From Myxococcales bacterium (GTDB taxonomy: Bacteria > Myxococcota_A > Polyangia > Polyangiales > DASUME01): a stretch of 64,000 bases of DNA. The DNA is taken from the NCBI GenBank assembly GCA_047601445.1, contig JASGJH010000001.1, forward strand, positions 4,448,001-4,512,000, written 5' to 3'. The notes below the pieces were generated by a model. The model made no database searches and was not told the origin of the DNA. It saw nothing but the letters and a program-made list of their open reading frames with translations. Within the stretch, counting starts at the first letter, position 1; each line of letters starts with the position of its first letter. The translations under genes and the position numbers were made by a program. Below, piece by piece: positions 1 through 64,000 of the stretch.

Positions 1-2
1 TG

Positions 3-191
3 ATCGACGGCACGTGCGATCCCGTCTCGGGCAAGACGTTGGTGGCACGCTTCCGCGAGCTCGTCACGAACGCTGACGTCGTGGAGCTCCCCCACGTGGG
101 GCACTACCCCCATGTCGAAGATCCCGCCGCGGTGCTCCAAGCTCTGTTCGCATTCCACGATGGGCGCGTTGTCGCTCACTTGACGAAGTGA
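3..191 (+). CDS. alpha/beta-fold hydrolase, C-terminal end (5' truncated by window edge)
   Basis: Frame 3 reads IDGTCDPVSG...ELPHVGHYPHVEDP...*, containing the acid (DPVS) and catalytic His (GHYP) motifs. Not in the ORF track because it has no start. Confidence 0.75.
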   Translation: MDGTCDPVSGKTLVARFRELVTNADVVELPHVGHYPHVEDPAAVLQALFAFHDGRVVAHLTK

Positions 192-796
192 TCGAACGGG
201 TCGCAGCCCATCTTCCGATCCGTGTTGTAGAACGAATCATCGACCTCTTTGGTGGTGAGCTTGATATCGAGCCGCTTGGGGTCGCCGTGGGCCATGCTGA
301 AGTAGACGACGTCCTTGTCGAGATCGCACTTGCCGTCACCGTCTTGATCGAGCCAAAAGGCGATCTTGGGGTTGTAGCCGCCGGCCGTCCTCGCCGTCAC
401 CGCGAGCGTGAAGGAGCCGCCCTTGACCTCGGTCTTGCCGAGCACGCTGCAGAAATCGTAGTCCAGGCCGAAGCTGACCCAGCCCCAGACCGTGGTTCCG
501 TCGGCGGCGCTCAAGCCGCTTACCGTGAGCTTCACCGGATAGTCCTTCACCAGGATCTCATCCTCGCAGCTGCCCAGGGCCGTCTCCTCCGTCGCTGGAG
601 TGGTGCTCGGATTGCCCGTCGAGGCGTCCTCGGCTTTGCCCGAATCCTCTTGCTGGGACGCATCCTCCAAGCCGCCATCCCGCACGAAGTTGCCAGCATC
701 GCCTCCACAGCCGAGTGCTACGGCCAACATCAATCCAAGAAAAACCGAGCTCAATGCGTGAGCCAGGTTCGTTGGCCTTGCGAGCTTTGCGATCAC
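176..796 (-). CDS. hypothetical lipoprotein
   Basis: Hydrophobic signal ending ALG-C, acidic linker, DxDxDG motif (DQDGDG). Confidence 0.7.
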   Translation of the reverse strand: MIAKLARPTNLAHALSSVFLGLMLAVALGCGGDAGNFVRDGGLEDASQQEDSGKAEDASTGNPSTTPATEETALGSCEDEILVKDYPVKLTVSGLSAADGTTVWGWVSFGLDYDFCSVLGKTEVKGGSFTLAVTARTAGGYNPKIAFWLDQDGDGKCDLDKDVVYFSMAHGDPKRLDIKLTTKEVDDSFYNTDRKMGCDPFDHFVK

Positions 797-979
797 TGTT
801 CATCTCCCCAAACGTTCGTCGGCGCGCCAGCGGCGGGAGCCATCAAGACCAGCGATCATTATCCGTGGCTCCACCCCGAGACCACAGAATCTGGAACAAT
901 TAGCTACGCGCTAGCAGCTTGGCATCGATGGGTCGCTTTGGGGTGAGACGTCAAATAGTGAGAGCCAGCGTACGTCGCT

Positions 980-1525
980 GTGGGAATGACTGTCTTCTCG
1001 TCTTTGAATCGTCGTCGAACCCGCGCCACTGCCTGGATCTCGCTCATTACTCGACCGCGGCATTGGCTGCTGACCTGCCTGCTCTTCTCCAGCGCTGCCG
1101 CCTGTGGTCACCCTGAGGCCCCCCTCAAGACGTTCGAGGTGAAACCCGACCCGGATCCCGCTTCGCTCGGCTATCCGGCGAACGACGCCGGAACCTTCAC
1201 GTTGCTGGGCGCGAACGGGCTTGAAATACGCATCGACCCCGAGCAGAAGACACCGGTCAACACGATGCGCGCTTGCCGCGGTTGGCTCCGAGAGTGTCGA
1301 AAGGCGAACCCCGGTCGGTTCGACCAGTGCGTCGCGGAAGCACCCGATTGCAAGAACGAGCGGCCTTGGGAACACGACGAGCAGTGCTGTCCACACGCCT
1401 GCGGCGTTCAGTACGAGGCACTGAGAAAGAAGGGGCAGCCTTACGACGAAGCCTGGCTCGCAGTCATCGAGCAGGGGGACTGTTTTCCCGGTTTTGTCGC
1501 CTACAGCGAAGGGAAGCAGCCATGA
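980..1525 (+). CDS. Cys-rich hypothetical lipoprotein
   Basis: Lipobox-like SAAA-C and 8 downstream Cys. Its stop overlaps the next start (ATGA at 1522-1525). Confidence 0.7.
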   Translation: MGMTVFSSLNRRRTRATAWISLITRPRHWLLTCLLFSSAAACGHPEAPLKTFEVKPDPDPASLGYPANDAGTFTLLGANGLEIRIDPEQKTPVNTMRACRGWLRECRKANPGRFDQCVAEAPDCKNERPWEHDEQCCPHACGVQYEALRKKGQPYDEAWLAVIEQGDCFPGFVAYSEGKQP

Positions 1526-4500
1526 AGCGGTCGCTTGGAACGCTGACGCTATGCGTGGCACTCGCTCCCCTGTCGGCCCGCGCCTGGGACTCCTACTGCG
1601 ACGACGCCACGGGCGCCTGTCCTTCGGGAATCGCCATGGCGTCCCAGCGCTGGAGAAGCGGAGAGCCCGCTGACACCGGGGAGTCCGACGAGCATCGGCG
1701 CCTGTTCGAGTGGGTGTTCGCGGACTCCGGGATTCCTCCGACCATGAACGACCTGGCCATCAACATCTACACGTCTCAAGACGATTGGTTCCTGCCGTCG
1801 CCGTTCAGTCGGGTCGAGACTTCCTTCGTGCACCAGCGCTCGGTGAGTGAGTTCTCCCAGTTGCCCGACTACGGCTACGCCCTGTCGGACTGGGCCTCGC
1901 AGTTCTCGACGTGCCCACCCGAGCCGGGGCGCGACCCGGCTCAGTGCCATGCCTTCGACAATCACATGGGCACCCTCAACTCGAATCACTTTCTGCCGCA
2001 AGCAGAGAACTTCTACCGTCACTATCATCAGCTAGCGCTGCAGAAGGCCGAGAGTTGCGCGCAGGTCAGCGACCAGCTCGGGACGCGGGCCAGCGAGTTC
2101 GGTGATTTTCTGCGCGAGTGTGATCGCGAGGCGCTGATCATCGAAGCGGTGGGGCAGCACTACTTGCAAGACGCCTGGAGCTCGGGCCACATGTGGGAAC
2201 GCTGGGGCACGCCCGAGTTCTCGGAGCTGCCCGCGTTTCCCTCGGACAATGCCGATTCTCGACTGTTCAATGGTCTCACCGTCGCGTTGATAGCGGGTGC
2301 GATTCACGGATCTCAGGCCAAGTTGCACCTGCCGGACCCGCTGTGCTCCGAGGACGACCGCGTGGAGTTCGTGCAGAATGGGCAGCACTACCCTGCGGTT
2401 GGCGACCTCTACCGAAACGAGCTCCTGAGCGACGACAGCTTTGCCTACCAGCGTTCTCAGCTCTACACGTGTTCGCTCTCGGGCATGACCTCGGTGTATG
2501 CGGCGAGCAGTCACATCGACGCGCCCAACTACGCTGAAAGCGGGGGTTCACCGGGCGCGGAGTGCTTTGATCAGCGGGCTACCAACCGAGCGATGAGTGC
2601 GGGCTTCGGTGCGATCTCCAAGGTCACGGGCCTGATGACGCTCTATCTCCAGAGCCAACATGAGACGGTACCCGTCGATGACGTGGTGGCCGTGAAGCAG
2701 CGCCTGAACAGCGACCTGGAGAAGATCGCGGCGCGTCTGGAGATGGCGGAGGAGAAGGATGCCTATGGGACGCAGATGGCCACGGGGGGCTTGCGAACGC
2801 TGTTGAACGTCAAGCCCAACAGCGGCTATCCGGCGGCCAGTAGTTCTCCGCCAGCGAGCTACGTCGACCCCGAGTTGGCTTGGCCGGTCAATACGACGGG
2901 TCCGTCCACGGTGGTGGAGGAGTTGCCCTTTCTCTTCAACCTCGGTCACGCGGCCGAGTGGTGTGCGGAGCTGAGCAAGCAAGATCTCGAGGGCATGCGC
3001 GAGCGCTCGCGCAGCGCGGGAGCGGGAACCCCTGCGCACCGCTTGTGCGTGGATTTCGCGCGCCGCCACGTGCGCAGGCTCGCACCCGACGAGAAACCAG
3101 AGGCCGAAAAGTGTCCCGGGGAGGAAACCGAGCCGCAGGATCCGAAGGACAAGGAGGAAGACGAGAAAAAGAAGGAGAACGCGTTCTGTCGCGCACTGAA
3201 TGAGGGCAGCGCCCTGCTCGAGGTCAAGCACGACGACGAATTCGCGACGAATGATGTGCTGGCTGACACCTGGTGCTTGTCGGAGGATGAGGAGAAAAAG
3301 GAAGACGGTCAGTCACCAGGCCGCGACTGCGACCACGGCAAGGGCCCCGGTGGAGGAGGGGGCACTGGCGGCGGAACCGGTGGCGATGGAGGAGGAACTG
3401 GTGGCAACGGAGGCAGCGGAGGAGGAACTGGCGGCAACGGTGGAGGAACTGGTGGCAACGGCGGAGGAACCGGTGGCAACGGTGGAGGAACTGATGGCGA
3501 CGGCGGAGGCACGGGTGGCAACGGTGGAGGGACTGGTGGCAATGGCGGCGGAACCGGTGGGCCTGGAGGAGGAGGAGGAGGCACGGGTGGGCCTGGAGGA
3601 GGCACGGGTGGACCGGGAGGAGACCCCGGAATGCCCTACTGTCTCGATGACTGCGGCCTGGACCTTGCCGATCCTCACCTGCTCACCTACGACGGCCTGG
3701 CCTACGACTTCATGGACACTGGAGAGTTCGTGGCTTCGCTCTCGGATGACGACTCGCTCGAGATCCAGGTTCGGTATGCGGTGCCGGGACGGCATGGCTC
3801 GCGAACCGTGATGGGGACAGCACTGGGCTTCCGCGTGGAGGGCCATCGTGTGTCGCTCTACGCTCCGTATCCGAACCTCGTGTACATCGACGGACAGCGC
3901 TTCGAGTTCGACGAGTCTCACGTGGAGAAGTTGAGTGGCACCGCGGGCGCGAGCGTGGAACTCGACGTCAAGGAGAGCACCTGGACCGTGCGCTGGTCGG
4001 ATGGCTCGTTCGTCTCGACCGATCGCAATCCGGTGGGCCATCACGCCATGATGAAGCTCTCCGAGGTGCACAGGGGTGCCGTGCGCGGTCTGCTCGGAAA
4101 CTTCGACGGCGATCCGATGAACGACGTATTGGCAGAGGATGGGCAGCCCGTGGACACCTCGTCCACCGATCAGCCCGGCGTCTACGCTGTGCCGCTCGAG
4201 GTGCTCAACGCTGGCACGCGCGCCAACTATCGGGTACCGGAAGGACGCTCGCTGTTCGACCTGCCGGACGTCTTCTTCCCCGCTCCCATGCCGACCACTG
4301 CGCCGCCCACCCCCGAGCAGGAGAAGGCCGCCGCTGCGACGTGTGCCGAGGCGGGCCTTGTCGCCGGCTACTGGTACGACGCCTGTGTCTACGACCTGGC
4401 TCGGATGGGAGACATGACCGACCGCAAGGAGTGGGCTCGCTCGTTCCTTGGAGCTCCCACGCCGGAGGCTTCGCTGGTCATCCTCAATGATCGCGACGGC

Positions 4501-6024
4501 GACGGACTCGATGCCGCCGCCGAACTCTTGCTCCTCACCGATCCCGAGCGCGCCGACACCGATGGCGATGGCATCTCCGATGGTCTCGAAGTCGCAGCCG
4601 AGACGGACCCAAACGATGAACATGATGAACCCGCTCGCAACGGCGACTCCATCGTGGACATCGTTCCGGGGCAGACGTTCACCACGCACCTGCCCATCCC
4701 CACGTCGATCGAGAAATCCGACGTGTACATTCTGATGGACGTCACCGGATCCATGGGCGGCAGTCTCAGCTCCATCCGGAGCGCCTTCAGTGGTCCGAGT
4801 GGCATCCTCGAGCGCGTGAGATCCGAGATGCCCAATGCGATGTTCGGCATCGGGCAGTTCTCCGACTACAACGAGTCCGTGCCAGCCTACAAGCACTTGC
4901 AAGACATCACGCCGGATGCGAGTGCGGTGCAGACCGCGCTGGATGGCTTGCATGCTGGAGGGGGTGGCGACAATCCAGAAGCGTTGATCCCAGCGCTTTG
5001 GTCCATGGCATCAGGCAAGGGCCTAGGAGCGGGTTCCTCGTGGGAGCTGGCACGGGGCGAGAAGGGCAGTCCCTTCGCGCCGTGTCCCGCCACGAAATGG
5101 GGCTTCCCCTGCTTCCGGGAAGCTGCGTTGCCGATCGTCGTCGCGGTGACCGACGTCCAGCAGCACAACGGCCCTGGTGGGAAGGACGCCTACTCCTTCG
5201 CTGCGCCCTCCTACGACCAAGCCGTCGACGAGCTCATCGCACGCGGCACCAAGGTGGTTGGGGTCGTGACGACCAGTGCAGCGCTGCAAACGCTCGAACC
5301 CCTCGCCAGTGACACGGGCGCCGTCGACGCGGCGGGACATCCGCTGGTCACGCGTGTATCGTCGAGCGTCAACGTGGGAGCGCAGGTCGCAAGTCAGGTC
5401 ATCTCCGTCGCCCGTGCGCCCCACGACCTGACCTTGCTCGTGGACGACGAAGCGAGCGATCCGAACCAGCCGGCAGCGTGGCTCAAGGAACTCAGCCCCC
5501 TGCCGGAAGGGGATGCGGAGTTGCGTTGCCAGGCTCACAGCAGCCTGCTCGATGCCAATAGCGATGGCCAGGTCGATACGTTCTCGCAAGTCGTGGCGGG
5601 CGATCCGGTCTGCTATTCGGCGATGTTCGTGATCGGGGACCTACCGAGAAGTCGTCGACCGACCGCGTTCTTGCTCAACCTCCGCGTCTACGCCGATGGC
5701 TCGGAGGTCGCGACCCGTCGCCTGTGGCTGATGGTCCCTGCCGCGCCCAACGCCCCGGAGCGCGCCGCCACGGACAGCCTGAGTACCGCCAATCGCTGGC
5801 TCGACACCGACGGCGACACCATCTCCGACGCAGACGAAGGCGGCATGTTGTCGGAGGACAGCTACGGGGTCGACACGGACGGAGACGGAAACCCCGACTT
5901 CCTGGACCCGGACTCCGACAACGATGGCCTCACCGATGCCCAGGAAGCCGGCGACGCCCTGCTCGAGACCGCGCCTTTTGACACGGATAAGGACGGCACT
6001 GCTGACTTTCGGGCGGCCAGTTGA
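1522..6024 (+). CDS. large secreted multidomain protein: Zn-dependent phospholipase C/P1-nuclease-like N-terminus, Gly-rich linker, VWD, DxDxDG Ca-binding repeats, VWA
   Basis: Start re-called at ATG 1522 (signal peptide MKRS...ARA-W). Motifs: HYLQDAWSSGH (2158-2190), ADPHLLTYDG...GLLGNFDG (VWD), DVTGSM MIDAS (VWA), several DTDGDG repeats. Confidence 0.8.
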   Translation: MKRSLGTLTLCVALAPLSARAWDSYCDDATGACPSGIAMASQRWRSGEPADTGESDEHRRLFEWVFADSGIPPTMNDLAINIYTSQDDWFLPSPFSRVETSFVHQRSVSEFSQLPDYGYALSDWASQFSTCPPEPGRDPAQCHAFDNHMGTLNSNHFLPQAENFYRHYHQLALQKAESCAQVSDQLGTRASEFGDFLRECDREALIIEAVGQHYLQDAWSSGHMWERWGTPEFSELPAFPSDNADSRLFNGLTVALIAGAIHGSQAKLHLPDPLCSEDDRVEFVQNGQHYPAVGDLYRNELLSDDSFAYQRSQLYTCSLSGMTSVYAASSHIDAPNYAESGGSPGAECFDQRATNRAMSAGFGAISKVTGLMTLYLQSQHETVPVDDVVAVKQRLNSDLEKIAARLEMAEEKDAYGTQMATGGLRTLLNVKPNSGYPAASSSPPASYVDPELAWPVNTTGPSTVVEELPFLFNLGHAAEWCAELSKQDLEGMRERSRSAGAGTPAHRLCVDFARRHVRRLAPDEKPEAEKCPGEETEPQDPKDKEEDEKKKENAFCRALNEGSALLEVKHDDEFATNDVLADTWCLSEDEEKKEDGQSPGRDCDHGKGPGGGGGTGGGTGGDGGGTGGNGGSGGGTGGNGGGTGGNGGGTGGNGGGTDGDGGGTGGNGGGTGGNGGGTGGPGGGGGGTGGPGGGTGGPGGDPGMPYCLDDCGLDLADPHLLTYDGLAYDFMDTGEFVASLSDDDSLEIQVRYAVPGRHGSRTVMGTALGFRVEGHRVSLYAPYPNLVYIDGQRFEFDESHVEKLSGTAGASVELDVKESTWTVRWSDGSFVSTDRNPVGHHAMMKLSEVHRGAVRGLLGNFDGDPMNDVLAEDGQPVDTSSTDQPGVYAVPLEVLNAGTRANYRVPEGRSLFDLPDVFFPAPMPTTAPPTPEQEKAAAATCAEAGLVAGYWYDACVYDLARMGDMTDRKEWARSFLGAPTPEASLVILNDRDGDGLDAAAELLLLTDPERADTDGDGISDGLEVAAETDPNDEHDEPARNGDSIVDIVPGQTFTTHLPIPTSIEKSDVYILMDVTGSMGGSLSSIRSAFSGPSGILERVRSEMPNAMFGIGQFSDYNESVPAYKHLQDITPDASAVQTALDGLHAGGGGDNPEALIPALWSMASGKGLGAGSSWELARGEKGSPFAPCPATKWGFPCFREAALPIVVAVTDVQQHNGPGGKDAYSFAAPSYDQAVDELIARGTKVVGVVTTSAALQTLEPLASDTGAVDAAGHPLVTRVSSSVNVGAQVASQVISVARAPHDLTLLVDDEASDPNQPAAWLKELSPLPEGDAELRCQAHSSLLDANSDGQVDTFSQVVAGDPVCYSAMFVIGDLPRSRRPTAFLLNLRVYADGSEVATRRLWLMVPAAPNAPERAATDSLSTANRWLDTDGDTISDADEGGMLSEDSYGVDTDGDGNPDFLDPDSDNDGLTDAQEAGDALLETAPFDTDKDGTADFRAAS
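3349..3621 (+). repeat. coding tandem repeat, Gly-rich (GGTGG[N/D/P]G)n linker
   Basis: Imperfect ~21-nt units such as GGAGGAACTGGTGGCAACGGC with synonymous variation. Confidence 0.85.
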
Positions 6025-6335
6025 GGGGTTGAGTGCACCTCGACGGTGATGCCTCCTCGCTCCAACGAGGAACGCTGCGCGCCAACATCCTGGTGTTGAT
6101 GATGGACGTGAAGGGCGACCTGCCGAACCTCGCCCCGCGCTGGTTTCTGGTGCGAAACGCGCGCGCAAAGGAGGGCATGCGGCTGTTGCAGCCGCGCTGG
6201 GCGATTTCGTACCTGCGCGACCCCACGACCGGCGCCGAAATCCGTCGAGCGCGCGGCAAACACGCCGGCCAGGCGGAAGCTGCCGAGTAGCCCGCGCGTA
6301 CCAGAAGCTGAACCGCCGCAAAAGGGAGCGCACGA

Positions 6336-7121
6336 ATGCCGATCCGAGTCCTGCGACCAACCATGCGCGGCGACGACATCACCCGCTGGCAAGCCTTCCT
6401 CCGTGGCCAAGACGTGTATCACGGGGAGATCGACGGCCAGTTCGGGCCAGAGACGCTCGAGGCCACCAAGCGCTGGCAACGCCGGGAAGGCCTCCTCGAC
6501 GACGGCATCGTGGGCGTCAAGACGCTCGGACGAGCCCAGCAGCTCGGCTTCAACCCGGGTGTAGAAGACGACGATGCGAGCGAGCACAGCATCGCGTGGC
6601 CGCCGGCCCCCGCGTTCCCGCCGCTCGATGGTGAAGGGCGCAAGCGCATGTTCGGCGAGTTTCAGTTCGTGCCGGCGCCCGTTGCGGAGAGCAAGGAAGC
6701 AATCCGCATCCTGGGCTCATGGGTCCAGGACAACATTCAACGGGTGGAGATTCCGCAGCTCGCCAGGTTCCCGAACTCGCACGGAGGCTCGATCCAGCTG
6801 CATCGGTTGGCGGTCGAACCATTCAGGCAGTTCTTCGATGCAGTGCACAGGGCGGGCCTGTTGAGCAAGGTGCTGAGCTTCAATGGAAGCTGGGTACCGC
6901 GGTTCATTCGAGGGTCGACGACAGAGCTATCGAATCATGCGTACGGGACAGCGATCGATCTCAATCTGGCGTGGAACAAGCTCGGGCATGTGCCGCCGTT
7001 GAAGGGCGAAGAAGGATCGCTAAGAGAGCTTGTGCCGATTGCGAATGAGTTTGGGATCTACTGGGGTGGGCACTTTCGAGGGCGGGTGGATGGGATGCAT
7101 TTTGAGCTGGCGCGGGTGTAG
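6336..7121 (+). CDS. peptidoglycan-binding domain + M15 family metallopeptidase
   Basis: N-terminal PG_binding_1-like DGQFGPET...WQ...DGIVG; C-terminal R...SNHAYGTAIDLN...WGG...DGMHFE. Confidence 0.9.
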   Translation: MPIRVLRPTMRGDDITRWQAFLRGQDVYHGEIDGQFGPETLEATKRWQRREGLLDDGIVGVKTLGRAQQLGFNPGVEDDDASEHSIAWPPAPAFPPLDGEGRKRMFGEFQFVPAPVAESKEAIRILGSWVQDNIQRVEIPQLARFPNSHGGSIQLHRLAVEPFRQFFDAVHRAGLLSKVLSFNGSWVPRFIRGSTTELSNHAYGTAIDLNLAWNKLGHVPPLKGEEGSLRELVPIANEFGIYWGGHFRGRVDGMHFELARV

Positions 7122-7169
7122 GGTGCACCAAGGGTGGAATGCACGTGCCATCGGTGAGCCCGGGGGCGG

Positions 7170-8582
7170 CTAAAAGGTAGCCGCTAGCGCGCAAACGGCC
7201 TCGCATGTGGTGTCTGCGTGACCGCAGTCGGCGAGCACCACTCCGGAGGCGCATTCACAGAAGCCTGACCGCCAAGCCTCGACCAAAGAGCCACAGCTCA
7301 GGTCGTTCTGAGGCTCTCTTGGGCCAGCCCCTGAGCATTGGCCCGTTTGCCGCCAGGCCACGCAGCAACCGACGTCGTTCGCAACACAGCTGCCCTTGGG
7401 ATTCATCGGGCAGGCCAGGAGGCGAGTTCCAGCCGGGCACTGGCAGTATCCCTCGGTGCAGGTCTGCTGATCGACCTGGCTGCAATCCGCGCAGGTCGTC
7501 CCGGCACGCCCGCACGCCGTGAGGCTCAGTCCGTCGAGCTGACACTGACCGTTCGCGTCGCAGCAGCCGTCGCAGGTCCCCGGACCGCAGGGCTTGCAGA
7601 GTCCGTCGTGCTTGTCGCAGAGAAGTCCTTGGCTGGCGCAGTCGGAGCACTCCTCTCCGCTTCCGCAGGCGCTTACCTCGGTGCCAGCGTGCCACGAGCC
7701 ACCCGCACAACAGCCGCCCGAACTCGCATCGCACTCGCACTCGCGTTGGTCATTGCACCAGCCGTGGTCGGCTGTGCAATCCTCGCAGGTTACGACGCCT
7801 CCTCCGCCGCAGTTGTCATTGGTATTGCCCGGCAAACAGACGCCGCCGTTGAGGCATCCGTTGCATTCACAGCTGCCGGCCACGCACTTGAGCAGCGGAG
7901 AGGCGCACAACCCCAGGCAGCAGCTGTCCCCTACTGCGTGGCCGCCGCCGAGGATCGGATCATTGCAGAACTTGGCGACGGCAGCCGCGCCGCCCGCGAT
8001 CGCGGTGCTCCCGAGGTCCGAGAGGACGTCCCCCACCGCACTGATGGCCATGCCGGCCGGCGTGCCCCAGAAGCTCCAACTGAAGTGGCTGACGTTGGCC
8101 GAGAGGCGCTCGGTTGTCAGCGGCAACAGCGGCTCGAAGCCGGTACTCGGATCACCAGCAGACCAGAAGATCGTGCCCGACATACCGGCCGGCAGAGCCG
8201 GCAACGCTGAGTACGTCACAGTGGCAGGCACCGCGAACTGGAGCCCGGCCGGCTCAAACTCGAAGACGTCGCCGTAGATACTAAAGGCCTGTTGGATGCC
8301 CGCAGGAAGATCGGTTGCCGCATGGCGGGTGACCGTGATGGATGTCTCGGCGGCCAGAGATCCGGACGGCACATCGAGGCGGATTCCGGAGAGCTCTACG
8401 CTGCCTCCGGCCGGGCCAACCATGACCGACGCACTCGTACTCGCCGGCGAGTAGACTGGATCGGGCTCCCCAACTGGCTTGCCATCGTGGTTGGCGGCAG
8501 AACATCCAATCAAGGCGCCGCAGCAGGCCCATGCTGCGAGAGATCGCAGCAAACCCGCGCCGCGCGTGTGGAGCGTCAGCAT
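7170..8582 (-). CDS. lipoprotein with ZU5-like N-terminal domain and Cys-rich C-terminal repeats
   Basis: LIG-C lipobox; GPAGGSVEL...LDVPSGSL...FEPAGLQFAVP...VSHFS; dense Cys repeats. Confidence 0.75.
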   Translation of the reverse strand: MLTLHTRGAGLLRSLAAWACCGALIGCSAANHDGKPVGEPDPVYSPASTSASVMVGPAGGSVELSGIRLDVPSGSLAAETSITVTRHAATDLPAGIQQAFSIYGDVFEFEPAGLQFAVPATVTYSALPALPAGMSGTIFWSAGDPSTGFEPLLPLTTERLSANVSHFSWSFWGTPAGMAISAVGDVLSDLGSTAIAGGAAAVAKFCNDPILGGGHAVGDSCCLGLCASPLLKCVAGSCECNGCLNGGVCLPGNTNDNCGGGGVVTCEDCTADHGWCNDQRECECDASSGGCCAGGSWHAGTEVSACGSGEECSDCASQGLLCDKHDGLCKPCGPGTCDGCCDANGQCQLDGLSLTACGRAGTTCADCSQVDQQTCTEGYCQCPAGTRLLACPMNPKGSCVANDVGCCVAWRQTGQCSGAGPREPQNDLSCGSLVEAWRSGFCECASGVVLADCGHADTTCEAVCALAATF

Positions 8583-8616
8583 AGTAATCTCTTTGGTCGC
8601 GTGGATTTCACTACGC

Positions 8617-8646
8617 TGACATCTCGCGCGATTTCGCGAGACGTCA
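8617..8646. promoter_or_regulatory. inverted repeat upstream of the 8582 start (possible operator or hairpin)
   Basis: TGACATCTCGCG-N6-CGCGAGACGTCA, 11 of 12 positions complementary. Confidence 0.35.
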
Positions 8647-8924
8647 ACGACGGTCTCTTACGCTCCGCGATTGCGTCGAGCAAGCATGATGACGCGCAAG
8701 TAAGTCTGCTACCCGATCGGGTAGGAAGATCGACACAACGATCGCTTCGCTTCGCCAGTCGTCGGCAGCCAAGAGCCAGAGCGTGTAGAGCGATTTCAGC
8801 CCCCAAACCTCACGCTCCGTGGAGAGCTGATGAAGAACCGGAAGGAGCCTCAGCATCTGGTCGCCTCATAGCGGCAGATACTTCGTCTTCCGAGGCCGCG
8901 CACTCACCGTGGAACTCCTTGAGG

Positions 8925-9205
8925 CCGCGACCACCACGCGCCGCGCACCATCCGCCTCCGCGTCTCCGCCCGCAGAGGCCCGGGCCTCTTCGCACCACAG
9001 TCCGAGCGCGTACCCAAGTACGCGCGTGCTCGGTATTCCTTCATCATCTCGAAGTCCCGCGGGCTCGCGCAATCCACAGCGCGTGAGGACAGCGTTGGTG
9101 CGCGACGGATAGTCAATCCTTCGCTACCATTTGATCGCCGTCCAAGCGCCGCTTCCGCTCCCACGCACGATTCGCGCGCTCGACGTTCGCCCGACCGGCA
9201 ACGCG
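8925..9205 (-). pseudogene. degenerate partial copy of the small Cys-rich gene at 39851-40153 and its upstream region
   Basis: Aligns by eye with 40015-40325. It has a 27-nt internal deletion, ATT in place of the ATG, and lacks the Cys-rich 3' half. Confidence 0.75.
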
Positions 9206-9880
9206 GGGAGCTAACACCCGCCATGGCGAGCTGAGCGGATGAGGCTGCGGCGGCGATTTTGATTGGGCCGTCGTTTCAGCACTAGGTAAACGGGCGTCCG
9301 TTCGTACGGAGATCGCAAAAGCTCTGTTTGGAACTCGCAGTCTTCTCCGACCTCACCCGGCAAATAGGCGGTCTAACAGCCGCGGCCCTCTTTCTAGTCG
9401 AGATGTCGGGCTTGCGCCGGTGCGTGGCAAACCCGCCGAGGTGCCTGCCGGTACATCCGCCGACAGCGAGAGCCCCTCCCGGGCCAACGATTCCATCCCG
9501 TGCTTCGTCTCGATCTTGTAGTCGCGCGCCGCACGTTTACGGGGAGAGCTGTCTGCTGTCCGTCGCTCGGCGCGAGGCGCTACTCAAAAAGACCCGGCGT
9601 AGCGCCAAGTCCCTCTCAGATTCCAAACCGGTACGGGAGGCCCCGCAATGCCAGAGTAGCTAGTCAATTCTTCGTCAACGCCCGAACTCGGACACCGCGT
9701 TCGATTCCTGACCTTGCCAGGTGGTCTGTTGAGCATGACTATCCCATGACATGAACCCAGGAGGCTGCCTCCGAGCGTCAACCACGTCCGCGCGATCGGA
9801 CCCAGCGCTCGAACGCCAGCCCTCTTTCGGGTTCTATGCGTGCAGCGTAGTTGGCGTAGCGTTTTCAATAGAGAGGCGAC

Positions 9881-10537
9881 ATGGCGGAGTTCATTTCCAA
9901 GCTAATTGAGCTCACTACCGACAACTTCAAGGCCCACGTGGGCGAACGAGCGCTGTTCGTGCTGTCGTGCCTGGTCTCGTTGGGTTGCGCCGCCTGGATC
10001 GGATTCGCGACGCCCCGCGAAAGGCGCTCAGAGGTTTGGCGCGCCTGGGTGGGCTTTTGGATAGGCACCGGGCTTTACTATCTGCTCGAGTTGGTACTCG
10101 GCCTGGGAAGAACCCCTGCTTGGTGGATCTCGCAGCTCGCGCTGGACATGGCCAGCCTGTCGCTCTTCGTGGGGTTGCTCTACCGCACGGATCCCCCGCG
10201 CACCTCGGAGACATGGCTTACCGTCGCCGTCGTGGCGCTAATGGTCGTCCGCTGGATCGACATCGCGCTTGTGCACAACGCTTTGCCCTACGCCTTTTTT
10301 CACCAGGCGGTCGATGTCGTACTGTTAGCTGCATGGGCCTGGAAAGGGAGCAGCAGCGACGAGGCCCGCTGGCGATTCGCCGGCTATGCACTCCTGCAAG
10401 TACCGGTGCCGGCCCTGACCGCATGGTTGTTCGGCAGTGTCGAGGAGGCGCAGGCAAATCTGTTCAACCTAGTCGTGCAGTGCCTGGTGGCCAAGCCGCT
10501 GCTTTTGGCGGCGGCGCTAAAGATCGTGACGGCTTGA
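9881..10537 (+). CDS. multi-pass membrane protein
   Basis: About 6-7 hydrophobic segments; GAGG RBS; ends 3 nt before the next ATG. Confidence 0.75.
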   Translation: MAEFISKLIELTTDNFKAHVGERALFVLSCLVSLGCAAWIGFATPRERRSEVWRAWVGFWIGTGLYYLLELVLGLGRTPAWWISQLALDMASLSLFVGLLYRTDPPRTSETWLTVAVVALMVVRWIDIALVHNALPYAFFHQAVDVVLLAAWAWKGSSSDEARWRFAGYALLQVPVPALTAWLFGSVEEAQANLFNLVVQCLVAKPLLLAAALKIVTA

Positions 10538-10540
10538 TCC

Positions 10541-13183
10541 ATGTCGCGCTACAGAGATTCCGCTTACCTGCGACAAGTGGCCGAAAAAGTGCTCCGGGAT
10601 CCGACCCCCGCGGACGGTCTTTTGCCACTTCCTGACCATAGGATTGAAGACGCCATCGCGGAGGTTACTGCCGCCGAAGAAGCGATCTGGGGCTCGGTGG
10701 AGCACGAGTATCAGTACCTCCATGATCTGGAAGCCAGGGAGCGGGAAATCTGGGATCGGCTTGTCCACGCAAATCGATCCCCAACCGCGGCACTCGCGAT
10801 CACTCGACGACTCGTCTGGTTCGCAGCGTTTCCAACGATCGTAGGCGGCCTGGTCTGGTTCGTTCGGGATGGCGTCCGCAGTGGGTGGCGCGTCTCCATG
10901 GGCGAAGTCGTCAAGGGGGCCTCGGACCAACTCTTCGTCGTACCCGCGTTAGTTTGCGTTGGTCTTACGGCGCTGTACTTGTTGTTGGGACGGCACCAGC
11001 AGTTCGAGCGCGCCCGGCGCGAAAGCGCGATGCGCGTGCTTGCGGGCCCCGTCGAGGAGCTCACCCGTCAGGCCCGGCGGCACGCAGAAACCGCGCTGCG
11101 CGGCTCCGTGGTCCGCGCGGGCAATCGCTTCTCGGCCAGCAGGGCAGCCGCAGTTTTTCAAACCTCCTTGCAAGTCGGCAAGACGGCCGGACTCGACGCT
11201 GCGTTCGACCCCAGATTCGACGTGACCACGACGGCGCGTGATCGCCTGCGATTTCTACTCTCGAGGATGGGTGGCGGAAGCATTGGCATTGCAGGCCCTC
11301 GCGGAGCCGGGAAGTCAGCCCTGATCGCGTCGATCTGCCAGGACTCGCTGACTCACCTCGACGGTCAACCGACATTGACCGTAACTACGTCGGCACCGGT
11401 CGAGTACCAACCGCGAGAGTTCCTACTGCACCTGTTTGCAACCCTCTGTCACCGGATCCTCGAGCGCGCCAATCCCAACCACGAGCGGCTCGATTGGCGA
11501 CGTAGGAAGTCGGAACTGGAAGAACGCGTCGCCCCTAGAACCACGCGCGCTCTGATGCGGGTTGGCACAATGGCGGTCTACCTCGGCATCGTCATGGCAA
11601 CGGGCGCTTACTGGCTAGCGAGGTCCAACGTCAACGATGCTTTTGCTGCGCGCGCAGAGGCAGAGCGGGAGCGTGAGGCGAGGACGGAGGTCGAACGCGT
11701 AGGCGGGCAGGCGAACGTCAAGCCCGCCCTGGCAGAGGATCCTCGCAGTGCGAGATCCGAGGCGGTGAAGATCCCTACCCTCTCGCAGGAGCTTGGGCTG
11801 ACGCCCTCGGTGCTTGCGAAGGGGAGTGCTTCCTTCTTAGCGCTCGGCGCGCTGCTGCTCCTTTTCGTCTCGGTCCGACGAGACTTGCCTCGCGTCTTCG
11901 GAGGCGGAGCGGATGAACGTAGTCGAGCGCCATGGGATGACTTGGAGGAAGAAGGATTGCAGAGGCAGGCTGCCGCGTGGCTAACCGAAATCAAGTTTCA
12001 GCAGAGCTATACATCAGGCTGGTCTGGAGCAATGAAGTTCCCGATCGGTCTCGAAGGCTCCCTCAATCGAGCCCGCGCGCTGGCCCAGCAGCAGCTCACT
12101 CTACCCGAGATCGTCGATGGCTTCGTGCGGCTTTTGAGGCGTGCGGCCACCGAGTACCGCGTTGTGATTGGCATCGACGAGCTCGACAAACTTGAGCAGG
12201 ACGAGAAGGCGCAGCGCTTCTTAAACGAGATTAAGGCTGTGTTCGGCCCACCGCGGGTGTTCTATTTGATCTCTGTCTCGGAGAATGCGATGAGCAATTT
12301 CGAGCGGCGCGGTCTTCCATTCCGGGACGCCTTCGACAGCGCCTTCGACGAAGTGATCGCCGTCGGCTACATGGATTTTCAGACTGCGAGACGCGTGCTC
12401 AATGAGCGCGTCCCCGGAATCCCGGTGCAGTTTCAACGTCTTCTCTTCTGCTTCTCCGGCGGCCTGCCTCGCGAACTGATACGCGTCTGCCGCGATCTGG
12501 TGGAACAGGCAACCCTCTACCCCCAGCGAACTGATCTCGAGAGCATGACCCTGGCCATGGTACGGCTCGACCTCGAAACAAAACTGAAAGCGCTCATGGT
12601 CGCGGTCGAGAGGGAGGACGCCGAGCGCCACGCGGGTGCCCTCATGGGAGCCTTACACAGGCTGGAGGCCTCGCCAAAGATCGATCGGGATACGCTCGAG
12701 ACAGTGAGCCAGATCATGCTCGCCACAGAACGCGCCATCTCCGGAGGGCCCTTGGAGGTGCCAAGCATGTTGGCTCTTCAGGAGAAACTCGACCGACTTT
12801 ACGTACTCCAGCAAGAGCTCGGTAGCTATCTCTGGTTTCTGGCCTCTCTGCTCGCCGAGTTTCCCAATACGCTCGACGAAGCTGCTCTGAGCGCAAGGGA
12901 ACCTGGGCACGAGCTGTTGGTCTCCGTTCGCCGCTCGCTAGCCGGAAACACGAACTTGGCAAAGAGCCAACTCGAAGAGCTCCAGGCGACCTCTCCCGCA
13001 CGCGGCGCCAGGCTCCTCAAAGTGCCGGCTCCTAACCGCACCCCTGACATTCGGCGCAGCGCCGTCCCCGGACTTCGGCACGTCGGCGCAAGGTCGAGCG
13101 GCATGTATCCACGCAGCCCTGGGGGAAGGTCTTCCAAGCTGCTCGTGCGCCGTCCCCGGCGTGCGAGCACGTATGGTCGCTAG
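10541..13183 (+). CDS. KAP-family-like P-loop NTPase with transmembrane segments
   Basis: Walker A GPRGAGKS, Walker B VVIGIDELDK, two TM helices inserted between them, two more TM helices at the N-terminus. Confidence 0.8.
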   Translation: MSRYRDSAYLRQVAEKVLRDPTPADGLLPLPDHRIEDAIAEVTAAEEAIWGSVEHEYQYLHDLEAREREIWDRLVHANRSPTAALAITRRLVWFAAFPTIVGGLVWFVRDGVRSGWRVSMGEVVKGASDQLFVVPALVCVGLTALYLLLGRHQQFERARRESAMRVLAGPVEELTRQARRHAETALRGSVVRAGNRFSASRAAAVFQTSLQVGKTAGLDAAFDPRFDVTTTARDRLRFLLSRMGGGSIGIAGPRGAGKSALIASICQDSLTHLDGQPTLTVTTSAPVEYQPREFLLHLFATLCHRILERANPNHERLDWRRRKSELEERVAPRTTRALMRVGTMAVYLGIVMATGAYWLARSNVNDAFAARAEAEREREARTEVERVGGQANVKPALAEDPRSARSEAVKIPTLSQELGLTPSVLAKGSASFLALGALLLLFVSVRRDLPRVFGGGADERSRAPWDDLEEEGLQRQAAAWLTEIKFQQSYTSGWSGAMKFPIGLEGSLNRARALAQQQLTLPEIVDGFVRLLRRAATEYRVVIGIDELDKLEQDEKAQRFLNEIKAVFGPPRVFYLISVSENAMSNFERRGLPFRDAFDSAFDEVIAVGYMDFQTARRVLNERVPGIPVQFQRLLFCFSGGLPRELIRVCRDLVEQATLYPQRTDLESMTLAMVRLDLETKLKALMVAVEREDAERHAGALMGALHRLEASPKIDRDTLETVSQIMLATERAISGGPLEVPSMLALQEKLDRLYVLQQELGSYLWFLASLLAEFPNTLDEAALSAREPGHELLVSVRRSLAGNTNLAKSQLEELQATSPARGARLLKVPAPNRTPDIRRSAVPGLRHVGARSSGMYPRSPGGRSSKLLVRRPRRASTYGR

Positions 13184-13617
13184 CGAATACGGTCGTTGAA
13201 GGGACCTAGTCGAGCACGCTGATGGTGTAGGTCTTGTTGGACCCCGAGCTCCAACTGAGAATCCGTCCAGCCCCAGGAACTTCCGCTGCTCCAGTACTCG
13301 TGCAGGTGACTATCCGAGGCAATGTAGAAGATGTGGCTGTTGCCGGGGGCATCCTGATAGCCGGCAATCGGCCGCCCTGCTGTGCTCCCCAAATCGTTTG
13401 GATGCCGTTCGATGTAACGGAGCTCGAGAAATTTCCCGCTCGGGATTTGTGCGGGGGTAAGCGGCGGCTGGACCGCCGTGGATAAGGAGTGCGACATCCA
13501 TTGCCCGTGGTCCGGGTATAGCTCGTGAAAAGCTCCTTCGAAACCGTTGTAGTAAACGTGTTGCGCCGTGCCGTCCCAGCCGCCCGACACACCATCGTCG
13601 CCGACCCCTATCGTCAC
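13180..13617 (-). pseudogene. fragment of a fucose-lectin-like beta-propeller repeat protein
   Basis: Two repeats (QHVYYNGFEGAFHELY; SHIFYIASDSHLHEYW...WGW), no signal peptide, and degenerate ends. Confidence 0.45.
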
Positions 13618-13700
13618 ACTTGGGCCGGATGCTCTTCCTGCGCCCAGTGCTCCACAATCCCTTTCGTCGATTGTGAGTTGTCAGACTCGATCCGGTGCGT

Positions 13701-14027
13701 TCAACGATCCGACCGCTCCACGACGACCTCGCTGACCTGGAGCACCGGGGCGATGTCGGTGTAGTTGACAATGTCGCCGCGGATCTCGGCGCCGTGCTCC
13801 TGCATGGCGGCCTGGAAGCCTTCGGCCGACTCACAGATGAACGCGCACATCGCCACGAAGGCGGGCGGTGCATCGGGCACTCTGCCGGCCAGGCCTCTTT
13901 CGACGGTGTAGTAGGCGCAGGCAGTACCCAGCCTGGCCTTCACCATCGGCATGTGCCGGTCGCGGTAGTAGGCGTGGTCGAAGCGCGCGCCTTCGGTGTA
14001 CGGGTACATCACGTTGATTTTGACCAT
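13701..14027 (-). CDS. EthD family reductase
   Basis: MVKINVMYP...FDHAYYRDRHMP...DIVNYTDIAPVLQVSEV; GGAG RBS. Confidence 0.9.
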   Translation of the reverse strand: MVKINVMYPYTEGARFDHAYYRDRHMPMVKARLGTACAYYTVERGLAGRVPDAPPAFVAMCAFICESAEGFQAAMQEHGAEIRGDIVNYTDIAPVLQVSEVVVERSDR

Positions 14028-14355
14028 GCGCGTCTCCTCGCCACCATTGGCGTCGTCGCCCGGGAATTGGCGATCGCAGGTGGCTCAGCTCGAGAACCTA
14101 CGGTGATGTAGCGCCAGTCGGCCAATTGCGCTCGACTAGAAACCACGCGCGGCAGCGCTGTACGCTTGATAGCGCTGGCCGGGGGCGCGCAGACTCAACG
14201 TCTCAAAGCCCTCGCATAGCGGCACAAGCTCAGTGAGCACGGCAACGATTGGCAGTCACCCCAGCTCGAGCGACCGTGGCACCGCAGATGGCGGCAGATG
14301 GCGGGAATGCACCACGCTTGCTCCCTGCGTCGGGCTACCTCTAGAGTGATTCTGC

Positions 14356-15564
14356 ATGAGATCGGCTGGCCGCGTGGTTCTCTTGCTGACGTGGTTGGCT
14401 GGTTCGCTGGCTGGCTGCGACGCCCTGGACTTGTCACTCCCACAGTGGATGCAGACGAGGAAGGAGAGAGATCGGGCAAAGTGGGAGGCCTTCTGCGAGC
14501 CGGTTCGCGACTGCGTGCGGTCCGCAATTCCTGAGCGATTCGACCCCGCACGCCACCAGGCAAACGTCATGGCCGCGAATGGGTGCCTGAGGGGCGGTGG
14601 CATCGATTTGAGTCCGGCTTGCCTGCCAGTTGACACCGGCGTCCACGCGGGGACTGGACGTCCTGTGCGCGCGGGCGTGGACGCGAATTACGACTGCGTC
14701 GCACCCACGACCTACATGGTTACCGTGAGGTTCACGAGCGTGGACGAAGCAGAGTGCCGGTGTCTTGGTCGCCGCCACGGGCACTTCGTGCAGGGAGACT
14801 TCTTCTACCAGCACTGCGAAGTGGTCGATACGGAACGTGTGCGCCGAGATCCAGTGCACGACTTCTTGCTCGATAGCCTAGACATCCCGGCGTTCGGGAT
14901 AGGTCCACTCCACCAAATCAGAAAGGGGCGGGTCCTTCTGCGAGTTCTCCCCGACTTGCTGCCGCAGGCACTCGGCTCGCCCACCAGCTTCGCTCTCAGG
15001 TCGCTCAGCATGGTGGACAGCCGGGTGGGATCACGGGACGAACCGCCCTTGCTGGAGGTGACGTATCGCGTCATGCCCGCGATGGATCTCGAACGCTTGG
15101 TCACGCTGGTCTCCCACGACGACTCACCCGGCCTGCTCGCGTTCCCCGCTACGGATGATCGCAATCCATCGATCCGGCTCGCCTGGAATGGAGGCACGGG
15201 AGATCGCCAGACGTACATCCCGGAGGACTCGCGCGTCGCGCGCACGGTCCACGACGAGCTGCAGCGCTCGCCCAGCCTCTCGTCTTGCACCGCTGGCGCC
15301 CGGCTGCCTTATGGAGGGGCCGCATGTGTCCCCGGTATCCGCGACGCCCCGTACCTGGCTTGGCGCCGCGGCAACATGGAGATCAGGGCGGTCACACGCG
15401 TGGTAGCAGACGCGCTCTGTGAAGGGCTGGCTCAGGTGTTGAGCACCAGGCCCGGTCTCCTCAAAGCTCCGGTCGACCTACCGCGTTCCGAGCCGCGACG
15501 TAGCGGGCCCAAGAAGAAGTCAGAAGCCAAGCCGAAGTTGGATGATCCGCTCATTGGCTTGTAG
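14356..15564 (+). CDS. hypothetical lipoprotein
   Basis: LAG-C lipobox; 402-aa ORF. Confidence 0.65.
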   Translation: MRSAGRVVLLLTWLAGSLAGCDALDLSLPQWMQTRKERDRAKWEAFCEPVRDCVRSAIPERFDPARHQANVMAANGCLRGGGIDLSPACLPVDTGVHAGTGRPVRAGVDANYDCVAPTTYMVTVRFTSVDEAECRCLGRRHGHFVQGDFFYQHCEVVDTERVRRDPVHDFLLDSLDIPAFGIGPLHQIRKGRVLLRVLPDLLPQALGSPTSFALRSLSMVDSRVGSRDEPPLLEVTYRVMPAMDLERLVTLVSHDDSPGLLAFPATDDRNPSIRLAWNGGTGDRQTYIPEDSRVARTVHDELQRSPSLSSCTAGARLPYGGAACVPGIRDAPYLAWRRGNMEIRAVTRVVADALCEGLAQVLSTRPGLLKAPVDLPRSEPRRSGPKKKSEAKPKLDDPLIGL

Positions 15565-15784
15565 GGACCCGACAACTCGTTGAGTACAGAAAAGTGCGGG
15601 CTCAGTCCTAACAACGCCAGTGGTCCTGTCTCTATCCACTCGCGGCGCCACCTGGCTTCGCCGGTTTTGGAGCGTCATGGCACAAGGCATTCGAGCACCT
15701 CAGGAACGAGAATCGCTCGGGAACGGCAACCTCGGGGATGAAGGCTGCGCCAGCGCATATCCGCTCTTGGTCCCTTCGCGCGTC

Positions 15785-17404
15785 GTGAGCGGACGTTCCC
15801 TGAGCCTCGCCGCGCTAGCCATCCTATGGAGCGCCTGTGGTGGCGACTCCCCGTCCTCCCCTGGCGTAATGCAGCCTGACCGGGACGCCAACACACCGGA
15901 TGCTAGCCCGGAGCACGACGCCGGCCCGGGCGCGCCTTTACTACCCAGGGAGCTACAAGGCTTGGACCTCTCCGATCCCGCGCCGACCCAGCCCGACCTG
16001 AACGGCCTGGTGCCGATCGCAGGCTTGCGCCTCGCGGCCGACGTCGTCGACGCGGACACCGGGGCCAAGCAGCTGAGCGTGATCGATTTCACCACTGGGA
16101 TGGTCCACGCGGCCGCCAAAGCCAATCGCGACAAGGTCGCGCTAGCACCGGGCGCAGCCGGATACCTGTACGCCGACGTGCAGGGCGAGGTAACGAACAA
16201 CTTGCTGTTCACACGCCTTGTTCCGGGCGGGTTCATCCCGGAAAAGACCATCAGCGGGTATGCGGACAAGCCGGGCATCTTCAGCTTCCTGGCCAGCAGC
16301 GGAGACAGCCGCTTCAACGTCTACGCATTTGGCGGGTCGAATCGACACGACCTTGACTCGCAGGAGATCATTGACTTGGCGACTGGCAGCCGCTTTGGCT
16401 CCCTACCTGTCAACGAGGACGGCAGCACCTTCAGCAGTTTCGCACCGCAGGGCCACTACTTTCGCACCAATTTCGGCCATAGCAGCAGCGGAAGTGCCAC
16501 CAACGATATCCGCTGGGGCAAGCTGACCAAGGACGGTACTTCGCCGCTCGTCGCTCTTGGACAAGACGCGAGCTTCGCCCAGTTTAGCGACGACGGCACG
16601 CATCTCTACTATGCCAAACCAGGCACCGCTGGACAGGGCTTGGTTCTCTACGTGGCGCAGCTACCCTACGTGGGCACTCCACTGCAGCTGGATCGACCGC
16701 TTGCCACGTTCGCCTGGATGGTGCGCGCAGGTGCTGGCGGTTCGAATCTGTTCGCGCAGCTAACCGTGGCTGAAAAGCCTGGGTGGTACCGAATCACCCC
16801 CGAAGGGAAGACCGAGCACTTGCTCGATGTCAACTACGACAGCGAGGACTTTGCCGAGAACGATTCGTTGCGCGCAATCTCATCAAACGCCGGCGCGGCC
16901 GTACGCATCGAAATCCAAGACCTCAAAACCATGAGCAGACAGACGCTCACTACCCGTGCCAAGACCAACGCCACGGTGACCGACCACCACGCCTACTACT
17001 ACGAGGGCACGGACCTGCACGTGGTGGGCCTCGACGCGACTGGCGTTCAGAACGTCGTGGTTAACGAGGCAGGTGAGACCGTCGATTGCCCCGTATTCCT
17101 CCGCAACAGTTTGGTGTATCGCGTCAAGGAAACTCAGGCGCTCGTGTTCATCAGCCTCGAAGGCCCCACGGCGACGCGGATCGGCACGCTACCTCTGCCG
17201 CTGGAAATCATGGATCGCAGCTGCCTGCGTCCGCACGTCTCCAAGGACAAGTATTTCTTCAGTGAGTACAGCAGCTACACCCATGTTCGGAAGTTTTGGG
17301 TCATCGACTTCGATGGCAAGACGCTCGGAACTGCAAGTGCGACGGCATATGGGACCGCGCCCGGCACGAACCTCGTATTCTCGTCCATGATCTTCGATGG
17401 TTGA
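15785..17404 (+). CDS. lipoprotein, probable beta-propeller
   Basis: Start re-called at GTG 15785 (ORF opens at 15620). Signal ending WSA-C; beta-rich repeats including FSDDGTHLYY. Confidence 0.65.
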   Translation: MSGRSLSLAALAILWSACGGDSPSSPGVMQPDRDANTPDASPEHDAGPGAPLLPRELQGLDLSDPAPTQPDLNGLVPIAGLRLAADVVDADTGAKQLSVIDFTTGMVHAAAKANRDKVALAPGAAGYLYADVQGEVTNNLLFTRLVPGGFIPEKTISGYADKPGIFSFLASSGDSRFNVYAFGGSNRHDLDSQEIIDLATGSRFGSLPVNEDGSTFSSFAPQGHYFRTNFGHSSSGSATNDIRWGKLTKDGTSPLVALGQDASFAQFSDDGTHLYYAKPGTAGQGLVLYVAQLPYVGTPLQLDRPLATFAWMVRAGAGGSNLFAQLTVAEKPGWYRITPEGKTEHLLDVNYDSEDFAENDSLRAISSNAGAAVRIEIQDLKTMSRQTLTTRAKTNATVTDHHAYYYEGTDLHVVGLDATGVQNVVVNEAGETVDCPVFLRNSLVYRVKETQALVFISLEGPTATRIGTLPLPLEIMDRSCLRPHVSKDKYFFSEYSSYTHVRKFWVIDFDGKTLGTASATAYGTAPGTNLVFSSMIFDG

Positions 17405-17466
17405 GCGGCGGACTACGTCCATTCCCATCTGCGAAGCGGCTCAAGCATATCTCTCCCCGCTCGAAC

Positions 17467-18213
17467 TCAGTACTGCGCCAACCCGCCATCGACGAACAAC
17501 TCGGCGCCATGGACGAAGCTGCTCTCATCCGATGCCAAGAACAGGGCGGCGCTGGCGATCTCCTCCGGCTTGGCCAGACGTCCGAGTGGCGTGCTTTCGA
17601 CCAACGCTTGGCTGAACGCCTTGAAGCTTTGCTCATCTGCAAGCCCCTGCAGGCCGGGGGTGAGAGTGCCTCCTGGCGCGAGCACGTTGACGCGGATATT
17701 GCGACCCTTGAGTTCGATGATCCAGCTGCGCACTAGATTGCGGATGGCGGCCTTTGTCGCGCTGTAAACACTGAAAGCAGCGGAGCCTTTCACACCGGCC
17801 GTGGAGCCCAATACGATGATCGAGCCCCCATCGCGCATCAAGGGCAGAGCCTTTTGCACGGTGAACAGAGTTCCCTTCACGTTCACGTCGAAGGTCTTCC
17901 GGTAGTGTTCTTCGGTAATCGCGCTCAGGGGCGCGAGCTCCCCAACACCTGCATTGGCCACCAAGACGTCGATGTGATCGCTGCGTCTCTTCACCTCGTC
18001 GAACAGCCGATCCAGGTCTTCGTTCTTCGCGACGTCGCCCAGCACCCCACTCACACGCGGACCCATGGCACGAGCTGCCGCATCGAGCTCGGCCCTACGA
18101 CGCCCGCTAATCGTCACGTCCGCACCTTCCGATGCGAAGCGTTGCGCGATTGCGAGGCCGATACCGCTGTTGCCACCCGTGACCACTGCCACCTTGCCCT
18201 TGAGCCGATTCAT
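17467..18213 (-). CDS. SDR family oxidoreductase
   Basis: TGGNSGIG, VANAG, YSATK, VDGG. Start at MNRLKGK after a GGAGG RBS. Confidence 0.95.
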   Translation of the reverse strand: MNRLKGKVAVVTGGNSGIGLAIAQRFASEGADVTISGRRRAELDAAARAMGPRVSGVLGDVAKNEDLDRLFDEVKRRSDHIDVLVANAGVGELAPLSAITEEHYRKTFDVNVKGTLFTVQKALPLMRDGGSIIVLGSTAGVKGSAAFSVYSATKAAIRNLVRSWIIELKGRNIRVNVLAPGGTLTPGLQGLADEQSFKAFSQALVESTPLGRLAKPEEIASAALFLASDESSFVHGAELFVDGGLAQY

Positions 18214-18425
18214 GACCACTTCCCTCCATTGATTCGCCTGCGCACCTGGAGCGCACCGACGCAAGCCAGCAAGTAGACCCCGGACAACGTGGCGGTTGGG
18301 GAGGATCTCGCGAGCTGATGGGTGCCCCCTGCCAAGAAGTTTTTCAGCTGTATCCGAGAGCGTCCTTGCCGCGGGCGCCTAGTGTGCACTTTCCTGCCCG
18401 CAGCAACCGCTCAATGGAGGCTCAC

Positions 18426-19247
18426 ATGGGCACAGTAACGACTAAGGACAGCGTCAACATCTTCTACAAGGATTGGGGCAAGGGACAGCCGATCTTGTTT
18501 AGCCACGGATGGCCGCTCACTGCGGACGCCTGGGATGAGCAGCTCATGTTTTTTGCAGATCAGGGCTACCGCGTCATCGCCCATGATCGACGCGGGCATG
18601 GGCGCTCGAGCCAGCCATGGCCGGGCAACAACCTCGACACCTACGCCGACGACCTCTCCACGCTGATCGAGAAGCTGGAGCTCAAGGATTTGATCATGGT
18701 CGGACACTCGACCGGCGGCGGCGAAGTAACCCGCTATCTCGGCCGCCATGGCACCGGACGTGTCAGCAAAGTCGTACTCGTGGGCGCCATCCCCCCGCTC
18801 ATGTTGAAGACGCCGGCCAACCCCGAAGGACTTCCGATCGCGGTCTTCGACGGCCTTCGCGACAGCGTCGCGAAGCAACGCTCGGGCTTCTATCGCGACC
18901 TCGCACAGCCCTTCTTCGGCTTCAACCGGCCCGATGCCAAGGCCATCCCAGGCATCACCGAACAGTTCTGGCTTCAAAGCATGACCGTAGGCATCAAAGC
19001 GGCCTACGACTGCATCAAGGCGTTTTCGGAGACCGACCTCACGGAGGACCTGAAGAAGATCGACAAACCCACGCTATTCATCCATGGAGACGACGATCAG
19101 ATCGTCCCGTTCGTAGCAGCCGCCAAGATCGCCTCGAAGATCGTAAGAAACGCGCAGCTCAAGGTGTACCCCGGAGCCCCGCACGGCCTGATGGTCACGC
19201 ACCGCGACCAGTTCAACAAAGACGTCCTCCAGTTCATACGCGGGTGA
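18426..19247 (+). CDS. cpo: non-heme chloroperoxidase / alpha-beta hydrolase
   Basis: [23 protein letters not shown] nucleophile, [20 protein letters not shown]. Confidence 0.9.
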
Positions 19248-19507
19248 ATGCGCTCGTACCAAGATCGGCGTCGTGAAGCTTCGGCTGCGCAATATCTCGA
19301 GCCGCGAGGCCGGCCAGGTCTACCTGCTCTCCTCGCGCTCGTGCGCGGGCTATTGCACATGTTCGCGGTTTGCTTGAGCGCGTGAGCCCAGTTACGGTCT
19401 CTTCCGTCCTCGTCAACACCATGCTCTTGGAGGCGCTGGATAGTACTCATTACCAGCGCGCCATACATTTAGCTCGGTCACGGACCGGAATTTGATTCGT
19501 CGCTTCT

Positions 19508-20908
19508 TCACCCCTCATGACTCACGTGACGAGCCGGGCGCGGGCGCGAGCGCCGGCGGAGCGACAACATGAGCATGAGTGCGAGCACGGCGAAGCTCGG
19601 CAACGACTCACCGTGCCCGAGCGAGCATGCTGGTTGCTGCACATGCCCTCTCAATTCGGGTTGCTCCGGTTCTTTTGCGCCCGCATCGCTTGAGCCCATG
19701 TCGACCGAGCCGGCGTCTTCGGAGCCCGCGTCTCCGGAGCTCGACGCGTCCACCGACGCATTCGCGGTAGCTGCATCTGCGGTGGCTGCGTCTGCGGTGG
19801 CCGCATCGGCAGTGTCCTCGCGGGCGCCGCAGTCGTCCGGGCATGACGCGGGATCCTCGCTGCCCGTGCAGAACGAATCCCCGCAGCGCGCGCTGATTCC
19901 ACACAAGCGTTGGCTGGGGTAGCCACGCGCACAGAGCGCCTCGATGGCGAGCGCGATGTAGGTCGCCTCGTCGGCGTTTGGCTCCGCAATGGCGTCGCTG
20001 GCGGACGCGTCCTGACCGGCCGGGTCCACCGCTGCTGCATCGCTGGTGTCCTGACCTCGCCCGCCGTCCGGCTCGGGCAGCTGATTGAGCGTAAAGCAAT
20101 TCCGCACGCCGTCGTAGACATAGTCGTTGTTTCCGCGCACGAGCACCCCGGTAAGGGCGCCATCCGTATCGAGCACCGGAGCACCACTGGATCCCTCGAA
20201 TGTGTCCGAATCGAGCACGAAGTGTTCACTCTCGGGATCACTCGCGAGTACCCGAGCGCCACGATCCACCTTGAGCGGGATACCGTTCGTCGCACTCAGC
20301 ACGGTCAGGCGCTCCCCCTTCTGCAGCGGCTCGTCGCGAAGAACGATTGGCTCGCGAGCCTGTACCTTGTTCGCGAGCTGCACTACGGCGTAGTCTCCCG
20401 CCCTGGCGTTCAAGACGCTGGGTCCGACGCCGCGCACCACCACTTGTGTGCATTCATGGAGTTCGAGGCTCTGCAGGAAGGACTCGTCGTCGGGCGCGTA
20501 GTAGTAGTAGCCGAACGCGAAGTAGTAGTTGGGGCAGTCGAGAATGGTCTTGAAGCAATGGCCCGCAGTGACCAGCAAGTCATCGTCGATGAGGGCCGCC
20601 GTGCACACGGCAAGCGAACGCTGATCAGCAAAGCGCTCTTCGTCGCAGAAGTCGAGCGTGTCGCGCTGGGTCACCGGACTCGGGCGCAACGTTCCATCCG
20701 AGAGCCTCGTGATGTTTTCACGTGGGATGACCACCGCGACGGACCGCGCCGCGTTTCTAACTCCGGAGTCTACCTCCTCGTAGACCTCGCGTCGGTCGTC
20801 CGCCCCGTAGATGACGGGTGAAGAAATCATCTCTACCTGAGCGGACTCGGGGGGAGCAGCACACGAGACGAGGAACAACGAGGCGAGAGTCGTAGATTTG
20901 AGCTGCAC
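19508..20908 (-). CDS. trypsin-like serine protease lipoprotein with C-terminal MYXO-CTERM-like anchor
   Basis: TAGHC, DYA, GSSGAP catalytic triad; LVS-C lipobox; (DAATA)n linker; ACS...hydrophobic...RRR tail. Start re-called at GTG 20908. Confidence 0.85.
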   Translation of the reverse strand: MQLKSTTLASLFLVSCAAPPESAQVEMISSPVIYGADDRREVYEEVDSGVRNAARSVAVVIPRENITRLSDGTLRPSPVTQRDTLDFCDEERFADQRSLAVCTAALIDDDLLVTAGHCFKTILDCPNYYFAFGYYYYAPDDESFLQSLELHECTQVVVRGVGPSVLNARAGDYAVVQLANKVQAREPIVLRDEPLQKGERLTVLSATNGIPLKVDRGARVLASDPESEHFVLDSDTFEGSSGAPVLDTDGALTGVLVRGNNDYVYDGVRNCFTLNQLPEPDGGRGQDTSDAAAVDPAGQDASASDAIAEPNADEATYIALAIEALCARGYPSQRLCGISARCGDSFCTGSEDPASCPDDCGAREDTADAATADAATADAATANASVDASSSGDAGSEDAGSVDMGSSDAGAKEPEQPELRGHVQQPACSLGHGESLPSFAVLALMLMLSLRRRSRPRPARHVSHEG

Positions 20909-21084
20909 GGGCGACCTGCGGAAGAAAGGGCTTGTGTTGGTGCTCGATGCTGAGAACAAACGCACCGCTCCGAGGCGTGGGGAGGACGGTGCGTAAAAAG
21001 GGTGTGCCCTCTGGCACGGGTGGCGCAGCCACGTCTGGGGCACTGCAGAGGACGGGCGGCGCCATGGTGGCGCAGCCCGCGAGG

Positions 21085-24000
21085 TCACAGGATGGTGCCG
21101 AACGTCACCGTCACGGTCTTGTTCGCAGTCACAGGGAAGGTGCAGGTGTCGTCATACTGCTTGCACCCCGACGATCCTGTCGTGCTCCATGAGTCGATGA
21201 AGTCGCTCGTGTTGGTATTCTTCAACGTGATGGATGCGCCGTAGTTCACCGTCGTGGTGCAGTCACCCGGACACGCGACTGACGGGCCGCTCACCGTGCC
21301 GTGCGTGTAGTTCGTCCCGCCACTGATCATGTCCTTGATCACCACGGTCACCGTGAACGTCTTGAGCGCGAAGTTGGCGGTCACGGACTTGGCCGCGGAG
21401 ACCGTGACGGTGCAAGTCGAGCTCGTCCCGGTGCAGGCGCCGCTCCAGCCGGTGAAGTTGGAGCTCGCCGCTGGCGTGGCAGTGAGCGTCACCACCGTGC
21501 CCGCGGGGTAGAGCTCGGTGCAGTCGCTACCGCAGTTGATCCCAGTCGCACTCACCGTTCCCGTGCCGTTGCCGGTCTTGCTCACGTTGACGGAGTAGTC
21601 CTGCAGCTTGAAGGTCGCCGTGACCGTTTGTGCTGCCGACATGGTGACCGTGCAGGTCGGGACCGAGGGAGGGCAGCCTCCGCCGCTCCAGCCACCGAAG
21701 AGCTGACCCGATGTCGGCGTGGCCGTAAGGGTCACGGTCGCTCCGTTGTTCAACGTCTCCGTGCAGTCGGAGCCGCAGTCGATGCTGTTCTTGCCCTGGA
21801 TGAGCGGGTTGGGGGCGGTGACCGTGCCGGTGCCGTTGCCGGCCTTCTTAACCGTGAGGGTCTTCGGGCGATTCCCGTCCCAGCTGGCCGGGCAACCATC
21901 CGTGCTATGCAACGAGTACAACTGGCAGACTTGGGCGTCGTTGTACTTGTAGCGAAGCTCGGTCGAGAGGGCGGAGAACAGGTTGTCGTTGCTCAGCGAT
22001 GCGCCCGCGGGCCCGTTGGATGTCGCAAAGCGCTTAATCGCGTCGCGAAGGGTTTGCGGAGTGAGCTGGATCTCTTCGTCCTGGGTCGCATTGTTCCAAG
22101 TGGACGACGACTCCGTCTTGCAGCCCGTCCAGAGAAACGTGTCTGAAGTCTGGGCACTACAGCTCCAGATACCCGTGTCGGTCGTCAACTGCGGACCTTG
22201 GTCGCTCGCCTTGCCATCGCCGACATCGTGGAAAAGGGTGGCAACCCGCGCGATGTGAGTCTCGTAGGGCTGGTAGGTCGCCTTGTGATTGTCATCATAG
22301 GTGTTCACTACGGGACCGTTGCGATGACCAACGTTGGACTCCATGCCGCTGGTGAAGCCCGGGGTGGTGTACGACCAGTAGACCGCGTCTCCGGCGACCG
22401 TGAGGCCGCTGCCGTCGAGATTCTTGACGTAGCTGGTGCCGCCCATGACCTGAGACGAGTACCAGTCTGCGAAGCCTTCGTTGAGATGATTGACCTCGCC
22501 GTCGGACTTGGCCATGGCGTTGACGACCACCTGGCTCCAGACGACGTTGTAGGTCTGCATGCTTTCGTTCGCGAGCAGGTCGCAGAACACGAAGTGCCCG
22601 TACTCGTGCGCAGCGACGTTGCGAGAGTCGACAGTTGCGTCCGGCAGGACGATGTCCGTGGCATAGGCAAACTCGAGCGCGATGGATGCCGTGATGCCTA
22701 CGAAAGGTGCACCGGCCAGAGCGCCCGCTTGAACGAGCGCGTCGGCGTAGGAGTTGACCATCGAGTTCGGCGCCTTGCGTGCTGCCAGGCATGGCGTGAA
22801 CGCTCGATGGTCCGAGGCTGCAGTCAGCGCGTTGGCGAGCTTGCCCGTTTGCACGGTCGCTTTCTTGGGCGTGTAGCCGAAGGCCTCCGCGGCGAACTTG
22901 CGCGCGTCGATGAACTGCGCGAGCTGGAAGACGTTCTTGTCCGACGTGCTGAAGCTGTAGGGCGCCGGAGTGGCCGAGTTGGGCGTGAAGGTAAAGCAGT
23001 GGCGCGGCACGCGGATGAAGCCCGCTTCGAACGAGAAGCCCGCCGAATCCATCTCGATGCAGCTCCGCGTCTTGCGATCACGGCGCACGGTAACCTTAAC
23101 GAGACCGCTATCGTCCGTGGTGCCCGGGTAGAGTGACATGCGGCCAAACTGCGTCGTCGTGATGCGGGTCTTCGAGAGCGTCAGCTCCTTTCCAAAGCGG
23201 GCCGCATCACCCCAGGCTCGGGTTGCCGCGGTGTACGTGCTGCCTGGCGTCCCAACGTGGAACTGAACGGTGACGTCCGACGTGGGCAGCACGGCCGTGA
23301 CCAGCTTACCGACCGCGGTCCGTGCGGCGTCGACCACCGCTTTGCCGGCATCGCGCACTTTACGCGCCCACTTTCGAAGGCGGCGGCCGAAGCGCTTGGT
23401 GTCTGGGCCTTCGCACGTCAGCGAAACCGCCAGTTTCTTGTCGGTTCCGACGCACGGGTCGCCGAACACCGAATTGTCCGCGAATACGGAGCACGAGGTC
23501 TTTCCGACGCATGCGTTCGCCACCAGGGTGCGCGAGTTGGAAGCGTCGCAGGTGCTGAGCGCGAAATCCGGATAGCTGCCAGTGGGCGTGCCATAGCTCG
23601 CGAACGGAACGTCCACGATGGTCTCGCCAGTAGGACAGGCCAGGTTGAGCGTGGCGTATTCATTGACCACGGTGCCCACGGGATCGCCAGCCAAGGTGGC
23701 GTCGAGCGGCGCGTCGCCCGTGTCGGTCACCTGCATGGTCGGCGGCGCCCAGACGAGCAAATTGTCCGCGAGGTACGACCAGGACACCGTGCCATCGGCG
23801 TTCAGCGCGGCGGCTGGCGCCTGGCGAAGCTGGACGGCCTTGTACGTGAACTCGCCGCCGAGCGCTGCATCGCGAATCCCGTTGTAGACCTGGGCCGGCA
23901 TGAGCGCGTAGACGTAGAAGCCCCCGTCGGTGTCGGATCCGGTGAAGTCCTCGATGTATTCGTCGTCCGGCGCCTGCTCGGAGTCGAACAATGGCGTGGC

Positions 24001-24474
24001 GTCGTAGTGCACGCCCATCTCTTCGAGCTCACGCAGGTGCTCGGGCTCCGTCACGTAGACCTGCACGTAATAGATTGGCATCGTCGCTTGCAGATCGTCG
24101 ACGGTGCTCTTGGTCACCTTCCCCGTGGGCTCGGGCACCGGCAGGGCCTCCGTCTCCTCCCACGAAAACGAAGCCACGAGAGCATCGATCTCTTCAGGCG
24201 TGTACTGCGACCAGACCGGGACCCCATCTCGGGTCTTTCCGCGCGCAGGTGGATTTTCGACATGAGCCTCGAAAGTCGCCTGTGAAGGTGCACTCGCGTC
24301 CAGCGCTTGGTCGCCTGGAGGCGACTTTGTGTCGATATCTGCCGAGCCCTCCCCATCGAAATCCTCGGCACCTTCGAAACCACTCCCTGGCCCAACGCAC
24401 GAGATGGCCAACATCAGGCTCATCAACGTGAGGGCAGCTTTCACTCGCCCTGTTCTTCTTGAATGACAACGCAT
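21085..24474 (-). CDS. large lipoprotein: SUEL-type galactose/rhamnose lectin domain + gluzincin metallopeptidase + 3 InlB B-repeat-like domains
   Basis: AIS-C lipobox; FASYG...C...CVGKTSC...FGDPCVGTDKKL (SUEL); HEYGH...NEGFAD; repeats GNGTGTV...C...VTLTATP...GWSG.C. Confidence 0.8.
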   Translation of the reverse strand: MRCHSRRTGRVKAALTLMSLMLAISCVGPGSGFEGAEDFDGEGSADIDTKSPPGDQALDASAPSQATFEAHVENPPARGKTRDGVPVWSQYTPEEIDALVASFSWEETEALPVPEPTGKVTKSTVDDLQATMPIYYVQVYVTEPEHLRELEEMGVHYDATPLFDSEQAPDDEYIEDFTGSDTDGGFYVYALMPAQVYNGIRDAALGGEFTYKAVQLRQAPAAALNADGTVSWSYLADNLLVWAPPTMQVTDTGDAPLDATLAGDPVGTVVNEYATLNLACPTGETIVDVPFASYGTPTGSYPDFALSTCDASNSRTLVANACVGKTSCSVFADNSVFGDPCVGTDKKLAVSLTCEGPDTKRFGRRLRKWARKVRDAGKAVVDAARTAVGKLVTAVLPTSDVTVQFHVGTPGSTYTAATRAWGDAARFGKELTLSKTRITTTQFGRMSLYPGTTDDSGLVKVTVRRDRKTRSCIEMDSAGFSFEAGFIRVPRHCFTFTPNSATPAPYSFSTSDKNVFQLAQFIDARKFAAEAFGYTPKKATVQTGKLANALTAASDHRAFTPCLAARKAPNSMVNSYADALVQAGALAGAPFVGITASIALEFAYATDIVLPDATVDSRNVAAHEYGHFVFCDLLANESMQTYNVVWSQVVVNAMAKSDGEVNHLNEGFADWYSSQVMGGTSYVKNLDGSGLTVAGDAVYWSYTTPGFTSGMESNVGHRNGPVVNTYDDNHKATYQPYETHIARVATLFHDVGDGKASDQGPQLTTDTGIWSCSAQTSDTFLWTGCKTESSSTWNNATQDEEIQLTPQTLRDAIKRFATSNGPAGASLSNDNLFSALSTELRYKYNDAQVCQLYSLHSTDGCPASWDGNRPKTLTVKKAGNGTGTVTAPNPLIQGKNSIDCGSDCTETLNNGATVTLTATPTSGQLFGGWSGGGCPPSVPTCTVTMSAAQTVTATFKLQDYSVNVSKTGNGTGTVSATGINCGSDCTELYPAGTVVTLTATPAASSNFTGWSGACTGTSSTCTVTVSAAKSVTANFALKTFTVTVVIKDMISGGTNYTHGTVSGPSVACPGDCTTTVNYGASITLKNTNTSDFIDSWSTTGSSGCKQYDDTCTFPVTANKTVTVTFGTIL

Positions 24475-24640
24475 GAATTTTCTCTCCGCATGAGTCCGTG
24501 ACGCAGGGAAGTGTCGGCCGCGTCGGAATTCTTAAATCAAAGTTCGCAAGAACCCGTCCGCTCACCCCAACCCACGCGCTCCGGCTCTTGACCGTGCTCG
24601 CGGCATCCCGTAGCAAGGCGCGAGGCGCAGCACGGTAGTC

Positions 24641-25711
24641 ATGGAGCGGAGCCCCGATACGTATGCTTGGAGCGAGCTGCTCGCTCATCGCCCCTTCGTG
24701 CAAGCGCAATTGCGGCGCTTCGGTGTTGCTGCAGGGTCGGTCGACGATCTGACCCAGGAAGTGTGGCTGCTGGCGGTCTCGCAGCGACAAGCATTCCGAG
24801 ATGAGCGAGCTGCACGAGCCTGGCTCACCGCGGTCTGTCGGCGTCTGGCCGCCAACCACCGGCGCTCGCGCACGCGTGTGAATGCCACAGCCGACGAGAC
24901 CAAGCTCTCCGACACGGTTCAGGAAGATCAACTCGACGCGCTCGAGGGCGCGGACCTGCGGACGTTGAGCGATATGGCCTTGGCTCGTCTCAAGGACGAG
25001 CAACGAGACGTTCTGTCACTCTACGGTGGCGGCGATCTATCCATGCGCGAGGTCGCCGAGTTGGTGGGAGAGCGTGAGCCGACGGTCTACGCTCGCTACC
25101 GCACCGCCATCGCGCAGCTGGCGCGCGACCTGGCGCGGAACGATCTGCCGCGGAGCGAAGAGGTACGTCCGCACGCCAGGCGGACTCCGCCCTTCCCGAG
25201 CGCCCAGGGCACAGAACTAGAGGCGGACCAAGGCAACCTGATCTTCTATCGCTGCGATTCCGAGATGGTGCTCGGCCGACTAGGCAACGTGGTGATCGCT
25301 CGCTGGCAGCAGCGCGCGTTCGAGCAGAGCTCGGAGAGTCTTGGAACCACCCTCAGCAGAGTCCATGAGCGACTCGGCGCACCGCTCGTCCTCATCAACG
25401 ATGCGGCGCCGAACTTGGTCATGCCCAACGCCTCGGAGCGCCGGACCATGTTGTCGCAGATGTGGTCGACCCGGGGGGCCACTTCGGTGATCGTCGACAT
25501 CTTCGCCGATCACGCGGGTCTCAAGGTGCTGACGGCAGTGCTGACCGGCCTTATGTCCATCACACGTTCCCTGCCGCGCTCGTCGTTTCGCGTGGTCATG
25601 GACATCGACTCCGCACGCCCCTGGCTCGAGCCCCACGCGCGCTCCCTGCAGGCCCCACTGCCTTGGCTAGCAGTACGCGATGCCATCATGTCCGCCCGCT
25701 GCATGGGCTAA
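24641..25711 (+). CDS. ECF-type sigma-70 factor with C-terminal extension
   Basis: Region 2 VDDLTQEVW...AWL...NHRR; region 4 LSMREVAELVG...TVYAR; about 180 extra C-terminal residues. Confidence 0.85.
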   Translation: MERSPDTYAWSELLAHRPFVQAQLRRFGVAAGSVDDLTQEVWLLAVSQRQAFRDERAARAWLTAVCRRLAANHRRSRTRVNATADETKLSDTVQEDQLDALEGADLRTLSDMALARLKDEQRDVLSLYGGGDLSMREVAELVGEREPTVYARYRTAIAQLARDLARNDLPRSEEVRPHARRTPPFPSAQGTELEADQGNLIFYRCDSEMVLGRLGNVVIARWQQRAFEQSSESLGTTLSRVHERLGAPLVLINDAAPNLVMPNASERRTMLSQMWSTRGATSVIVDIFADHAGLKVLTAVLTGLMSITRSLPRSSFRVVMDIDSARPWLEPHARSLQAPLPWLAVRDAIMSARCMG

Positions 25712-26185
25712 GGGCCGCGCGCGCAGCGTGCTCGCGCATGCGGGGCAACGCACCGGTCTACGACCACCCCACCCGCCTCACGTCGCGACGGCACCCGTGG
25801 TTGCTGACGTTTGCCGGCCCATTGAGAGGACGAAACATGTGCTCGCCAGACGGCCCAGCTCTTGCCGCTCGACTGCCGAGTTCGCACGCGCTGCGCACAT
25901 GACCGGCGAGCGCACTACGGAAGGCGCGCGCCCTTCGTCCAAAAGCTAGCGCCTCCAAACACTCCGAAAGAGGCTTAGCGCCTCTCAGAGCCCGCACAGA
26001 CTCTGAAGAGCCCATCTCGATGGCGCCGTCCTTGTACGTCAAGGTCCGCTCGATGGCTGCCGAGCAAGTCGCATCGTCGTCTTTCGCACTTCGATGGACT
26101 GACAACTCGGCTGCGTGGGACATCCGGGAATCCGGCCGGCACACGACGTCTCGCTGCCGTGATATTGATCCAGGCCGTGGTCGCC

Positions 26186-27172
26186 TCAGGGGCGCGGCGC
26201 CTCGTGCCCCGTGAACACCGTGACTTCGGGATGCTGGGCGGCGAAGGCGCGCAGGCGTTCGAGCGTGGCTTGGCCGACCGCGTCTTCGGCGCCGCTCGTA
26301 CCCGACGGACCGACGTCGTGTTCGAAGGCCCAGCGGAAGTGCGTGGCGTCACCGGTGAGCAGCACCGGGCCGGTCTTGGCGTTCACCAGGAACGACACGT
26401 GCCCGCGCGTATGCCCGGGCGTCGAGATGGCCCATACGCTGCCGTCGCCGAACAGGTCGATCGCGCGGCCGAGCGGCAGAAGCTCGGGCGCCGTCCGGAA
26501 GTCTAGCTCCCAGAGGGTTGTGGCGCGTTCGAGGTGTCCATAGCCGAAAAACTGGACCGGATCGTCGGCTTCTCGGGCGCCGGTCACAATCTCCGTCGCT
26601 GGGTCGAGCGCGGGCAGCCCGGCGGTGTGGTCCATGTGCAGGTGCGTGAGGAACAGCGTGCGCGGGCGCGCGCCGAGACGGGCGAGCTGAGCCGCCACGT
26701 CGTCGCCCGGCGCCTGCGTGTAGGGCGCGTCATAGAGCAGCGCCAGCACGGTGCGCGTCGGCCACTGGATGTTGCCGTAGCGGCGCGTGGCGAAGCTCTC
26801 GTCGAGCCCACTGTCGATGAGGATATCTCCGCCTGTCGGGTGTCGCACCAAGTGCGCGAAGACGCGCAGCGGCGTCGGCTCCTCGACGTAGCTGGCAGTG
26901 AGCGGGTGGTCCTGCGCCAACATCTTCTTGCGCGCGACGTGCACCGCACCGGTGTCGAGTGAATACAGCTCGACGACAGGCGCGCGCGCCAGGACCGCGC
27001 TCCACGAGCCGGCCGAGGGTGGCGGCGCGGCCCAGACCTGGCGCGGTAGGCGACGCGCGCTGCCTCGGGTGAGCGCCAGCCCGGTGGCGCCGACAAGGAG
27101 CAGGACGGCGACGCCCCACAGAAGGGCGCGGCGGCGACGCGGGCTACGTACGAGGGGATGAGCGTTCTCCAT
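26186..27172 (-). CDS. MBL-fold metallohydrolase (N-acyl homoserine lactonase-like)
   Basis: THLHMDH, PGHTRGH, GDA, GHE; N-terminal TM segment. Confidence 0.88.
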   Translation of the reverse strand: MENAHPLVRSPRRRRALLWGVAVLLLVGATGLALTRGSARRLPRQVWAAPPPSAGSWSAVLARAPVVELYSLDTGAVHVARKKMLAQDHPLTASYVEEPTPLRVFAHLVRHPTGGDILIDSGLDESFATRRYGNIQWPTRTVLALLYDAPYTQAPGDDVAAQLARLGARPRTLFLTHLHMDHTAGLPALDPATEIVTGAREADDPVQFFGYGHLERATTLWELDFRTAPELLPLGRAIDLFGDGSVWAISTPGHTRGHVSFLVNAKTGPVLLTGDATHFRWAFEHDVGPSGTSGAEDAVGQATLERLRAFAAQHPEVTVFTGHEAPRP

Positions 27173-27198
27173 CCCTTCACGGTAGGGCCTTCGAACCT

Positions 27199-27213
27199 AT
27201 GCATCCAGCGCAT
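27199..27213. promoter_or_regulatory. LysR-type binding site (T-N11-A) between divergent genes
   Basis: ATGC-N7-GCAT in the short divergent intergenic region. Confidence 0.6.
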
Positions 27214-27243
27214 GGGTGGTATCCTCACCATATGCAGAATGAT

Positions 27244-28137
27244 ATGCGTATCCTTGCTGGGGTCGAGCTGTCGCTGCTGCTGGCGCTGCGCGAGATGCTC
27301 GCCACGCAGAGCGTGACGGTGGCCGCGCGCCGGCTCGACACGACCCAGCCCAACCTGAGCCGCCTGCTCGCGCGTGCGCGGGTGCTCTTCGCCGATCCAC
27401 TGCTGGTGCCGGTAGGGCGGCGCATGGAGCGCACTCCCCGCGCCCGCGAGCTTCAGCCGCGGCTCGAGCAGGCGCTCGATTCGATGCGTAGGCTGCTCTC
27501 ACCGGCGCCGCTGCCAGGCGACGAGCCGCGCGTGGTGCACGTGGCTGCCTCGGACTATGCACTCAAGGTGGTGCTCGAGCCGTGGCTCCAGCGGCTGCGC
27601 AGGGAGGCGCCCGGCGTGGTGGTGCGTGTGCAGCCAGTCGGCGCCGACTCGATCGACCCGCTGGCCCGCGGCGAGATCGACCTCGCGATCGCGCCGCGCC
27701 TGCCGCTCGAAGGCATCGAGCAGTTCGTGCTGCGCAAGGTGCTCGACGACCGGCTGGTGTGCGTCGTGCGCAGGAAGCACCCGCGCGTGCGTGGAGAGCT
27801 GACGCTCAGCGGTTACCTGGACCTTGCGCACGTAATGGTCTCGAGCGGGCGCCCCACCCCATCGAACGTGCAGGTGGCGCTGCACCGCCTGGGCAAGACG
27901 CGCCAGGTGGCGCTCACCGTGCCCAGCTTCCTCGCCGCATTGGCGCTGGTGCAGGCGAGCGATCTGGCGGCGGCGTTGCCCGAGCGCTTGGTGCGCGCGA
28001 TGGGCGCACCGGTCACCTGCTACCCGCTACCCTTCCGGATCGATCCGATCTCGCTGCACCTGGCCTGGCACCCGCGGCGCAGCACCGATCCATCGCATCG
28101 CTGGTTGCGCGATGGAATCCTGGCTGCGCAGTCGTGA
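27244..28137 (+). CDS. LysR family transcriptional regulator
   Basis: HTH SVTVAARRLDTTQPNLSRLL...FADPLLV...TPRA; substrate domain ending WH...DPSHRWLR. Start could also be 27232. Confidence 0.93.
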   Translation: MRILAGVELSLLLALREMLATQSVTVAARRLDTTQPNLSRLLARARVLFADPLLVPVGRRMERTPRARELQPRLEQALDSMRRLLSPAPLPGDEPRVVHVAASDYALKVVLEPWLQRLRREAPGVVVRVQPVGADSIDPLARGEIDLAIAPRLPLEGIEQFVLRKVLDDRLVCVVRRKHPRVRGELTLSGYLDLAHVMVSSGRPTPSNVQVALHRLGKTRQVALTVPSFLAALALVQASDLAAALPERLVRAMGAPVTCYPLPFRIDPISLHLAWHPRRSTDPSHRWLRDGILAAQS

Positions 28138-28177
28138 TCCAGCCCGGGTGCGAACTGAACTCCGCCCTACCCACAGG

Positions 28178-28669
28178 TCACTCCCGGCCCGCGACGCCGC
28201 GACCTGGAACGCGTTGCTCGGCGGAGCGACGAGAGATCACGACCACGAACCGGTTTCCCGATCCGACGTGCTCGTAGTGGAGCTCGTCACTCAGCCGCGC
28301 GATGGCGCCCAGACCCGCTGCGATGCCGCCTCTACGCCAGAAGTGGGCCGGATCGATGGGACCTCCGGCATCCGAGCCGTCTTTCAGCGCCGCAGCCAGA
28401 TTGGTGATTTTGGGGCCGCGATCGGTGGCCTCGAGGCGCAGCGCCGGCCCCCACTTGATGTCGTCTAGGCAACTCAGCTCGACGTTGCCCTCCACGCCGT
28501 GCTTCAGGATGTTGGTCGCCAGCTCCGTGGCCACAATCTCGAGGCTCTGGCGCGCTTTCGAACTGAAGCCCTGAGAATCGGCGAGCCCTCTCAGAATTCG
28601 CCGGAGCTCGAAGATGTCGAGGGGGTTACGGACCGGGACCCGGATCGGGGCGTTGACAGCGTGCTGCAC
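28178..28669 (-). CDS. RsbT-like anti-sigma / Ser-Thr kinase (HATPase)
   Basis: IVATELATNILKHG, DRGP, GLGAIARLSDE. Confidence 0.8.
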   Translation of the reverse strand: MQHAVNAPIRVPVRNPLDIFELRRILRGLADSQGFSSKARQSLEIVATELATNILKHGVEGNVELSCLDDIKWGPALRLEATDRGPKITNLAAALKDGSDAGGPIDPAHFWRRGGIAAGLGAIARLSDELHYEHVGSGNRFVVVISRRSAEQRVPGRGVAGRE

Positions 28670-28858
28670 AGCGTTTCTCTCGCGTCACACGAAGGACACA
28701 GCCTCTATCGTCGCGCATTTTGCGCAGATTGTGCACGCGCAATGGCAACGCCGCTGGAACGCGGTCGCCTTCGGGGGGCCCTCAGGGGGAGAAAAAACTC
28801 GCTCTCCACACCCCCATTCCGTCCCCCGTACGATTTTCTAGAGAGGGCCAGATCACCG

Positions 28859-29437
28859 ATGAGCAGCGAGAAGTTGAATCGTGGAAATCACATCATCCCG
28901 CTCCGCGACTACATGAACGCCAAGTTCGACGAAGGCACACGGCGACGCATGTACGAGGGGTTGTCGCCGGACACGCAAGAGATGCTCAAGAAGGTCGCGC
29001 ACGAGGACTGGTATCCCACGCGCATGGTCTCGGAGATGCACTCCGCCATCTTCAATGCCCGCGGCAACCCACAGCAGGGCTACGAGGACATGATCGCCGG
29101 AGGGGCAGCGGTCGCCGAATACTCGGTCAACACCTTCATGCGCCTTCTAATCAAGCTCATGACCCCCGAGATGCTGGCCAAGAAGTGGCCCGCCATCTGG
29201 CTGAAGAGCCACAACTTCGGCGCCATGGAGACGGAGCTCGACCCGAACGATCCGCGCAAACTCAAGCTGATGCTGAGCGACGTGGAAGACTATCACTACA
29301 TCGGACCGACGGTGATGGGCTTTCTCTCCTTCTCTCTCAAGGCGATGGGGAAGGACACCGCCAAGGTCGACGAGCTGGATAATCCCGACAAAACCCGAAA
29401 AAACAGCCGTCGGTACGATTTCATCATCACTTGGTGA
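28859..29437 (+). CDS. myxobacterial hypothetical protein (DUF2378 / V4R-like ligand-binding fold)
   Basis: Start re-called at ATG 28859. Pattern WYP...G...FMRLLIKLMTP...W...G...C-terminal W; strong codon bias. Confidence 0.6.
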   Translation: MSSEKLNRGNHIIPLRDYMNAKFDEGTRRRMYEGLSPDTQEMLKKVAHEDWYPTRMVSEMHSAIFNARGNPQQGYEDMIAGGAAVAEYSVNTFMRLLIKLMTPEMLAKKWPAIWLKSHNFGAMETELDPNDPRKLKLMLSDVEDYHYIGPTVMGFLSFSLKAMGKDTAKVDELDNPDKTRKNSRRYDFIITW

Positions 29438-29458
29438 CGGGAAGTTGGTCGCCTCATC

Positions 29459-30136
29459 ATGGATGCTCCCGGTCGTTCGTCTTCGGGATCCAAGCCCCCT
29501 GGCTTGGGTGACGTGATCCTCAATATCCTGAGCGGGTATGTTTCGAGTATCAACGCCCGGTCCTTGTTGGCGCGCTCGGTAGCGAGCGTCGGCGGCAGCA
29601 GCAGGGACGAGGTCGACGAGAGGAACCTCGCCGCCGTCCTGCAGCGCCTCCAAATCAGCGCGGCGCTGTTCGTACCCGAGGAGCAGCGCGGCGAGCTCCA
29701 GCAGAAGTTCGACCGGCTCAAGCAGGAGCAGAAGTCCAGGGCGCCGCAGGTAGCGGGCGAGGTCGTGCAGATCTCGCAGGAGAGTGACATCGTGTTGGCG
29801 CGCACGCGCGCCAGGCTCTTGTGTGAGCAGCTGGGATCGGGGACCGTGAGCACCCACAAGGTTGCGACCGTGGTGAGCGAGCTGGCACGCAATATCGTCT
29901 CCTACACGCCGGGCGGAAGCATCGAGTTCGCGGCGAGCGCGGGGGCCGGCATGCTGACGATCCAGGCGGTCGATCGCGGCTCGGGGATCAAAAACCTCAA
30001 CGAGATTTTCGAGGGCCAGTATCGCAGCAAGACGGGTCTCGGCATGGGCCTGGTGGGCACGCGGCGGCTGGCGGACTCCTTTCACATCGACACGGGTCCA
30101 AGCGGGACGACGGTGACCGTCAGGATGCGCGTATGA
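29459..30136 (+). CDS. rsbT: RsbT-like kinase with N-terminal extension
   Basis: DIVLAR...VATVVSELARNIVSY...DRGSGI...SKTGLGMGLVGTRRLADSF. Confidence 0.85.
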   Translation: MDAPGRSSSGSKPPGLGDVILNILSGYVSSINARSLLARSVASVGGSSRDEVDERNLAAVLQRLQISAALFVPEEQRGELQQKFDRLKQEQKSRAPQVAGEVVQISQESDIVLARTRARLLCEQLGSGTVSTHKVATVVSELARNIVSYTPGGSIEFAASAGAGMLTIQAVDRGSGIKNLNEIFEGQYRSKTGLGMGLVGTRRLADSFHIDTGPSGTTVTVRMRV

Positions 30137-30717
30137 GCCTCCAAATCGTGGTCTCGTCCGCGCCCATGCCCGGCGAGACGCTGAACGGTGACGCGGTCGT
30201 GGTGCGCGAGAGCGACGAGCTCACGCTGCTTGCGGTGGTCGACGCGCTGGGCCACGGGGAAAAAGCCCACGAAGTGGCCGCGCTGGCCGTGAAGGCCTTG
30301 CAGCAGGCTCCGCTGCACGAGGGCATCGAGCGCATCATGCACGGGTTGGACGCAGCCTTGCGCGGCACGCGCGGGGCTGCGGCGACAGTGTGTCTGCTCC
30401 AGGGGGGCGAACTCTCCGGGTGCGGCGTGGGCAACGTGGAGATGCGCGTGCGGGGCGCGCACGTGCCGTTCACGTTGAGCCCTGGCGTGCTCGGCCGTCA
30501 GGTGCGCAACTACCGCTTTTTTCGCGGGACGTTCAGCGGCAACGCGCGGCTGGTGATGTTCAGCGACGGCCTAGCCGGTCGCTTTGCGCTCACGGATTTC
30601 GATCGTTTCTCAGCGCGGGCCGCCTGCGATGCGCTGATCGAGAAATTTTCGCGCGGGAGTGATGACGTGACGGTGTTGGTCGCGGATGCTGGAGGAACGG
30701 GTGAGTCAAGACGCTAA
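30133..30717 (+). CDS. rsbX: RsbX-like PP2C/SpoIIE phosphatase
   Basis: NGD, VDALGHG, TRGAA, FSDG, DDVT; ATGA overlap with the upstream gene. Confidence 0.85.
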   Translation: MSLQIVVSSAPMPGETLNGDAVVVRESDELTLLAVVDALGHGEKAHEVAALAVKALQQAPLHEGIERIMHGLDAALRGTRGAAATVCLLQGGELSGCGVGNVEMRVRGAHVPFTLSPGVLGRQVRNYRFFRGTFSGNARLVMFSDGLAGRFALTDFDRFSARAACDALIEKFSRGSDDVTVLVADAGGTGESRR

Positions 30718-31174
30718 TCGCATTCCAACCATTCGGCTGTGGGGCCTCTTGTTGGTGCCGCTCCAGGGTGACATCGACGATAGGCAGGGGGAGCTCTTGT
30801 GTACCGACGTGCTCAGCGCCATCGAGCGCTTCAACACCCAAGGTCTGATCATCGACGTGACGGGGCTGTGGCTCATGGACAGCCATTTGTGCTCCGTGCT
30901 CTCCACCCTGGCCTCGGCCGCAGCGCTGATGGGAACGCGCACCGTTCTGTGCAGCTTGAGCCCCGAGATCGCGATCACGCTGCAGACCATGGGGCTGGAG
31001 ATGCCCGACGTGGCCACGGTGCCCTCGCTCGAGGACGCACTGACCATGCTCGGCATCGGACCGCACTACGCCGAGCGCGCCGACGCTGCCGACTTCGACG
31101 AGGGCGAGCCCAACGATGACGCCTACCAAGATGCAGAGGACGAGGAATTTTGGAGCAGCCAAGGAGACCACTGA
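30701..31174 (+). CDS. rsbS: RsbS-like STAS protein
   Basis: IPTIRL...LLVPLQ...GLIIDVTG...MDS...LMG...PEIAITL; GGAGG RBS then GTG; acidic tail. Confidence 0.85.
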   Translation: MSQDANRIPTIRLWGLLLVPLQGDIDDRQGELLCTDVLSAIERFNTQGLIIDVTGLWLMDSHLCSVLSTLASAAALMGTRTVLCSLSPEIAITLQTMGLEMPDVATVPSLEDALTMLGIGPHYAERADAADFDEGEPNDDAYQDAEDEEFWSSQGDH

Positions 31175-31177
31175 GTC

Positions 31178-31873
31178 ATGAATGACAAGGACCAATTGGA
31201 GATAGACATTCTGGACAGGCTGGCCGACGTCTTGATGGTGCTGTCCGAAGTCACCTCCAGCGACTACTCGAGTCGTCTCAAATCCGACCTGTCCGACGAT
31301 CATCCGATCAGCGCGCTCTACAAGGGGATCAATGAGACCGTCGAGTCCCTCGCGGCCACCCACGCCCGGATGACAGCCTATCAGGCCGAGCTCGAAGAGA
31401 AGCTGCTCACCATCGAGCGCCAGCGCGCTGCGATCCACGAGCTCTCCACACCCGTGATTGAGATCTGGGAGGGCGTGGTCTGCCTGCCCGTGGTGGGCGT
31501 CATGGACACGGCGCGAAGCGCGGACATGACCGAGGCGGTGCTCAAGGCAGTGGTCGAAAAGAGCGCCCGGTGCGCCATCATCGACATCACGGGCATCGAG
31601 ATCATGGACACGGGCACGGCGGACCACTTCATCCGCATGGCCAAGGCCATCCGCTTGTTGGGCGCGCGCTGCGTGCTCACCGGGATTAGCCCCACGATCG
31701 CCCAAACCATCGTCCACATGGGAGTGCAGCTGGACGGTGTGACCACGCGGCGCTGCCTGCGCGATGCGCTGCAAGACTTCGTCACAAGCAGCGGGCGCAA
31801 GGACGACGGTGGCCGCGCGCGCGAGCGCTCCAAGGCGGACGTGGCCGCGCCGGCCAAACGCGTTCCGCGCTGA
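31178..31873 (+). CDS. rsbR: RsbR-like STAS protein with N-terminal HAMP-like/coiled region
   Basis: ELSTPVIEIWEGVVCLPVVGVMDTARS...IIDITGI...MDT...LTGISP. Confidence 0.9.
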   Translation: MNDKDQLEIDILDRLADVLMVLSEVTSSDYSSRLKSDLSDDHPISALYKGINETVESLAATHARMTAYQAELEEKLLTIERQRAAIHELSTPVIEIWEGVVCLPVVGVMDTARSADMTEAVLKAVVEKSARCAIIDITGIEIMDTGTADHFIRMAKAIRLLGARCVLTGISPTIAQTIVHMGVQLDGVTTRRCLRDALQDFVTSSGRKDDGGRARERSKADVAAPAKRVPR

Positions 31874-31897
31874 GCTACGGCCGCGCGCCGCGGCGGA

Positions 31898-32536
31898 TCA
31901 CCTGGCAGCGTAGCTGCGCGCGCCTCGCGCTGCGTAAAGTGGCCTGTGCGACGACCATACTGGCAGGCAAAGCTCGTCGCTATCCTCGGCCTGCAGCTCC
32001 TTGAGCGCGAGCTGCACCGCTCGCCGATCCACGCCCAGCAAGCGGGCCGCCGCGTGTCGATTGCCACGAGTGCGGGCCAGCGCTTCCAAAACCATGGCTT
32101 CACGCACGAGCTGCTGGGCGTCCTTGAGGCTGTAGCGACCAAGCTGCGAGGCCGCCATCCGCTGCAAGGTGCTCGGCCCAAGCAGGATCTCGTCCAGACA
32201 TTTGATCATCTGCGGTGTATCGAGCGGCTTTTCGAGCAGTGCGTCCACGCCGCGTTGCGCATACTGGAAGGCGGTGCGCGCCGAGCAGCCCTCGCAGATC
32301 AGTACGATGCGCGGCCGTTCTTCGAGCCGCTCTGCATAACTGAGCGCCTGCTCCAGCTGGTGATCAGGTACGAACAAGACGGCACAGGCTTCGGGCCCCA
32401 AGCCAGCACGCAGGCTCTCGACCAGCGAGACCGTCGTGAGCTTCCGAAAACCGAGCTCCTCGCACACGCGCTCGATGATCAGCGCGTCATTCGTGTCCAG
32501 GCCAGCCACGGCGAAGCCCAACGTATTCTCGAACAT
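31898..32536 (-). CDS. atypical response regulator (receiver-like + Fis-type HTH)
   Basis: GVDALLEKP at the end of the receiver domain; ALARTRGNRHAAARLLGVDR HTH. Start re-called at MFENT. Confidence 0.7.
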   Translation of the reverse strand: MFENTLGFAVAGLDTNDALIIERVCEELGFRKLTTVSLVESLRAGLGPEACAVLFVPDHQLEQALSYAERLEERPRIVLICEGCSARTAFQYAQRGVDALLEKPLDTPQMIKCLDEILLGPSTLQRMAASQLGRYSLKDAQQLVREAMVLEALARTRGNRHAAARLLGVDRRAVQLALKELQAEDSDELCLPVWSSHRPLYAARGARSYAAR

Positions 32537-32829
32537 CTCCAAGGCACACCCCAACCTGGTAGGTCGGAAAAAGCTAACACAACCGATCGGCACATGAGGT
32601 CGAACCGGCGCAGGGATCGCCTGATTTGGGGTCGCAGAACGCTTTGGACCGCAAGCCACCTTGACGGCAGCGGCGACGGCATTTCCTCCTCGTCACGTTG
32701 ATCTCAAGGTCTCTAGCCACCAACGGTCGCAAGCCCGCTTGCTGGTCGCTTCCCGGGAATGGTGCTCAGGCCCGGTCGGCTCGTTCGACACGCTTGGCGT
32801 GCAGCATTCGCATCCTCGTAGGCAACGAC

Positions 32830-34023
32830 TCAAGGTACCAGGCACTCGTTCACGCACGAGAACTGATCGCAGACCTCGACCACCGCAGTAGCGGCCCCGA
32901 GCGCATAGGCGCTATCAAAGAAGCGATCGTTGACGTCTTCGATGTTCTCCGACTCCGCGCCTGCGGCGATCTGCTGCTTGCAAGGACCGGCGGCCGCCGC
33001 GTAGGTCGACCCGAAGCAAGGGTTGGGGTCGACGCCGATGCCGCAGAAGCAATCGCTGATCCAGAGGTTGCCCTGCGAGTCAGGGCCAGCGCAGCCGGTG
33101 GTGTGAATGCACTCGAGGATGTGCCGGAAGATCTCCGCCCGCGGCTGGCCTGAGTATGGATTGGCTGCCATCACGGCGGTCGTCCCGACCAGCGCCGCGC
33201 CCGTCTGATAGTGGTCGGGGCAGAGGCTCGCGCCGTTGTGCTCGCTCAACTCGCAGGCAAGGCAGGCATCGGCGCCCGCGTCGGGCAGATTCCGATTCAC
33301 GACCGTGATCGCAACCGACAAGCTGTCCGTGCAGTCGCCATCGGACACGGTCAAGGTCACGTTCACGGTGCCCGTCGCGGTGGCCGCAAACGTGGTGTTG
33401 GCAGCATTCGGCGAGTGAAAGGTCCCCGAGTCCGCGGTCCAGGCGTACTTGAGCGTGGTGGGCCCCAGGTCGTAGTCGTCCGCCCCGGATGCGAGGGAGG
33501 TGCTCTGTCCCGGGCCAATGCTCGAGGGAATGGCCGTGATCCAGAGGACGTCCGGGCACACGTTGAGGTCGCCGCTCACGAGGACGGGCGGGGCCTCCGC
33601 GGCCTGCCTGCGACACTGCAGGTGCGTCATCACCGCGGTCTGCGTGCCGGCGTTCACCGTGAACGTGGCCTGGCCCGCGCAGGTCGCGCTGCCGTCGATC
33701 GCCGTTGCTGTCAGCGTCAGGCGGTAGTCTTCCCCGGGGGGAAGACCCTGGATGAGACCGCTGAACGTTGAGCCTGTGCCAGGGGCCGCGAAGGTGCCCT
33801 GTCGGATCAGGGTGTCGCGCTCCACCTTCCACTGGATCGCGTTGATGGAGACGCCCGTGCCGAGCAACAGCGTCAGCTGCGTGTCACCCAAGGTCGAGGG
33901 GATGTCACCCTCGGAACCCGCCGCCTGGGATGCATCATGGCAACCCATGCTTCCCGAGAGGACCAACACCAGCAGAGCCAACGCCAAACCGACAACGCGC
34001 TCATCGCGACCACGTCTAATCAC
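32830..34023 (-). CDS. Cys-rich lipoprotein with Ig/PKD-like domains
   Basis: SMG-C lipobox; YAWTADSG...VTLTVSDG; Cys-rich C-terminus. Start re-called at GTG 34023. Confidence 0.7.
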   Translation of the reverse strand: MIRRGRDERVVGLALALLVLVLSGSMGCHDASQAAGSEGDIPSTLGDTQLTLLLGTGVSINAIQWKVERDTLIRQGTFAAPGTGSTFSGLIQGLPPGEDYRLTLTATAIDGSATCAGQATFTVNAGTQTAVMTHLQCRRQAAEAPPVLVSGDLNVCPDVLWITAIPSSIGPGQSTSLASGADDYDLGPTTLKYAWTADSGTFHSPNAANTTFAATATGTVNVTLTVSDGDCTDSLSVAITVVNRNLPDAGADACLACELSEHNGASLCPDHYQTGAALVGTTAVMAANPYSGQPRAEIFRHILECIHTTGCAGPDSQGNLWISDCFCGIGVDPNPCFGSTYAAAAGPCKQQIAAGAESENIEDVNDRFFDSAYALGAATAVVEVCDQFSCVNECLVP

Positions 34024-34269
34024 GGAATCCTCCTCACGGCCGTGGCAAAGCCTGGCGTTCCCACGACAGCGCTCGGACAGGAGCGGGATTGCTGGGGCCG
34101 CGAAGCCCGTGAGCAATAAGCGGACCGTGTAGGGAGGCGCACGAGCAGAGCTGAATGCATCACCCTGCCAGCGGGCATCTCGGATCACCCCGAGTCCAGG
34201 ATCGATGCTGCAGGGCGCTGCGCGCTCACCCTGGCGGGGACGGGGGCCTGGCACTATTCAGAGAACACG

Positions 34270-35142
34270 ATGTCCAGCGCTCGTATGCTGCTGTTCTTCG
34301 CCCTTGCCGTGGGCTGCGGTAACGCCCGCCGCGAGGCAGTCCCCGCCCGTCAGGAGAGTCCTCCTGCTGAAGTGACCCATCCGGCGCCGCCTGCCAGTGA
34401 GCTGATCTGGGAGGGCGAAAGCGCCGGCTTTCACATCCGCTGGACCACGAGCGACGTGTTGGTCACCCAACCCGCTCGCGGCGAGGTCTTCTCGGTGGCG
34501 CGGGAGGTGAGAGCGGAGCTCGAAGCTGAGCTTGCCGCGCTCAAAGCGGGCGGCGGCTCCGATTGGGTGCAAGGCACGTGCAACCGCGGAAGTAGCGTGG
34601 TGCTGCTGTCCGTGGTCGGCTCCCTCCTGAGCTATCGAGAGGAGCGATCGACGACCTGTCCGTGGCAAGCTCATGATTTTGAGGAGACATTCTATCGGAC
34701 GCGAGATTTGACCAACGGCACCAACGCCTCGCTCTCGTCGTTGTTTCCGGCCGCCGACGTGTTCAGCGCGTTGCGCCGTGACAAGCTGGTGATGGCTGCG
34801 CTCAAGGACGGTTCCGAACGACCGCGAAGGTTGTCAGAGCTGGTCGGAGCGCTCGCCCCCGTGTACACGGACACGCAGTGCTTCTCCTTTCCGGACGACG
34901 TGTTGACTCGCTTTGCCTTTCACCATCTGGAGCAGGACAAGATCGCCGTGAGGATTGGGCTACCGGGCGCGGGCCTGTGTCGAACCAACCTCACCCAGCT
35001 GGGGCTGCTGCTGCCGGTTCCTCCGTCTCTGCGTGAGGCGCTCGGAAAGGCCGCTGAATTGCGCGAAGGATGGCTTGCAAGCTCCCTGCAAAGCATCGCG
35101 AAGGGCCGGGGGACGGGGCTCAGCATGGACGCGACGCCGTGA
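34270..35142 (+). CDS. hypothetical lipoprotein
   Basis: AVG-C lipobox; 290 aa. Confidence 0.65.
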   Translation: MSSARMLLFFALAVGCGNARREAVPARQESPPAEVTHPAPPASELIWEGESAGFHIRWTTSDVLVTQPARGEVFSVAREVRAELEAELAALKAGGGSDWVQGTCNRGSSVVLLSVVGSLLSYREERSTTCPWQAHDFEETFYRTRDLTNGTNASLSSLFPAADVFSALRRDKLVMAALKDGSERPRRLSELVGALAPVYTDTQCFSFPDDVLTRFAFHHLEQDKIAVRIGLPGAGLCRTNLTQLGLLLPVPPSLREALGKAAELREGWLASSLQSIAKGRGTGLSMDATP

Positions 35143-35158
35143 AACCTTGGCGGCCCTC

Positions 35159-37093
35159 CTACGGGGTCTGCTTGGACAGCTCCTCGTCCGGATCGTCTGC
35201 CCAGGCGCTCACCCAGGTGCCCTCGCGCTCCACGGTGCGCAAAAAGGCGTCGTAGTAATCGTGGCCGCCGAGCGTGGCGCTGTCGCCGAGCACCAGGAGA
35301 AAGCGCTTGGCGCGCGTGAGCGCCACGTTCATACGGCGAATGTCGGTGAGAAAGCCGAGGGCGCGGTCGGGGTTGCTGCGCACGAGGTCGACGATGATGG
35401 CCTCTTTCTCACGGCCTTGAAAGCCATCGACCGTTCCGATCTCCAGGCCCTGCCCTCGCTCCTCCGCGAGCAGGCTGCGCAGCAGCCGGGCCTGGGCCTC
35501 GTAGGGTGTGATCACCGCGACCTGGTCGGGAGCGAGACCGCGACGCAAGAGACGCTTGAGCTCGGCTGCCGCGCGCTCTGCCTGCTGCGGATTGCGGGAG
35601 CTTGGGTCATTGCTGGCGTGCTCTTCCTCCCAGCCCCGACCGGCGCTGTCGATGAACACCAGAACGCCCGGCCTCAGGGAGTCGGGGCGCATACCGAGCT
35701 CTTCGAGCGTGTGCTGGGCGACCGACGGCGTCGCCAGCAGCTGCCCCTGGTACATGCTCTGAGAGGGGAAGTGCATCAGCGTCTCGTGCATGCGGTGCTG
35801 CACGCGCAACAGCGCCACGAGCTCCGGCTGCATGGTCGCCACGCGCTCGAACCAGGTGCTGGCCAGGCCATTGTGCGCCGCTTCCTCGTCGATCACCGTG
35901 GGAGGAAGCTGCATCGGATCGCCAGCGAGCACGGCCTTGGGTGCCTTCAGCAGCGCGATCAGGGACATCGGATCGGGCGCCTGCGTAGCTTCGTCGATCA
36001 CCACGCGATCCACCGGGAAGCGCTGCATGAGCTTGGAATCGGCCCCTGCGCAGGTGGCACAGATCACCTTCGCCTGGGCAAGCACCAGGTCCTGCGCCGA
36101 GGCGAGCAGCGCGCGTGCGTCACCGATCAAGCGCGAAGCCTCTTGCAGCATGCCGCGTCGCTCGCGGTAGGTGATGGCGCCGCGTGCCAGGCGCTTGTCT
36201 GCGGTGCGCCGCAGCTGCTCTGCCTCTCGGTTCCAGGTCCTGGCCAGCTTCGAAGCGTCACTGACTTCCACCAGGGCATCCAGTGTTGCACCCTCGACTT
36301 CGGGCGAGACTCGCGCTGGATGCCCGAGACGAACCAGGGGAACACGATGCGCGATCAGGCGCTCGGCCAGGTTGTCGACCGCGGTGTTGCTGGCCGCCGT
36401 CACCAACACCCGCTCGCCTCGCTGCACGCACTGACGGATCACCTCGACGAGTGTGCGCGTCTTGCCGGTCCCTGGCGGGCCGTGGATAAGGGAGAGCGGC
36501 GCGGCGGCGAGGGCGAGCGAGACCGCGACGCGTTGAGGCGGATTGAGCTCGCCATCGAGAAACGTGGGCTCGGAAGCTTGCGACAGCTTCGACGTTCCCC
36601 GCAAGAGCGCCTCACGCAGGATCGCTTCGGGCGAGCCCGTGCGCGCTGCGATGAGCCGCGTGATCGCGCGCTCTCCACGATCAAAGGTGGACTCGGGGGC
36701 CTCACGGTCTAGCTGAAATCCGCCGTCCCAGATCCGTTCGGGCACGTCGCCATCGACGACGAGCGCGAGCTTGCCCCTGGCGCGGCGCGAGACCACCGCG
36801 GAGATCGCTTCGGGCTCATCGGGCGCCTGCCACCAGAGGCTCACCGGTTCGCCGTTGGAGATGCGGACATCGTCCAGATCGATCGAGCCGCGTGTCTCCA
36901 GCCACAAGCGCAAGCGGCCCCCTGCCACCGCTTCGGCGTCGCTCACGTGCAAGTCCTCGAGTGCAAGGCCGCGCTCCACGCGCTCCGCGAGCGACAGCGT
37001 GCTTCGCTCCTGCCGAAAGCGCTCGCGGGTCGCCAAGCGCTCGCGCAGCCACAGGGCCTTGAGCCGCTCTAGGGTGAAGTCAGGAGGTGCCAC
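35159..37093 (-). CDS. IGHMBP2/UPF1-like superfamily 1B helicase
   Basis: HGPPGTGKT, ASNTAVDNL, DEATQ, GDPMQLPP, QHRM, TVDGFQGREKE, RRMNVALTRAK. Confidence 0.93.
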   Translation of the reverse strand: MAPPDFTLERLKALWLRERLATRERFRQERSTLSLAERVERGLALEDLHVSDAEAVAGGRLRLWLETRGSIDLDDVRISNGEPVSLWWQAPDEPEAISAVVSRRARGKLALVVDGDVPERIWDGGFQLDREAPESTFDRGERAITRLIAARTGSPEAILREALLRGTSKLSQASEPTFLDGELNPPQRVAVSLALAAAPLSLIHGPPGTGKTRTLVEVIRQCVQRGERVLVTAASNTAVDNLAERLIAHRVPLVRLGHPARVSPEVEGATLDALVEVSDASKLARTWNREAEQLRRTADKRLARGAITYRERRGMLQEASRLIGDARALLASAQDLVLAQAKVICATCAGADSKLMQRFPVDRVVIDEATQAPDPMSLIALLKAPKAVLAGDPMQLPPTVIDEEAAHNGLASTWFERVATMQPELVALLRVQHRMHETLMHFPSQSMYQGQLLATPSVAQHTLEELGMRPDSLRPGVLVFIDSAGRGWEEEHASNDPSSRNPQQAERAAAELKRLLRRGLAPDQVAVITPYEAQARLLRSLLAEERGQGLEIGTVDGFQGREKEAIIVDLVRSNPDRALGFLTDIRRMNVALTRAKRFLLVLGDSATLGGHDYYDAFLRTVEREGTWVSAWADDPDEELSKQTP

Positions 37094-37201
37094 GACCAGG
37101 GCGTGATGAAGGAACGGCCCTTGGCGTGCAAGGCGAGGATTGACCTGTCGTTCTTGCGCCCGCCCTCGTTTCCACTCCGATTTCCTTGCCGGCTGTAGTG
37201 C

Positions 37202-38398
37202 TCAGTCGGAGCGTGGGCGTCGTTTGAATCGGCGCAACATCATGGCGAATCCGACGAGTGCGAGCCAGGCCCCGCCTGAGCGCGACTGTTCTGCGCCTAC
37301 GCTGCAGCCCGAGTCGTCCTTCTTCGACGGTTTGGGCTCGCAGCGGGGATCCTCGTTCGGGCACTCGGCGCTGGCATCGACGGTGCCCGCATCATTCTTG
37401 GCCGGCCCTCCCGTTCCCTGCCCCATGTCGCCAGCTCCAGAGTCGCTGTCGCTGGTTCCAGAATCGACGTCCCCGTCACCCGTTCCCGGATCTACCCCGG
37501 CGTCGCCGCCCGTCGTGACGCCCAGCGTACAGTCGTTGTGGCAGGCGTCCGCGTCGACCTTGTTGCCGTCGTCGCAGGCCTCGCCTGCCGACTTCTTGCC
37601 GTCGCCGCAGTAGAGCCGCTTGCACTCCCTGCTGCAGGAGTCGCCGTCGACGAAGTTGCCGTCGTCGCACTCTTCGGGGGTCTTGAGATGACCGTCGCCG
37701 CAATAGCTGTCGTTGCAGCTATTGTTGCACTCGTTGGTATCGTCGTTGTCGCCGTCATCGCAGCCTTCGAGGCCTTCGAGCGTGCTGTTGCCGCAGTCCG
37801 ACGCCGGCAGCGTGCCCAGCTGCCCCGCATTGTTGCGCGGCGAGGGCACGGCGAGCTGGAAATCCGTGAAGCTATCGTTTGTGTCGTCGGCCCCTTCGAG
37901 CGTCGCGTTGGATTTCGTGCTGCGTTCGAATGACTTACCTCGTGGGATCCCGTCGCCGGGCCCCGCCGGATGCCCGGTTCCGCTCGTCGGACCCGTGTAG
38001 TTTCCCCACGAGACGCAGTCGATGGTCTCGAAGCAGATCTTCCCGCCCAGTGGATCGATGGGATTTGCCAGCGTAAGGTCGGCGACGATGTTGAACTTCG
38101 TCTGCGCTTCCGCGGTGGCGATCAGCACGCTGTCTTGGTTCAGCGCCGAAGACACATTTGCCGCGAACGTCGCCTCTTGGACGAGCGCCCCGTCGCTTCC
38201 GTAGATCAGCACAGAGTGGCCGCTGAGCTTGTTCTGGCCGGCCGCGTACATCTGCAGCTCGATATAGGACGAGTTGAGCCCGAGGTAGTAGCCAGTGAAC
38301 ACCTCGCGAATGCTCATCAGATGGTGATCGGCGCGGGCGGGCATCGAGGCCAGCAGAGCGCCGATGCTGAGGGCGATTCCAAGGCTTGGGCGTTTCAA
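37202..38398 (-). CDS. secreted protein with myxobacterial Cys-rich (DUF4215-like) repeats and MYXO-CTERM-like anchor
   Basis: Signal ending ARA; three CG(D/N)...E.CDDG repeats; DDSGCSVG...hydrophobic...RR tail. Start re-called at TTG 38398. Confidence 0.8.
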   Translation of the reverse strand: MKRPSLGIALSIGALLASMPARADHHLMSIREVFTGYYLGLNSSYIELQMYAAGQNKLSGHSVLIYGSDGALVQEATFAANVSSALNQDSVLIATAEAQTKFNIVADLTLANPIDPLGGKICFETIDCVSWGNYTGPTSGTGHPAGPGDGIPRGKSFERSTKSNATLEGADDTNDSFTDFQLAVPSPRNNAGQLGTLPASDCGNSTLEGLEGCDDGDNDDTNECNNSCNDSYCGDGHLKTPEECDDGNFVDGDSCSRECKRLYCGDGKKSAGEACDDGNKVDADACHNDCTLGVTTGGDAGVDPGTGDGDVDSGTSDSDSGAGDMGQGTGGPAKNDAGTVDASAECPNEDPRCEPKPSKKDDSGCSVGAEQSRSGGAWLALVGFAMMLRRFKRRPRSD

Positions 38399-38545
38399 GA
38401 GAGCTCCTAGTGTGTGAGACCGCAGGCGCTGGCCGGTCCGTTCGGGGCAAGCTGCTCGGAACGGGGTTGCCCTCACTGCGGACGACCTCAAGGTAGCGCC
38501 TTTTGTACCCGGAAGAGGAGCGGATGCTGGGGTGAGCGTCGTCAA

Positions 38546-39346
38546 TCACTCGGCGACGAACGGGATCTCCACGATCACCGTTCCACCTCCATTCGGCTTC
38601 GGCATGGACCAGCGCCGCACGGCATGGACGATGCAGCAGCCGACTAGCGCCTCGCCGGCTCCGTTGTCCACGAGCGCGGCAGACTGGATGCCCCCGTCGG
38701 GGCCGATCACGAACTGGGTGACGACACGACCACCGACATAGGGCAACACACCGATTGCGTCGATGAAGCAGCGCTGAAGGTCGCCGATTTGCACTCGAAC
38801 CGCATTGTGGATCACGTCCTTGAGTAGCCAGCCAATCGGCGAGGAGTCGAACCGGAGGTCTTCCCGTGCGACCCGCCCATAGAGCACGCTATCCGGCGGC
38901 AGGGTCGCCTGGGCCCGGTGCAGCTCATCGAAAACGCATGCGAGGGTCTCGGGGGACGGCAGCTCGCCAGGTTGCTCCCCCGCGATCTCCACGCGCCCGT
39001 CGCGCAGCACCACGTGCACCTCGTGGTCTGAAGTGGCGTCGAAGCAGGCCGAGAGAGCCGAGGCGTGGGCAGCGAGTGGCTCGGAGACCTCTGGAAGCGT
39101 CTTGCCGACAGGCTCGAAGTCGCTGGGCTCGCAAGCGCCGTGGGCAGCGACGTAGGCGCGCACGCCTTGCTGCGGGTCATTGGGCGCCTGCGGCTGGTGT
39201 CGAGCTGGTGATGAGCACGCGAGGGTCGCGAGCAACCATGCTGAGCACACTCGCGGAGGGCATTGCAGAAGATCGAACCGGCGAAAAGCGTTGAACATGC
39301 GCTGCAACATCCCCCGTGCTCGCCGTCCCTCGCGCGGCGCGGGCAC
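38546..39346 (-). CDS. lipoprotein with AgmX/PglI C-terminal (TonB-C-like) domain
   Basis: LA-C lipobox; LQRCF...GRVVTQFVIGPDG...CIVHAVRRWSMPKPNGGGTVIVEIPF. Start uncertain. Confidence 0.75.
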   Translation of the reverse strand: MPAPREGRRARGMLQRMFNAFRRFDLLQCPPRVCSAWLLATLACSSPARHQPQAPNDPQQGVRAYVAAHGACEPSDFEPVGKTLPEVSEPLAAHASALSACFDATSDHEVHVVLRDGRVEIAGEQPGELPSPETLACVFDELHRAQATLPPDSVLYGRVAREDLRFDSSPIGWLLKDVIHNAVRVQIGDLQRCFIDAIGVLPYVGGRVVTQFVIGPDGGIQSAALVDNGAGEALVGCCIVHAVRRWSMPKPNGGGTVIVEIPFVAE

Positions 39347-39448
39347 GGCTTTCCTTCGCCTTCTAGGCTACAGGCCTCAAGGCAGCCAGCGGAAGAGCGA
39401 CCCGGCGCACCCGTGCGCGCGCGACTTCGAAGTCGTGCATGTTCGATC

Positions 39449-39751
39449 TCACGCAAATGCCGGCGCGCTCTGTTCGGCCAGCTGCCTAAACAACACGACC
39501 AGCTCCTGTGTGGTCGACGTTGGAAACCGACTCGCGTGCTTCGCTTCAGGCCTTTCCAGGCATTTCCTGAGGACGCGATTCGCTTCTGCCCTGGCGCGCT
39601 CGAGCCGCGCCACGTTCGCGCGCTGGGCTCGCACTAACTCCTGCTCGTGAGCGCGGCAAAAGCGTAAGAGCCGCTCGAGCGTGCGCAACACGTCCAGCTG
39701 AGCAGCCTCGATGTCGGCGAGAAGGCCGGCAAAGTCCGCAGCGATGGTCAT
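39449..39751 (-). CDS. hypothetical helical protein
   Basis: 100-aa ORF filling the gap; no recognisable motif. Confidence 0.35.
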   Translation of the reverse strand: MTIAADFAGLLADIEAAQLDVLRTLERLLRFCRAHEQELVRAQRANVARLERARAEANRVLRKCLERPEAKHASRFPTSTTQELVVLFRQLAEQSAPAFA

Positions 39752-39850
39752 AGGAGTGACCGGGCACTACAAAGCAAGCAGTCTGCATCGGCGAGTTCGT
39801 GTGAGCGGCATTAGTCATTGTCACCTCTTCGGTCCACGTCCGTTCTCTCT

Positions 39851-40153
39851 CTACTCACAGACCTCCCCCGCATCGCAAGCGCACCCGCGCCCCTTGTGAC
39901 AGCTCTTCTCCCGACTGATGCACGAGTCCCCGCAAGCCTGCCCCTTCGAACAGACCTTGCAGCACGACTCCTCGGGCACGCACGCGAGCATCACCGCATC
40001 GCCCGCGCCATGATCCGCGACCACCACGCGCCGCGCACCATCCGCCTCCGCGTCTCCGCCCACTGAGGCCCGAGCCTCCGCGCTCCACAGCCCGAGCGCG
40101 TACCCAACGAGTCCTACGGCGATCGGCCCAAGAAGTGCGCGCGTGCTCGGCAT
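39851..40153 (-). CDS. small secreted Cys-rich protein
   Basis: Hydrophobic N-terminus; C-terminal CCKVCSKGQACGDSCISREKSCHKGRGCAC. Confidence 0.75.
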   Translation of the reverse strand: MPSTRALLGPIAVGLVGYALGLWSAEARASVGGDAEADGARRVVVADHGAGDAVMLACVPEESCCKVCSKGQACGDSCISREKSCHKGRGCACDAGEVCE

Positions 40154-40325
40154 CCTTTCATCATCCCGAAATCCCGCGGGCCCGCGCAATCCACAGCGCG
40201 TGAGGACAGGTTGGTGCGCGACGGATAGTCAATCGTTCGCCACCCATTGATCGCCGTTCAATCCTCGCATTTCCGCGATCCCACGCACGATTCGCGCGCT
40301 CGACGTTAGCCCGTCCCGCAACGCG
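40015..40325 (+). repeat. second copy of a ~0.3-kb dispersed direct repeat (first copy 8925-9205)
   Basis: Shared blocks such as CCGCGACCACCACGCGCCGCGCACCATCCGCCTCCGCGTCTCCGCCC and CGCGCAATCCACAGCGCGTGAGGACAG. Confidence 0.9.
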
Positions 40326-40540
40326 CCCTGCCCTACCCGCTCCCTACCCGGGGTGGCGCACAAAGTAGACGCGCAGATTTTGCTCACAGGTCGAAACTGG
40401 CCAGTCGTACTATCCATCCAAGGGACAGGCCCGGAGCGACTCCTCTCGTCGCTTCGTTGGGGTTCGCGCGCGCTCGTTCACGTCGCGCGGCGAGCTCGGT
40501 GCACCCGTGCGCAGTTCACTCGCCTTTGACCAGGGAACCC

Positions 40541-41395
40541 ATGACCCTCGCCAACTACGCCGTCGCCAACGCCAACGCACCGGTCGCCATCAGCCCCGGC
40601 ATCTCCGCACCCGCCGGCCCCAAGTTCCCCGACCTACTCGGACCCGGCGCACCCGTACGCGCGCGCGACTTCGAAGCCCAAGGCAACGCGCTCCATCGCA
40701 ACATCGCCATCGCAGTGTGGGGCATCGCCATGCTCGGCCTCGTGGTCGGCACCATGGGCGCATTCCTCGGCCTGCTCATCCTCGGCTGGCTCATCGCGCA
40801 CGTCATGCGCAAGCGCATCCAGGCCCAAATCAAAGGCACCTGCCTCGAGGTCGGCCCCAACCAGCTCCCCGAGATCTACGCCTGCACCAAAGCCTTCGCC
40901 GAACGCCTCGGCCTCAAAGAAGTCCCCCACATCTACATCGCCGAAGGCAACACCGCCAACGCCGCCGCCGTCCGCCTCGGCTCCCGCAACATCGTCTTCC
41001 TCATCGACGACATCGTCTGGGGAGCCCTCAAAGCCGGCGACCCCAACGCCCTCTCCTTCATCATCGCCCACGAACTAGCCCACCACGCCCTCGGGCATAC
41101 CAGCTCGCTGCAGCTCTACCTCTCCACCATCTACAAGCCGCTGTCGCGGCTGAATGAGCTGAGTTGCGATGCGGTGGCGTTGCAGCTCGTGGGGAGTCGG
41201 GAGGCTGCCTACAACGGGATCATCATGCTGATGGTTGGGCCGCAGTTGGTTCCGTATGTGAACAGGGCGGCGTTGTTCGCGCAGGCGGAGCAGGTCGGGC
41301 AGGACAAGATGACGAAGAAGGCGGAGAAGGTGCACTCGCATCCGTTTGTGGCGCGAAGGTTGTGGGAGTTGAGGAACGTGGGGATGGGGCGGTGA
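40541..41395 (+). CDS. M48 family (HtpX-like) zinc metallopeptidase
   Basis: Two TM segments, NAAA, FIIAHELAH, NELSCD, HSHP. Confidence 0.88.
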   Translation: MTLANYAVANANAPVAISPGISAPAGPKFPDLLGPGAPVRARDFEAQGNALHRNIAIAVWGIAMLGLVVGTMGAFLGLLILGWLIAHVMRKRIQAQIKGTCLEVGPNQLPEIYACTKAFAERLGLKEVPHIYIAEGNTANAAAVRLGSRNIVFLIDDIVWGALKAGDPNALSFIIAHELAHHALGHTSSLQLYLSTIYKPLSRLNELSCDAVALQLVGSREAAYNGIIMLMVGPQLVPYVNRAALFAQAEQVGQDKMTKKAEKVHSHPFVARRLWELRNVGMGR

Positions 41396-41460
41396 GCTGT
41401 ATCTGGCTTGCGAGCGTCAGAACGCAACAGGGTTAGGTCCATGTCACGCGAGTTGAGGGG

Positions 41461-44400
41461 ATGAAGAAATCACCTGAGGTGGAGACACCGGAAGCCTGGG
41501 ACCTGAGTCGCGTTCGGCTCACGGTACAGGCCGTATCCGACGGCGCCGACGTTGGCGCGGCAACTCGCCTGTCGTCGAGACACGTTGGCTACCACCTTCA
41601 AGCGGGCAGAATTCTCGGATGGCTAGCTGGCGACAACAAGCACCCGACAGTCACCGATGCGGGACGAGCGCTCCTTGCAGCGCCACGAGACTCCGCTCAG
41701 GAAGCCGAGGCGCTTCGCTCCGCCGTTTCCGAATGCGCTGCCGTCAAGGTCGTCGTGGGGGAGCGCTTCAGTGGGATAACGTTCGAGGAGCTGGTCGCGG
41801 CTCTCGAAAGTAGCCCGCTAACCGGACTTGCGCGATCAACGGCCAAGAAGCGGGCCGCGGCGTTGCTGCGATGGCGTGACCGAACTCAGAGCGCTACGCC
41901 CGAGCTACCGTCCCAGGCAGAGAGCGCGCGGTGTGAACGCATACTTGTTCTTCAGTTCAGCGACATCCACACCAAAGACCACGCCGATCGCCAAAGGCTC
42001 GAGCACCGGCTATCCAGAGCGATATCGGCAGTAGCTGCACGGCCCGAAATCTATGGAATACGAGAATGCCTCGTGATCATATCCGGCGACATCTCGTACT
42101 CGGGGACGACAAGCCAGTTCGAACTCGCAAGCAGCGCACTGGAAAGCGCGCTTGGCAAGCTCAAGAGCCGCCTTTCTCTAAACGATGTCCAGGTCGTAGT
42201 CACCCCAGGCAACCACGACTGCGACTTTACCGTCGAGTCAAAGGCACGCGGAAAGCTGATCTCGTCAGTAGATCCGGCCGATGTAGACGTTTCATACGTT
42301 GAGGCATGCACAAGTACCCAAACAAGTTTCTGGAAGTTCGCATCGTTTTGGCACACCGGGCCGACGAGAAGCGTCGAAAAGAAAGTGGCAATGGAGATCC
42401 ACAGGATCTCCATTGCTGGGCGGACGATTCATGTCAACTCGTTGAACACTGCCTGGATGTCGACCATAGATGAGAAGCAGGGTGCACTCGTCTTTCCGAG
42501 TTCTGGAATCACAGCATTGCGAGCGCCATCGCCTGCTCCTGACGTCGTGATTACGGTTGGCCACCATGGCTACAACTGGTTTGAAGCCAACAACGCACGT
42601 GCCCTACGGACATCTGTCGAGACCTGCTCCGACATCCTCTTCAGTGGGCACGAGCATATGGCAGACAGCACGCTGAAGCTCGGATCCGCCGGCGACACCT
42701 CTTGGCATATCGAAGGCGGAGTCTTGAACGACAGCACCACCGCTGAGAACAGCTCGTTTAATGCGGTGATTCTGGACATAGCGGGAGGAGAACTTCGGGC
42801 TCTGTCGTTCCGGTGGAACGATGCAGACGACATGTATGTCATCGACCGTGAATCGTCACCCGTTGCATTCCAGCGCAACCAGTTGCGAATGAGGAGCGAA
42901 TTCCAGCTCAACCAAGCCTTCCAAGCGGCGTTGAACGACCCCGGAGAATCGTATCAGCATCCGAGAAAGTCTCCGATTCGGCTCCAGGATCTCTTTGTCT
43001 ACCCAAACCTGGAGGAGCGCGTTCACGAGAAGCACGCAGATGTCGCGCGACTAATCAGGACGCCTATCGATTTCATACTGCGAGAGCAATGCGTCCTGGT
43101 TCTTGCGCCTGAACGCGCAGGCAAGACGGCAATGGCACGCATGCTTTTCTCCGATCTATACAGGCTTGGATTCGTGCCGGTACTGATTGACGGGCGCCAA
43201 CTCGACAACCCGGCACCCGAGCGCGTCAACGCCAGAGCCGACGAATCGTTCGTTGAAGGCTACGACAGGGCGCTTCTTGAACGCTTTCGACAGCTCGACC
43301 CTGCCAAGCGGGTCTGCATCGTGGACGATCTTCACCGTTCTCCCCTCAACATCGCGGCCAAGGACAAGGCAATCGGAGTATTGGCAAGTTTTGCGGATAT
43401 GGTCGTAGTGTTCACCGATGAAAACTTCGACGTCGCAGCGGTCAGCGGCCCTACTCAAAGCTCCCATCTCTGGGATTTCTCGCATTGCACGATGCTCCCT
43501 TTGGGACACCGGGTGAGGTACGACTTAGTGTCGCGATGGTGCAATCTCGGGCGGGGCCATGGCGACGACCCCGATGCAGTTTCCCGAGAAACCGAGCGTC
43601 GCGACAGGACCGTAACACGTCTAATTGGCCAGAACTTTTTGCCTGCATATCCAGTCTTTGTCCTGCTCTGTTTACAGCAGCTGGAGATCAAGGCTCCTGA
43701 GAGCAACCTCGGATCATTTGGCCATCTCTACGAGGCGCTACTCACGCGCAACCTGATAAGCGGAGGCTCATCCTCGGGAATGGACCTGGATGCAAAGCAG
43801 CAGTTTCTTTCCCATTTCGCTTTCCACCTATTTGAGAGCGGCTCCGAAAGCACTGACAGGACTGCTTTCAATTCGTGTTACGACGAGTACTGCGAGCGAT
43901 TCCACGTTCGCTTTTCACTCGAACAACTTGAGAAGGAGCTGCTTGCCAGCCTAGTATTCGAGGTAAAATCCGGGCGGTATTGCTTCAAGTATCAGTACGC
44001 ATACCTATTTTTTGTTGCCAGGTATCTGCGAGATCGTTTGGACGAGACGAGGATTCGGGGCATCGTCGTTGAACTTTGCCGCAAGCTTCATCACGAGCAC
44101 TCAGCTAACATCCTCCTCTTCCTCTGTCATCTTTCTAAGCACCCATTCGTGCTGGACACTCTCCTGGAGGCGGCGCGGTCCTTGTTCTCCGACGGCATGC
44201 CCCTGGACATGGAAACGGCTCTTTCTCCGATTCACCAGAGGGCGGAGCCACGCACACTACGCCTGGAAGGCGGCGATCATCGCGAGAATCGACGCGCACT
44301 GCGCGATATCCGAGATCAAGGCGAACGCTCACGCGGCGACCGAATCGATCACGACGGATTGCCACCAGAGGTTATGACGTTCACCGCAGCCTACAAGACT

Positions 44401-44994
44401 GTTCACATTTTGGGCCAAGTACTCCGTGGGTTCCCTGGCTCGATTCCTGGAGACAAGAAGCTGGAGATTGCCTCCGAGTGCTACTCTCTCGGGCTGCGCT
44501 CGACACGCGCGCTGATGGAAATGATCATCGCTTCTCGCGAGGAAATCGAGGCCGGCTTGTGCGAGGTAATCGGGAGTCGACGGCCTGGACTTCGTGACGA
44601 TAGCGACAAGCTGCAAAACGCTGCGCGACGCATGCTTTTTGACCTTTGCGAGTCGATGTGTTTCGGGACCATTCAGCACATTTCAGACGCTGTTGGCCTG
44701 CAGACACTCTCACGGACCTACGACGAGGTCTTAAAGAAGCACAGCCCGATTTCATATCGCATCGTCGACCTATCCGTTCACCTAGACCATTTTGACGAGT
44801 TTCCGCAAACCCAACTTGATGGGCTACTACGTGACGCCAAGGGAAAGGTTCTTCCCATGAACCTGATCGGAAGACTGGTCTGGCGCCACATGTACCTCTT
44901 TCCTGTTAATCCAAGACTGATTCAGTCTCTGTGCAGCAAGCTGAACATTCAGTTCACCCTCGCCCTCAAGTCTTCGGGCAAGGGCCGAAGCTAG
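41461..44994 (+). CDS. calcineurin-like metallophosphoesterase fused to a STAND-like NTPase and helical C-terminus (putative defence protein)
   Basis: SDIH, SGD, PGNHD, GHH, GHEH; then LFVYPNL, variant Walker A APERAGKT, Walker B IVDD; N-terminal ~150-aa wHTH-like region. Confidence 0.82.
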   Translation: MKKSPEVETPEAWDLSRVRLTVQAVSDGADVGAATRLSSRHVGYHLQAGRILGWLAGDNKHPTVTDAGRALLAAPRDSAQEAEALRSAVSECAAVKVVVGERFSGITFEELVAALESSPLTGLARSTAKKRAAALLRWRDRTQSATPELPSQAESARCERILVLQFSDIHTKDHADRQRLEHRLSRAISAVAARPEIYGIRECLVIISGDISYSGTTSQFELASSALESALGKLKSRLSLNDVQVVVTPGNHDCDFTVESKARGKLISSVDPADVDVSYVEACTSTQTSFWKFASFWHTGPTRSVEKKVAMEIHRISIAGRTIHVNSLNTAWMSTIDEKQGALVFPSSGITALRAPSPAPDVVITVGHHGYNWFEANNARALRTSVETCSDILFSGHEHMADSTLKLGSAGDTSWHIEGGVLNDSTTAENSSFNAVILDIAGGELRALSFRWNDADDMYVIDRESSPVAFQRNQLRMRSEFQLNQAFQAALNDPGESYQHPRKSPIRLQDLFVYPNLEERVHEKHADVARLIRTPIDFILREQCVLVLAPERAGKTAMARMLFSDLYRLGFVPVLIDGRQLDNPAPERVNARADESFVEGYDRALLERFRQLDPAKRVCIVDDLHRSPLNIAAKDKAIGVLASFADMVVVFTDENFDVAAVSGPTQSSHLWDFSHCTMLPLGHRVRYDLVSRWCNLGRGHGDDPDAVSRETERRDRTVTRLIGQNFLPAYPVFVLLCLQQLEIKAPESNLGSFGHLYEALLTRNLISGGSSSGMDLDAKQQFLSHFAFHLFESGSESTDRTAFNSCYDEYCERFHVRFSLEQLEKELLASLVFEVKSGRYCFKYQYAYLFFVARYLRDRLDETRIRGIVVELCRKLHHEHSANILLFLCHLSKHPFVLDTLLEAARSLFSDGMPLDMETALSPIHQRAEPRTLRLEGGDHRENRRALRDIRDQGERSRGDRIDHDGLPPEVMTFTAAYKTVHILGQVLRGFPGSIPGDKKLEIASECYSLGLRSTRALMEMIIASREEIEAGLCEVIGSRRPGLRDDSDKLQNAARRMLFDLCESMCFGTIQHISDAVGLQTLSRTYDEVLKKHSPISYRIVDLSVHLDHFDEFPQTQLDGLLRDAKGKVLPMNLIGRLVWRHMYLFPVNPRLIQSLCSKLNIQFTLALKSSGKGRS

Positions 44995-45277
44995 GCGCAC
45001 GGGCCGCTCGTGAGCACTTGCGTCGCTGAAGCCTGTACCTTCCTCTGTATGGAGCCCAGGGGCAAAGCACCAACTTAGAGCCGGCAGAGGGCGCCGAGTC
45101 GCATAGAGGCCGGAGCCTTTGAGTTCGAGCACGTTGGATCCAGCGTCGCAGGCAAGCCTGTTCGGAAGCCCTCCAAGATGCCTAAATCGTCAGTTTGGTT
45201 TTCACCCCTATGGTGCAATGACGGAGTTGGTTGAGGAGTGACTCAAAGTCCTAGGAGGATTGAGTGACCTAGGATAG

Positions 45278-45465
45278 GGTACGTACAGGGGCTCACAGGA
45301 GCTCTACACATCCGGCTACATCCTTTGCGGGCCCAATGCGCATTTGGGGTCGTGAGGGTCGCATCGGCGCGGGTCACCGCTCTGACGCATGAAATATACT
45401 TTTTCGCTCGGATGCGGCTTGGTGCGGGAGCTTGCGAGCAAACGCACCATTTTTAATTTGGTGTT
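45278..45465 (+). ncRNA. putative structured ncRNA associated with the downstream reverse transcriptase
   Basis: Consecutive stems at 45288-45305, 45322-45358, 45359-45417 (enclosing hairpin 45369-45380 and U5 at 45400-45404) and 45420-45449. G-U pairs favour the + strand. Ends are approximate. Confidence 0.6.
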
Positions 45466-45471
45466 GTTGCG

Positions 45472-47019
45472 ATGGCATCACGGACTGAGACCCATCTGCT
45501 GAACGCGATCCAGGATGAGGCGCGCAAGCTCATCCTTCGATATCAGCGTTATGCTCACGATCTGCACAACGAGGCCATGAGAATCGGGCGTCGAGCAGGA
45601 AGGGTTCCGCCGAAGGAAGTCAGGCGGCCGGGCTATTGGTCGTTGCCGGCGTTCGATCCATTTCATGTTCGAGCTCAGGCAGGGGGCTACGCGCATGCCC
45701 TCGCCCGTTCCCTTGAGCGAGACACCTACAAGCCGTGGCCCGCCGTTTCGTACGATGTCCCGAAGTCCGATGGCACGATGCGAGAGGTCAACGTGTTCTC
45801 GGTCGCCGACAATGCGTTCTCTCGTCTCGTTTACAAGGGACTGCTCGCAAAGAACTGCACGCGTTTCAGCGCTCGCTGCTATGCCTATAGGACCGACTTG
45901 ACCGTCCATGATGCGATTACACACATCGCGTCAGAGTTTCGTTCAACGCAGCGCCTCTTCATTGCGGAGTTCGATTTCAGCAAGTTTTTCGACTCGATTT
46001 CGCATGACCACATTCTTCGGGTACTAGACAGCGGTCAGTTCCTTCTGACGAATCGAGAGAGACGAATCATTGAGTCGTTTCTACGCACCCCGACTCTAGG
46101 AGTTGCCAGCTGGACGAACCGCTCGGTCCTAGTGCGCGAGCGTGGAATTCCCCAGGGAACTTCCCTCTCTCTGTTCTTGGCCAACGCAGCAGCAAGCCCC
46201 CTCGACAGGACGCTCGAACGCATGAGCGTGGGTTTCGCACGCTATGCCGACGACACAATTATTTGGTCCACCGACTACAGCGCAGTCCTGGGTGCCGTCG
46301 ACGCTTTGTCTGAGGCTGCTCGTCTGATGGGAGTTCAGATAAACCTGAAAAAGTCCGGCGGAATTAGCCTAGTTTGCCCACCAACCTACCGAAGCCCTGA
46401 GCTTGCTTCAAGCAAGGCGTCGGCTGTCTATCTCGGCTACGGGATCTCGCAATCATTCGTTTCGATTAGCCCGAACAATGTAGAGGGCATCAAGAAGCGG
46501 ATAGCCGAGATCGTGTTTCGCAACCTACTCGAGTTTCCATCGAATGGCATACTGAACGCCGCTCGCGTAGACCCTCCTATTGACCGGGACTACTACGTCA
46601 TGATTCTTCAGATCAGACGCTACCTATACGGTGACGTGAGTGAGCTTCAACTTCGTAGATTCTTCAATCGCACAAGCGCAAGGATTCGCTTTAGAGGGCT
46701 CATGTCTTTCTACCCGTTGGTCGACCACTTCGACCAGCTGAAGGCGCTTGATGGCTGGATGGTTCATACGATCGCGACGACGCTCAAACTGCGTGGCGAC
46801 TACTTTGTCAAAGCCGGAGTCCAACTGCCTCGTCCGCACGGCCTGAGTCGTGGTGAACTCCTTACCTTTCAGGGGCGAAGCACAAAGGACACCCCACTTG
46901 ACTTGCGCATTCCGAGCTTCGTACGGATGGCTCGCCTAATGCAGCGGGTTACGAAGTTGCGTGGAGCCAATGCAATCGCGAATCCCAAGTCATTTGAGTA
47001 CTACTGGGGCCTGACGTGA
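45472..47019 (+). CDS. stand-alone reverse transcriptase, group-II-like core, probably defence-associated (DRT9/UG28-like)
   Basis: VPKSDGTMR, CYAYR, DFSKFFDSISH, GIPQGTSLS, RYADD (YADD at 46243-46254), YLGY. No HNH or Cas1 fusion; C-terminus FEYYWGLT. Confidence 0.9.
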   Translation: MASRTETHLLNAIQDEARKLILRYQRYAHDLHNEAMRIGRRAGRVPPKEVRRPGYWSLPAFDPFHVRAQAGGYAHALARSLERDTYKPWPAVSYDVPKSDGTMREVNVFSVADNAFSRLVYKGLLAKNCTRFSARCYAYRTDLTVHDAITHIASEFRSTQRLFIAEFDFSKFFDSISHDHILRVLDSGQFLLTNRERRIIESFLRTPTLGVASWTNRSVLVRERGIPQGTSLSLFLANAAASPLDRTLERMSVGFARYADDTIIWSTDYSAVLGAVDALSEAARLMGVQINLKKSGGISLVCPPTYRSPELASSKASAVYLGYGISQSFVSISPNNVEGIKKRIAEIVFRNLLEFPSNGILNAARVDPPIDRDYYVMILQIRRYLYGDVSELQLRRFFNRTSARIRFRGLMSFYPLVDHFDQLKALDGWMVHTIATTLKLRGDYFVKAGVQLPRPHGLSRGELLTFQGRSTKDTPLDLRIPSFVRMARLMQRVTKLRGANAIANPKSFEYYWGLT

Positions 47020-47495
47020 TGGTAGCGCTGATTGAACCTTCGTAAGATGGGTTGGGTTTGAACTCGAGCGCGGGTTGTCACCGGCATTGGCCCAAAGGCC
47101 TCGCGCGGCGCACTAGGCGTCGAAGCTCTGCAGTTTTGCGCGTGGGCCTCTCGGGTCCGTGGGGCATGCGCCGTTGAACGTTGCGTCGGGGGCGAGGCTC
47201 AAGTCGCTCACGGTCGAGACGGCCCTGTGGCCATCTTGCCGTTTGCGGGCGGTCTCTAGGGTTGGATCGAGGACAGCCTTCTGTCTGAGCTGGCGGGCTC
47301 GGCGGTGCCGAACCGCATTCGCGGAGTCGGTATGGAGAGAAGCCGGTCACTGGGCACTAGCACATTGCGAGATGCTGCGAGGGCAAGCAGAGACGAGTGC
47401 CGAGATCGGGCGGGACTGGATTCAAAGTTGGAAGCAACGGTTTGACCGACATTGGCGTAGACATCGAGGTTTCTCGGCGAGATACACTCAGCTCC

Positions 47496-48248
47496 ATGCA
47501 TGAGTCAGATGCCGCAGACATCGAGTCCCAAGCCACTCAAGACATGCTAATGCGCCACTCGGTTCTGATGCTGTTCGCCAGCCGAACTACTGGAGAGTGG
47601 TCTCAGGGAACTGGCACGTTCTTCGAGACTGATCGGCATCACTATCTCGTCACCGCAGCTCACGTTGCCGAGGACTTAGGGGCAGATGATCTTCGGTTCG
47701 GGCTGATTCTGCAGCCCGGGGGGAGCAAGGCAATCTTCGAGCCGGAGAGGCCGGACCACTGGATTTTAGGGAATCAGGCGACGCGCGATGTTGCGGCGTT
47801 CCGACTTGCGCGTGGGGACGTGCAGGAGATCAAACGTGCCGGATTTCGATTCCTCAGGGTCTCCGACTTCGCCGACGGCGAGTTCGGGCGATTTGCGATC
47901 TACGGCTACCCAAAGGCCATGACAACAATTGACCATCATGGCCTGCACAAGGATTCGGTGTGGCTCGAAGTACCTGCGTATGAGGGCTCCGAACGGTGCG
48001 GGAAGAATGAGTTCCTACTGAAGTGGCACGACGGCATTGATTTTCATCTGGGCGGCGTAAGTGGTTCGCCGGTGTGGGCCGTCCTCGAACAGAGACCAGG
48101 CTCCATTTGGGGCGGACCAACGGCTCACTACAAATTCTGCGGTATCCAGATCAGCATAAAGAAGGGCGAATGGATCAAATTCGTGCAGGCGTTTGTGGTG
48201 GGAGAAATGCTCGATCTTGCAGATCGCATCCAGATCATTCGGAAGTAG
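47496..48248 (+). CDS. cytoplasmic trypsin-like serine protease
   Basis: GTG, VTAAHV, DVA, GYP, GGVSGSP; no signal peptide. Start uncertain (ORF opens at 47397). Confidence 0.8.
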   Translation: MHESDAADIESQATQDMLMRHSVLMLFASRTTGEWSQGTGTFFETDRHHYLVTAAHVAEDLGADDLRFGLILQPGGSKAIFEPERPDHWILGNQATRDVAAFRLARGDVQEIKRAGFRFLRVSDFADGEFGRFAIYGYPKAMTTIDHHGLHKDSVWLEVPAYEGSERCGKNEFLLKWHDGIDFHLGGVSGSPVWAVLEQRPGSIWGGPTAHYKFCGIQISIKKGEWIKFVQAFVVGEMLDLADRIQIIRK

Positions 48249-48515
48249 CCTTCAGGTCTGTTTGAGGTTCGCGCGCTCTTGTCCGGTGCCGAGGCACAGC
48301 GCTGCGAGGTTCAAGCGAGGCACACGATAGCGAGCGTTGTGTTTACGGACGAGTCGAGCAAGACTGCGCTTACGGTCCCGTTCCGGCACGGCTTCAAGGC
48401 GTGGAAATGATCGGGATAGGCAGTTGAGGGCGCGCGGCTGTAGGCCCCGTAAACTCTCTTGCAAAGCCACGCTATTTCATCCTGCCAGTGACCAGCTCGC
48501 CGCCCTGCCCTCCGC

Positions 48516-48818
48516 CTACCTGCCCACCCAATACCCCGGCTTCCTCCGCTGATGCGCCACTGCCAGCACCTGCAACTCGTCGCCGACCACCCGCACGATC
48601 ACAAGATACGGGAACCGTCTCAATAGGTGCACGCGACGGGTCGGACTTCCCTTCCGCCATGCTCGTCCGCTGCGCGGAAACTGCCGCGCGCGCGCAAGCA
48701 CCACGCCTAGCTCGTCTACAAACGCGTCGCCGAGCTCGGCGCTCATCTCAGCGAAGTAGCGCTGAGCTTCCTGCACCTCGCGGGCGGCCGCAGGGTGGAA
48801 GAGAACCCTACGCGTCAC
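48516..48818 (-). CDS. type II toxin, RelE/ParE family
   Basis: FHPAAARE...F...FP...LRRFPY...VLAVAHQRRKPGYW. Confidence 0.9.
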   Translation of the reverse strand: MTRRVLFHPAAAREVQEAQRYFAEMSAELGDAFVDELGVVLARARQFPRSGRAWRKGSPTRRVHLLRRFPYLVIVRVVGDELQVLAVAHQRRKPGYWVGR

Positions 48819-49042
48819 CGCCGTAGACTCTCGCGCAACCCATCCCAGTCGATTAGCTCGACTTCGCCCTTCTCAATCTCTTCCTCACGCCGATCGAGCT
48901 CCGCGCTCCAGGCGGCCTCAAAGTCCGCCACGTCTTCGCCGGGAGGGTCGAGTGTCTTGAGCAGCTGGGTGATGACCTTGGCGCGCTCGGAGCTGTCGAG
49001 CGCACTCGCTTGCTTCACGATGTCGGCAACCTTGGAGGCCAT
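48815..49042 (-). CDS. addiction module antitoxin (TIGR02574-like)
   Basis: AL...ERA...LL..LD...AAWSAELDRR...IDW; 4-nt overlap with the toxin gene. Confidence 0.88.
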   Translation of the reverse strand: MASKVADIVKQASALDSSERAKVITQLLKTLDPPGEDVADFEAAWSAELDRREEEIEKGEVELIDWDGLRESLRR

Positions 49043-49070
49043 GGTTCGAGTTTACCTTTCCGCAGCTCCA

Positions 49071-49106
49071 AATCAAAAGGGCGAGCCTGCTGCTGCAAAC
49101 TCGCCC
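49071..49106 (-). terminator. intrinsic terminator after nrdJ
   Basis: Minus strand GGGCGAG-N14-CTCGCCC followed by TTTTGATT. Confidence 0.6.
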
Positions 49107-49143
49107 CCTTCATCTAGCTCTCACTCGGGTGAGGCAGTGCTCG

Positions 49144-52100
49144 TCACGAGCACCCCATGCTCGCCCCGCAATTCAGGCACTTATAACAAGCCCCGTTCCG
49201 CACCGTAATGTGCCCGCACGTATCGCACATCGGCGCGTCCCCCATCATCTCACCCAAGTGCTGGTCGAGCACGCTGCTAGCACCCGCCCCATACTCCTTC
49301 GCACTCGCGCTCGAGCTCGAAGGCGGCGGCGGCAAGCTACTCGCTTCACCCGGTGAGTACTGATGCACCGCCCCCACGTCAGTCGGATCCTTCATGTCCG
49401 CCTGAACTTCATCCGGCGGCACATGCGCAAGGTCATACCGCTTGATGTACTCCACACCCAGCGTGCGGAAGATGTAGTCGATGATCGAGGTGGCGAACTT
49501 GATGTTCGGGTGCCCCTCAACCGGACCCTGCGGCTCGAAGCGCGTGAACGTGAACTGCTCGACATAGCTGCCGAGTGGCACGCCGTGCTGGAGACCCATG
49601 GACACGCTGATGGCGAAGCAGTTCATGAGTGAGCGGAAGGCTGCGCCTTCCTTGTGCATGTCGACGAAGATTTCGCCGAGCTCGCCGCTGTCGTACTCAC
49701 CGGTGCGCAGGAAGACCTTGTGGCCGGCCACGCGGGCTTCCTGGGTGAAGCCGTGGCGCTTCTTGGGCAAGCGGTGACGAACGGTGGGAGGGGGCGAGAG
49801 GCCTTCCTTGAGCTTGGCTGCCGGACGCGCTGCGACGGCGGGCACGGGGGCCGGGGCCGGGGCTTCGATCTTGGCGACGGCCTTGGTCTCGGACTTTTCC
49901 TTCTTGTCTTCGGTGCCGCTGTTGAGCGGTTGGCTGAGCTTGCAGCCATCGCGGTAGAGGGCGACTGCCTTGAGGCCGAGCTTCCAGCCCTGCATGTACA
50001 CGTCGGCTACGTCTTCTACCGTCGCGTCATTGGGCAGGTTGACGGTCTTGGAAATGGCGCCGCTCAAGAAGGGCTGAGCGGCGGCCATCATGCGCACGTG
50101 GGACATCGGAGCGAGGAATCGCTTGCCCTTCTTGCCGCAGCGGTTCGCGCAGTCGAACACGGGCAGGTCTTCGTCTCGAAGGTGGGGGGCACCTTCGATC
50201 GTCTGACGACCGAGCACCGTGTCGTTCAGCTCTTCGATCTGTTCGGGGGAAAGACCGAAGTGCTTGAGGAGGTTGAAACCAGGCTTGGCAGCCAACTCGG
50301 CGGGAACTCCGAGTCGGTCATAGGCTTCCTTACCGATGACCCAGAGCGCGAGGGCCTGACCCACGTCGAACACGCCCACGAGAGCCTTCTCGGCCTTGGC
50401 GATTTCGGCGTCGGAGAGTCCCTTTTCCGCGAGGATCTTGCGGCTGAGGTGTGGCGCACCCGTGAAGGTGTTGGTGCCGCTGATGAAGGCCACGATGTCC
50501 GCGGTCTGCGCGTCGGAGTAACCGAGGCGCTTGAGGGCGTCGGGCACGGAGTTGTTGACGATCTTGAAGTAACCGCCGCCGGCGAGCTTCTTGAACTTCA
50601 CGAGCGCGAAGTCGGGCTCGATGCCGGTGGTGTCGCAATCCATCAAGAGACCGATGGTGCCGGTGGGCGCGAGCACGGTGGCCTGCGCGTTGCGGTAACC
50701 GCTCTTCTCCCCCGCGCGCACGGCGAGGTCCCAGTCGTAGGCGCCCGCGGCGAGCACGGAGCTGATGACGTCGTCGGCGGCGCCGCCCTGGGCCTGGAAG
50801 TCGTTCTGCCAGGTGTGGGCTGCATTCTGGTGCTTGCGCATCACGCGCAGCATGGGGTCACGGTTCGGGGCGTAACCCGCGAACGGTCCCTTGCTCTCGG
50901 CCATCTGGGCGCTCACGGCGTAGGCGTGGCCGCACAGGATGGCGGTGAGTCCGGCGCACAGCGCGCGGCCCTCTTCGCTGTCGTAGGGGATGCCGAGGCG
51001 CATCAGCAGCGTGCCGAGGTTGGCGTAGCCGAGACCGAGCGGACGGTACTCGTGGCTGTTCTGGGCGATCTTCTCGGTGGGGTAGCTCGAGTAATCGACC
51101 AGGATTTCCTGGGCGATGAAGAGCACGCGGATGGCCTGGCGGTAGCCCTCGATGTCGAACTTGCCGTCGTCGGACAAGAACTTGGTGAGGTTGATGGACG
51201 ACAGGTTGCAGGCCGTGTCGTCGAGGAACATGTACTCGCTGCAGGGGTTGGACGCGTTGATGCGATCGGTGCCCGCGGCGGTGTGCCAGTCGTTGATGGT
51301 GGTGTCGTACTGCACGCCCGGATCGGCGCAGGCCCAGGCGGCCTCGGCGAGCTTCTTCCACAGGTCGCGCGCCTTGAGGGTGCTGGCGACCTTGCCGGTG
51401 GTGCGCTCGTAGGTGCGCCACTCGCCGTCCTGCTCCACGGCCTTCATGAAGGCGTCCGTGACGCGCACGGAGTTGTTGGAGTTCTGGCCGGCGACGGTGT
51501 GATAGGCCTCGCCGTTGAAGTCACTGGAGTAGCCAGCCTTGATGAGGGCCGCCACCTTGCGCTCCTCGCGCACCTTCCAGGTGATGAAGTCCTCGATCTC
51601 CGGGTGGTCCATGTCGAGGCACACCATCTTGGCGGCGCGACGCGTGGTGCCGCCCGACTTGGTGGCGCCCGCAGCGCGGTCGAACACCTCGAGGAAGCTC
51701 ATGAGGCCGGAGCTGGTGCCGCCGCCCGAGAGCTTCTCGGTGATGCCGCGGATCTTGGAGAAGTTGGAGCCGGTGCCGGAGCCGTACTTGAAGAGGCGGG
51801 CTTCGTTCTTGATGAGGTCGTAGATGCCCATCAGGTCGTCCGAGACGCTCTGGATGAAGCAGGCGGAGCACTGGGGCTGCTCGTAGGCGTTCTTGGTCTC
51901 GGCGACCTTGCCGACGACGGGATCGAAGGCGTAGCTGCCGCCCGAGCCTTCGATGCCATAGCGCTGGAAGAGGCCGCAGTTGAACCACACGGGCGAGTTG
52001 AAGGCGCCCTTCTGGTTGATGAGGATGGAGGAGAGCTCGGCCTCGAAGGTGTCGGCGTCTTCGGTGGAGGCGAAGTAGCCGCCGAACTTCTCACCGGCCT

Positions 52101-52437
52101 CGCGGATGGTGTGCGAGACGCGGTAGACGAGGTCGCGGGCGGAGGTCTCGCCGCGCTTGGCGTCGCCGTTGATGCCGGCCTTGCGGAAGTACTTGGAGAC
52201 GGCGATATCGGTGGCGAGCTGGGACCAGCTGGCGGGGATCTCCGCGTTCTTCAGCTGGAAGACGACGGTGCCGTCCGGGTCGGTGATGACGCTGTCGCGG
52301 TTCTCGTACTTGACCTCATTGAGGGGGTCGACGCCCGGACGCGTGAACATGCGAGCGAGCACCAGGCCCTTGCCGAGGCCCGAGTCACGAGCTGCCTTGG
52401 CGCCGCGACCGTTCGTCTTCTCCGTGTTTTTCTCCAC
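49144..52437 (-). CDS. nrdJ: vitamin B12-dependent (class II) ribonucleotide reductase
   Basis: [46 protein letters not shown]-terminal TSCPD-like domain and CxxC...CxxC...GCS. Start GTG 52437 follows GGAGG (ORF opens at 52461). Confidence 0.96.
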
Positions 52438-52606
52438 TTCGACCTCCCCTTCCTCTTCCACGAGTTCCCGAAAAAACCCCAGCCTGTCCCCAGCTCCAGA
52501 AACAGACGTTTTTCTTATTTATTCCAAGCGTTTAGATACGTGCGTTGCGCTCTGATTACAGACTTATTCAGAGGCGCGAATTCCCAAAGCGCGGCTAGGT
52601 CTGGTT

Positions 52607-52658
52607 TTCTCCACAGAAACCCCACCGCATTTCCCACACAGCCCACAGGCTGTCCACA
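52607..52658 (+). promoter_or_regulatory. cluster of DnaA-box-like 9-mers upstream of nrdJ
   Basis: TTCTCCACA, TTTCCCACA, CAGCCCACA, CTGTCCACA compared with consensus TTWTNCACA. Confidence 0.5.
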
Positions 52659-52685
52659 ACCGCTAGCGAGCCCCCCGGCCCCCCG

Positions 52686-52701
52686 ACACAACTGCTAGTG
52701 G
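52686..52701. promoter_or_regulatory. NrdR-box-like site
   Basis: ACACAACTGCTAGTGG fits acaCwA-N4-TwGtg. Confidence 0.5.
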
Positions 52702-52901
52702 CGGCATTCGTAATCGCCACCCCGGGGTTCGGTCAACACGGTTAGCACGGGTGTGCTTACGATTTCCCGAATCCCTTTTGAACTCCGAGACTTACCGAAA
52801 GTGTCCCGAACCGAGGATAAGTATGCCGGCTAACAGTACTCACGCAGATCCTCGCCGGCCGTTCAGCTACGCATCATGCGCGTATCGTCAGGACCTGACA
52901 A

Positions 52902-52948
52902 CTACTACAGGTAGTGGCCCTTGTCCAAGAACATACAAACCATGGTGG
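52902..52948. promoter_or_regulatory. tandem NrdR boxes
   Basis: CTACTACAGGTAGTGG (52902) and ATACAAACCATGGTGG (52933) start 31 bp apart, upstream of an RNR gene. Confidence 0.65.
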
Positions 52949-53079
52949 CGAAAAGAGGGCGGATCGGTGGCGGCAAGGGGAATTCGGGGTGGATCGAGGA
53001 GAAAAACGGAGAGGGAGAGACGGGGCGATCTCACAAAAATGTTGCGGGGTTAGCTTGGTTGAGGGGGCAAGGACGGAGG

Positions 53080-53160
53080 CGGGGCCGAGGCGGTGGCGGT
53101 GGCGGAGACCGGGGCGGTGGCCGGGGCGGTGGCCGGGGCAGTGGCGGGGTCGGAGGCGGG
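53080..53160 (+). repeat. G-rich low-complexity tandem repeat
   Basis: About 3 units of CCGGGGCGGTGG plus GGCGGT units. Confidence 0.6.
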
Positions 53161-53397
53161 AGGCCGGATCGGGACCCGGTGGCTCGGCTCGGACTTGGGT
53201 GGCTCGGGAAGAACTCGCTCGGCGCACCCCGGGCTCCCGCCGGCCGATAGGTATGCATGCGCGAGTCAGGTGCTCGTCGGGACCCTATTGGGCTTCGTGG
53301 TAGCGTCCTCTTTATGGGCGCTCCTCCTAAGAAGCCCGCGTTGTTCATGCCTGAGGGGACTTGAGGGCGCAGAGCGCGCAGATTCGCAGGGGATGTC

Positions 53398-53877
53398 ATG
53401 GCATCGGTGGCGCAACAGAAAGCTGCGGAAGACCGCGTGCACATGGCGCGCGCCATTGCCCTCGCGCTGCCCGGGGTGGGCAAGACCGCGGACAATCCCA
53501 GCGTGGGCTGCGTGATCGCGCGCGGCGCGCTCGTGGTGGCAGAGGGCGCCACGGGTGTTGGCGGGCGGCCGCACGCCGAGGAGCAGGCCCTGGCTCGAGT
53601 CGAGGGCGACCTGTCCGACGCGACCGCGTACATCACGCTCGAGCCGTGCGGCGCGCGCTCGGTGGGCGGTCTGGCCTGCTCGACGCTGCTGGCCGAGCGT
53701 CGCATCGGTCGCGTCGTGGTCGCGTGCGTGGATCCATCGCCCTATGCGGCTGGCCACGGTGTGGCGCGCTTGCGGGGCGTGAATATCCCAGTCGAGGTGG
53801 GCCTGCTGGCAGACGAGGCTCAGTCGGCCCTGTACGAGGCCTACGTTACGCGCTTAGCGAACCTCGCTGCACGTTGA
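53398..53877 (+). CDS. stand-alone RibD-type deaminase domain
   Basis: NPSVGCVI, PHAE, TLEPC...C, DP...GHG; no reductase domain. Confidence 0.85.
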   Translation: MASVAQQKAAEDRVHMARAIALALPGVGKTADNPSVGCVIARGALVVAEGATGVGGRPHAEEQALARVEGDLSDATAYITLEPCGARSVGGLACSTLLAERRIGRVVVACVDPSPYAAGHGVARLRGVNIPVEVGLLADEAQSALYEAYVTRLANLAAR

Positions 53878-53963
53878 CCGCGAAGGTCGGCGCTGTGCGG
53901 CGCTGGACATGAACACGCGGGCGGCGGACGAACCAAGAGGCACGAGCGCGTGATGAGAGGCGC

Positions 53964-54509
53964 CTAGCGCTGCTCGCACGTGGGCGGCGTCATCAAGTCG
54001 CAGCGCACGGAATCCTTGGGAGCGCGCAAGCCCTTGAGCTCCTTGGCGGTGCGCAGCATGTCACCGAGCTCGCGTTGGAACTCTTCGGTGCCGTGAGGGT
54101 CGCTGCGCAGGAGCTGCACGGTGTCGATGATGACTTGGAGGTCGGCGTCGAGTTCTTCGCCAGTACGCTCGGGTACGGTGTTCATGCGGGCTTGCCACTG
54201 CTCGGGGTGTCGATAGCTGGGGCCGGCGACGGAGATGAGTTGGTCGCGGCGATCGAGCAGGAGGTACACGTAGATGGGGCCCATGTCTGCGTCGGGCAGT
54301 TGGCCAGAGGTGAATGAGGGGCCCCTGGACGGATGCAGTGGGTGTTCGATGAGGATGGTGACGCGGGCGCCCGCGCGCGCGGCGGCGACTTGGAGCTCGC
54401 CCGAGGAGACGTGCAGCGTGGTGAGCTCGAGCGCGGGTGTTTGCGGGTGCTCCAAGCGCGCGTGATGGCAGGCGCTGCAGAGGAGGAAGAGAAGGACGAT
54501 GCGCTGCAT
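53964..54509 (-). CDS. hypothetical lipoprotein
   Basis: MQRIVLLFLLCSA-C. Confidence 0.65.
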   Translation of the reverse strand: MQRIVLLFLLCSACHHARLEHPQTPALELTTLHVSSGELQVAAARAGARVTILIEHPLHPSRGPSFTSGQLPDADMGPIYVYLLLDRRDQLISVAGPSYRHPEQWQARMNTVPERTGEELDADLQVIIDTVQLLRSDPHGTEEFQRELGDMLRTAKELKGLRAPKDSVRCDLMTPPTCEQR

Positions 54510-54525
54510 GGTTCGATGAGGAAGC

Positions 54526-54942
54526 CTAGCGCGGGGGCATCTTCTCGAACTGCGTGAGCGTCGGGTTGATGGCGTCCCACGCGTGGCCGCTCACGGTGTA
54601 CGTGATCGCCTGCGGCTGATAGCGACGCGGGTCGTCGAGGCTTGCAGCATGGATGGTGAAGAGCTGCGGCGCGGCGGCGAAGGTGAGGTACACGGGGGAG
54701 CCGCAGGTGGGGCAGAAGCCGCGGGTCTTGGTGTTGCCGCTGTCGCCCTTGAGGTTCCAGTGAGTCGCGAGGCCGGTGAGCTTCACTTGGTCGCGGCTTG
54801 GGAACGTCAAGTAGGAGCCGTGGCCCGTGCCGCTCTTGCGCTGGCAGTCGCGGCACTGGCAGTCGTTCTGGGCCAGGGGCTCGTCGGTAATCTCGTAGCG
54901 GATGGCGCCGCAGGCGCAGCCGCCTCGGTAGGGTTCACTCAT
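54526..54942 (-). CDS. GFA family protein
   Basis: GGCACGAIRY, CQCRDCQ, FCPTCGS. Confidence 0.92.
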   Translation of the reverse strand: MSEPYRGGCACGAIRYEITDEPLAQNDCQCRDCQRKSGTGHGSYLTFPSRDQVKLTGLATHWNLKGDSGNTKTRGFCPTCGSPVYLTFAAAPQLFTIHAASLDDPRRYQPQAITYTVSGHAWDAINPTLTQFEKMPPR

Positions 54943-55421
54943 GGCTTGCTCCTTGGTGAGTCAGACTCGCCCGCGAGGGTGCCGAGTTTGGCGACGACCT
55001 TCTTCCAACCTTCGCCCATGATCTTGAGGGCGCCTTCGTTGCGGGGGATGACGAAGCCGGCGTGGACGAGCTTGAGGCGGGTGCCGGCTTGGACTTGGGT
55101 GAGGGTCCAGGTGACGACGGTGTCGAGGGGGGCGCCGTAGCCGGTGTTGGCTTCGTGGCCACCTCTCCAGGCGTAGACCAGGCGTTCGTTGGGGATGACG
55201 TCGAGGACCTGGCAGTGGATCACGCCGTCCCAGGATCCGCCGGGCGTCGTTTGGAAGATGAAGTGCGTGCCCTTCACGGCGGCGAAGCCGGTGGGGGCCA
55301 TGAGCCAGCGCCCCATGAGCTCGCCGTTGGTGAGGGTCTTCCAGAGCACCTCGGGTGCGTGGGGGAAGACTTCGTCGACGACGATCTCCTGGGTTTGAGG
55401 CTTGCGGGCGACTTCGGTCAT
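54939..55421 (-). CDS. SRPBCC / AHSA1-like protein
   Basis: APEVLWKTLT...WL...RLVYAW...TVVTWTL...GTRLKLVHAGF...GW. Confidence 0.9.
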   Translation of the reverse strand: MTEVARKPQTQEIVVDEVFPHAPEVLWKTLTNGELMGRWLMAPTGFAAVKGTHFIFQTTPGGSWDGVIHCQVLDVIPNERLVYAWRGGHEANTGYGAPLDTVVTWTLTQVQAGTRLKLVHAGFVIPRNEGALKIMGEGWKKVVAKLGTLAGESDSPRSKP

Positions 55422-55747
55422 GGGTCGATTTCCTTGAGTAGGCTGCGAAGGTTCTTGAAGCGCTCGCGCCAGAAGGTGCCGTAGTGGCCCATCCAGTCGA
55501 CGAGTGGAGCGAGGCCCTTGGGCTCGGCGCGATAGAAGACGTTGCGGCCCTGGGCGCGGTCGGCGATGAGGCCCGCTTGCTTGAGCGAGCGCAGGTGCTG
55601 CGAGATGGCGCCTTGCGTGACGCCGCTGCCCTGCGTGAGCTCGACGACGCTGATCTCCTGGGACTTGACGATGCGCTCGAACACGGCGCGCCGCGTGGGA
55701 TCGGCGAGCGTGCGCATGACGGCGTCGAGGGATGCAGCGTGGGCCAT
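55418..55747 (-). CDS. ArsR/SmtB family regulator
   Basis: LADPTRRAV...AISQHLRSLKQAGLI...GRNVFY. Confidence 0.92.
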   Translation of the reverse strand: MAHAASLDAVMRTLADPTRRAVFERIVKSQEISVVELTQGSGVTQGAISQHLRSLKQAGLIADRAQGRNVFYRAEPKGLAPLVDWMGHYGTFWRERFKNLRSLLKEIDP

Positions 55748-55756
55748 GGGAAATAC

Positions 55757-55790
55757 ATTAGTGCGCACTAATTAATTAGTCAACGCTAAT
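55757..55790. promoter_or_regulatory. tandem palindromic operator for the ArsR-SRPBCC-GFA operon
   Basis: ATTAGTGCGCACTAAT (perfect palindrome) and ATTAGTCAACGCTAAT: two ATTAG-N6-CTAAT sites 18 bp apart. Confidence 0.75.
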
Positions 55791-55966
55791 TGATCTGCCA
55801 GCCCCTCTCCGTGCAGCTCAGGAGTGCTCTTGTGCCTGAACGCGCCCGTGCGGGCGGAGCAAAGCAACGCTATGAAGGGAGCGCGACGACCCCGCGATGC
55901 CCCCCGAGCCAGCGCGGTGTCCGCGGCACACCATTCGGTGGCCGAGCCTAATGAGGGGAACTTGCC

Positions 55967-57145
55967 ATGACACGAAACCCGGCTTGGGTTGTCGTCCTGT
56001 TCGCGCTGTTCGGTCCCGGATGGTCTGCGTGTGCCAGCGTACTTGCGCCCAGGCCCGAGGAATCGTCTGCCGCCGCGCCATCAGCGACTCAAACGGTGAG
56101 CGCGACCGCTGCGCTCGCCGACGAGAGCGGAAGCGCCCCGACGGAGTCTGCCAAGACGGCTCCGCCTCCCAAGCTGAGCCCGCTCGAGCGGGTGAAGAGC
56201 TGGCTGACACCGCCCGATCCATTCGGGGTGAGCTTCGGTCGCAGCACGCCCGAGCAGATTGCGGCGCGCTTCAACGTCAAGATCGCGGACAGTCGTTGCG
56301 CGGAGCCCGCCAAGCCAGGTCTGCGCGTGCTGTGCTGGGGCGGTCCAATCGCCTTGCCCCATGCTCAAGAGATCATCGCGACGTTTGGCGATGGGGGTGG
56401 CGACGCGCCTGTGCTGCGCAACCTGGCGATCCGCTTCAGCGCTGACGCGTGGCAGGACCTCCACGACTACATGATTGGCGACTGGGGACTGGCGGAGCCG
56501 TCCAACACCGACGAGCGGATGCTGGCCTGGCACTGGGGGCAGATGGACTGGTATCTCTCGCGTGACGCCGATGAGGTGAGCTTCAAGGGCCACGCTGATG
56601 ACCTGCCGGTGTTCGCTCGTCAGGCGAAGCCGCAGGTGAACGCGGAGCCCTGGGGCGTGCGGCTGGGCGACCAGACCTACGATGAGGCGCGTGTCACGCT
56701 CGCAGCAGCAGGCTTTCGCCCGGGCATCAGCGAGTGCATGGACATCTACCCGCTGTCGAAGACGCGCGCGGTGCTTTCCTGCGAACTGGAAGCGCCGGCG
56801 TCGGCCAACATGTCCCGCGCGAAGCTGGACTACGTGCAGTTTGCTGGTGGGGTCCGTTTGATCTCGTCCTTGTCCTTCAATTTCAAGACCAGCACGGATC
56901 GGAAGGCCATCATCGAGGACCTGCGCTCTCGCTATGGCTCCGAGAAGAATGCCGAATACAAGTTCACGCGGCTCACCTGGCAGGTGGGCCCGGTGGAGAT
57001 CGAGCTCACGGACGTGATGGGTGACGACTCCATCGGGCGCTGGTTCACGCTGACGTATGCGCACACGCGCCTCAGGTCGATCGGGTATGGCGCGCAAGTC
57101 GAAAATGAGATCGGGAAGCGCGAACAGGTCCGCAAGGGGCTCTGA
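55967..57145 (+). CDS. hypothetical exported protein with two related halves
   Basis: Signal ending WSA-C; DPFGVSFG and EPWGVRLG open similar halves. Confidence 0.65.
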   Translation: MTRNPAWVVVLFALFGPGWSACASVLAPRPEESSAAAPSATQTVSATAALADESGSAPTESAKTAPPPKLSPLERVKSWLTPPDPFGVSFGRSTPEQIAARFNVKIADSRCAEPAKPGLRVLCWGGPIALPHAQEIIATFGDGGGDAPVLRNLAIRFSADAWQDLHDYMIGDWGLAEPSNTDERMLAWHWGQMDWYLSRDADEVSFKGHADDLPVFARQAKPQVNAEPWGVRLGDQTYDEARVTLAAAGFRPGISECMDIYPLSKTRAVLSCELEAPASANMSRAKLDYVQFAGGVRLISSLSFNFKTSTDRKAIIEDLRSRYGSEKNAEYKFTRLTWQVGPVEIELTDVMGDDSIGRWFTLTYAHTRLRSIGYGAQVENEIGKREQVRKGL

Positions 57146-57308
57146 TCGCGGGCCGACTGTCTCACAGGTGCGCTGTAGGTGGGTTCGTCGCGAAACGGAG
57201 TCGGGGTGACCGGGCGCGTCCGCACAAGGACACGCTGGTGTCACCACCGACGCTCGCGATAGCCTTTCCCGGATCGAGAGGGCTTAGGCCCCGGGGGAAA
57301 GAGGACCG

Positions 57309-57860
57309 ATGCGCACACGATGGTTGCCGAGAATCGCGTTGCCGATGCTCGCTTTGATCTGCCTGTCCTGTGGTGATTCCAACAAGGGTTCGTCCGCTGG
57401 CAATCCGATGGGCGATGGCGATGGCGATGGCGATGGCGATGGCGATGGCGACACCTCGAGTTCGGGCCAGGACGTGGGCTTCGGGCCCGAGAGCTGCGCC
57501 GCGGTGGTGAAGCAGTACGGGGCTTCGTGCGAGCCGATGGACTTCGCGATGCCCGACTGCGAGGACATCCGCACGCTCTACGTGGGCGAGGGCTGCGGCA
57601 AGGTGTGGGCCGCGTGGGCGTCGTGCTCGGCGGCGGCGAAGCCGGACTGCGAAGAGGGAGACTTCGCGGACTGTCGAAAGAAGTACGACGAGCTTTTCGT
57701 CTGTCAGTCGGCCTTCGTGCAGCGCACGGGTTGTACGCGGGTCGGAGGCGATGAGGACTGTCCCGCCGAGGCGCCCTATGCGCTCCAGTGTTTGGGCGAC
57801 GCCCCAAGCAAGTCGTGCATGATGACCGCGGATGGCACGCTGTGTTGTCCGGCTAGCTGA
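57309..57860 (+). CDS. Cys-rich lipoprotein with (GD)7 linker
   Basis: CLS-C lipobox; GAGG RBS; many Cys. Confidence 0.75.
   Translation: MRTRWLPRIALPMLALICLSCGDSNKGSSAGNPMGDGDGDGDGDGDGDTSSSGQDVGFGPESCAAVVKQYGASCEPMDFAMPDCEDIRTLYVGEGCGKVWAAWASCSAAAKPDCEEGDFADCRKKYDELFVCQSAFVQRTGCTRVGGDEDCPAEAPYALQCLGDAPSKSCMMTADGTLCCPAS
57411..57452 (+). repeat. (GGCGAT)6 GGCGAC coding microsatellite
   Basis: Perfect hexamer run encoding Gly-Asp. Confidence 0.9.
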
Positions 57861-57904
57861 GGGCGCGCGCTCGCGAGCCTGCGTGGCGATTTCGGGCCCG
57901 CAGC

Positions 57905-59524
57905 GTGCCTGCTTGCCTGGGGGTGGCGCGGTGGAGTACGCCCGACGGCGTGGGTCGTACGTGGGCATGGTTGGGAGCTGGGTTGCTCTGCTTGGGGAGC
58001 GGCTGTGAGCAGCTGAAGAACCTCAAGGGCAGCAACGCCGACGAAAGCGATTGGCCGCGCGTGGACCCCAATACGCCGGTCGTGGATCCTACCGATCTCA
58101 CGCCTGCTGGTGACGGGGTCGGCCCCAGCATCACCGTTCGGCCAGCTCCCGTCCTCGCGCCCACGGACGCCGCCACGGACGCGGCCACGGACGACACGCC
58201 GATCGAATGCGCGAGCACCGAGACGCGCTGCGACGACACCTGCGTCGACACGCAGACAACGAGCGGCCACTGCGGTGAATGCCACCACGCCTGCGCGAGC
58301 GATCAGCTCTGCGTGGCGGGCGCATGCGCCTGCACGGGCACGAAGATACTCTGCGGCGGCAAGTGCAAGGAACCCCAGGTCGGCCCCTGCGGCAGCTGCG
58401 GCGAGCTCTGCACCAAGCCTCCCGACTGCGACGATGGCTCCACGCACCAGACCGATTGGCCCACGCTCGGCGCGGACATGCTGCGCTCTGGCTACAACGC
58501 GGGCGAAAAGGGCGTGCCGCCGTTGACCGAGGGCTGGACGGCGACGCTCCTGAATACGCAGCTGAATCCAGCGATGGTCTACGGGTCGCGCGTGTTCGTG
58601 AGTGCCGACGCCTCCTTCAAGCAGACGGGGCCCGTGTATGCGCTCGATCTCGAGACGGGCGAGCCGCAGTGGACCAAGGACTTCGGCGATGTGTCCTCGG
58701 TGGGCATGCCCACGCTGGCCAACTGCAAGGTCTTCATCCAGAGCGCCAAGGGGGACCTACCGAGCAAACTGTGGGCGTTCCATGCCAACGACGGCGCGGA
58801 GCTTTGGAAACAGGATTTTCCTTCGCAGTGGGGTCACTACTGGTCACCCACGCTGTCGGCGGACGCCGTGTTCGTGGACGCCGGGAGCTTCGAGGGGTTG
58901 TACGGCTACGCGCAGGCGGACGGCGCTCTGCGCTGGGAAAACCTGGATTTGGGGCAGTACGATTCGTGGTCGGCGGCCTACTACGGAGGCGACGTGTACA
59001 GCTTCGTGGGGGGCACATTGCGGCGTCACGACGCGAAAACCGGCACCACCAAGGACAGCTTCTACGTGACCTGGAACGGGAGCTGGTCCATGAACACGAG
59101 CCCCGTGTTCTCGAGTGATGGCACCGTGTATCTGGTGGCGTCACCGCAGGTCTACGCGTTCAACGCGACGACCAAGCAGCCGCTCTGGATGGGCGGAACC
59201 AATGTGTCGGGCATGCCGGCCCTGGCCGAAGGCCTCTTGCTCGCGTTCGATAACCAGCAGCTCGTGGCCTTCGACGCCAAGACCGGCGAGAAGCAGTGGA
59301 CGGCCCTCGACACCGCGGGCCTGTGGCACCCGCCGGTGGTGGCGAATGGCTTTGCCTACGCGGCGAGCACCGGCACCACCTATGCAGTGGACTTGAAGAC
59401 GGGCGACGTAGTGTGGCACGTGGATGTGGGCGGCTGGCTCTCCATCGGCGGCGGACGCCTGTTCGTGGCGGGCGCCGATGGTGTGCTGCGGACGTATCGC
59501 TTGAGCGCCGCAGCAGGCAACTGA
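57905..59524 (+). CDS. lipoprotein with Cys-rich region and PQQ-like (BamB-type) beta-propeller
   Basis: GSG-C lipobox; HCGECHHAC; repeated A.D..TG...W blades. Start uncertain. Confidence 0.82.
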   Translation: MPACLGVARWSTPDGVGRTWAWLGAGLLCLGSGCEQLKNLKGSNADESDWPRVDPNTPVVDPTDLTPAGDGVGPSITVRPAPVLAPTDAATDAATDDTPIECASTETRCDDTCVDTQTTSGHCGECHHACASDQLCVAGACACTGTKILCGGKCKEPQVGPCGSCGELCTKPPDCDDGSTHQTDWPTLGADMLRSGYNAGEKGVPPLTEGWTATLLNTQLNPAMVYGSRVFVSADASFKQTGPVYALDLETGEPQWTKDFGDVSSVGMPTLANCKVFIQSAKGDLPSKLWAFHANDGAELWKQDFPSQWGHYWSPTLSADAVFVDAGSFEGLYGYAQADGALRWENLDLGQYDSWSAAYYGGDVYSFVGGTLRRHDAKTGTTKDSFYVTWNGSWSMNTSPVFSSDGTVYLVASPQVYAFNATTKQPLWMGGTNVSGMPALAEGLLLAFDNQQLVAFDAKTGEKQWTALDTAGLWHPPVVANGFAYAASTGTTYAVDLKTGDVVWHVDVGGWLSIGGGRLFVAGADGVLRTYRLSAAAGN

Positions 59525-59527
59525 ACG

Positions 59528-60697
59528 CTAGAACGATGCCGCCATCACGCTCGTCAAACCGAGCGATAGATACGCCGTGTCGAGGTTCGCGCCACTCGAG
59601 GCCACGCGCACGTGCTCGGTGACGAAGGGACCCGCGCCCATGACGAGAGCATCGAACAGATGGAACACGGGCACCAAGGCGGCGCTGAACTGCAGCTCGT
59701 GGGTGACCACGAAGGTATCGACGCCGCCGAACAGGTTGGAGTTGGCCACGATGTCCGGCGTGCTGTAGGCGAAGCGCACCATGCGATCGAAGCGGTAGTC
59801 GATCTCGGGCTGCAGCAAGAGTGACCAGCGGTCCTTGAGCGGGAGCTCGATGAGGCCCTGCAGGCCCGCGCCGAGCCAGTAGGGGGCCAGGCTGCCCACT
59901 TCGCGGGCGCCACCGAAAACGTGGGCGCCGAAGGCGAAGTGATCGGTGAGGAAGCGCATGTACCCTACGCTGCCGACCATGTTGGAACCCATCGCGACGT
60001 TCAGGCCGAGCACGTTCTTGCCGCGGCGTGCGAAGGCGGGCAGCACGGGCTTTTCGTCGCGCCCGTCGCGGGGCGGAGCACCGAAGGAGTAGGTCAGGTT
60101 GGGGCCGAAGTTGAGCCGCCATTCCCAAGTCTCGACCTCGGACAGCGGAGCGTAGGCAGTGAACGAGGGGCCGAAGCCGATGGCCGCGCTGGAGGACAGG
60201 TGCAGCAGGAGCTCGGTGGAGATGCCGAGAGTGGCCTGCATGAGCTTCTGCGTGATGAGGTGCGGAGGATACTGGCGGGCACCCTCATAGGGGTCAGCCA
60301 CGAGGATGCGGCGACGGCCATCGCGCACGCCGAACCAAGTCCAGATGCGCAGACTCAAGTGGCGGTTGAGGGGGATGTGACCGACGAGGTCGAGGTCGCC
60401 GCCGCCGTAGGTGGCCACGGGTTCATCGAAGAAGCCGGTGTCGCGCAGGCGGGCCATGTCGAACGTGAGGGTTCCGCCCATGGCGAAGTTGTTGCGGATG
60501 AAGTGGACCATGGTGAAGCGTCCACCCGCGTGCCAGGCCTGATGCGACTGGGTGAAGCCGCTGCCGTTCACGGAGGCGTTGAGCCCCGTCTGCACCACGG
60601 TGCGCCCCTCGGCTCCGTACTCGTTGCGCATCTGCGCGCGTGCGCCGCTGGCCAGGAAGAGGAGCGCCAACGTCAACACTCCGCACAAGCTCTTCAT
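59528..60697 (-). CDS. outer-membrane beta-barrel protein with two related halves
   Basis: Signal ending ARA; HFIRNNFAMG and RFLTDHFAFG repeats; alternating beta strands; terminal Phe. Confidence 0.6.
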   Translation of the reverse strand: MKSLCGVLTLALLFLASGARAQMRNEYGAEGRTVVQTGLNASVNGSGFTQSHQAWHAGGRFTMVHFIRNNFAMGGTLTFDMARLRDTGFFDEPVATYGGGDLDLVGHIPLNRHLSLRIWTWFGVRDGRRRILVADPYEGARQYPPHLITQKLMQATLGISTELLLHLSSSAAIGFGPSFTAYAPLSEVETWEWRLNFGPNLTYSFGAPPRDGRDEKPVLPAFARRGKNVLGLNVAMGSNMVGSVGYMRFLTDHFAFGAHVFGGAREVGSLAPYWLGAGLQGLIELPLKDRWSLLLQPEIDYRFDRMVRFAYSTPDIVANSNLFGGVDTFVVTHELQFSAALVPVFHLFDALVMGAGPFVTEHVRVASSGANLDTAYLSLGLTSVMAASF

Positions 60698-60813
60698 CGG
60701 CGCTGACGCTAGCACGCGAGGGTGCGGTGCTCGGTCGGCCGCGGGCCAGGAAAGCTCGATCACCCCGACCTTGGCGGGCTGTTTGCGGCAAGCGCGCGGA
60801 AGCTTCGGTTAGC

Positions 60814-61485
60814 ATGGCTGGCATGGTGGGATTTCGACGCGGGCACGGTGAATGTCGGGCGCTCTCGAAGGTGCTGCTGCTCGCGGCGCTCGGAGCGCTG
60901 CTCGCATGCGATCCAACCGAGCCTCCTGCCTCCTGGATCGTCGCGCACGACTCGGACGCGGGCAACGAGGGCGCGGATGCAGGCCGGGATGGCGCGGCCA
61001 ACCCACCAGGCGATGACCCGGACGAAGTGGACCCCGACCCCATCCTGTGCGGGGGCGCCTACAAGGACCCGTGTGCCGAGGGCAAGTACTGCGACTGGAC
61101 CGACGGCTGCGGCACCGCAGGCAACTGCTTCACGCGCGATGGCTGCGATTTGGGCGGCGATCACGTGATCTGCGGCTGCGACGGCAAGACGTACATGGAT
61201 GATTGCGTGGCGTACCAGCAGGGGGTCTCGATGGCCCACGAGGGGCCCTGCCTCGACAAGGCTCGCCAGTTCAGCTGCGGTCGCTTTACCTGCGACAACG
61301 GGAGCTACTGCTTGGACCTGAGCTCCGCGCATGACGAGCGCAGCCAGGAGCGCTTCGTGTGCCTGCCGCTGCCGACGGGCTGCAGTCCCGACAAGTGCGA
61401 CTGCAAACAGAAGCTCGACGGCGCTTGCTACGTGAGCTCGACGTGCTCGGTGGAGGGGAATCACCTGGTGGTGACGTGCAAGTGA
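60814..61485 (+). CDS. Cys-rich lipoprotein with Kazal-like domain
   Basis: LLA-C lipobox; ICGCDGKTYMDDCVA...HEGPC. Start uncertain. Confidence 0.75.
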   Translation: MAGMVGFRRGHGECRALSKVLLLAALGALLACDPTEPPASWIVAHDSDAGNEGADAGRDGAANPPGDDPDEVDPDPILCGGAYKDPCAEGKYCDWTDGCGTAGNCFTRDGCDLGGDHVICGCDGKTYMDDCVAYQQGVSMAHEGPCLDKARQFSCGRFTCDNGSYCLDLSSAHDERSQERFVCLPLPTGCSPDKCDCKQKLDGACYVSSTCSVEGNHLVVTCK

Positions 61486-61532
61486 AGCGGCCTTACCCGG
61501 GGCCGATGGAATAGGCGCGCGGGCAGGGGCTG

Positions 61533-62138
61533 TTGGCGCGCGTGATTCGACGCCTCGTGAGCCTGCTGATGGTCTCGGTGTTCGTGGCGGGCCTGGCTTC
61601 GCCCGCGCGAGCCGAGGCGCCCGTGCAGGAGCCGCCCAAGGTGGAGCTCGAGCTGCGCACACCGGGCCCCGAGTACAAGGTGTGGATGCGCGGGAGGGGG
61701 CAACGTTCCCCCGTGGCGCTATGCGCGGGCGCGTGCACCGAGCTGGTGACGCCCGGCGAGTACCACTTTGCGTTGAGCTACGCGGACCGACCGCCACGTG
61801 AGGATCCGTGGTGGCTCTCCATTCGGGAGAACGTGGCCCTCGAGGGAAGCTATCGGAGCCGCCGCACGCTGCGCATGGCGGGTGGTGGCCTCATCCTGCT
61901 CGGTGTGGTGGGCATGTTCGCCACCATGAGGGCCGTGCACTCGCTGGACAAGACCGAGTGTGACTCCGAGTACGATGGGGACTGTCCCGACAACGAGGCG
62001 ACCTTCCCTAACTCGGACCGCATTCCACGCGTCATGGCCGGCGGATTGATTTCGTCGGGCCTGGTGATGCTCGCGGGGCTGGCCATGACCCTGCTGCGAG
62101 ACCGCGCGCGCTTCCAGGCCTTCACGCGCAAGAGGTAG
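61533..62138 (+). CDS. hypothetical membrane protein
   Basis: Signal ending ARA and two C-terminal TM segments. Confidence 0.6.
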   Translation: MARVIRRLVSLLMVSVFVAGLASPARAEAPVQEPPKVELELRTPGPEYKVWMRGRGQRSPVALCAGACTELVTPGEYHFALSYADRPPREDPWWLSIRENVALEGSYRSRRTLRMAGGGLILLGVVGMFATMRAVHSLDKTECDSEYDGDCPDNEATFPNSDRIPRVMAGGLISSGLVMLAGLAMTLLRDRARFQAFTRKR

Positions 62139-62240
62139 GGTAGGCCGCGAGACGAGCCCGTAAACACGCGGAAAAGCCGGGCCCCGCGACTGCCCTCTCC
62201 CCGGGCGGGCAGGGGCACGGTATCCTCGGACTCGCCCTCG

Positions 62241-64000
62241 ATGAATATCGCCTCGCGCCTGCTCCTGGTGTGGCTCCTCCTGATCGCCCAAGCCGCCTTT
62301 GCCCAGGAGGCCGCCCGCAAAGCGCCCGCGGCTGCCTGGGTGCAGCCCATGGCGGTGCCCCGCGTGACCGGCGCCACGGAGGGCGACACCGAAGATCTGC
62401 TCGATGACTCGCAGCTCCTGGTGGAGGCCGGCCACCACACTAGCTACCGGCATGTCGCCTATGCGGTGCGCTCCGCGGCCGGAGTCCACAACCGTTCCGA
62501 ACTGACCATCGCGCGCGACTCCGACGAGCAAGTCACATGGCACTTCATCCGTCGCCACCGTGGCGGCGAAGTGGTGGACTTGCTGCCCAAGCTCGACATC
62601 AAGGTGATCCAGCCGGAGAGCGACCTCGACAACGGGCTGTACGACGAGTCCAAGCGCGAGGTGGCGTTCCTGGAGGACGTGCGCGTGGGGGATGTCATCG
62701 AGTACGCCTTCTCGCGACACACCAGCGACAGCGTCACCGGCGGCGCGTTTGCGGCTCGCTATTGGCTCGGTCGCAATGAGCCCATTGCGCGCTTCCACGT
62801 GAAGGTCTCCTGGCCCAAGGAGCGCACCATGCAGGTGCGTGAGTTTGGCGCCAACGTCGAGCGCACCGACGACGGCATCCGCTATCTCAAGGACAACGTC
62901 CAGGGCTACGAGGCGCAATCGCGGGAGCCCTTGTGGTTCGAGGGCATGGCCCGCATGGAGATCAGCGAGTTCGCGAGCTGGGAATCCGTGGTGAAGTGGG
63001 CGCTACCCAACTTCACGCTGGCCTCGGTGGATCCGAGTTTGGTGGCCCAGGCGGACGCCCTCCGCAAGCAGGCCCGAAGCCTCCCGGGGGCTGGTACGCC
63101 CGAAGAGCTGGCCGGGCTCGCCGTGCGCTTCGTGCAAGATGACGTGCGCTATCTCGGCTTCGAGGCCGGCGCTCAAGGGGTGGTGCCCCACCCGCCGGCG
63201 CAAGTGCTGGCCCAGCGCTTCGGAGATTGCAAAGACAAGACCTTCCTGTTGGTCACGCTGCTGCAGCAACTCGGCATCCAGGCGGCGCCCGCCCTGGTGA
63301 ACACCAAGTGGGGTCGGGGCATCGCCGATTCGTTGCCGAGCCCGTGGTCGTTCGACCACGCCGTGGTGTGGCTCAAGCTCGCTGGGCGCGAGGTGTGGGT
63401 CGATGCCACGCAGAGCTACCAGCGCGGTCCGGTGAGCTCGCTACCGAGTCTCCCCTATGGCAAAGCGCTGGTGTTGCGCGACGGCGAGCGCGTCTTGCGC
63501 GACGTGCCGGTGCAGATCCCCAAGGAGCCGCAGGTGTTCGTGCGGGAGCGCTTCTGGCTCGAGAACGACGCGTCCTCGCTGCTGGAGGTGCACACGGTGT
63601 ACTCGGGTTCCGAGGCGAACGACATCCGCGCGCGCTTCGCTCACGAGAAGAAAGAGGATCTCCAGAAGGGCTACCTGGACTTCTACGGCAAGAACTACGG
63701 CGCCATCGAGGTGGCGTTCCCGCTGAGTATCCAGGACGACCAGGAGAAGAACCAGATCACGGTGAGAGAGCAGTATCGGCTGACCGAAGTTGGTGCGAAG
63801 GGACAATACGTGGCGGCGGCCTGGACCTTGTTCGAGCACCTCGCGTTGCCCGAGGCCTCACGCAGTGAGAGCCCTTTTGCCCTCGCGCACCCGGTGCGTG
63901 CGCGGCACGTGCTGGAGATCCAGGACTTGGCCAAGAGCGAGTTCTGGGAGGACAGCGAAGACGTGTACAACCCTGCCTTCCGCTACCAGTACCGGGCCGA
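62241..64000 (+). CDS. DUF3857 + transglutaminase-like domain protein (3' truncated by window edge)
   Basis: Not in the ORF track because it has no stop. ATG 62241, signal MNIASRLLLVWLLLIAQAAFA, DVRVGDVIEY, VQDDVRY, RFGDCKDK, FDHA, WVDAT. Confidence 0.88.
   Translation, partial: MNIASRLLLVWLLLIAQAAFAQEAARKAPAAAWVQPMAVPRVTGATEGDTEDLLDDSQLLVEAGHHTSYRHVAYAVRSAAGVHNRSELTIARDSDEQVTWHFIRRHRGGEVVDLLPKLDIKVIQPESDLDNGLYDESKREVAFLEDVRVGDVIEYAFSRHTSDSVTGGAFAARYWLGRNEPIARFHVKVSWPKERTMQVREFGANVERTDDGIRYLKDNVQGYEAQSREPLWFEGMARMEISEFASWESVVKWALPNFTLASVDPSLVAQADALRKQARSLPGAGTPEELAGLAVRFVQDDVRYLGFEAGAQGVVPHPPAQVLAQRFGDCKDKTFLLVTLLQQLGIQAAPALVNTKWGRGIADSLPSPWSFDHAVVWLKLAGREVWVDATQSYQRGPVSSLPSLPYGKALVLRDGERVLRDVPVQIPKEPQVFVRERFWLENDASSLLEVHTVYSGSEANDIRARFAHEKKEDLQKGYLDFYGKNYGAIEVAFPLSIQDDQEKNQITVREQYRLTEVGAKGQYVAAAWTLFEHLALPEASRSESPFALAHPVRARHVLEIQDLAKSEFWEDSEDVYNPAFRYQYRA

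Follow-up and report, generated by a model that had tools for sequence, protein, structure and literature searches.

Does the stand-alone reverse transcriptase (RT) gene in the window, the 64,000-nucleotide stretch of a Myxococcales genome analysed here, form a known type of anti-phage system with the DNA in front of it, and how far can the workings of that type be carried over to it? The preliminary description of the locus had proposed a DRT9 (UG28)-like RT-ncRNA system, with the caution that it could instead be a sister clade. The mechanism of DRT9 was published in 2025 (PMC12483538, PMC12489045). As described in these reports, one RNA serves as scaffold as well as template and mediates tetramer and hexamer assembly, a tyrosine primes synthesis, the product is poly-dA of kilobase length, and abortive infection is the outcome (PMC12483538, PMC12489045).

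An intact RT gene with a DRT9 profile

The RT gene has an intact frame that starts with ATG and was assigned as follows.

45472..47019, plus strand: DRT9 (UG28) reverse transcriptase, 515 aa, by profile, PDB match and motifs

Its motifs lie at residues 227 (PQG), 258-261 (YADD) and 320 (YLGY), and the YADD aligned with a YADD in all homologues displayed. The C-terminus reads ...FEYYWGLT, with a tyrosine pair at residues 510-511 (Y510 and Y511). RVT_1 was the sole Pfam domain, and the Pfam scan revealed no endonuclease, maturase or Cas1 domain. A motif search found neither NAxxH nor VTG, which we take to be motifs of retron RTs. In all these respects, an intact 515-aa RT with PQG, YADD and YLGY and without an endonuclease or Cas1, the missing NAxxH and VTG, and the tyrosine-bearing end, ORF, motif and Pfam scans agreed with what had been described. 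A 477-bp gap separates the gene from the preceding ORF (1177 codons, ending at 44994). The plus strand of the gap contains no ORF of at least 60 aa; the ORFs that overlap it have chance sizes of 26-47 aa, and there is one of 101 aa on the minus strand. The gap had been called ORF-free, and we found its size to be correct and only chance-sized ORFs inside.

To place the RT we compared it with profiles and solved structures. A PADLOC search, suggested as a check in the preliminary description, matched the Drt9 model from one end to the other: residues 6-510 cover positions 2-487 of its 488, with a score of 558.7 bits (E 2.8e-168). The runner-up PADLOC models reached at most 104 bits, with UG17 among the next best (82.8 bits). 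Seven homologues drawn from all subclades scored 566-702 bits with the same Drt9 model; the score of the window RT is at the low end of the DRT9 family, yet well inside it. In a phmmer search of the PDB, the best match was the 499-aa DRT9 RT (346 bits, E 2.3e-102; residues 6-511 on 4-497), the solved chain of entries 9ioa, 9iob, 9nlv, 9nlx, 9vku and 9vma, and group II intron RTs came next at about 67 bits. By profile, we assign the RT to the DRT9 family. Other DRT families scored far lower: the NCBIfam Drt2 equivalog gave 36 bits against a cut-off of 390 (48.8 bits with the PADLOC Drt2 model), by which we rejected a DRT2 identity, and NCBIfam Drt3a was also far under its cut-off.

These searches bear on the possibility that the enzyme belongs to a mobile group II intron, as its RT/maturase, or to a retron, a reading to which we give next to no credence. 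The likeness to such enzymes is weak and confined to the RT domain (NCBIfam group_II_RT_mat, 117 bits; NCBIfam retron_St85_RT, 53 bits; GsI-IIC RT, 67 bits), and the first two scores fall far beneath their curated cut-offs of 300 and 235 bits. A search of 44900-47400 against Rfam at E values up to 10 returned no intron and just three chance-level rows. With the maturase and endonuclease domains and the NAxxH and VTG motifs missing as well, profile cut-offs, Rfam, domains and motifs all speak against a group II or retron identity, which is practically refuted.

A divergent subgroup within DRT9

We next turned to the relatives of the RT. Scanning genome contigs yielded 78 loci with about 55 near-full-length DRT9-type RTs, and scanning metagenome contigs yielded 160 relatives, of which the best 80 were kept. 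The closest RTs, 44-54% identical to that of the window, came from Plesiocystis pacifica, Acidobacteriota MAGs and metagenome contigs (among the best 80 of the 160 metagenome relatives), and the top-scoring homologues in the genome collection were 35-49% identical. In a quick maximum-likelihood tree of 50 rows, a canonical set of 33 rows (enterobacterial, Bacillota and Bacteroidota) split off with an SH-aLRT value of 100. The window RT fell outside this set, alone on a long branch (0.84); its neighbours were L001, L084 and a clade of 11 Acidobacteriota-type rows. An insertion of about 15 residues just before PQG (208-221 in the window RT) was present in 12/12 of the non-canonical rows displayed and in 0/12 of the canonical ones. 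Judged by its sequence, the window RT represents a divergent, uncharacterised subgroup within DRT9. The earlier caution about a sister clade was apt in that the subgroup is divergent and the canonical RNA model described below is blind to the window; as to its placement, the subgroup probably lies within DRT9.

The C-terminal tyrosines were examined in the same set. In the characterised enzyme the conserved tail tyrosines are described as Y496 and Y498, mutation of which abolishes cDNA synthesis and defence (PMC12489045, PMC12483538). In the HMMER alignment Y510 falls on Y496 of the solved RT and the reference Y498 falls on W512; the second tyrosine of the window RT is adjacent (Y511), not at +2 as in the reference, giving YY instead of YxY. 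We inspected 57 homologue frames and set aside 5 that were short or broken. Among the remaining 52 intact tails, 37 had YY, 13 had YxY and 2 had a single tyrosine. The YY form also occurs inside the canonical clade. By this alignment, the Y510/Y511 pair lies where the DRT9 priming tyrosines lie.

A predicted structured RNA upstream of the RT gene

The last part of the gap had been described as folding into hairpins. The segment 45200-45475 folded at -103.1 kcal/mol (z -2.39); among 200 shuffles, 4 did equally well. The narrower segment 45286-45456 (171 nt) folded at -73.5 kcal/mol (z -4.35) and none of 200 shuffles was as good; the last ~170 nt do fold far better than shuffled sequence. Its MFE structure contains SL1, a long-range stem that encloses two stem-loops, and a hairpin near the 3' end with AUUUUUAA behind it.

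The upstream regions of the nearest relatives could be aligned well among themselves, and the window visibly matched them. They share an order of elements: first SL1, whose core is CUCnAGGAG, then a GC-rich 5' strand, a hairpin that varies, another hairpin with GGGUCACC, the block ACGCA..AAU.UAYUUUU, and a 3' strand. We built a covariance model, R2, from 20 Acidobacteriota-type upstream RNAs, excluding the window and L001; on these 20 sequences RNAalifold gave 30 pairs in five helices. A search of both strands of the 64-kb window with R2 returned a single match, at 45286-45419 directly upstream of the RT gene, which covered the full model (1-125) with a modest score of 25.3 bits (E 1.9e-4, a rough value from a shortened calibration). 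R2 also recovered the upstream regions of the Plesiocystis locus L001 (33.9 bits) and of L084 (24.8 bits). By contrast, it found 0/6 canonical-clade loci (L007, L009, L012, L020, L092, L098) and 0/10 other divergent loci. From the fold and the match we derived the following features.

45286..45455, plus strand: predicted DRT9 ncRNA with inferred ends (R2 match and MFE fold; 3' end by analogy with canonical loci)
45288..45305, plus strand: SL1 hairpin, GGGGCUC-ACAG-GAGCUCU (MFE; aligns with the Acidobacteriota-type SL1)
45309..45316, plus strand: 5' strand of the predicted long-range stem P2, pairing with 45406-45414 (MFE; the equivalent stem covaries in relatives)
45322..45358, plus strand: SL2, a predicted long hairpin of variable length among relatives (MFE and R2; 25-nt insert relative to the model)
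45361..45388, plus strand: SL3, with a conserved GGGUCACC core at 45371-45378 (alignment, R2 and MFE; helices 4 and 5)
45389..45405, plus strand: putative template loop with conserved UAYUUUU and predicted template U5 at 45400-45404 (alignment to both clades)
45406..45414, plus strand: 3' strand of P2 (MFE and R2)
45420..45454, plus strand: predicted 3' hairpin at 45420-45449, then a second U5 at 45450-45454; a terminator-like ncRNA end (MFE)

The 5' boundary of the RNA, at about 45286, is 8 nt further in than the start of the element as first given, 45278. Similarly, the U5 tract of the preliminary description is present, but there are two such tracts and not one. The tract at 45400-45404 is carried by the loop sequence UACUUUUU, about 115-119 nt into the ~170-nt RNA, and that at 45450-45454 is at the 3' end of the RNA. 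The loop aligned with ...AAUCUAYUUUU... of the Acidobacteriota-type RNAs and is the counterpart of CUUAYUUUUA in the canonical clade. The characterised ncRNA is reported to be 188 nt long, with templating uridines U123-126 in an irregular loop (U124-127 in the other paper), and the second U-rich stretch at its 3' end is described as dispensable (PMC12483538, PMC12489045). By homology, the first U5 would be the template and the second the 3'-terminal U run. The MFE structure also draws some of the U tract into a small hairpin; we regard this as an artefact of folding, since the family consensus leaves the loop unpaired. P2 is shorter in the window than in relatives (8 bp versus 12) and cmsearch flagged four non-standard pairs in it (eight positions). 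At the other end of the RNA, the 3' end in the window has its counterpart in the canonical-clade loci and in L001, where a hairpin and a T-run occupy the matching position. A simple scan for terminators did not flag the 3' hairpin at 45420-45449, for which our explanation is its interrupted stem, and called two terminator-like sites within the RT gene, which is chance level. A simple scan for sigma-70-like promoters found no promoter-like site. Public sequencing archives listed no run for 45000-47100, and no holder of RNA.

How widely is this RNA shared? Of 54 genome loci, 38 had the pattern [CT][TAC]A[CT]TTTT at a distance of 30-120 nt before the RT start, and the occurrences in L051 and L055 look like chance. 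When we aligned 31 upstream regions from the canonical clade, which is AT-rich, the A and four T of CUUAYUUUUA were invariant, as was CCG.G further on. For the canonical clade RNAalifold gave SL1 as well as a long-range stem closing immediately beyond the U tract on its 3' side, with compensatory changes in 11 of 15 pairs. The canonical clade has the same layout of SL1, long-range stem, internal stem-loops and U-tract loop, and SL1 covaries in both clades. A second covariance model, R1, made from these 31 sequences, found 10 of 23 further loci. With default filters it had no match in the window, and with filters off it matched just 10 nt at the second U tract (3.9 bits); it also found 0/6 of the closest genome loci (L001-L004, L023, L028). 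R1 and R2 are mutually blind. Rfam at E values up to 0.01 returned nothing in the canonical loci L009 and L018 or the Acidobacteriota-type locus L002. Rfam is without a DRT9 RNA family, so the blank Rfam result in the window is uninformative about this RNA.

Finally, we assessed the pairing in an alignment of 23 sequences. Of its cells 96.9% pair, and sliding the partners as a control left 30-48%; double changes occur in 23 of the 30 pairs, and 0/500 shuffles reached any of these measures. The relatives' 12-bp stem equivalent to P2 has double changes in 10 of its 12 pairs. Pairing is favoured here by the fitting of the sequences to the model, and we take the counts as support for the family structure and not as proof of the window's own fold. 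The preliminary description had suggested a covariance model of the upstream regions of homologues, and the model built from relatives recovered a conserved, covarying structure. Collectively, these comparisons indicate that the window's upstream RNA shares a common origin with those that precede the closest RTs, and that its architecture is that of DRT9.

Genomic surroundings and distribution

The module lies in a stretch of about 5 kb, between 42 and 47 kb of the window, in which GC drops from about 65% to 55%. The gene upstream of the gap (41461-44994) matched NCBIfam DS8_antiphage over residues 165-1163 (847.6 bits, cut-off 790), as well as PADLOC PDC-S60 and Pfam Metallophos. DS-8 is described as a validated single-protein metallophosphatase-NACHT defence system (PMC13092281). 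As a candidate conserved partner of the RT this gene was rejected: a tblastn search of 159 loci (L001-L159, with flanks of 1.5-3 kb) recovered only its own copy, L159. The DS-8-like gene is a neighbour, co-located and not linked, because it adjoins no other DRT9 locus among those searched. Downstream of the RT gene there is an ORF of 283 aa, whose trypsin-like match stays below threshold. The search with this ORF gave its own copy and one chance-level match only, and we likewise rejected it as a conserved partner. Further downstream, on the minus strand, lies a class II ribonucleotide reductase. Neither Pfam nor PADLOC revealed a SLATT partner among the downstream ORFs scanned (at least 72 aa).

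The RT is single-copy in its genome, a one-contig assembly of 9.5 Mb and 65% GC, and a search of 40 relatives (9 from its genus, 31 from its order) with the window RT as query did not find it; the genome of one relative contained two weak matches to other RT types. Based on the low GC, the patchy distribution and the defence neighbour, we think it most likely that the module was acquired horizontally and is carried as cargo by a defence island.

The host was also searched for exonuclease I. In E. coli, ExoI is reported to restrain poly-dA, and a phage protein binding the 3' ends of DNA to release this restraint (PMC12483538, PMC12489045). The ExoI C-terminal family PF08411 had no match in the host's own genome, which is 98.7% complete. 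In a control search, only 1 of 14 reference genomes was positive. The absence of ExoI is not special to this host, because the family is rare outside E. coli-like genomes. Since PF08411 was not found in the genome, regulation must differ from that in E. coli at least in its ExoI component.

A model for the locus and its alternatives

We consider it very probable that the locus is a two-component DRT9 (UG28) anti-phage module made up of a structured ncRNA and the 515-aa RT. The Drt9 profile, the match to the solved RT, the homologous upstream RNA and the position of the tyrosine pair all uphold the system first proposed. What the locus itself provides is the family membership of the RT, the homology and covarying structure of its RNA, and the placement of the U tract, the YADD and the tyrosines. 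The poly-dA product, protein priming, oligomer assembly and defence phenotype would follow by analogy with the characterised homologue, from which we infer the same core chemistry as in published DRT9.

In the resulting model, an ncRNA of about 170 nt (~45286-45455) would be transcribed just upstream of the RT gene, probably together with it. The RNA would wrap the RT as a scaffold and set the U5 tract at 45400-45404 in the active site, as in SenDRT9/EcDRT9. The RT may then use the hydroxyl of its own C-terminal tyrosines (Y510/Y511) as primer, and would copy the U tract repeatedly by slipping and realigning to yield long, protein-linked poly-dA. On phage infection, accumulation of this poly-dA would lead to abortive infection.

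The features that sit less easily with a DRT9 reading are the blindness of R1, the modest R2 score, the weaker P2, the YY tail, the insertion and the missing PF08411. Some of them could mean that this is a DRT9-related system that works otherwise than SenDRT9: the GC-rich subgroup (this locus, Plesiocystis and Acidobacteriota) might retain the fold and the U tract and yet differ in the length or composition of its product, its oligomeric state, or its trigger or silencing logic. The branch that parts the 33 canonical rows from the window's subgroup in our quick tree has an SH-aLRT value of 100, the insertion before PQG separates the displayed rows without exception (12/12 versus 0/12), the RNA models are blind to each other's loci, and the host genome lacks a PF08411 match. 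However, the features expected to dictate the product (a loop that flanks the long-range stem and carries the U tract, the YADD and the C-terminal tyrosine pair) are kept, Drt9 HMM scores exceed 550 bits, the YY tail is found within the canonical clade too, and ExoI is missing from most reference genomes, so that its absence is not host-specific. On balance, we judge a differently working system to be unlikely. A bolder version, which we hold only tentatively and think less likely than its negation though somewhat less doubtful than the former, is that a deep GC-rich branch of DRT9 in Myxococcota and Acidobacteriota has a rebuilt RNA scaffold, an extra RT element of about 15 residues, and hosts without the ExoI silencer. 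If true, the complex in this GC-rich branch could assemble into another state, or poly-dA accumulation could be under another control circuit of host or phage.

The same locus might also be a silent or decaying relic, in which the RT frame is intact and the module non-functional, for example through the weakened P2 or an unexpressed RNA. The shorter and mismatched P2, the lack of a sigma-70-like promoter in the simple scan, and a single copy that the RT query did not find in 40 relatives would fit such a state. Against it stand an intact 515-codon frame in which every catalytic motif is present and which matches its profile over the full length, and an RNA that retains every helix together with the GGGUCACC and ACGCA..AAU.UAYUUUU blocks; the promoter scan, for its part, covered one promoter type only. 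A relic is in our estimate very improbable, and we retain the reading of a two-component DRT9 module.

So read, the locus opens no new mechanism, as the DRT9 system is already characterised. It adds to that system a host with a large (9.5 Mb) and GC-rich (65%) genome, and the RNA is traceable into divergent clades only with clade-specific models, which are useful for annotation because Rfam is without a DRT9 RNA family. The subgroup could also be a natural comparison for the essential RNA and protein features of DRT9.

Comparison with known systems

Several systems share part of this design. DRT2 (UG2) resembles the locus in having a Class 2 UG RT and an upstream ncRNA that is scaffold and template, with a start site described as similarly placed relative to the stems (PMC12483538); it differs in that its template of about 120 nt is reportedly copied by rolling circle to build a neo gene. 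DRT10 (UG17) and AbiK are likewise described as UG/Abi RTs with protein-primed DNA synthesis. However, DRT10 is reported to make tandem repeats and to work with SLATT, and synthesis by AbiK is reported to be untemplated.

Closer at hand are the Acidobacteriota-type and Plesiocystis loci (L001-L004, L028, L079-L090, L143 and others), which have the closest RTs, the same insertion as the window, and a homologous ncRNA with the GGGUCACC hairpin and the ACGCA..AAUCUAYUUUU blocks. Compared with these, the window has a shorter P2, a longer SL2 and a long RT branch (0.84). A 3' hairpin and U run before the RT start is shared by the window, Plesiocystis and the canonical clade, and not by the Acidobacteriota-type loci.

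The reference system, SenDRT9 of Salmonella enterica and E. coli, differs from the window in several ways. The window RT has the insertion of about 15 residues before PQG and a YY tail where the reference has YxY, its RNA is so divergent in primary sequence from those of the SenDRT9-type canonical clade that R1 misses it, and its host is GC-rich and without an ExoI-type exonuclease match. Despite these differences, the two belong to the same profile family and their RTs can be aligned end to end. Both consist of a stand-alone RT and an upstream ncRNA of less than 200 nt, with a U tract in a loop beside a long-range stem (115-119 nt in, compared with 123-127 of 188 nt as described for the reference) and a second U run at the RNA 3' end, and both have YADD and a C-terminal tyrosine pair and act, or would act, without a SLATT partner.

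Genomic setting of the DRT9 module

Base composition sets part of the window apart: positions 42000-47000 have ~55% GC against a background of ~65%, a stretch that takes in the DRT9 module (predicted ncRNA and 515-aa RT) as well as its DS-8-like neighbour. Such a low GC content would fit a defence islet gained by horizontal transfer. The neighbouring genes considered here were:

35159-37093, minus strand: SF1 helicase (AAA_11/AAA_12), PADLOC MkoA (Mokosh) match
41461-44994, plus strand: DS-8-like protein, 1177 aa; NCBIfam DS8_antiphage, PADLOC PDC-S60 and Pfam Metallophos matches
47397-48248, plus strand: 283-aa ORF, sub-threshold Trypsin_2 match
49144-52461, minus strand: class II (B12-dependent) ribonucleotide reductase with a TSCPD domain

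The DS-8-like protein matched DS8_antiphage with 847.6 bits (cut-off 790) over residues 165-1163. The ~164 N-terminal residues outside the model may be a real additional domain or reflect an over-called start. The SF1 helicase matched the C-terminal half of the MkoA model (289 bits); it could have a housekeeping role, as a Upf1-like helicase, or form a piece of another defence gene.

Downstream of the module, the 283-aa ORF scored 22.9 bits against Trypsin_2, under the 27.6 cut-off, and has motifs typical of serine proteases around His (TAAHV) and Ser (GGVSGSP). A PADLOC search with this ORF returned no match, and no counterpart was found beside other DRT9 loci. The ribonucleotide reductase lies 2 kb downstream of the module, itself a predicted consumer of dATP; this proximity is probably coincidental.

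Sequences flanking the ncRNA and divergent loci

An inverted repeat (CCTAGG ... CCTAGG; 45250-45275, plus strand) forms an 8-bp hairpin shortly before the point where the ncRNA is predicted to begin. Acidobacteriota-type loci (L002-L004, L028, L079-L147) share a TGnTAnnAT block ~10 nt upstream of SL1, the first ncRNA hairpin. This block resembles an extended -10 promoter element, in which case transcription would start at SL1. At the aligned position, the window carries GGATAGGGT.

Other divergent DRT9-like loci have variant motifs (CUUCCUUUA; CAUAGUUUUG) resembling the U-tract template (L148:1300-1480 and the upstream regions of L080 and L087), which were missed by both covariance models, R1 (canonical clade) and R2 (Acidobacteriota type). 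In five homologous loci (L023, L037, L049, L081 and L147), the RT frame stops early, at 21-454 aa counted from the match start; these ends may represent frameshifts, decay or assembly errors.

Finally, a search of the whole host genome (one contig, 98.7% complete) for PF08411, the ExoI C-terminal family, yielded no match. In E. coli, ExoI is the host silencer of the characterised SenDRT9.

Follow-up and report, generated by a model that had tools for sequence, protein, structure and literature searches.

The A/T-rich segment at 45391-45404 of the window, by which we mean the whole 64,000-nucleotide stretch of a Myxococcales genome analysed here, is very probably the loop that serves as template in a two-part DRT9 anti-phage system, whose intact reverse transcriptase (RT) likely copies four uridines (U4) into poly-dA. 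The family of the RT, its catalytic and priming residues, the sequence of the adjoining non-coding RNA (ncRNA), a fold supported by covariation, and the place of the U run in the alignment are established. A sequence-only reading of this DNA had proposed the U tract as a template for reiterative homopolymer synthesis; with a DRT9 RT adjacent and the U run at the SenDRT9 template position, that proposal is likely right, yet the mechanism had already been published for DRT9 (2025). A folded DRT9 ncRNA gene, defined at the level of sequence and structure, is predicted at ~45288-45454, directly 5' of the RT gene. The features discussed below are:

45275-45280, + strand: possible -10 hexamer TAnnnT, weak and assigned by eye, 7 nt before SL1
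45288-45305, + strand: SL1, the 5' hairpin; pair probabilities 0.92-1.0; start of the covariance-model match
45307-45316, + strand: 5' arm of SL2, likely the true closing stem; 8 bp and one outer pair, pair probability 0.99
45322-45358, + strand: single internal hairpin from the predicted fold, in place of SenDRT9 SL3 and SL4; 14 bp, four of them G-U
45361-45388, + strand: SL5, with a GUCA tetraloop at 45373-45376; covariation helices 4 and 5
45391, + strand: G45391, inferred to be the likely equivalent of SenDRT9 G113; G in 21/22 relatives
45392-45404, + strand: predicted template loop, the top-scoring motif site 5' of the RT
45406-45416, + strand: 3' arm of SL2, from the fold and the covariance model
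45420-45454, + strand: SL6 or terminator-like hairpin, then a second T5 (not the template); fold probability 0.82-1.0
45472-47019, + strand: DRT9 (UG28) RT, 515 aa, from the PADLOC Drt9 profile, the PDB 9ioa group and alignment

Published DRT9 biology

The UG28 group was named DRT9, and its ncRNA is required, according to the available parts of PMC9226505. In SenDRT9, as described in the available parts of PMC12483538, ncRNA residues U123-U126 template protein-primed poly-dA, and changing the template to A4 redirects synthesis to poly-dT. The hexamer is held by C93 (in SL5), G113, and an SL4:SL4 contact; phage gp58 and the host's ExoI set the level of poly-dA; SenDRT9 can do without the 3' U-rich region; and two of the ten DRT9 systems tested in E. 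coli are reported as active. The same C-G inter-subunit pair appears in the portions of PMC12489045 at hand, together with Y25, Y496/Y498, and an R205/K208 pocket for SL4, and there U-to-G and G114C changes abolish DRT9 function. A model in which poly-dA sequesters the phage single-strand binding protein (Song et al. 2025) is summarised in part of a review (PMC13434031).

The reverse transcriptase

An intact 515-residue open reading frame (45472-47019, +) starts 55 nt 3' of the segment singled out in the sequence-only reading (45359-45417), and its profile, structure and alignment matches identify it as an intact DRT9 (UG28) reverse transcriptase. First, the protein matches the PADLOC Drt9 profile with 558.7 bits (E 2.8e-168) over profile positions 2-487 of 488, with the next-best PADLOC family at 104 bits, UG17 at 82.8 bits, and Drt2 at 48.8 bits. 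Second, a PDB search places solved DRT9 structures at the top (9ioa, 9nlv, and others), the 9ioa group reaching E 2.3e-102 over residues 6-511. Third, the active site YADD occupies residues 258-261 and is invariant, together with Tyr27 and Tyr510, in 9/9 aligned RT rows; Tyr27 aligns with Sen Tyr25 and Tyr510 with Sen Tyr496. The features that define DRT9 membership, namely a UG28-clade RT along the full length, YADD, and C-terminal tyrosines equivalent to Sen Y496 and Y498, are all found. The C-terminal tail reads Tyr510-Tyr511, and Tyr-Tyr is the ending seen most often (60 of 96 DRT9 rows). Overall, the enzyme is 40% identical to the Salmonella-type DRT9 enzyme.

Two other identities were considered and rejected. 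Retron profiles score at most 45 bits in PADLOC and 53 against a cut-off of 235 in NCBIfam; the group II intron profile TIGR04416 scores 117 against 300 bits, and Rfam gives no intron match in the stretch before the RT start (44900-45600). An optional SLATT partner is listed for 7/124 DRT9 members in the available part of PMC9226505. Here, no SLATT-sized open reading frame flanks the RT on its strand, and PF18160 is unmatched in the genome, with control genomes equally silent.

Limits and fold of the ncRNA

Scans for RT homologues yielded 78 genome and 80 metagenome loci. The RT is matched at E 1e-25 or better by 130 loci, 124 of which reach the N-terminus, and 113, the window excluded, carry distinct upstream sequence of at least 200 nt. 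The closest branch supplied 23 ncRNAs, or 21 distinct sequences after removal of two identical copies. In their alignment, 95.9% of the consensus structure is paired and 18/28 pairs change on both sides, counts that overstate independence as the homologues are related; the support for the structure beats all 500 shuffles, and slid-partner controls reach 30-46%. The SL1 helix is 100% paired in the 21 homologues, and SL2 is 97.6% paired, with changes on both sides in 8/12 pairs. A covariance model built from these relatives, with the window omitted, finds a single match in the 64 kb, at 45288-45423 (27.5 bits, E 1.3e-4), and a single match in the 9.5-Mb genome, again the window's ncRNA (E 0.019); the score is modest and the E-values are rough. 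The match pairs 45307-45316 with 45406-45416. No other copies of the ncRNA or of its intergenic DNA occur in the genome. Folding of 45288-45418 gives z -4.85 on the + strand (0/200 shuffles as good) and -1.53 on the - strand, in agreement with the earlier proposal of RNA-level structure on the + strand.

Stem-loop numbers were inferred from published residue numbers and predicted folds. The reference RNA, L159, comes from an E. coli locus in the table of PMC12483538, with its U run numbered 123-126; in this numbering, position 113 is the G ten bases before the U run and position 93 is the C of the GUCA loop, which makes the GCGG-GUCA-CCGC hairpin SL5. C45375 of this loop is the likely equivalent of SenDRT9 C93, and the loop C is kept in 20/22 close relatives; C45375 and G45391 would form the inter-subunit pair. 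The spacing from the C93 position to the U run is 25 nt in the window and 30 in SenDRT9. The internal hairpin at 45322-45358 had been read as a 15-bp stem with four G-U pairs; the four G-U pairs hold, and the stem contains 14 pairs and one G.G mismatch.

At the 5' end, a consensus promoter scan called no promoter. Close relatives carry a TAnnnT hexamer at similar spacing 5' of SL1, as judged by eye. At the 3' end, a strict terminator scan made no call, the SL6 hairpin at 45420-45454 included, and an Rfam scan of 44900-45600 returned two chance-level matches only. Just 5' of the ncRNA, 45236-45274 holds two 7-mers that each occur twice and two overlapping inverted repeats (45238-45268 and 45249-45274), possibly an operator, or a terminator or spacer after the upstream DS-8 gene. 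Within 45303-45323, ACATCC occurs twice (45308-45313 and 45318-45323), resembling a duplicated SL2 5' arm, the second copy giving a weaker alternative register.

The locus could belong to DRT9 and still be decayed or silent, with a short SL2 and competing pairings that prevent the RNA from folding into the RT. SL2 has 8+1 pairs in the window, its outer bases unpaired, against 12 bp in most close relatives; three segments (45309-45316, 45315-45323, and 45358-45365) compete for one 3' arm; and the window's end branch in the RT tree is long (0.78). Against decay, the RT reading frame is unbroken and no key residue is missing, the native SL2 register retains a pair probability of 0.85-0.99 in an RNA whose fold stands at z -4.85, and SL1 and SL5 retain compensatory changes. 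We regard a decayed copy as improbable and favour a functional DRT9 ncRNA.

The stem that encloses the template

In a functional DRT9 ncRNA, the stem that encloses the template is probably formed by 45307/45309-45316 with 45406-45414/45416. The earlier reading had closed the domain with TCGCATC (45359-45365) and GATGCGG (45411-45417), around GCGG-GTCA-CCGC (45369-45380) and T5 (45400-45404). These letters are all in place and the complementarity is real, extending to 8 bp with 45358/45418 and to 12 nt at 83% in a repeat finder; the pairing itself is probably wrong. In the whole RNA, 45309-45316/45406-45414 is favoured by 8.5 kcal/mol, and pair probabilities are 0.99 for SL2 and ~1e-5 (8e-6) for the 45359-45365 stem, or 0.85-0.89 and 0.001-0.002 with more flanking sequence. 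The columns of the 45359-45365 stem, mapped by eye, are 54% paired in the 21 homologues, compared with the near-complete pairing of SL2, and three of its seven pairs are broken in at least 19/21. RNAalifold, applied to the 21 ncRNAs, likewise gives a 12-bp closing stem whose 5' arm comes right after SL1. A third SL2 register, at 45315-45323, has a pair probability of 1e-4 to 0.02. In addition, the lower 5' strand of SL5 uses bases that had been assigned to the earlier closing stem.

The second pairing might nevertheless be a functional alternative fold, in which 45358-45365/45411-45418 either encloses the template domain or, by opening SL5, acts as an off switch for the RNA. Its 8-bp complement is the best fold when 45322-45420 is folded alone. 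The energy deficit in the whole RNA and the broken pairs in homologues speak against such a role, and a 7-bp match to the shared 3' arm is expected by chance in between 5% and 20% of shuffles, the lower figure holding for at most one G-U. This makes a functional switch very improbable, and SL2 is retained as the enclosing stem.

The U tract as probable template

The A/T-rich patch GAAATATACTTTTT at 45391-45404, with T5 at 45400-45404, had been called striking in this DNA, and the count bears this out: counted without overlap, 14-mers in which 12 or more letters are A/T number five in the 64 kb, this one included, and another is the tail of the downstream hairpin. U45400-45403 align with SenDRT9 U123-U126. 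A 16-nt template profile, seeded on L159 and refined on the 113 loci, exceeds the score cut of 6 in 108/113 homologues (median 18), a cut that 361/2260 shuffles also pass. The best site in the window, 45392-45407, scores 13.8, with its core at 45400-45403, and the next site scores 2.1. A TTTT core stands at the template position in 100 of the 108 scored homologues, where the U run measures four in 65, five in 28, six to eight in 12, and three or fewer in 3. Among 22 close relatives, U45400-45402 are invariant (22/22), 45403 is U in 14, and 45404 is U in 3 and C in 19. Judged by alignment, the conserved core is thus U3-U4 (45400-45402/3) and U45404 is an extra, non-conserved uridine, so that conservation of the tract extends to its core and stops short of the fifth U. 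Given the run lengths and the relatives, five uridines are an ordinary variant.

The tract had also been described as unpaired. The consensus fold leaves the template loop unpaired, and RNAalifold keeps the U run open; the single-sequence fold of the free RNA instead pairs U45402-45404 weakly with GAAA (probability ~0.9). This predicted pairing weighs little, because the last two template uridines of the Salmonella-type control fold are partly paired too (unpaired 0.47 and 0.31).

A rival reading denies the U run any part as template and takes it for the tail of a terminator or attenuator, or for A/T-rich sequence arisen by chance; it has next to no probability. In its favour, a GC-rich hairpin does precede the run, and the + strand holds 13 tracts of T5 or longer. 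Against it, the run lies 11 nt past that hairpin and inside SL2, a separate hairpin with its own T5 follows at 45420-45454, the terminator scan makes no call at the U run, and homologues from different phyla keep the run where the template is known to lie.

Two close relatives, L090 (729-854) and L143 (4847-4973), have three U only at the template position and offer natural tests of minimum template length. The five DRT9-like RT loci that miss the template motif score are L080, L087, L034, L014, and L053; L080/L087 and L034 carry a T4 run in another context, and the L080/L087 RTs end in Tyr-Gly-Tyr.

Proposed mechanism

By analogy with SenDRT9, the template reading suggests the following sequence of events. 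Transcription of the RNA would begin at ~45288 and run as far as the hairpin with its T5 at 45420-45454. SL1 and SL2 would hold the RT, while SL5 and G45391 would link subunits into an oligomer. The RT would prime on its own C-terminal tyrosine, Tyr510/511; U45400-45403 would be copied, melted, and realigned, and this slippage would yield long, protein-linked poly-dA. Made during phage infection, poly-dA would block the phage, either through growth arrest or by sequestering the phage single-strand binding protein. Expression of the RNA, assembly of the oligomer, slippage synthesis of poly-dA, and phage defence are, for the window's system, expected from this analogy. The control step of SenDRT9 is not transferable as it stands, since the ExoI C-terminal family has no match in the host genome (98.7% complete); the control search was positive in E. 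coli.

A myxobacterial and acidobacterial branch

A tree built from 96 full-length DRT9 rows (unrooted, quick search) puts the window in an 18-row group with support 100, which includes Plesiocystis, Acidobacteriota, and soil contigs, the highest identity to the window's RT being 51%. On this tree, the window's DRT9 is part of a deep myxobacterial/acidobacterial branch. Nineteen of the 96 rows, the window among them, have 15-16 extra residues (15 in the window) before GIPQG, where Sen R205/K208 bind SL4. Predicted folds show one internal hairpin in the branch and two in L159.

Compared with SenDRT9 and EcoDRT9 (9nlv, 9nlx, 9ioa, 9iob; PMC12483538, PMC12489045, and PMC9226505, each in its available parts), the window shares an ncRNA directly 5' of an RT of ~500 aa; an RT with YADD, an N-terminal Tyr, and a C-terminal Tyr; and an RNA with SL1, an enclosing SL2, a GUCA-loop SL5, the conserved G, a U run 5' of the SL2 3' arm, and a 3' terminator-like hairpin. 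It differs from SenDRT9 in the 15-residue RT insertion, in one internal hairpin for SL3 and SL4, in five U, in a Tyr-Tyr tail where Sen has Tyr-x-Tyr, and in a host that lacks an ExoI family match. DRT10 (UG17) and DRT2 (UG2), as far as the sources at hand describe them, are likewise Class 2 UG/Abi RTs that work with a structured ncRNA and synthesise cDNA repetitively; they produce tandem repeats or concatemers, whereas a homopolymer is predicted for the window's system.

Two Myxococcus UG28 RTs in Supplementary Table 1 of PMC12483538, WP_141591522.1 and WP_223786002.1, also have a longer segment before GIPQG (by eye), so the branch is already in the published set, as far as this table goes. 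A limited literature search found no study of this DRT9 branch; the figures and PDF supplements of the DRT9 papers may already show its RNA.

The apex of the internal hairpin (45335-45344) is a perfect GC-rich palindrome. The same 8-mer occurs in L084 (4788-4920), and L001 (4782-4918) has another palindrome; the self-duplex energy is -9.5 to -12.7 kcal/mol in these three and no stronger than -4.6 in the remaining 20 relatives. This lead is post hoc, with n=3, and two of the three sequences are probably not independent. A palindromic loop as a family-wide feature was rejected: 16/212 internal hairpins in 114 loci have one, near the 1-in-16 chance level. From its sequence, the self-complementary apex loop could possibly make a kissing contact. 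We propose, with considerable doubt, that the branch might assemble differently: the palindrome would form a kissing loop with its counterpart in a second RNA across a two-fold axis, the 15-residue RT insertion would replace the SL4 pocket, and poly-dA would be kept in check without ExoI.

With this copy, DRT9 reaches a probable myxobacterial host, at ~50% identity or less to any relative found, and the 21 relatives provide a curated fold for the branch, which departs from the solved complexes. Having five uridines by nature and a host without an ExoI match, the copy is also a usable test of how many uridines are needed and of how poly-dA is silenced, points that the available parts of PMC12483538 leave open or tied to E. 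coli. Elsewhere in the family, one Fusibacter chromosome carries two DRT9 loci (L037 and L038), and the L037 frame, read from the match start, stops early.

Host and genomic neighbourhood

Myxobacterial protein families, MYXO-CTERM among them, occur in the host genome. GC content around the cassette is low: 53-57% across 42001-47000, where the genome as a whole has 66%. The gene upstream (41461-44994, +) encodes the anti-phage protein DS-8 (NF053861, 847.6 bits, cut-off 790), which combines a metallophosphoesterase with a NACHT/STAND NTPase and is described in the available part of PMC13092281. DS-8 was rejected as a DRT9 partner: across 77 DRT9 loci with at least 3 kb upstream, tblastn matches its own locus only. 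The profile exceeds its cut-off in 1/41 genomes searched, its own, and neighbours differ among 12 close relatives of the DRT9 locus. DS-8 is a separate defence system. It carries an extra N-terminal part of 160 residues, for which the nearest Atlas clusters are of the DUF7226/winged-helix type (score 0.85, a lead only).

There is no DRT9-level match in 60 relatives of the host, where two matches in one genome (G001) reach 29-31% over the core only, and none in a 400-genome sample of the phylum, an absence that fits a sporadic, acquired defence island. Viral contigs yield 14 loci, all partial, at 22-35% identity and none DRT9-like, and plasmids yield two records at ~36%.

Other genes around the cassette are recorded here as observations. 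Downstream of the RT, 47397-48248 (+) encodes a trypsin-like peptidase (PF13365, below cut-off), which tblastn finds beside no other DRT9 locus, matching its own locus only. A ParE-type toxin and an unstable-antitoxin gene (PF05016 and PF09720) follow at 48516-49042 (-) and adjoin a B12-dependent ribonucleotide reductase at 49144-52461, which places the island at the 3' end of the reductase gene. About 4 kb from the island, 35159-37093 (-) encodes an SF1 helicase of the IGHMBP2 family (TIGR00376, above cut-off).
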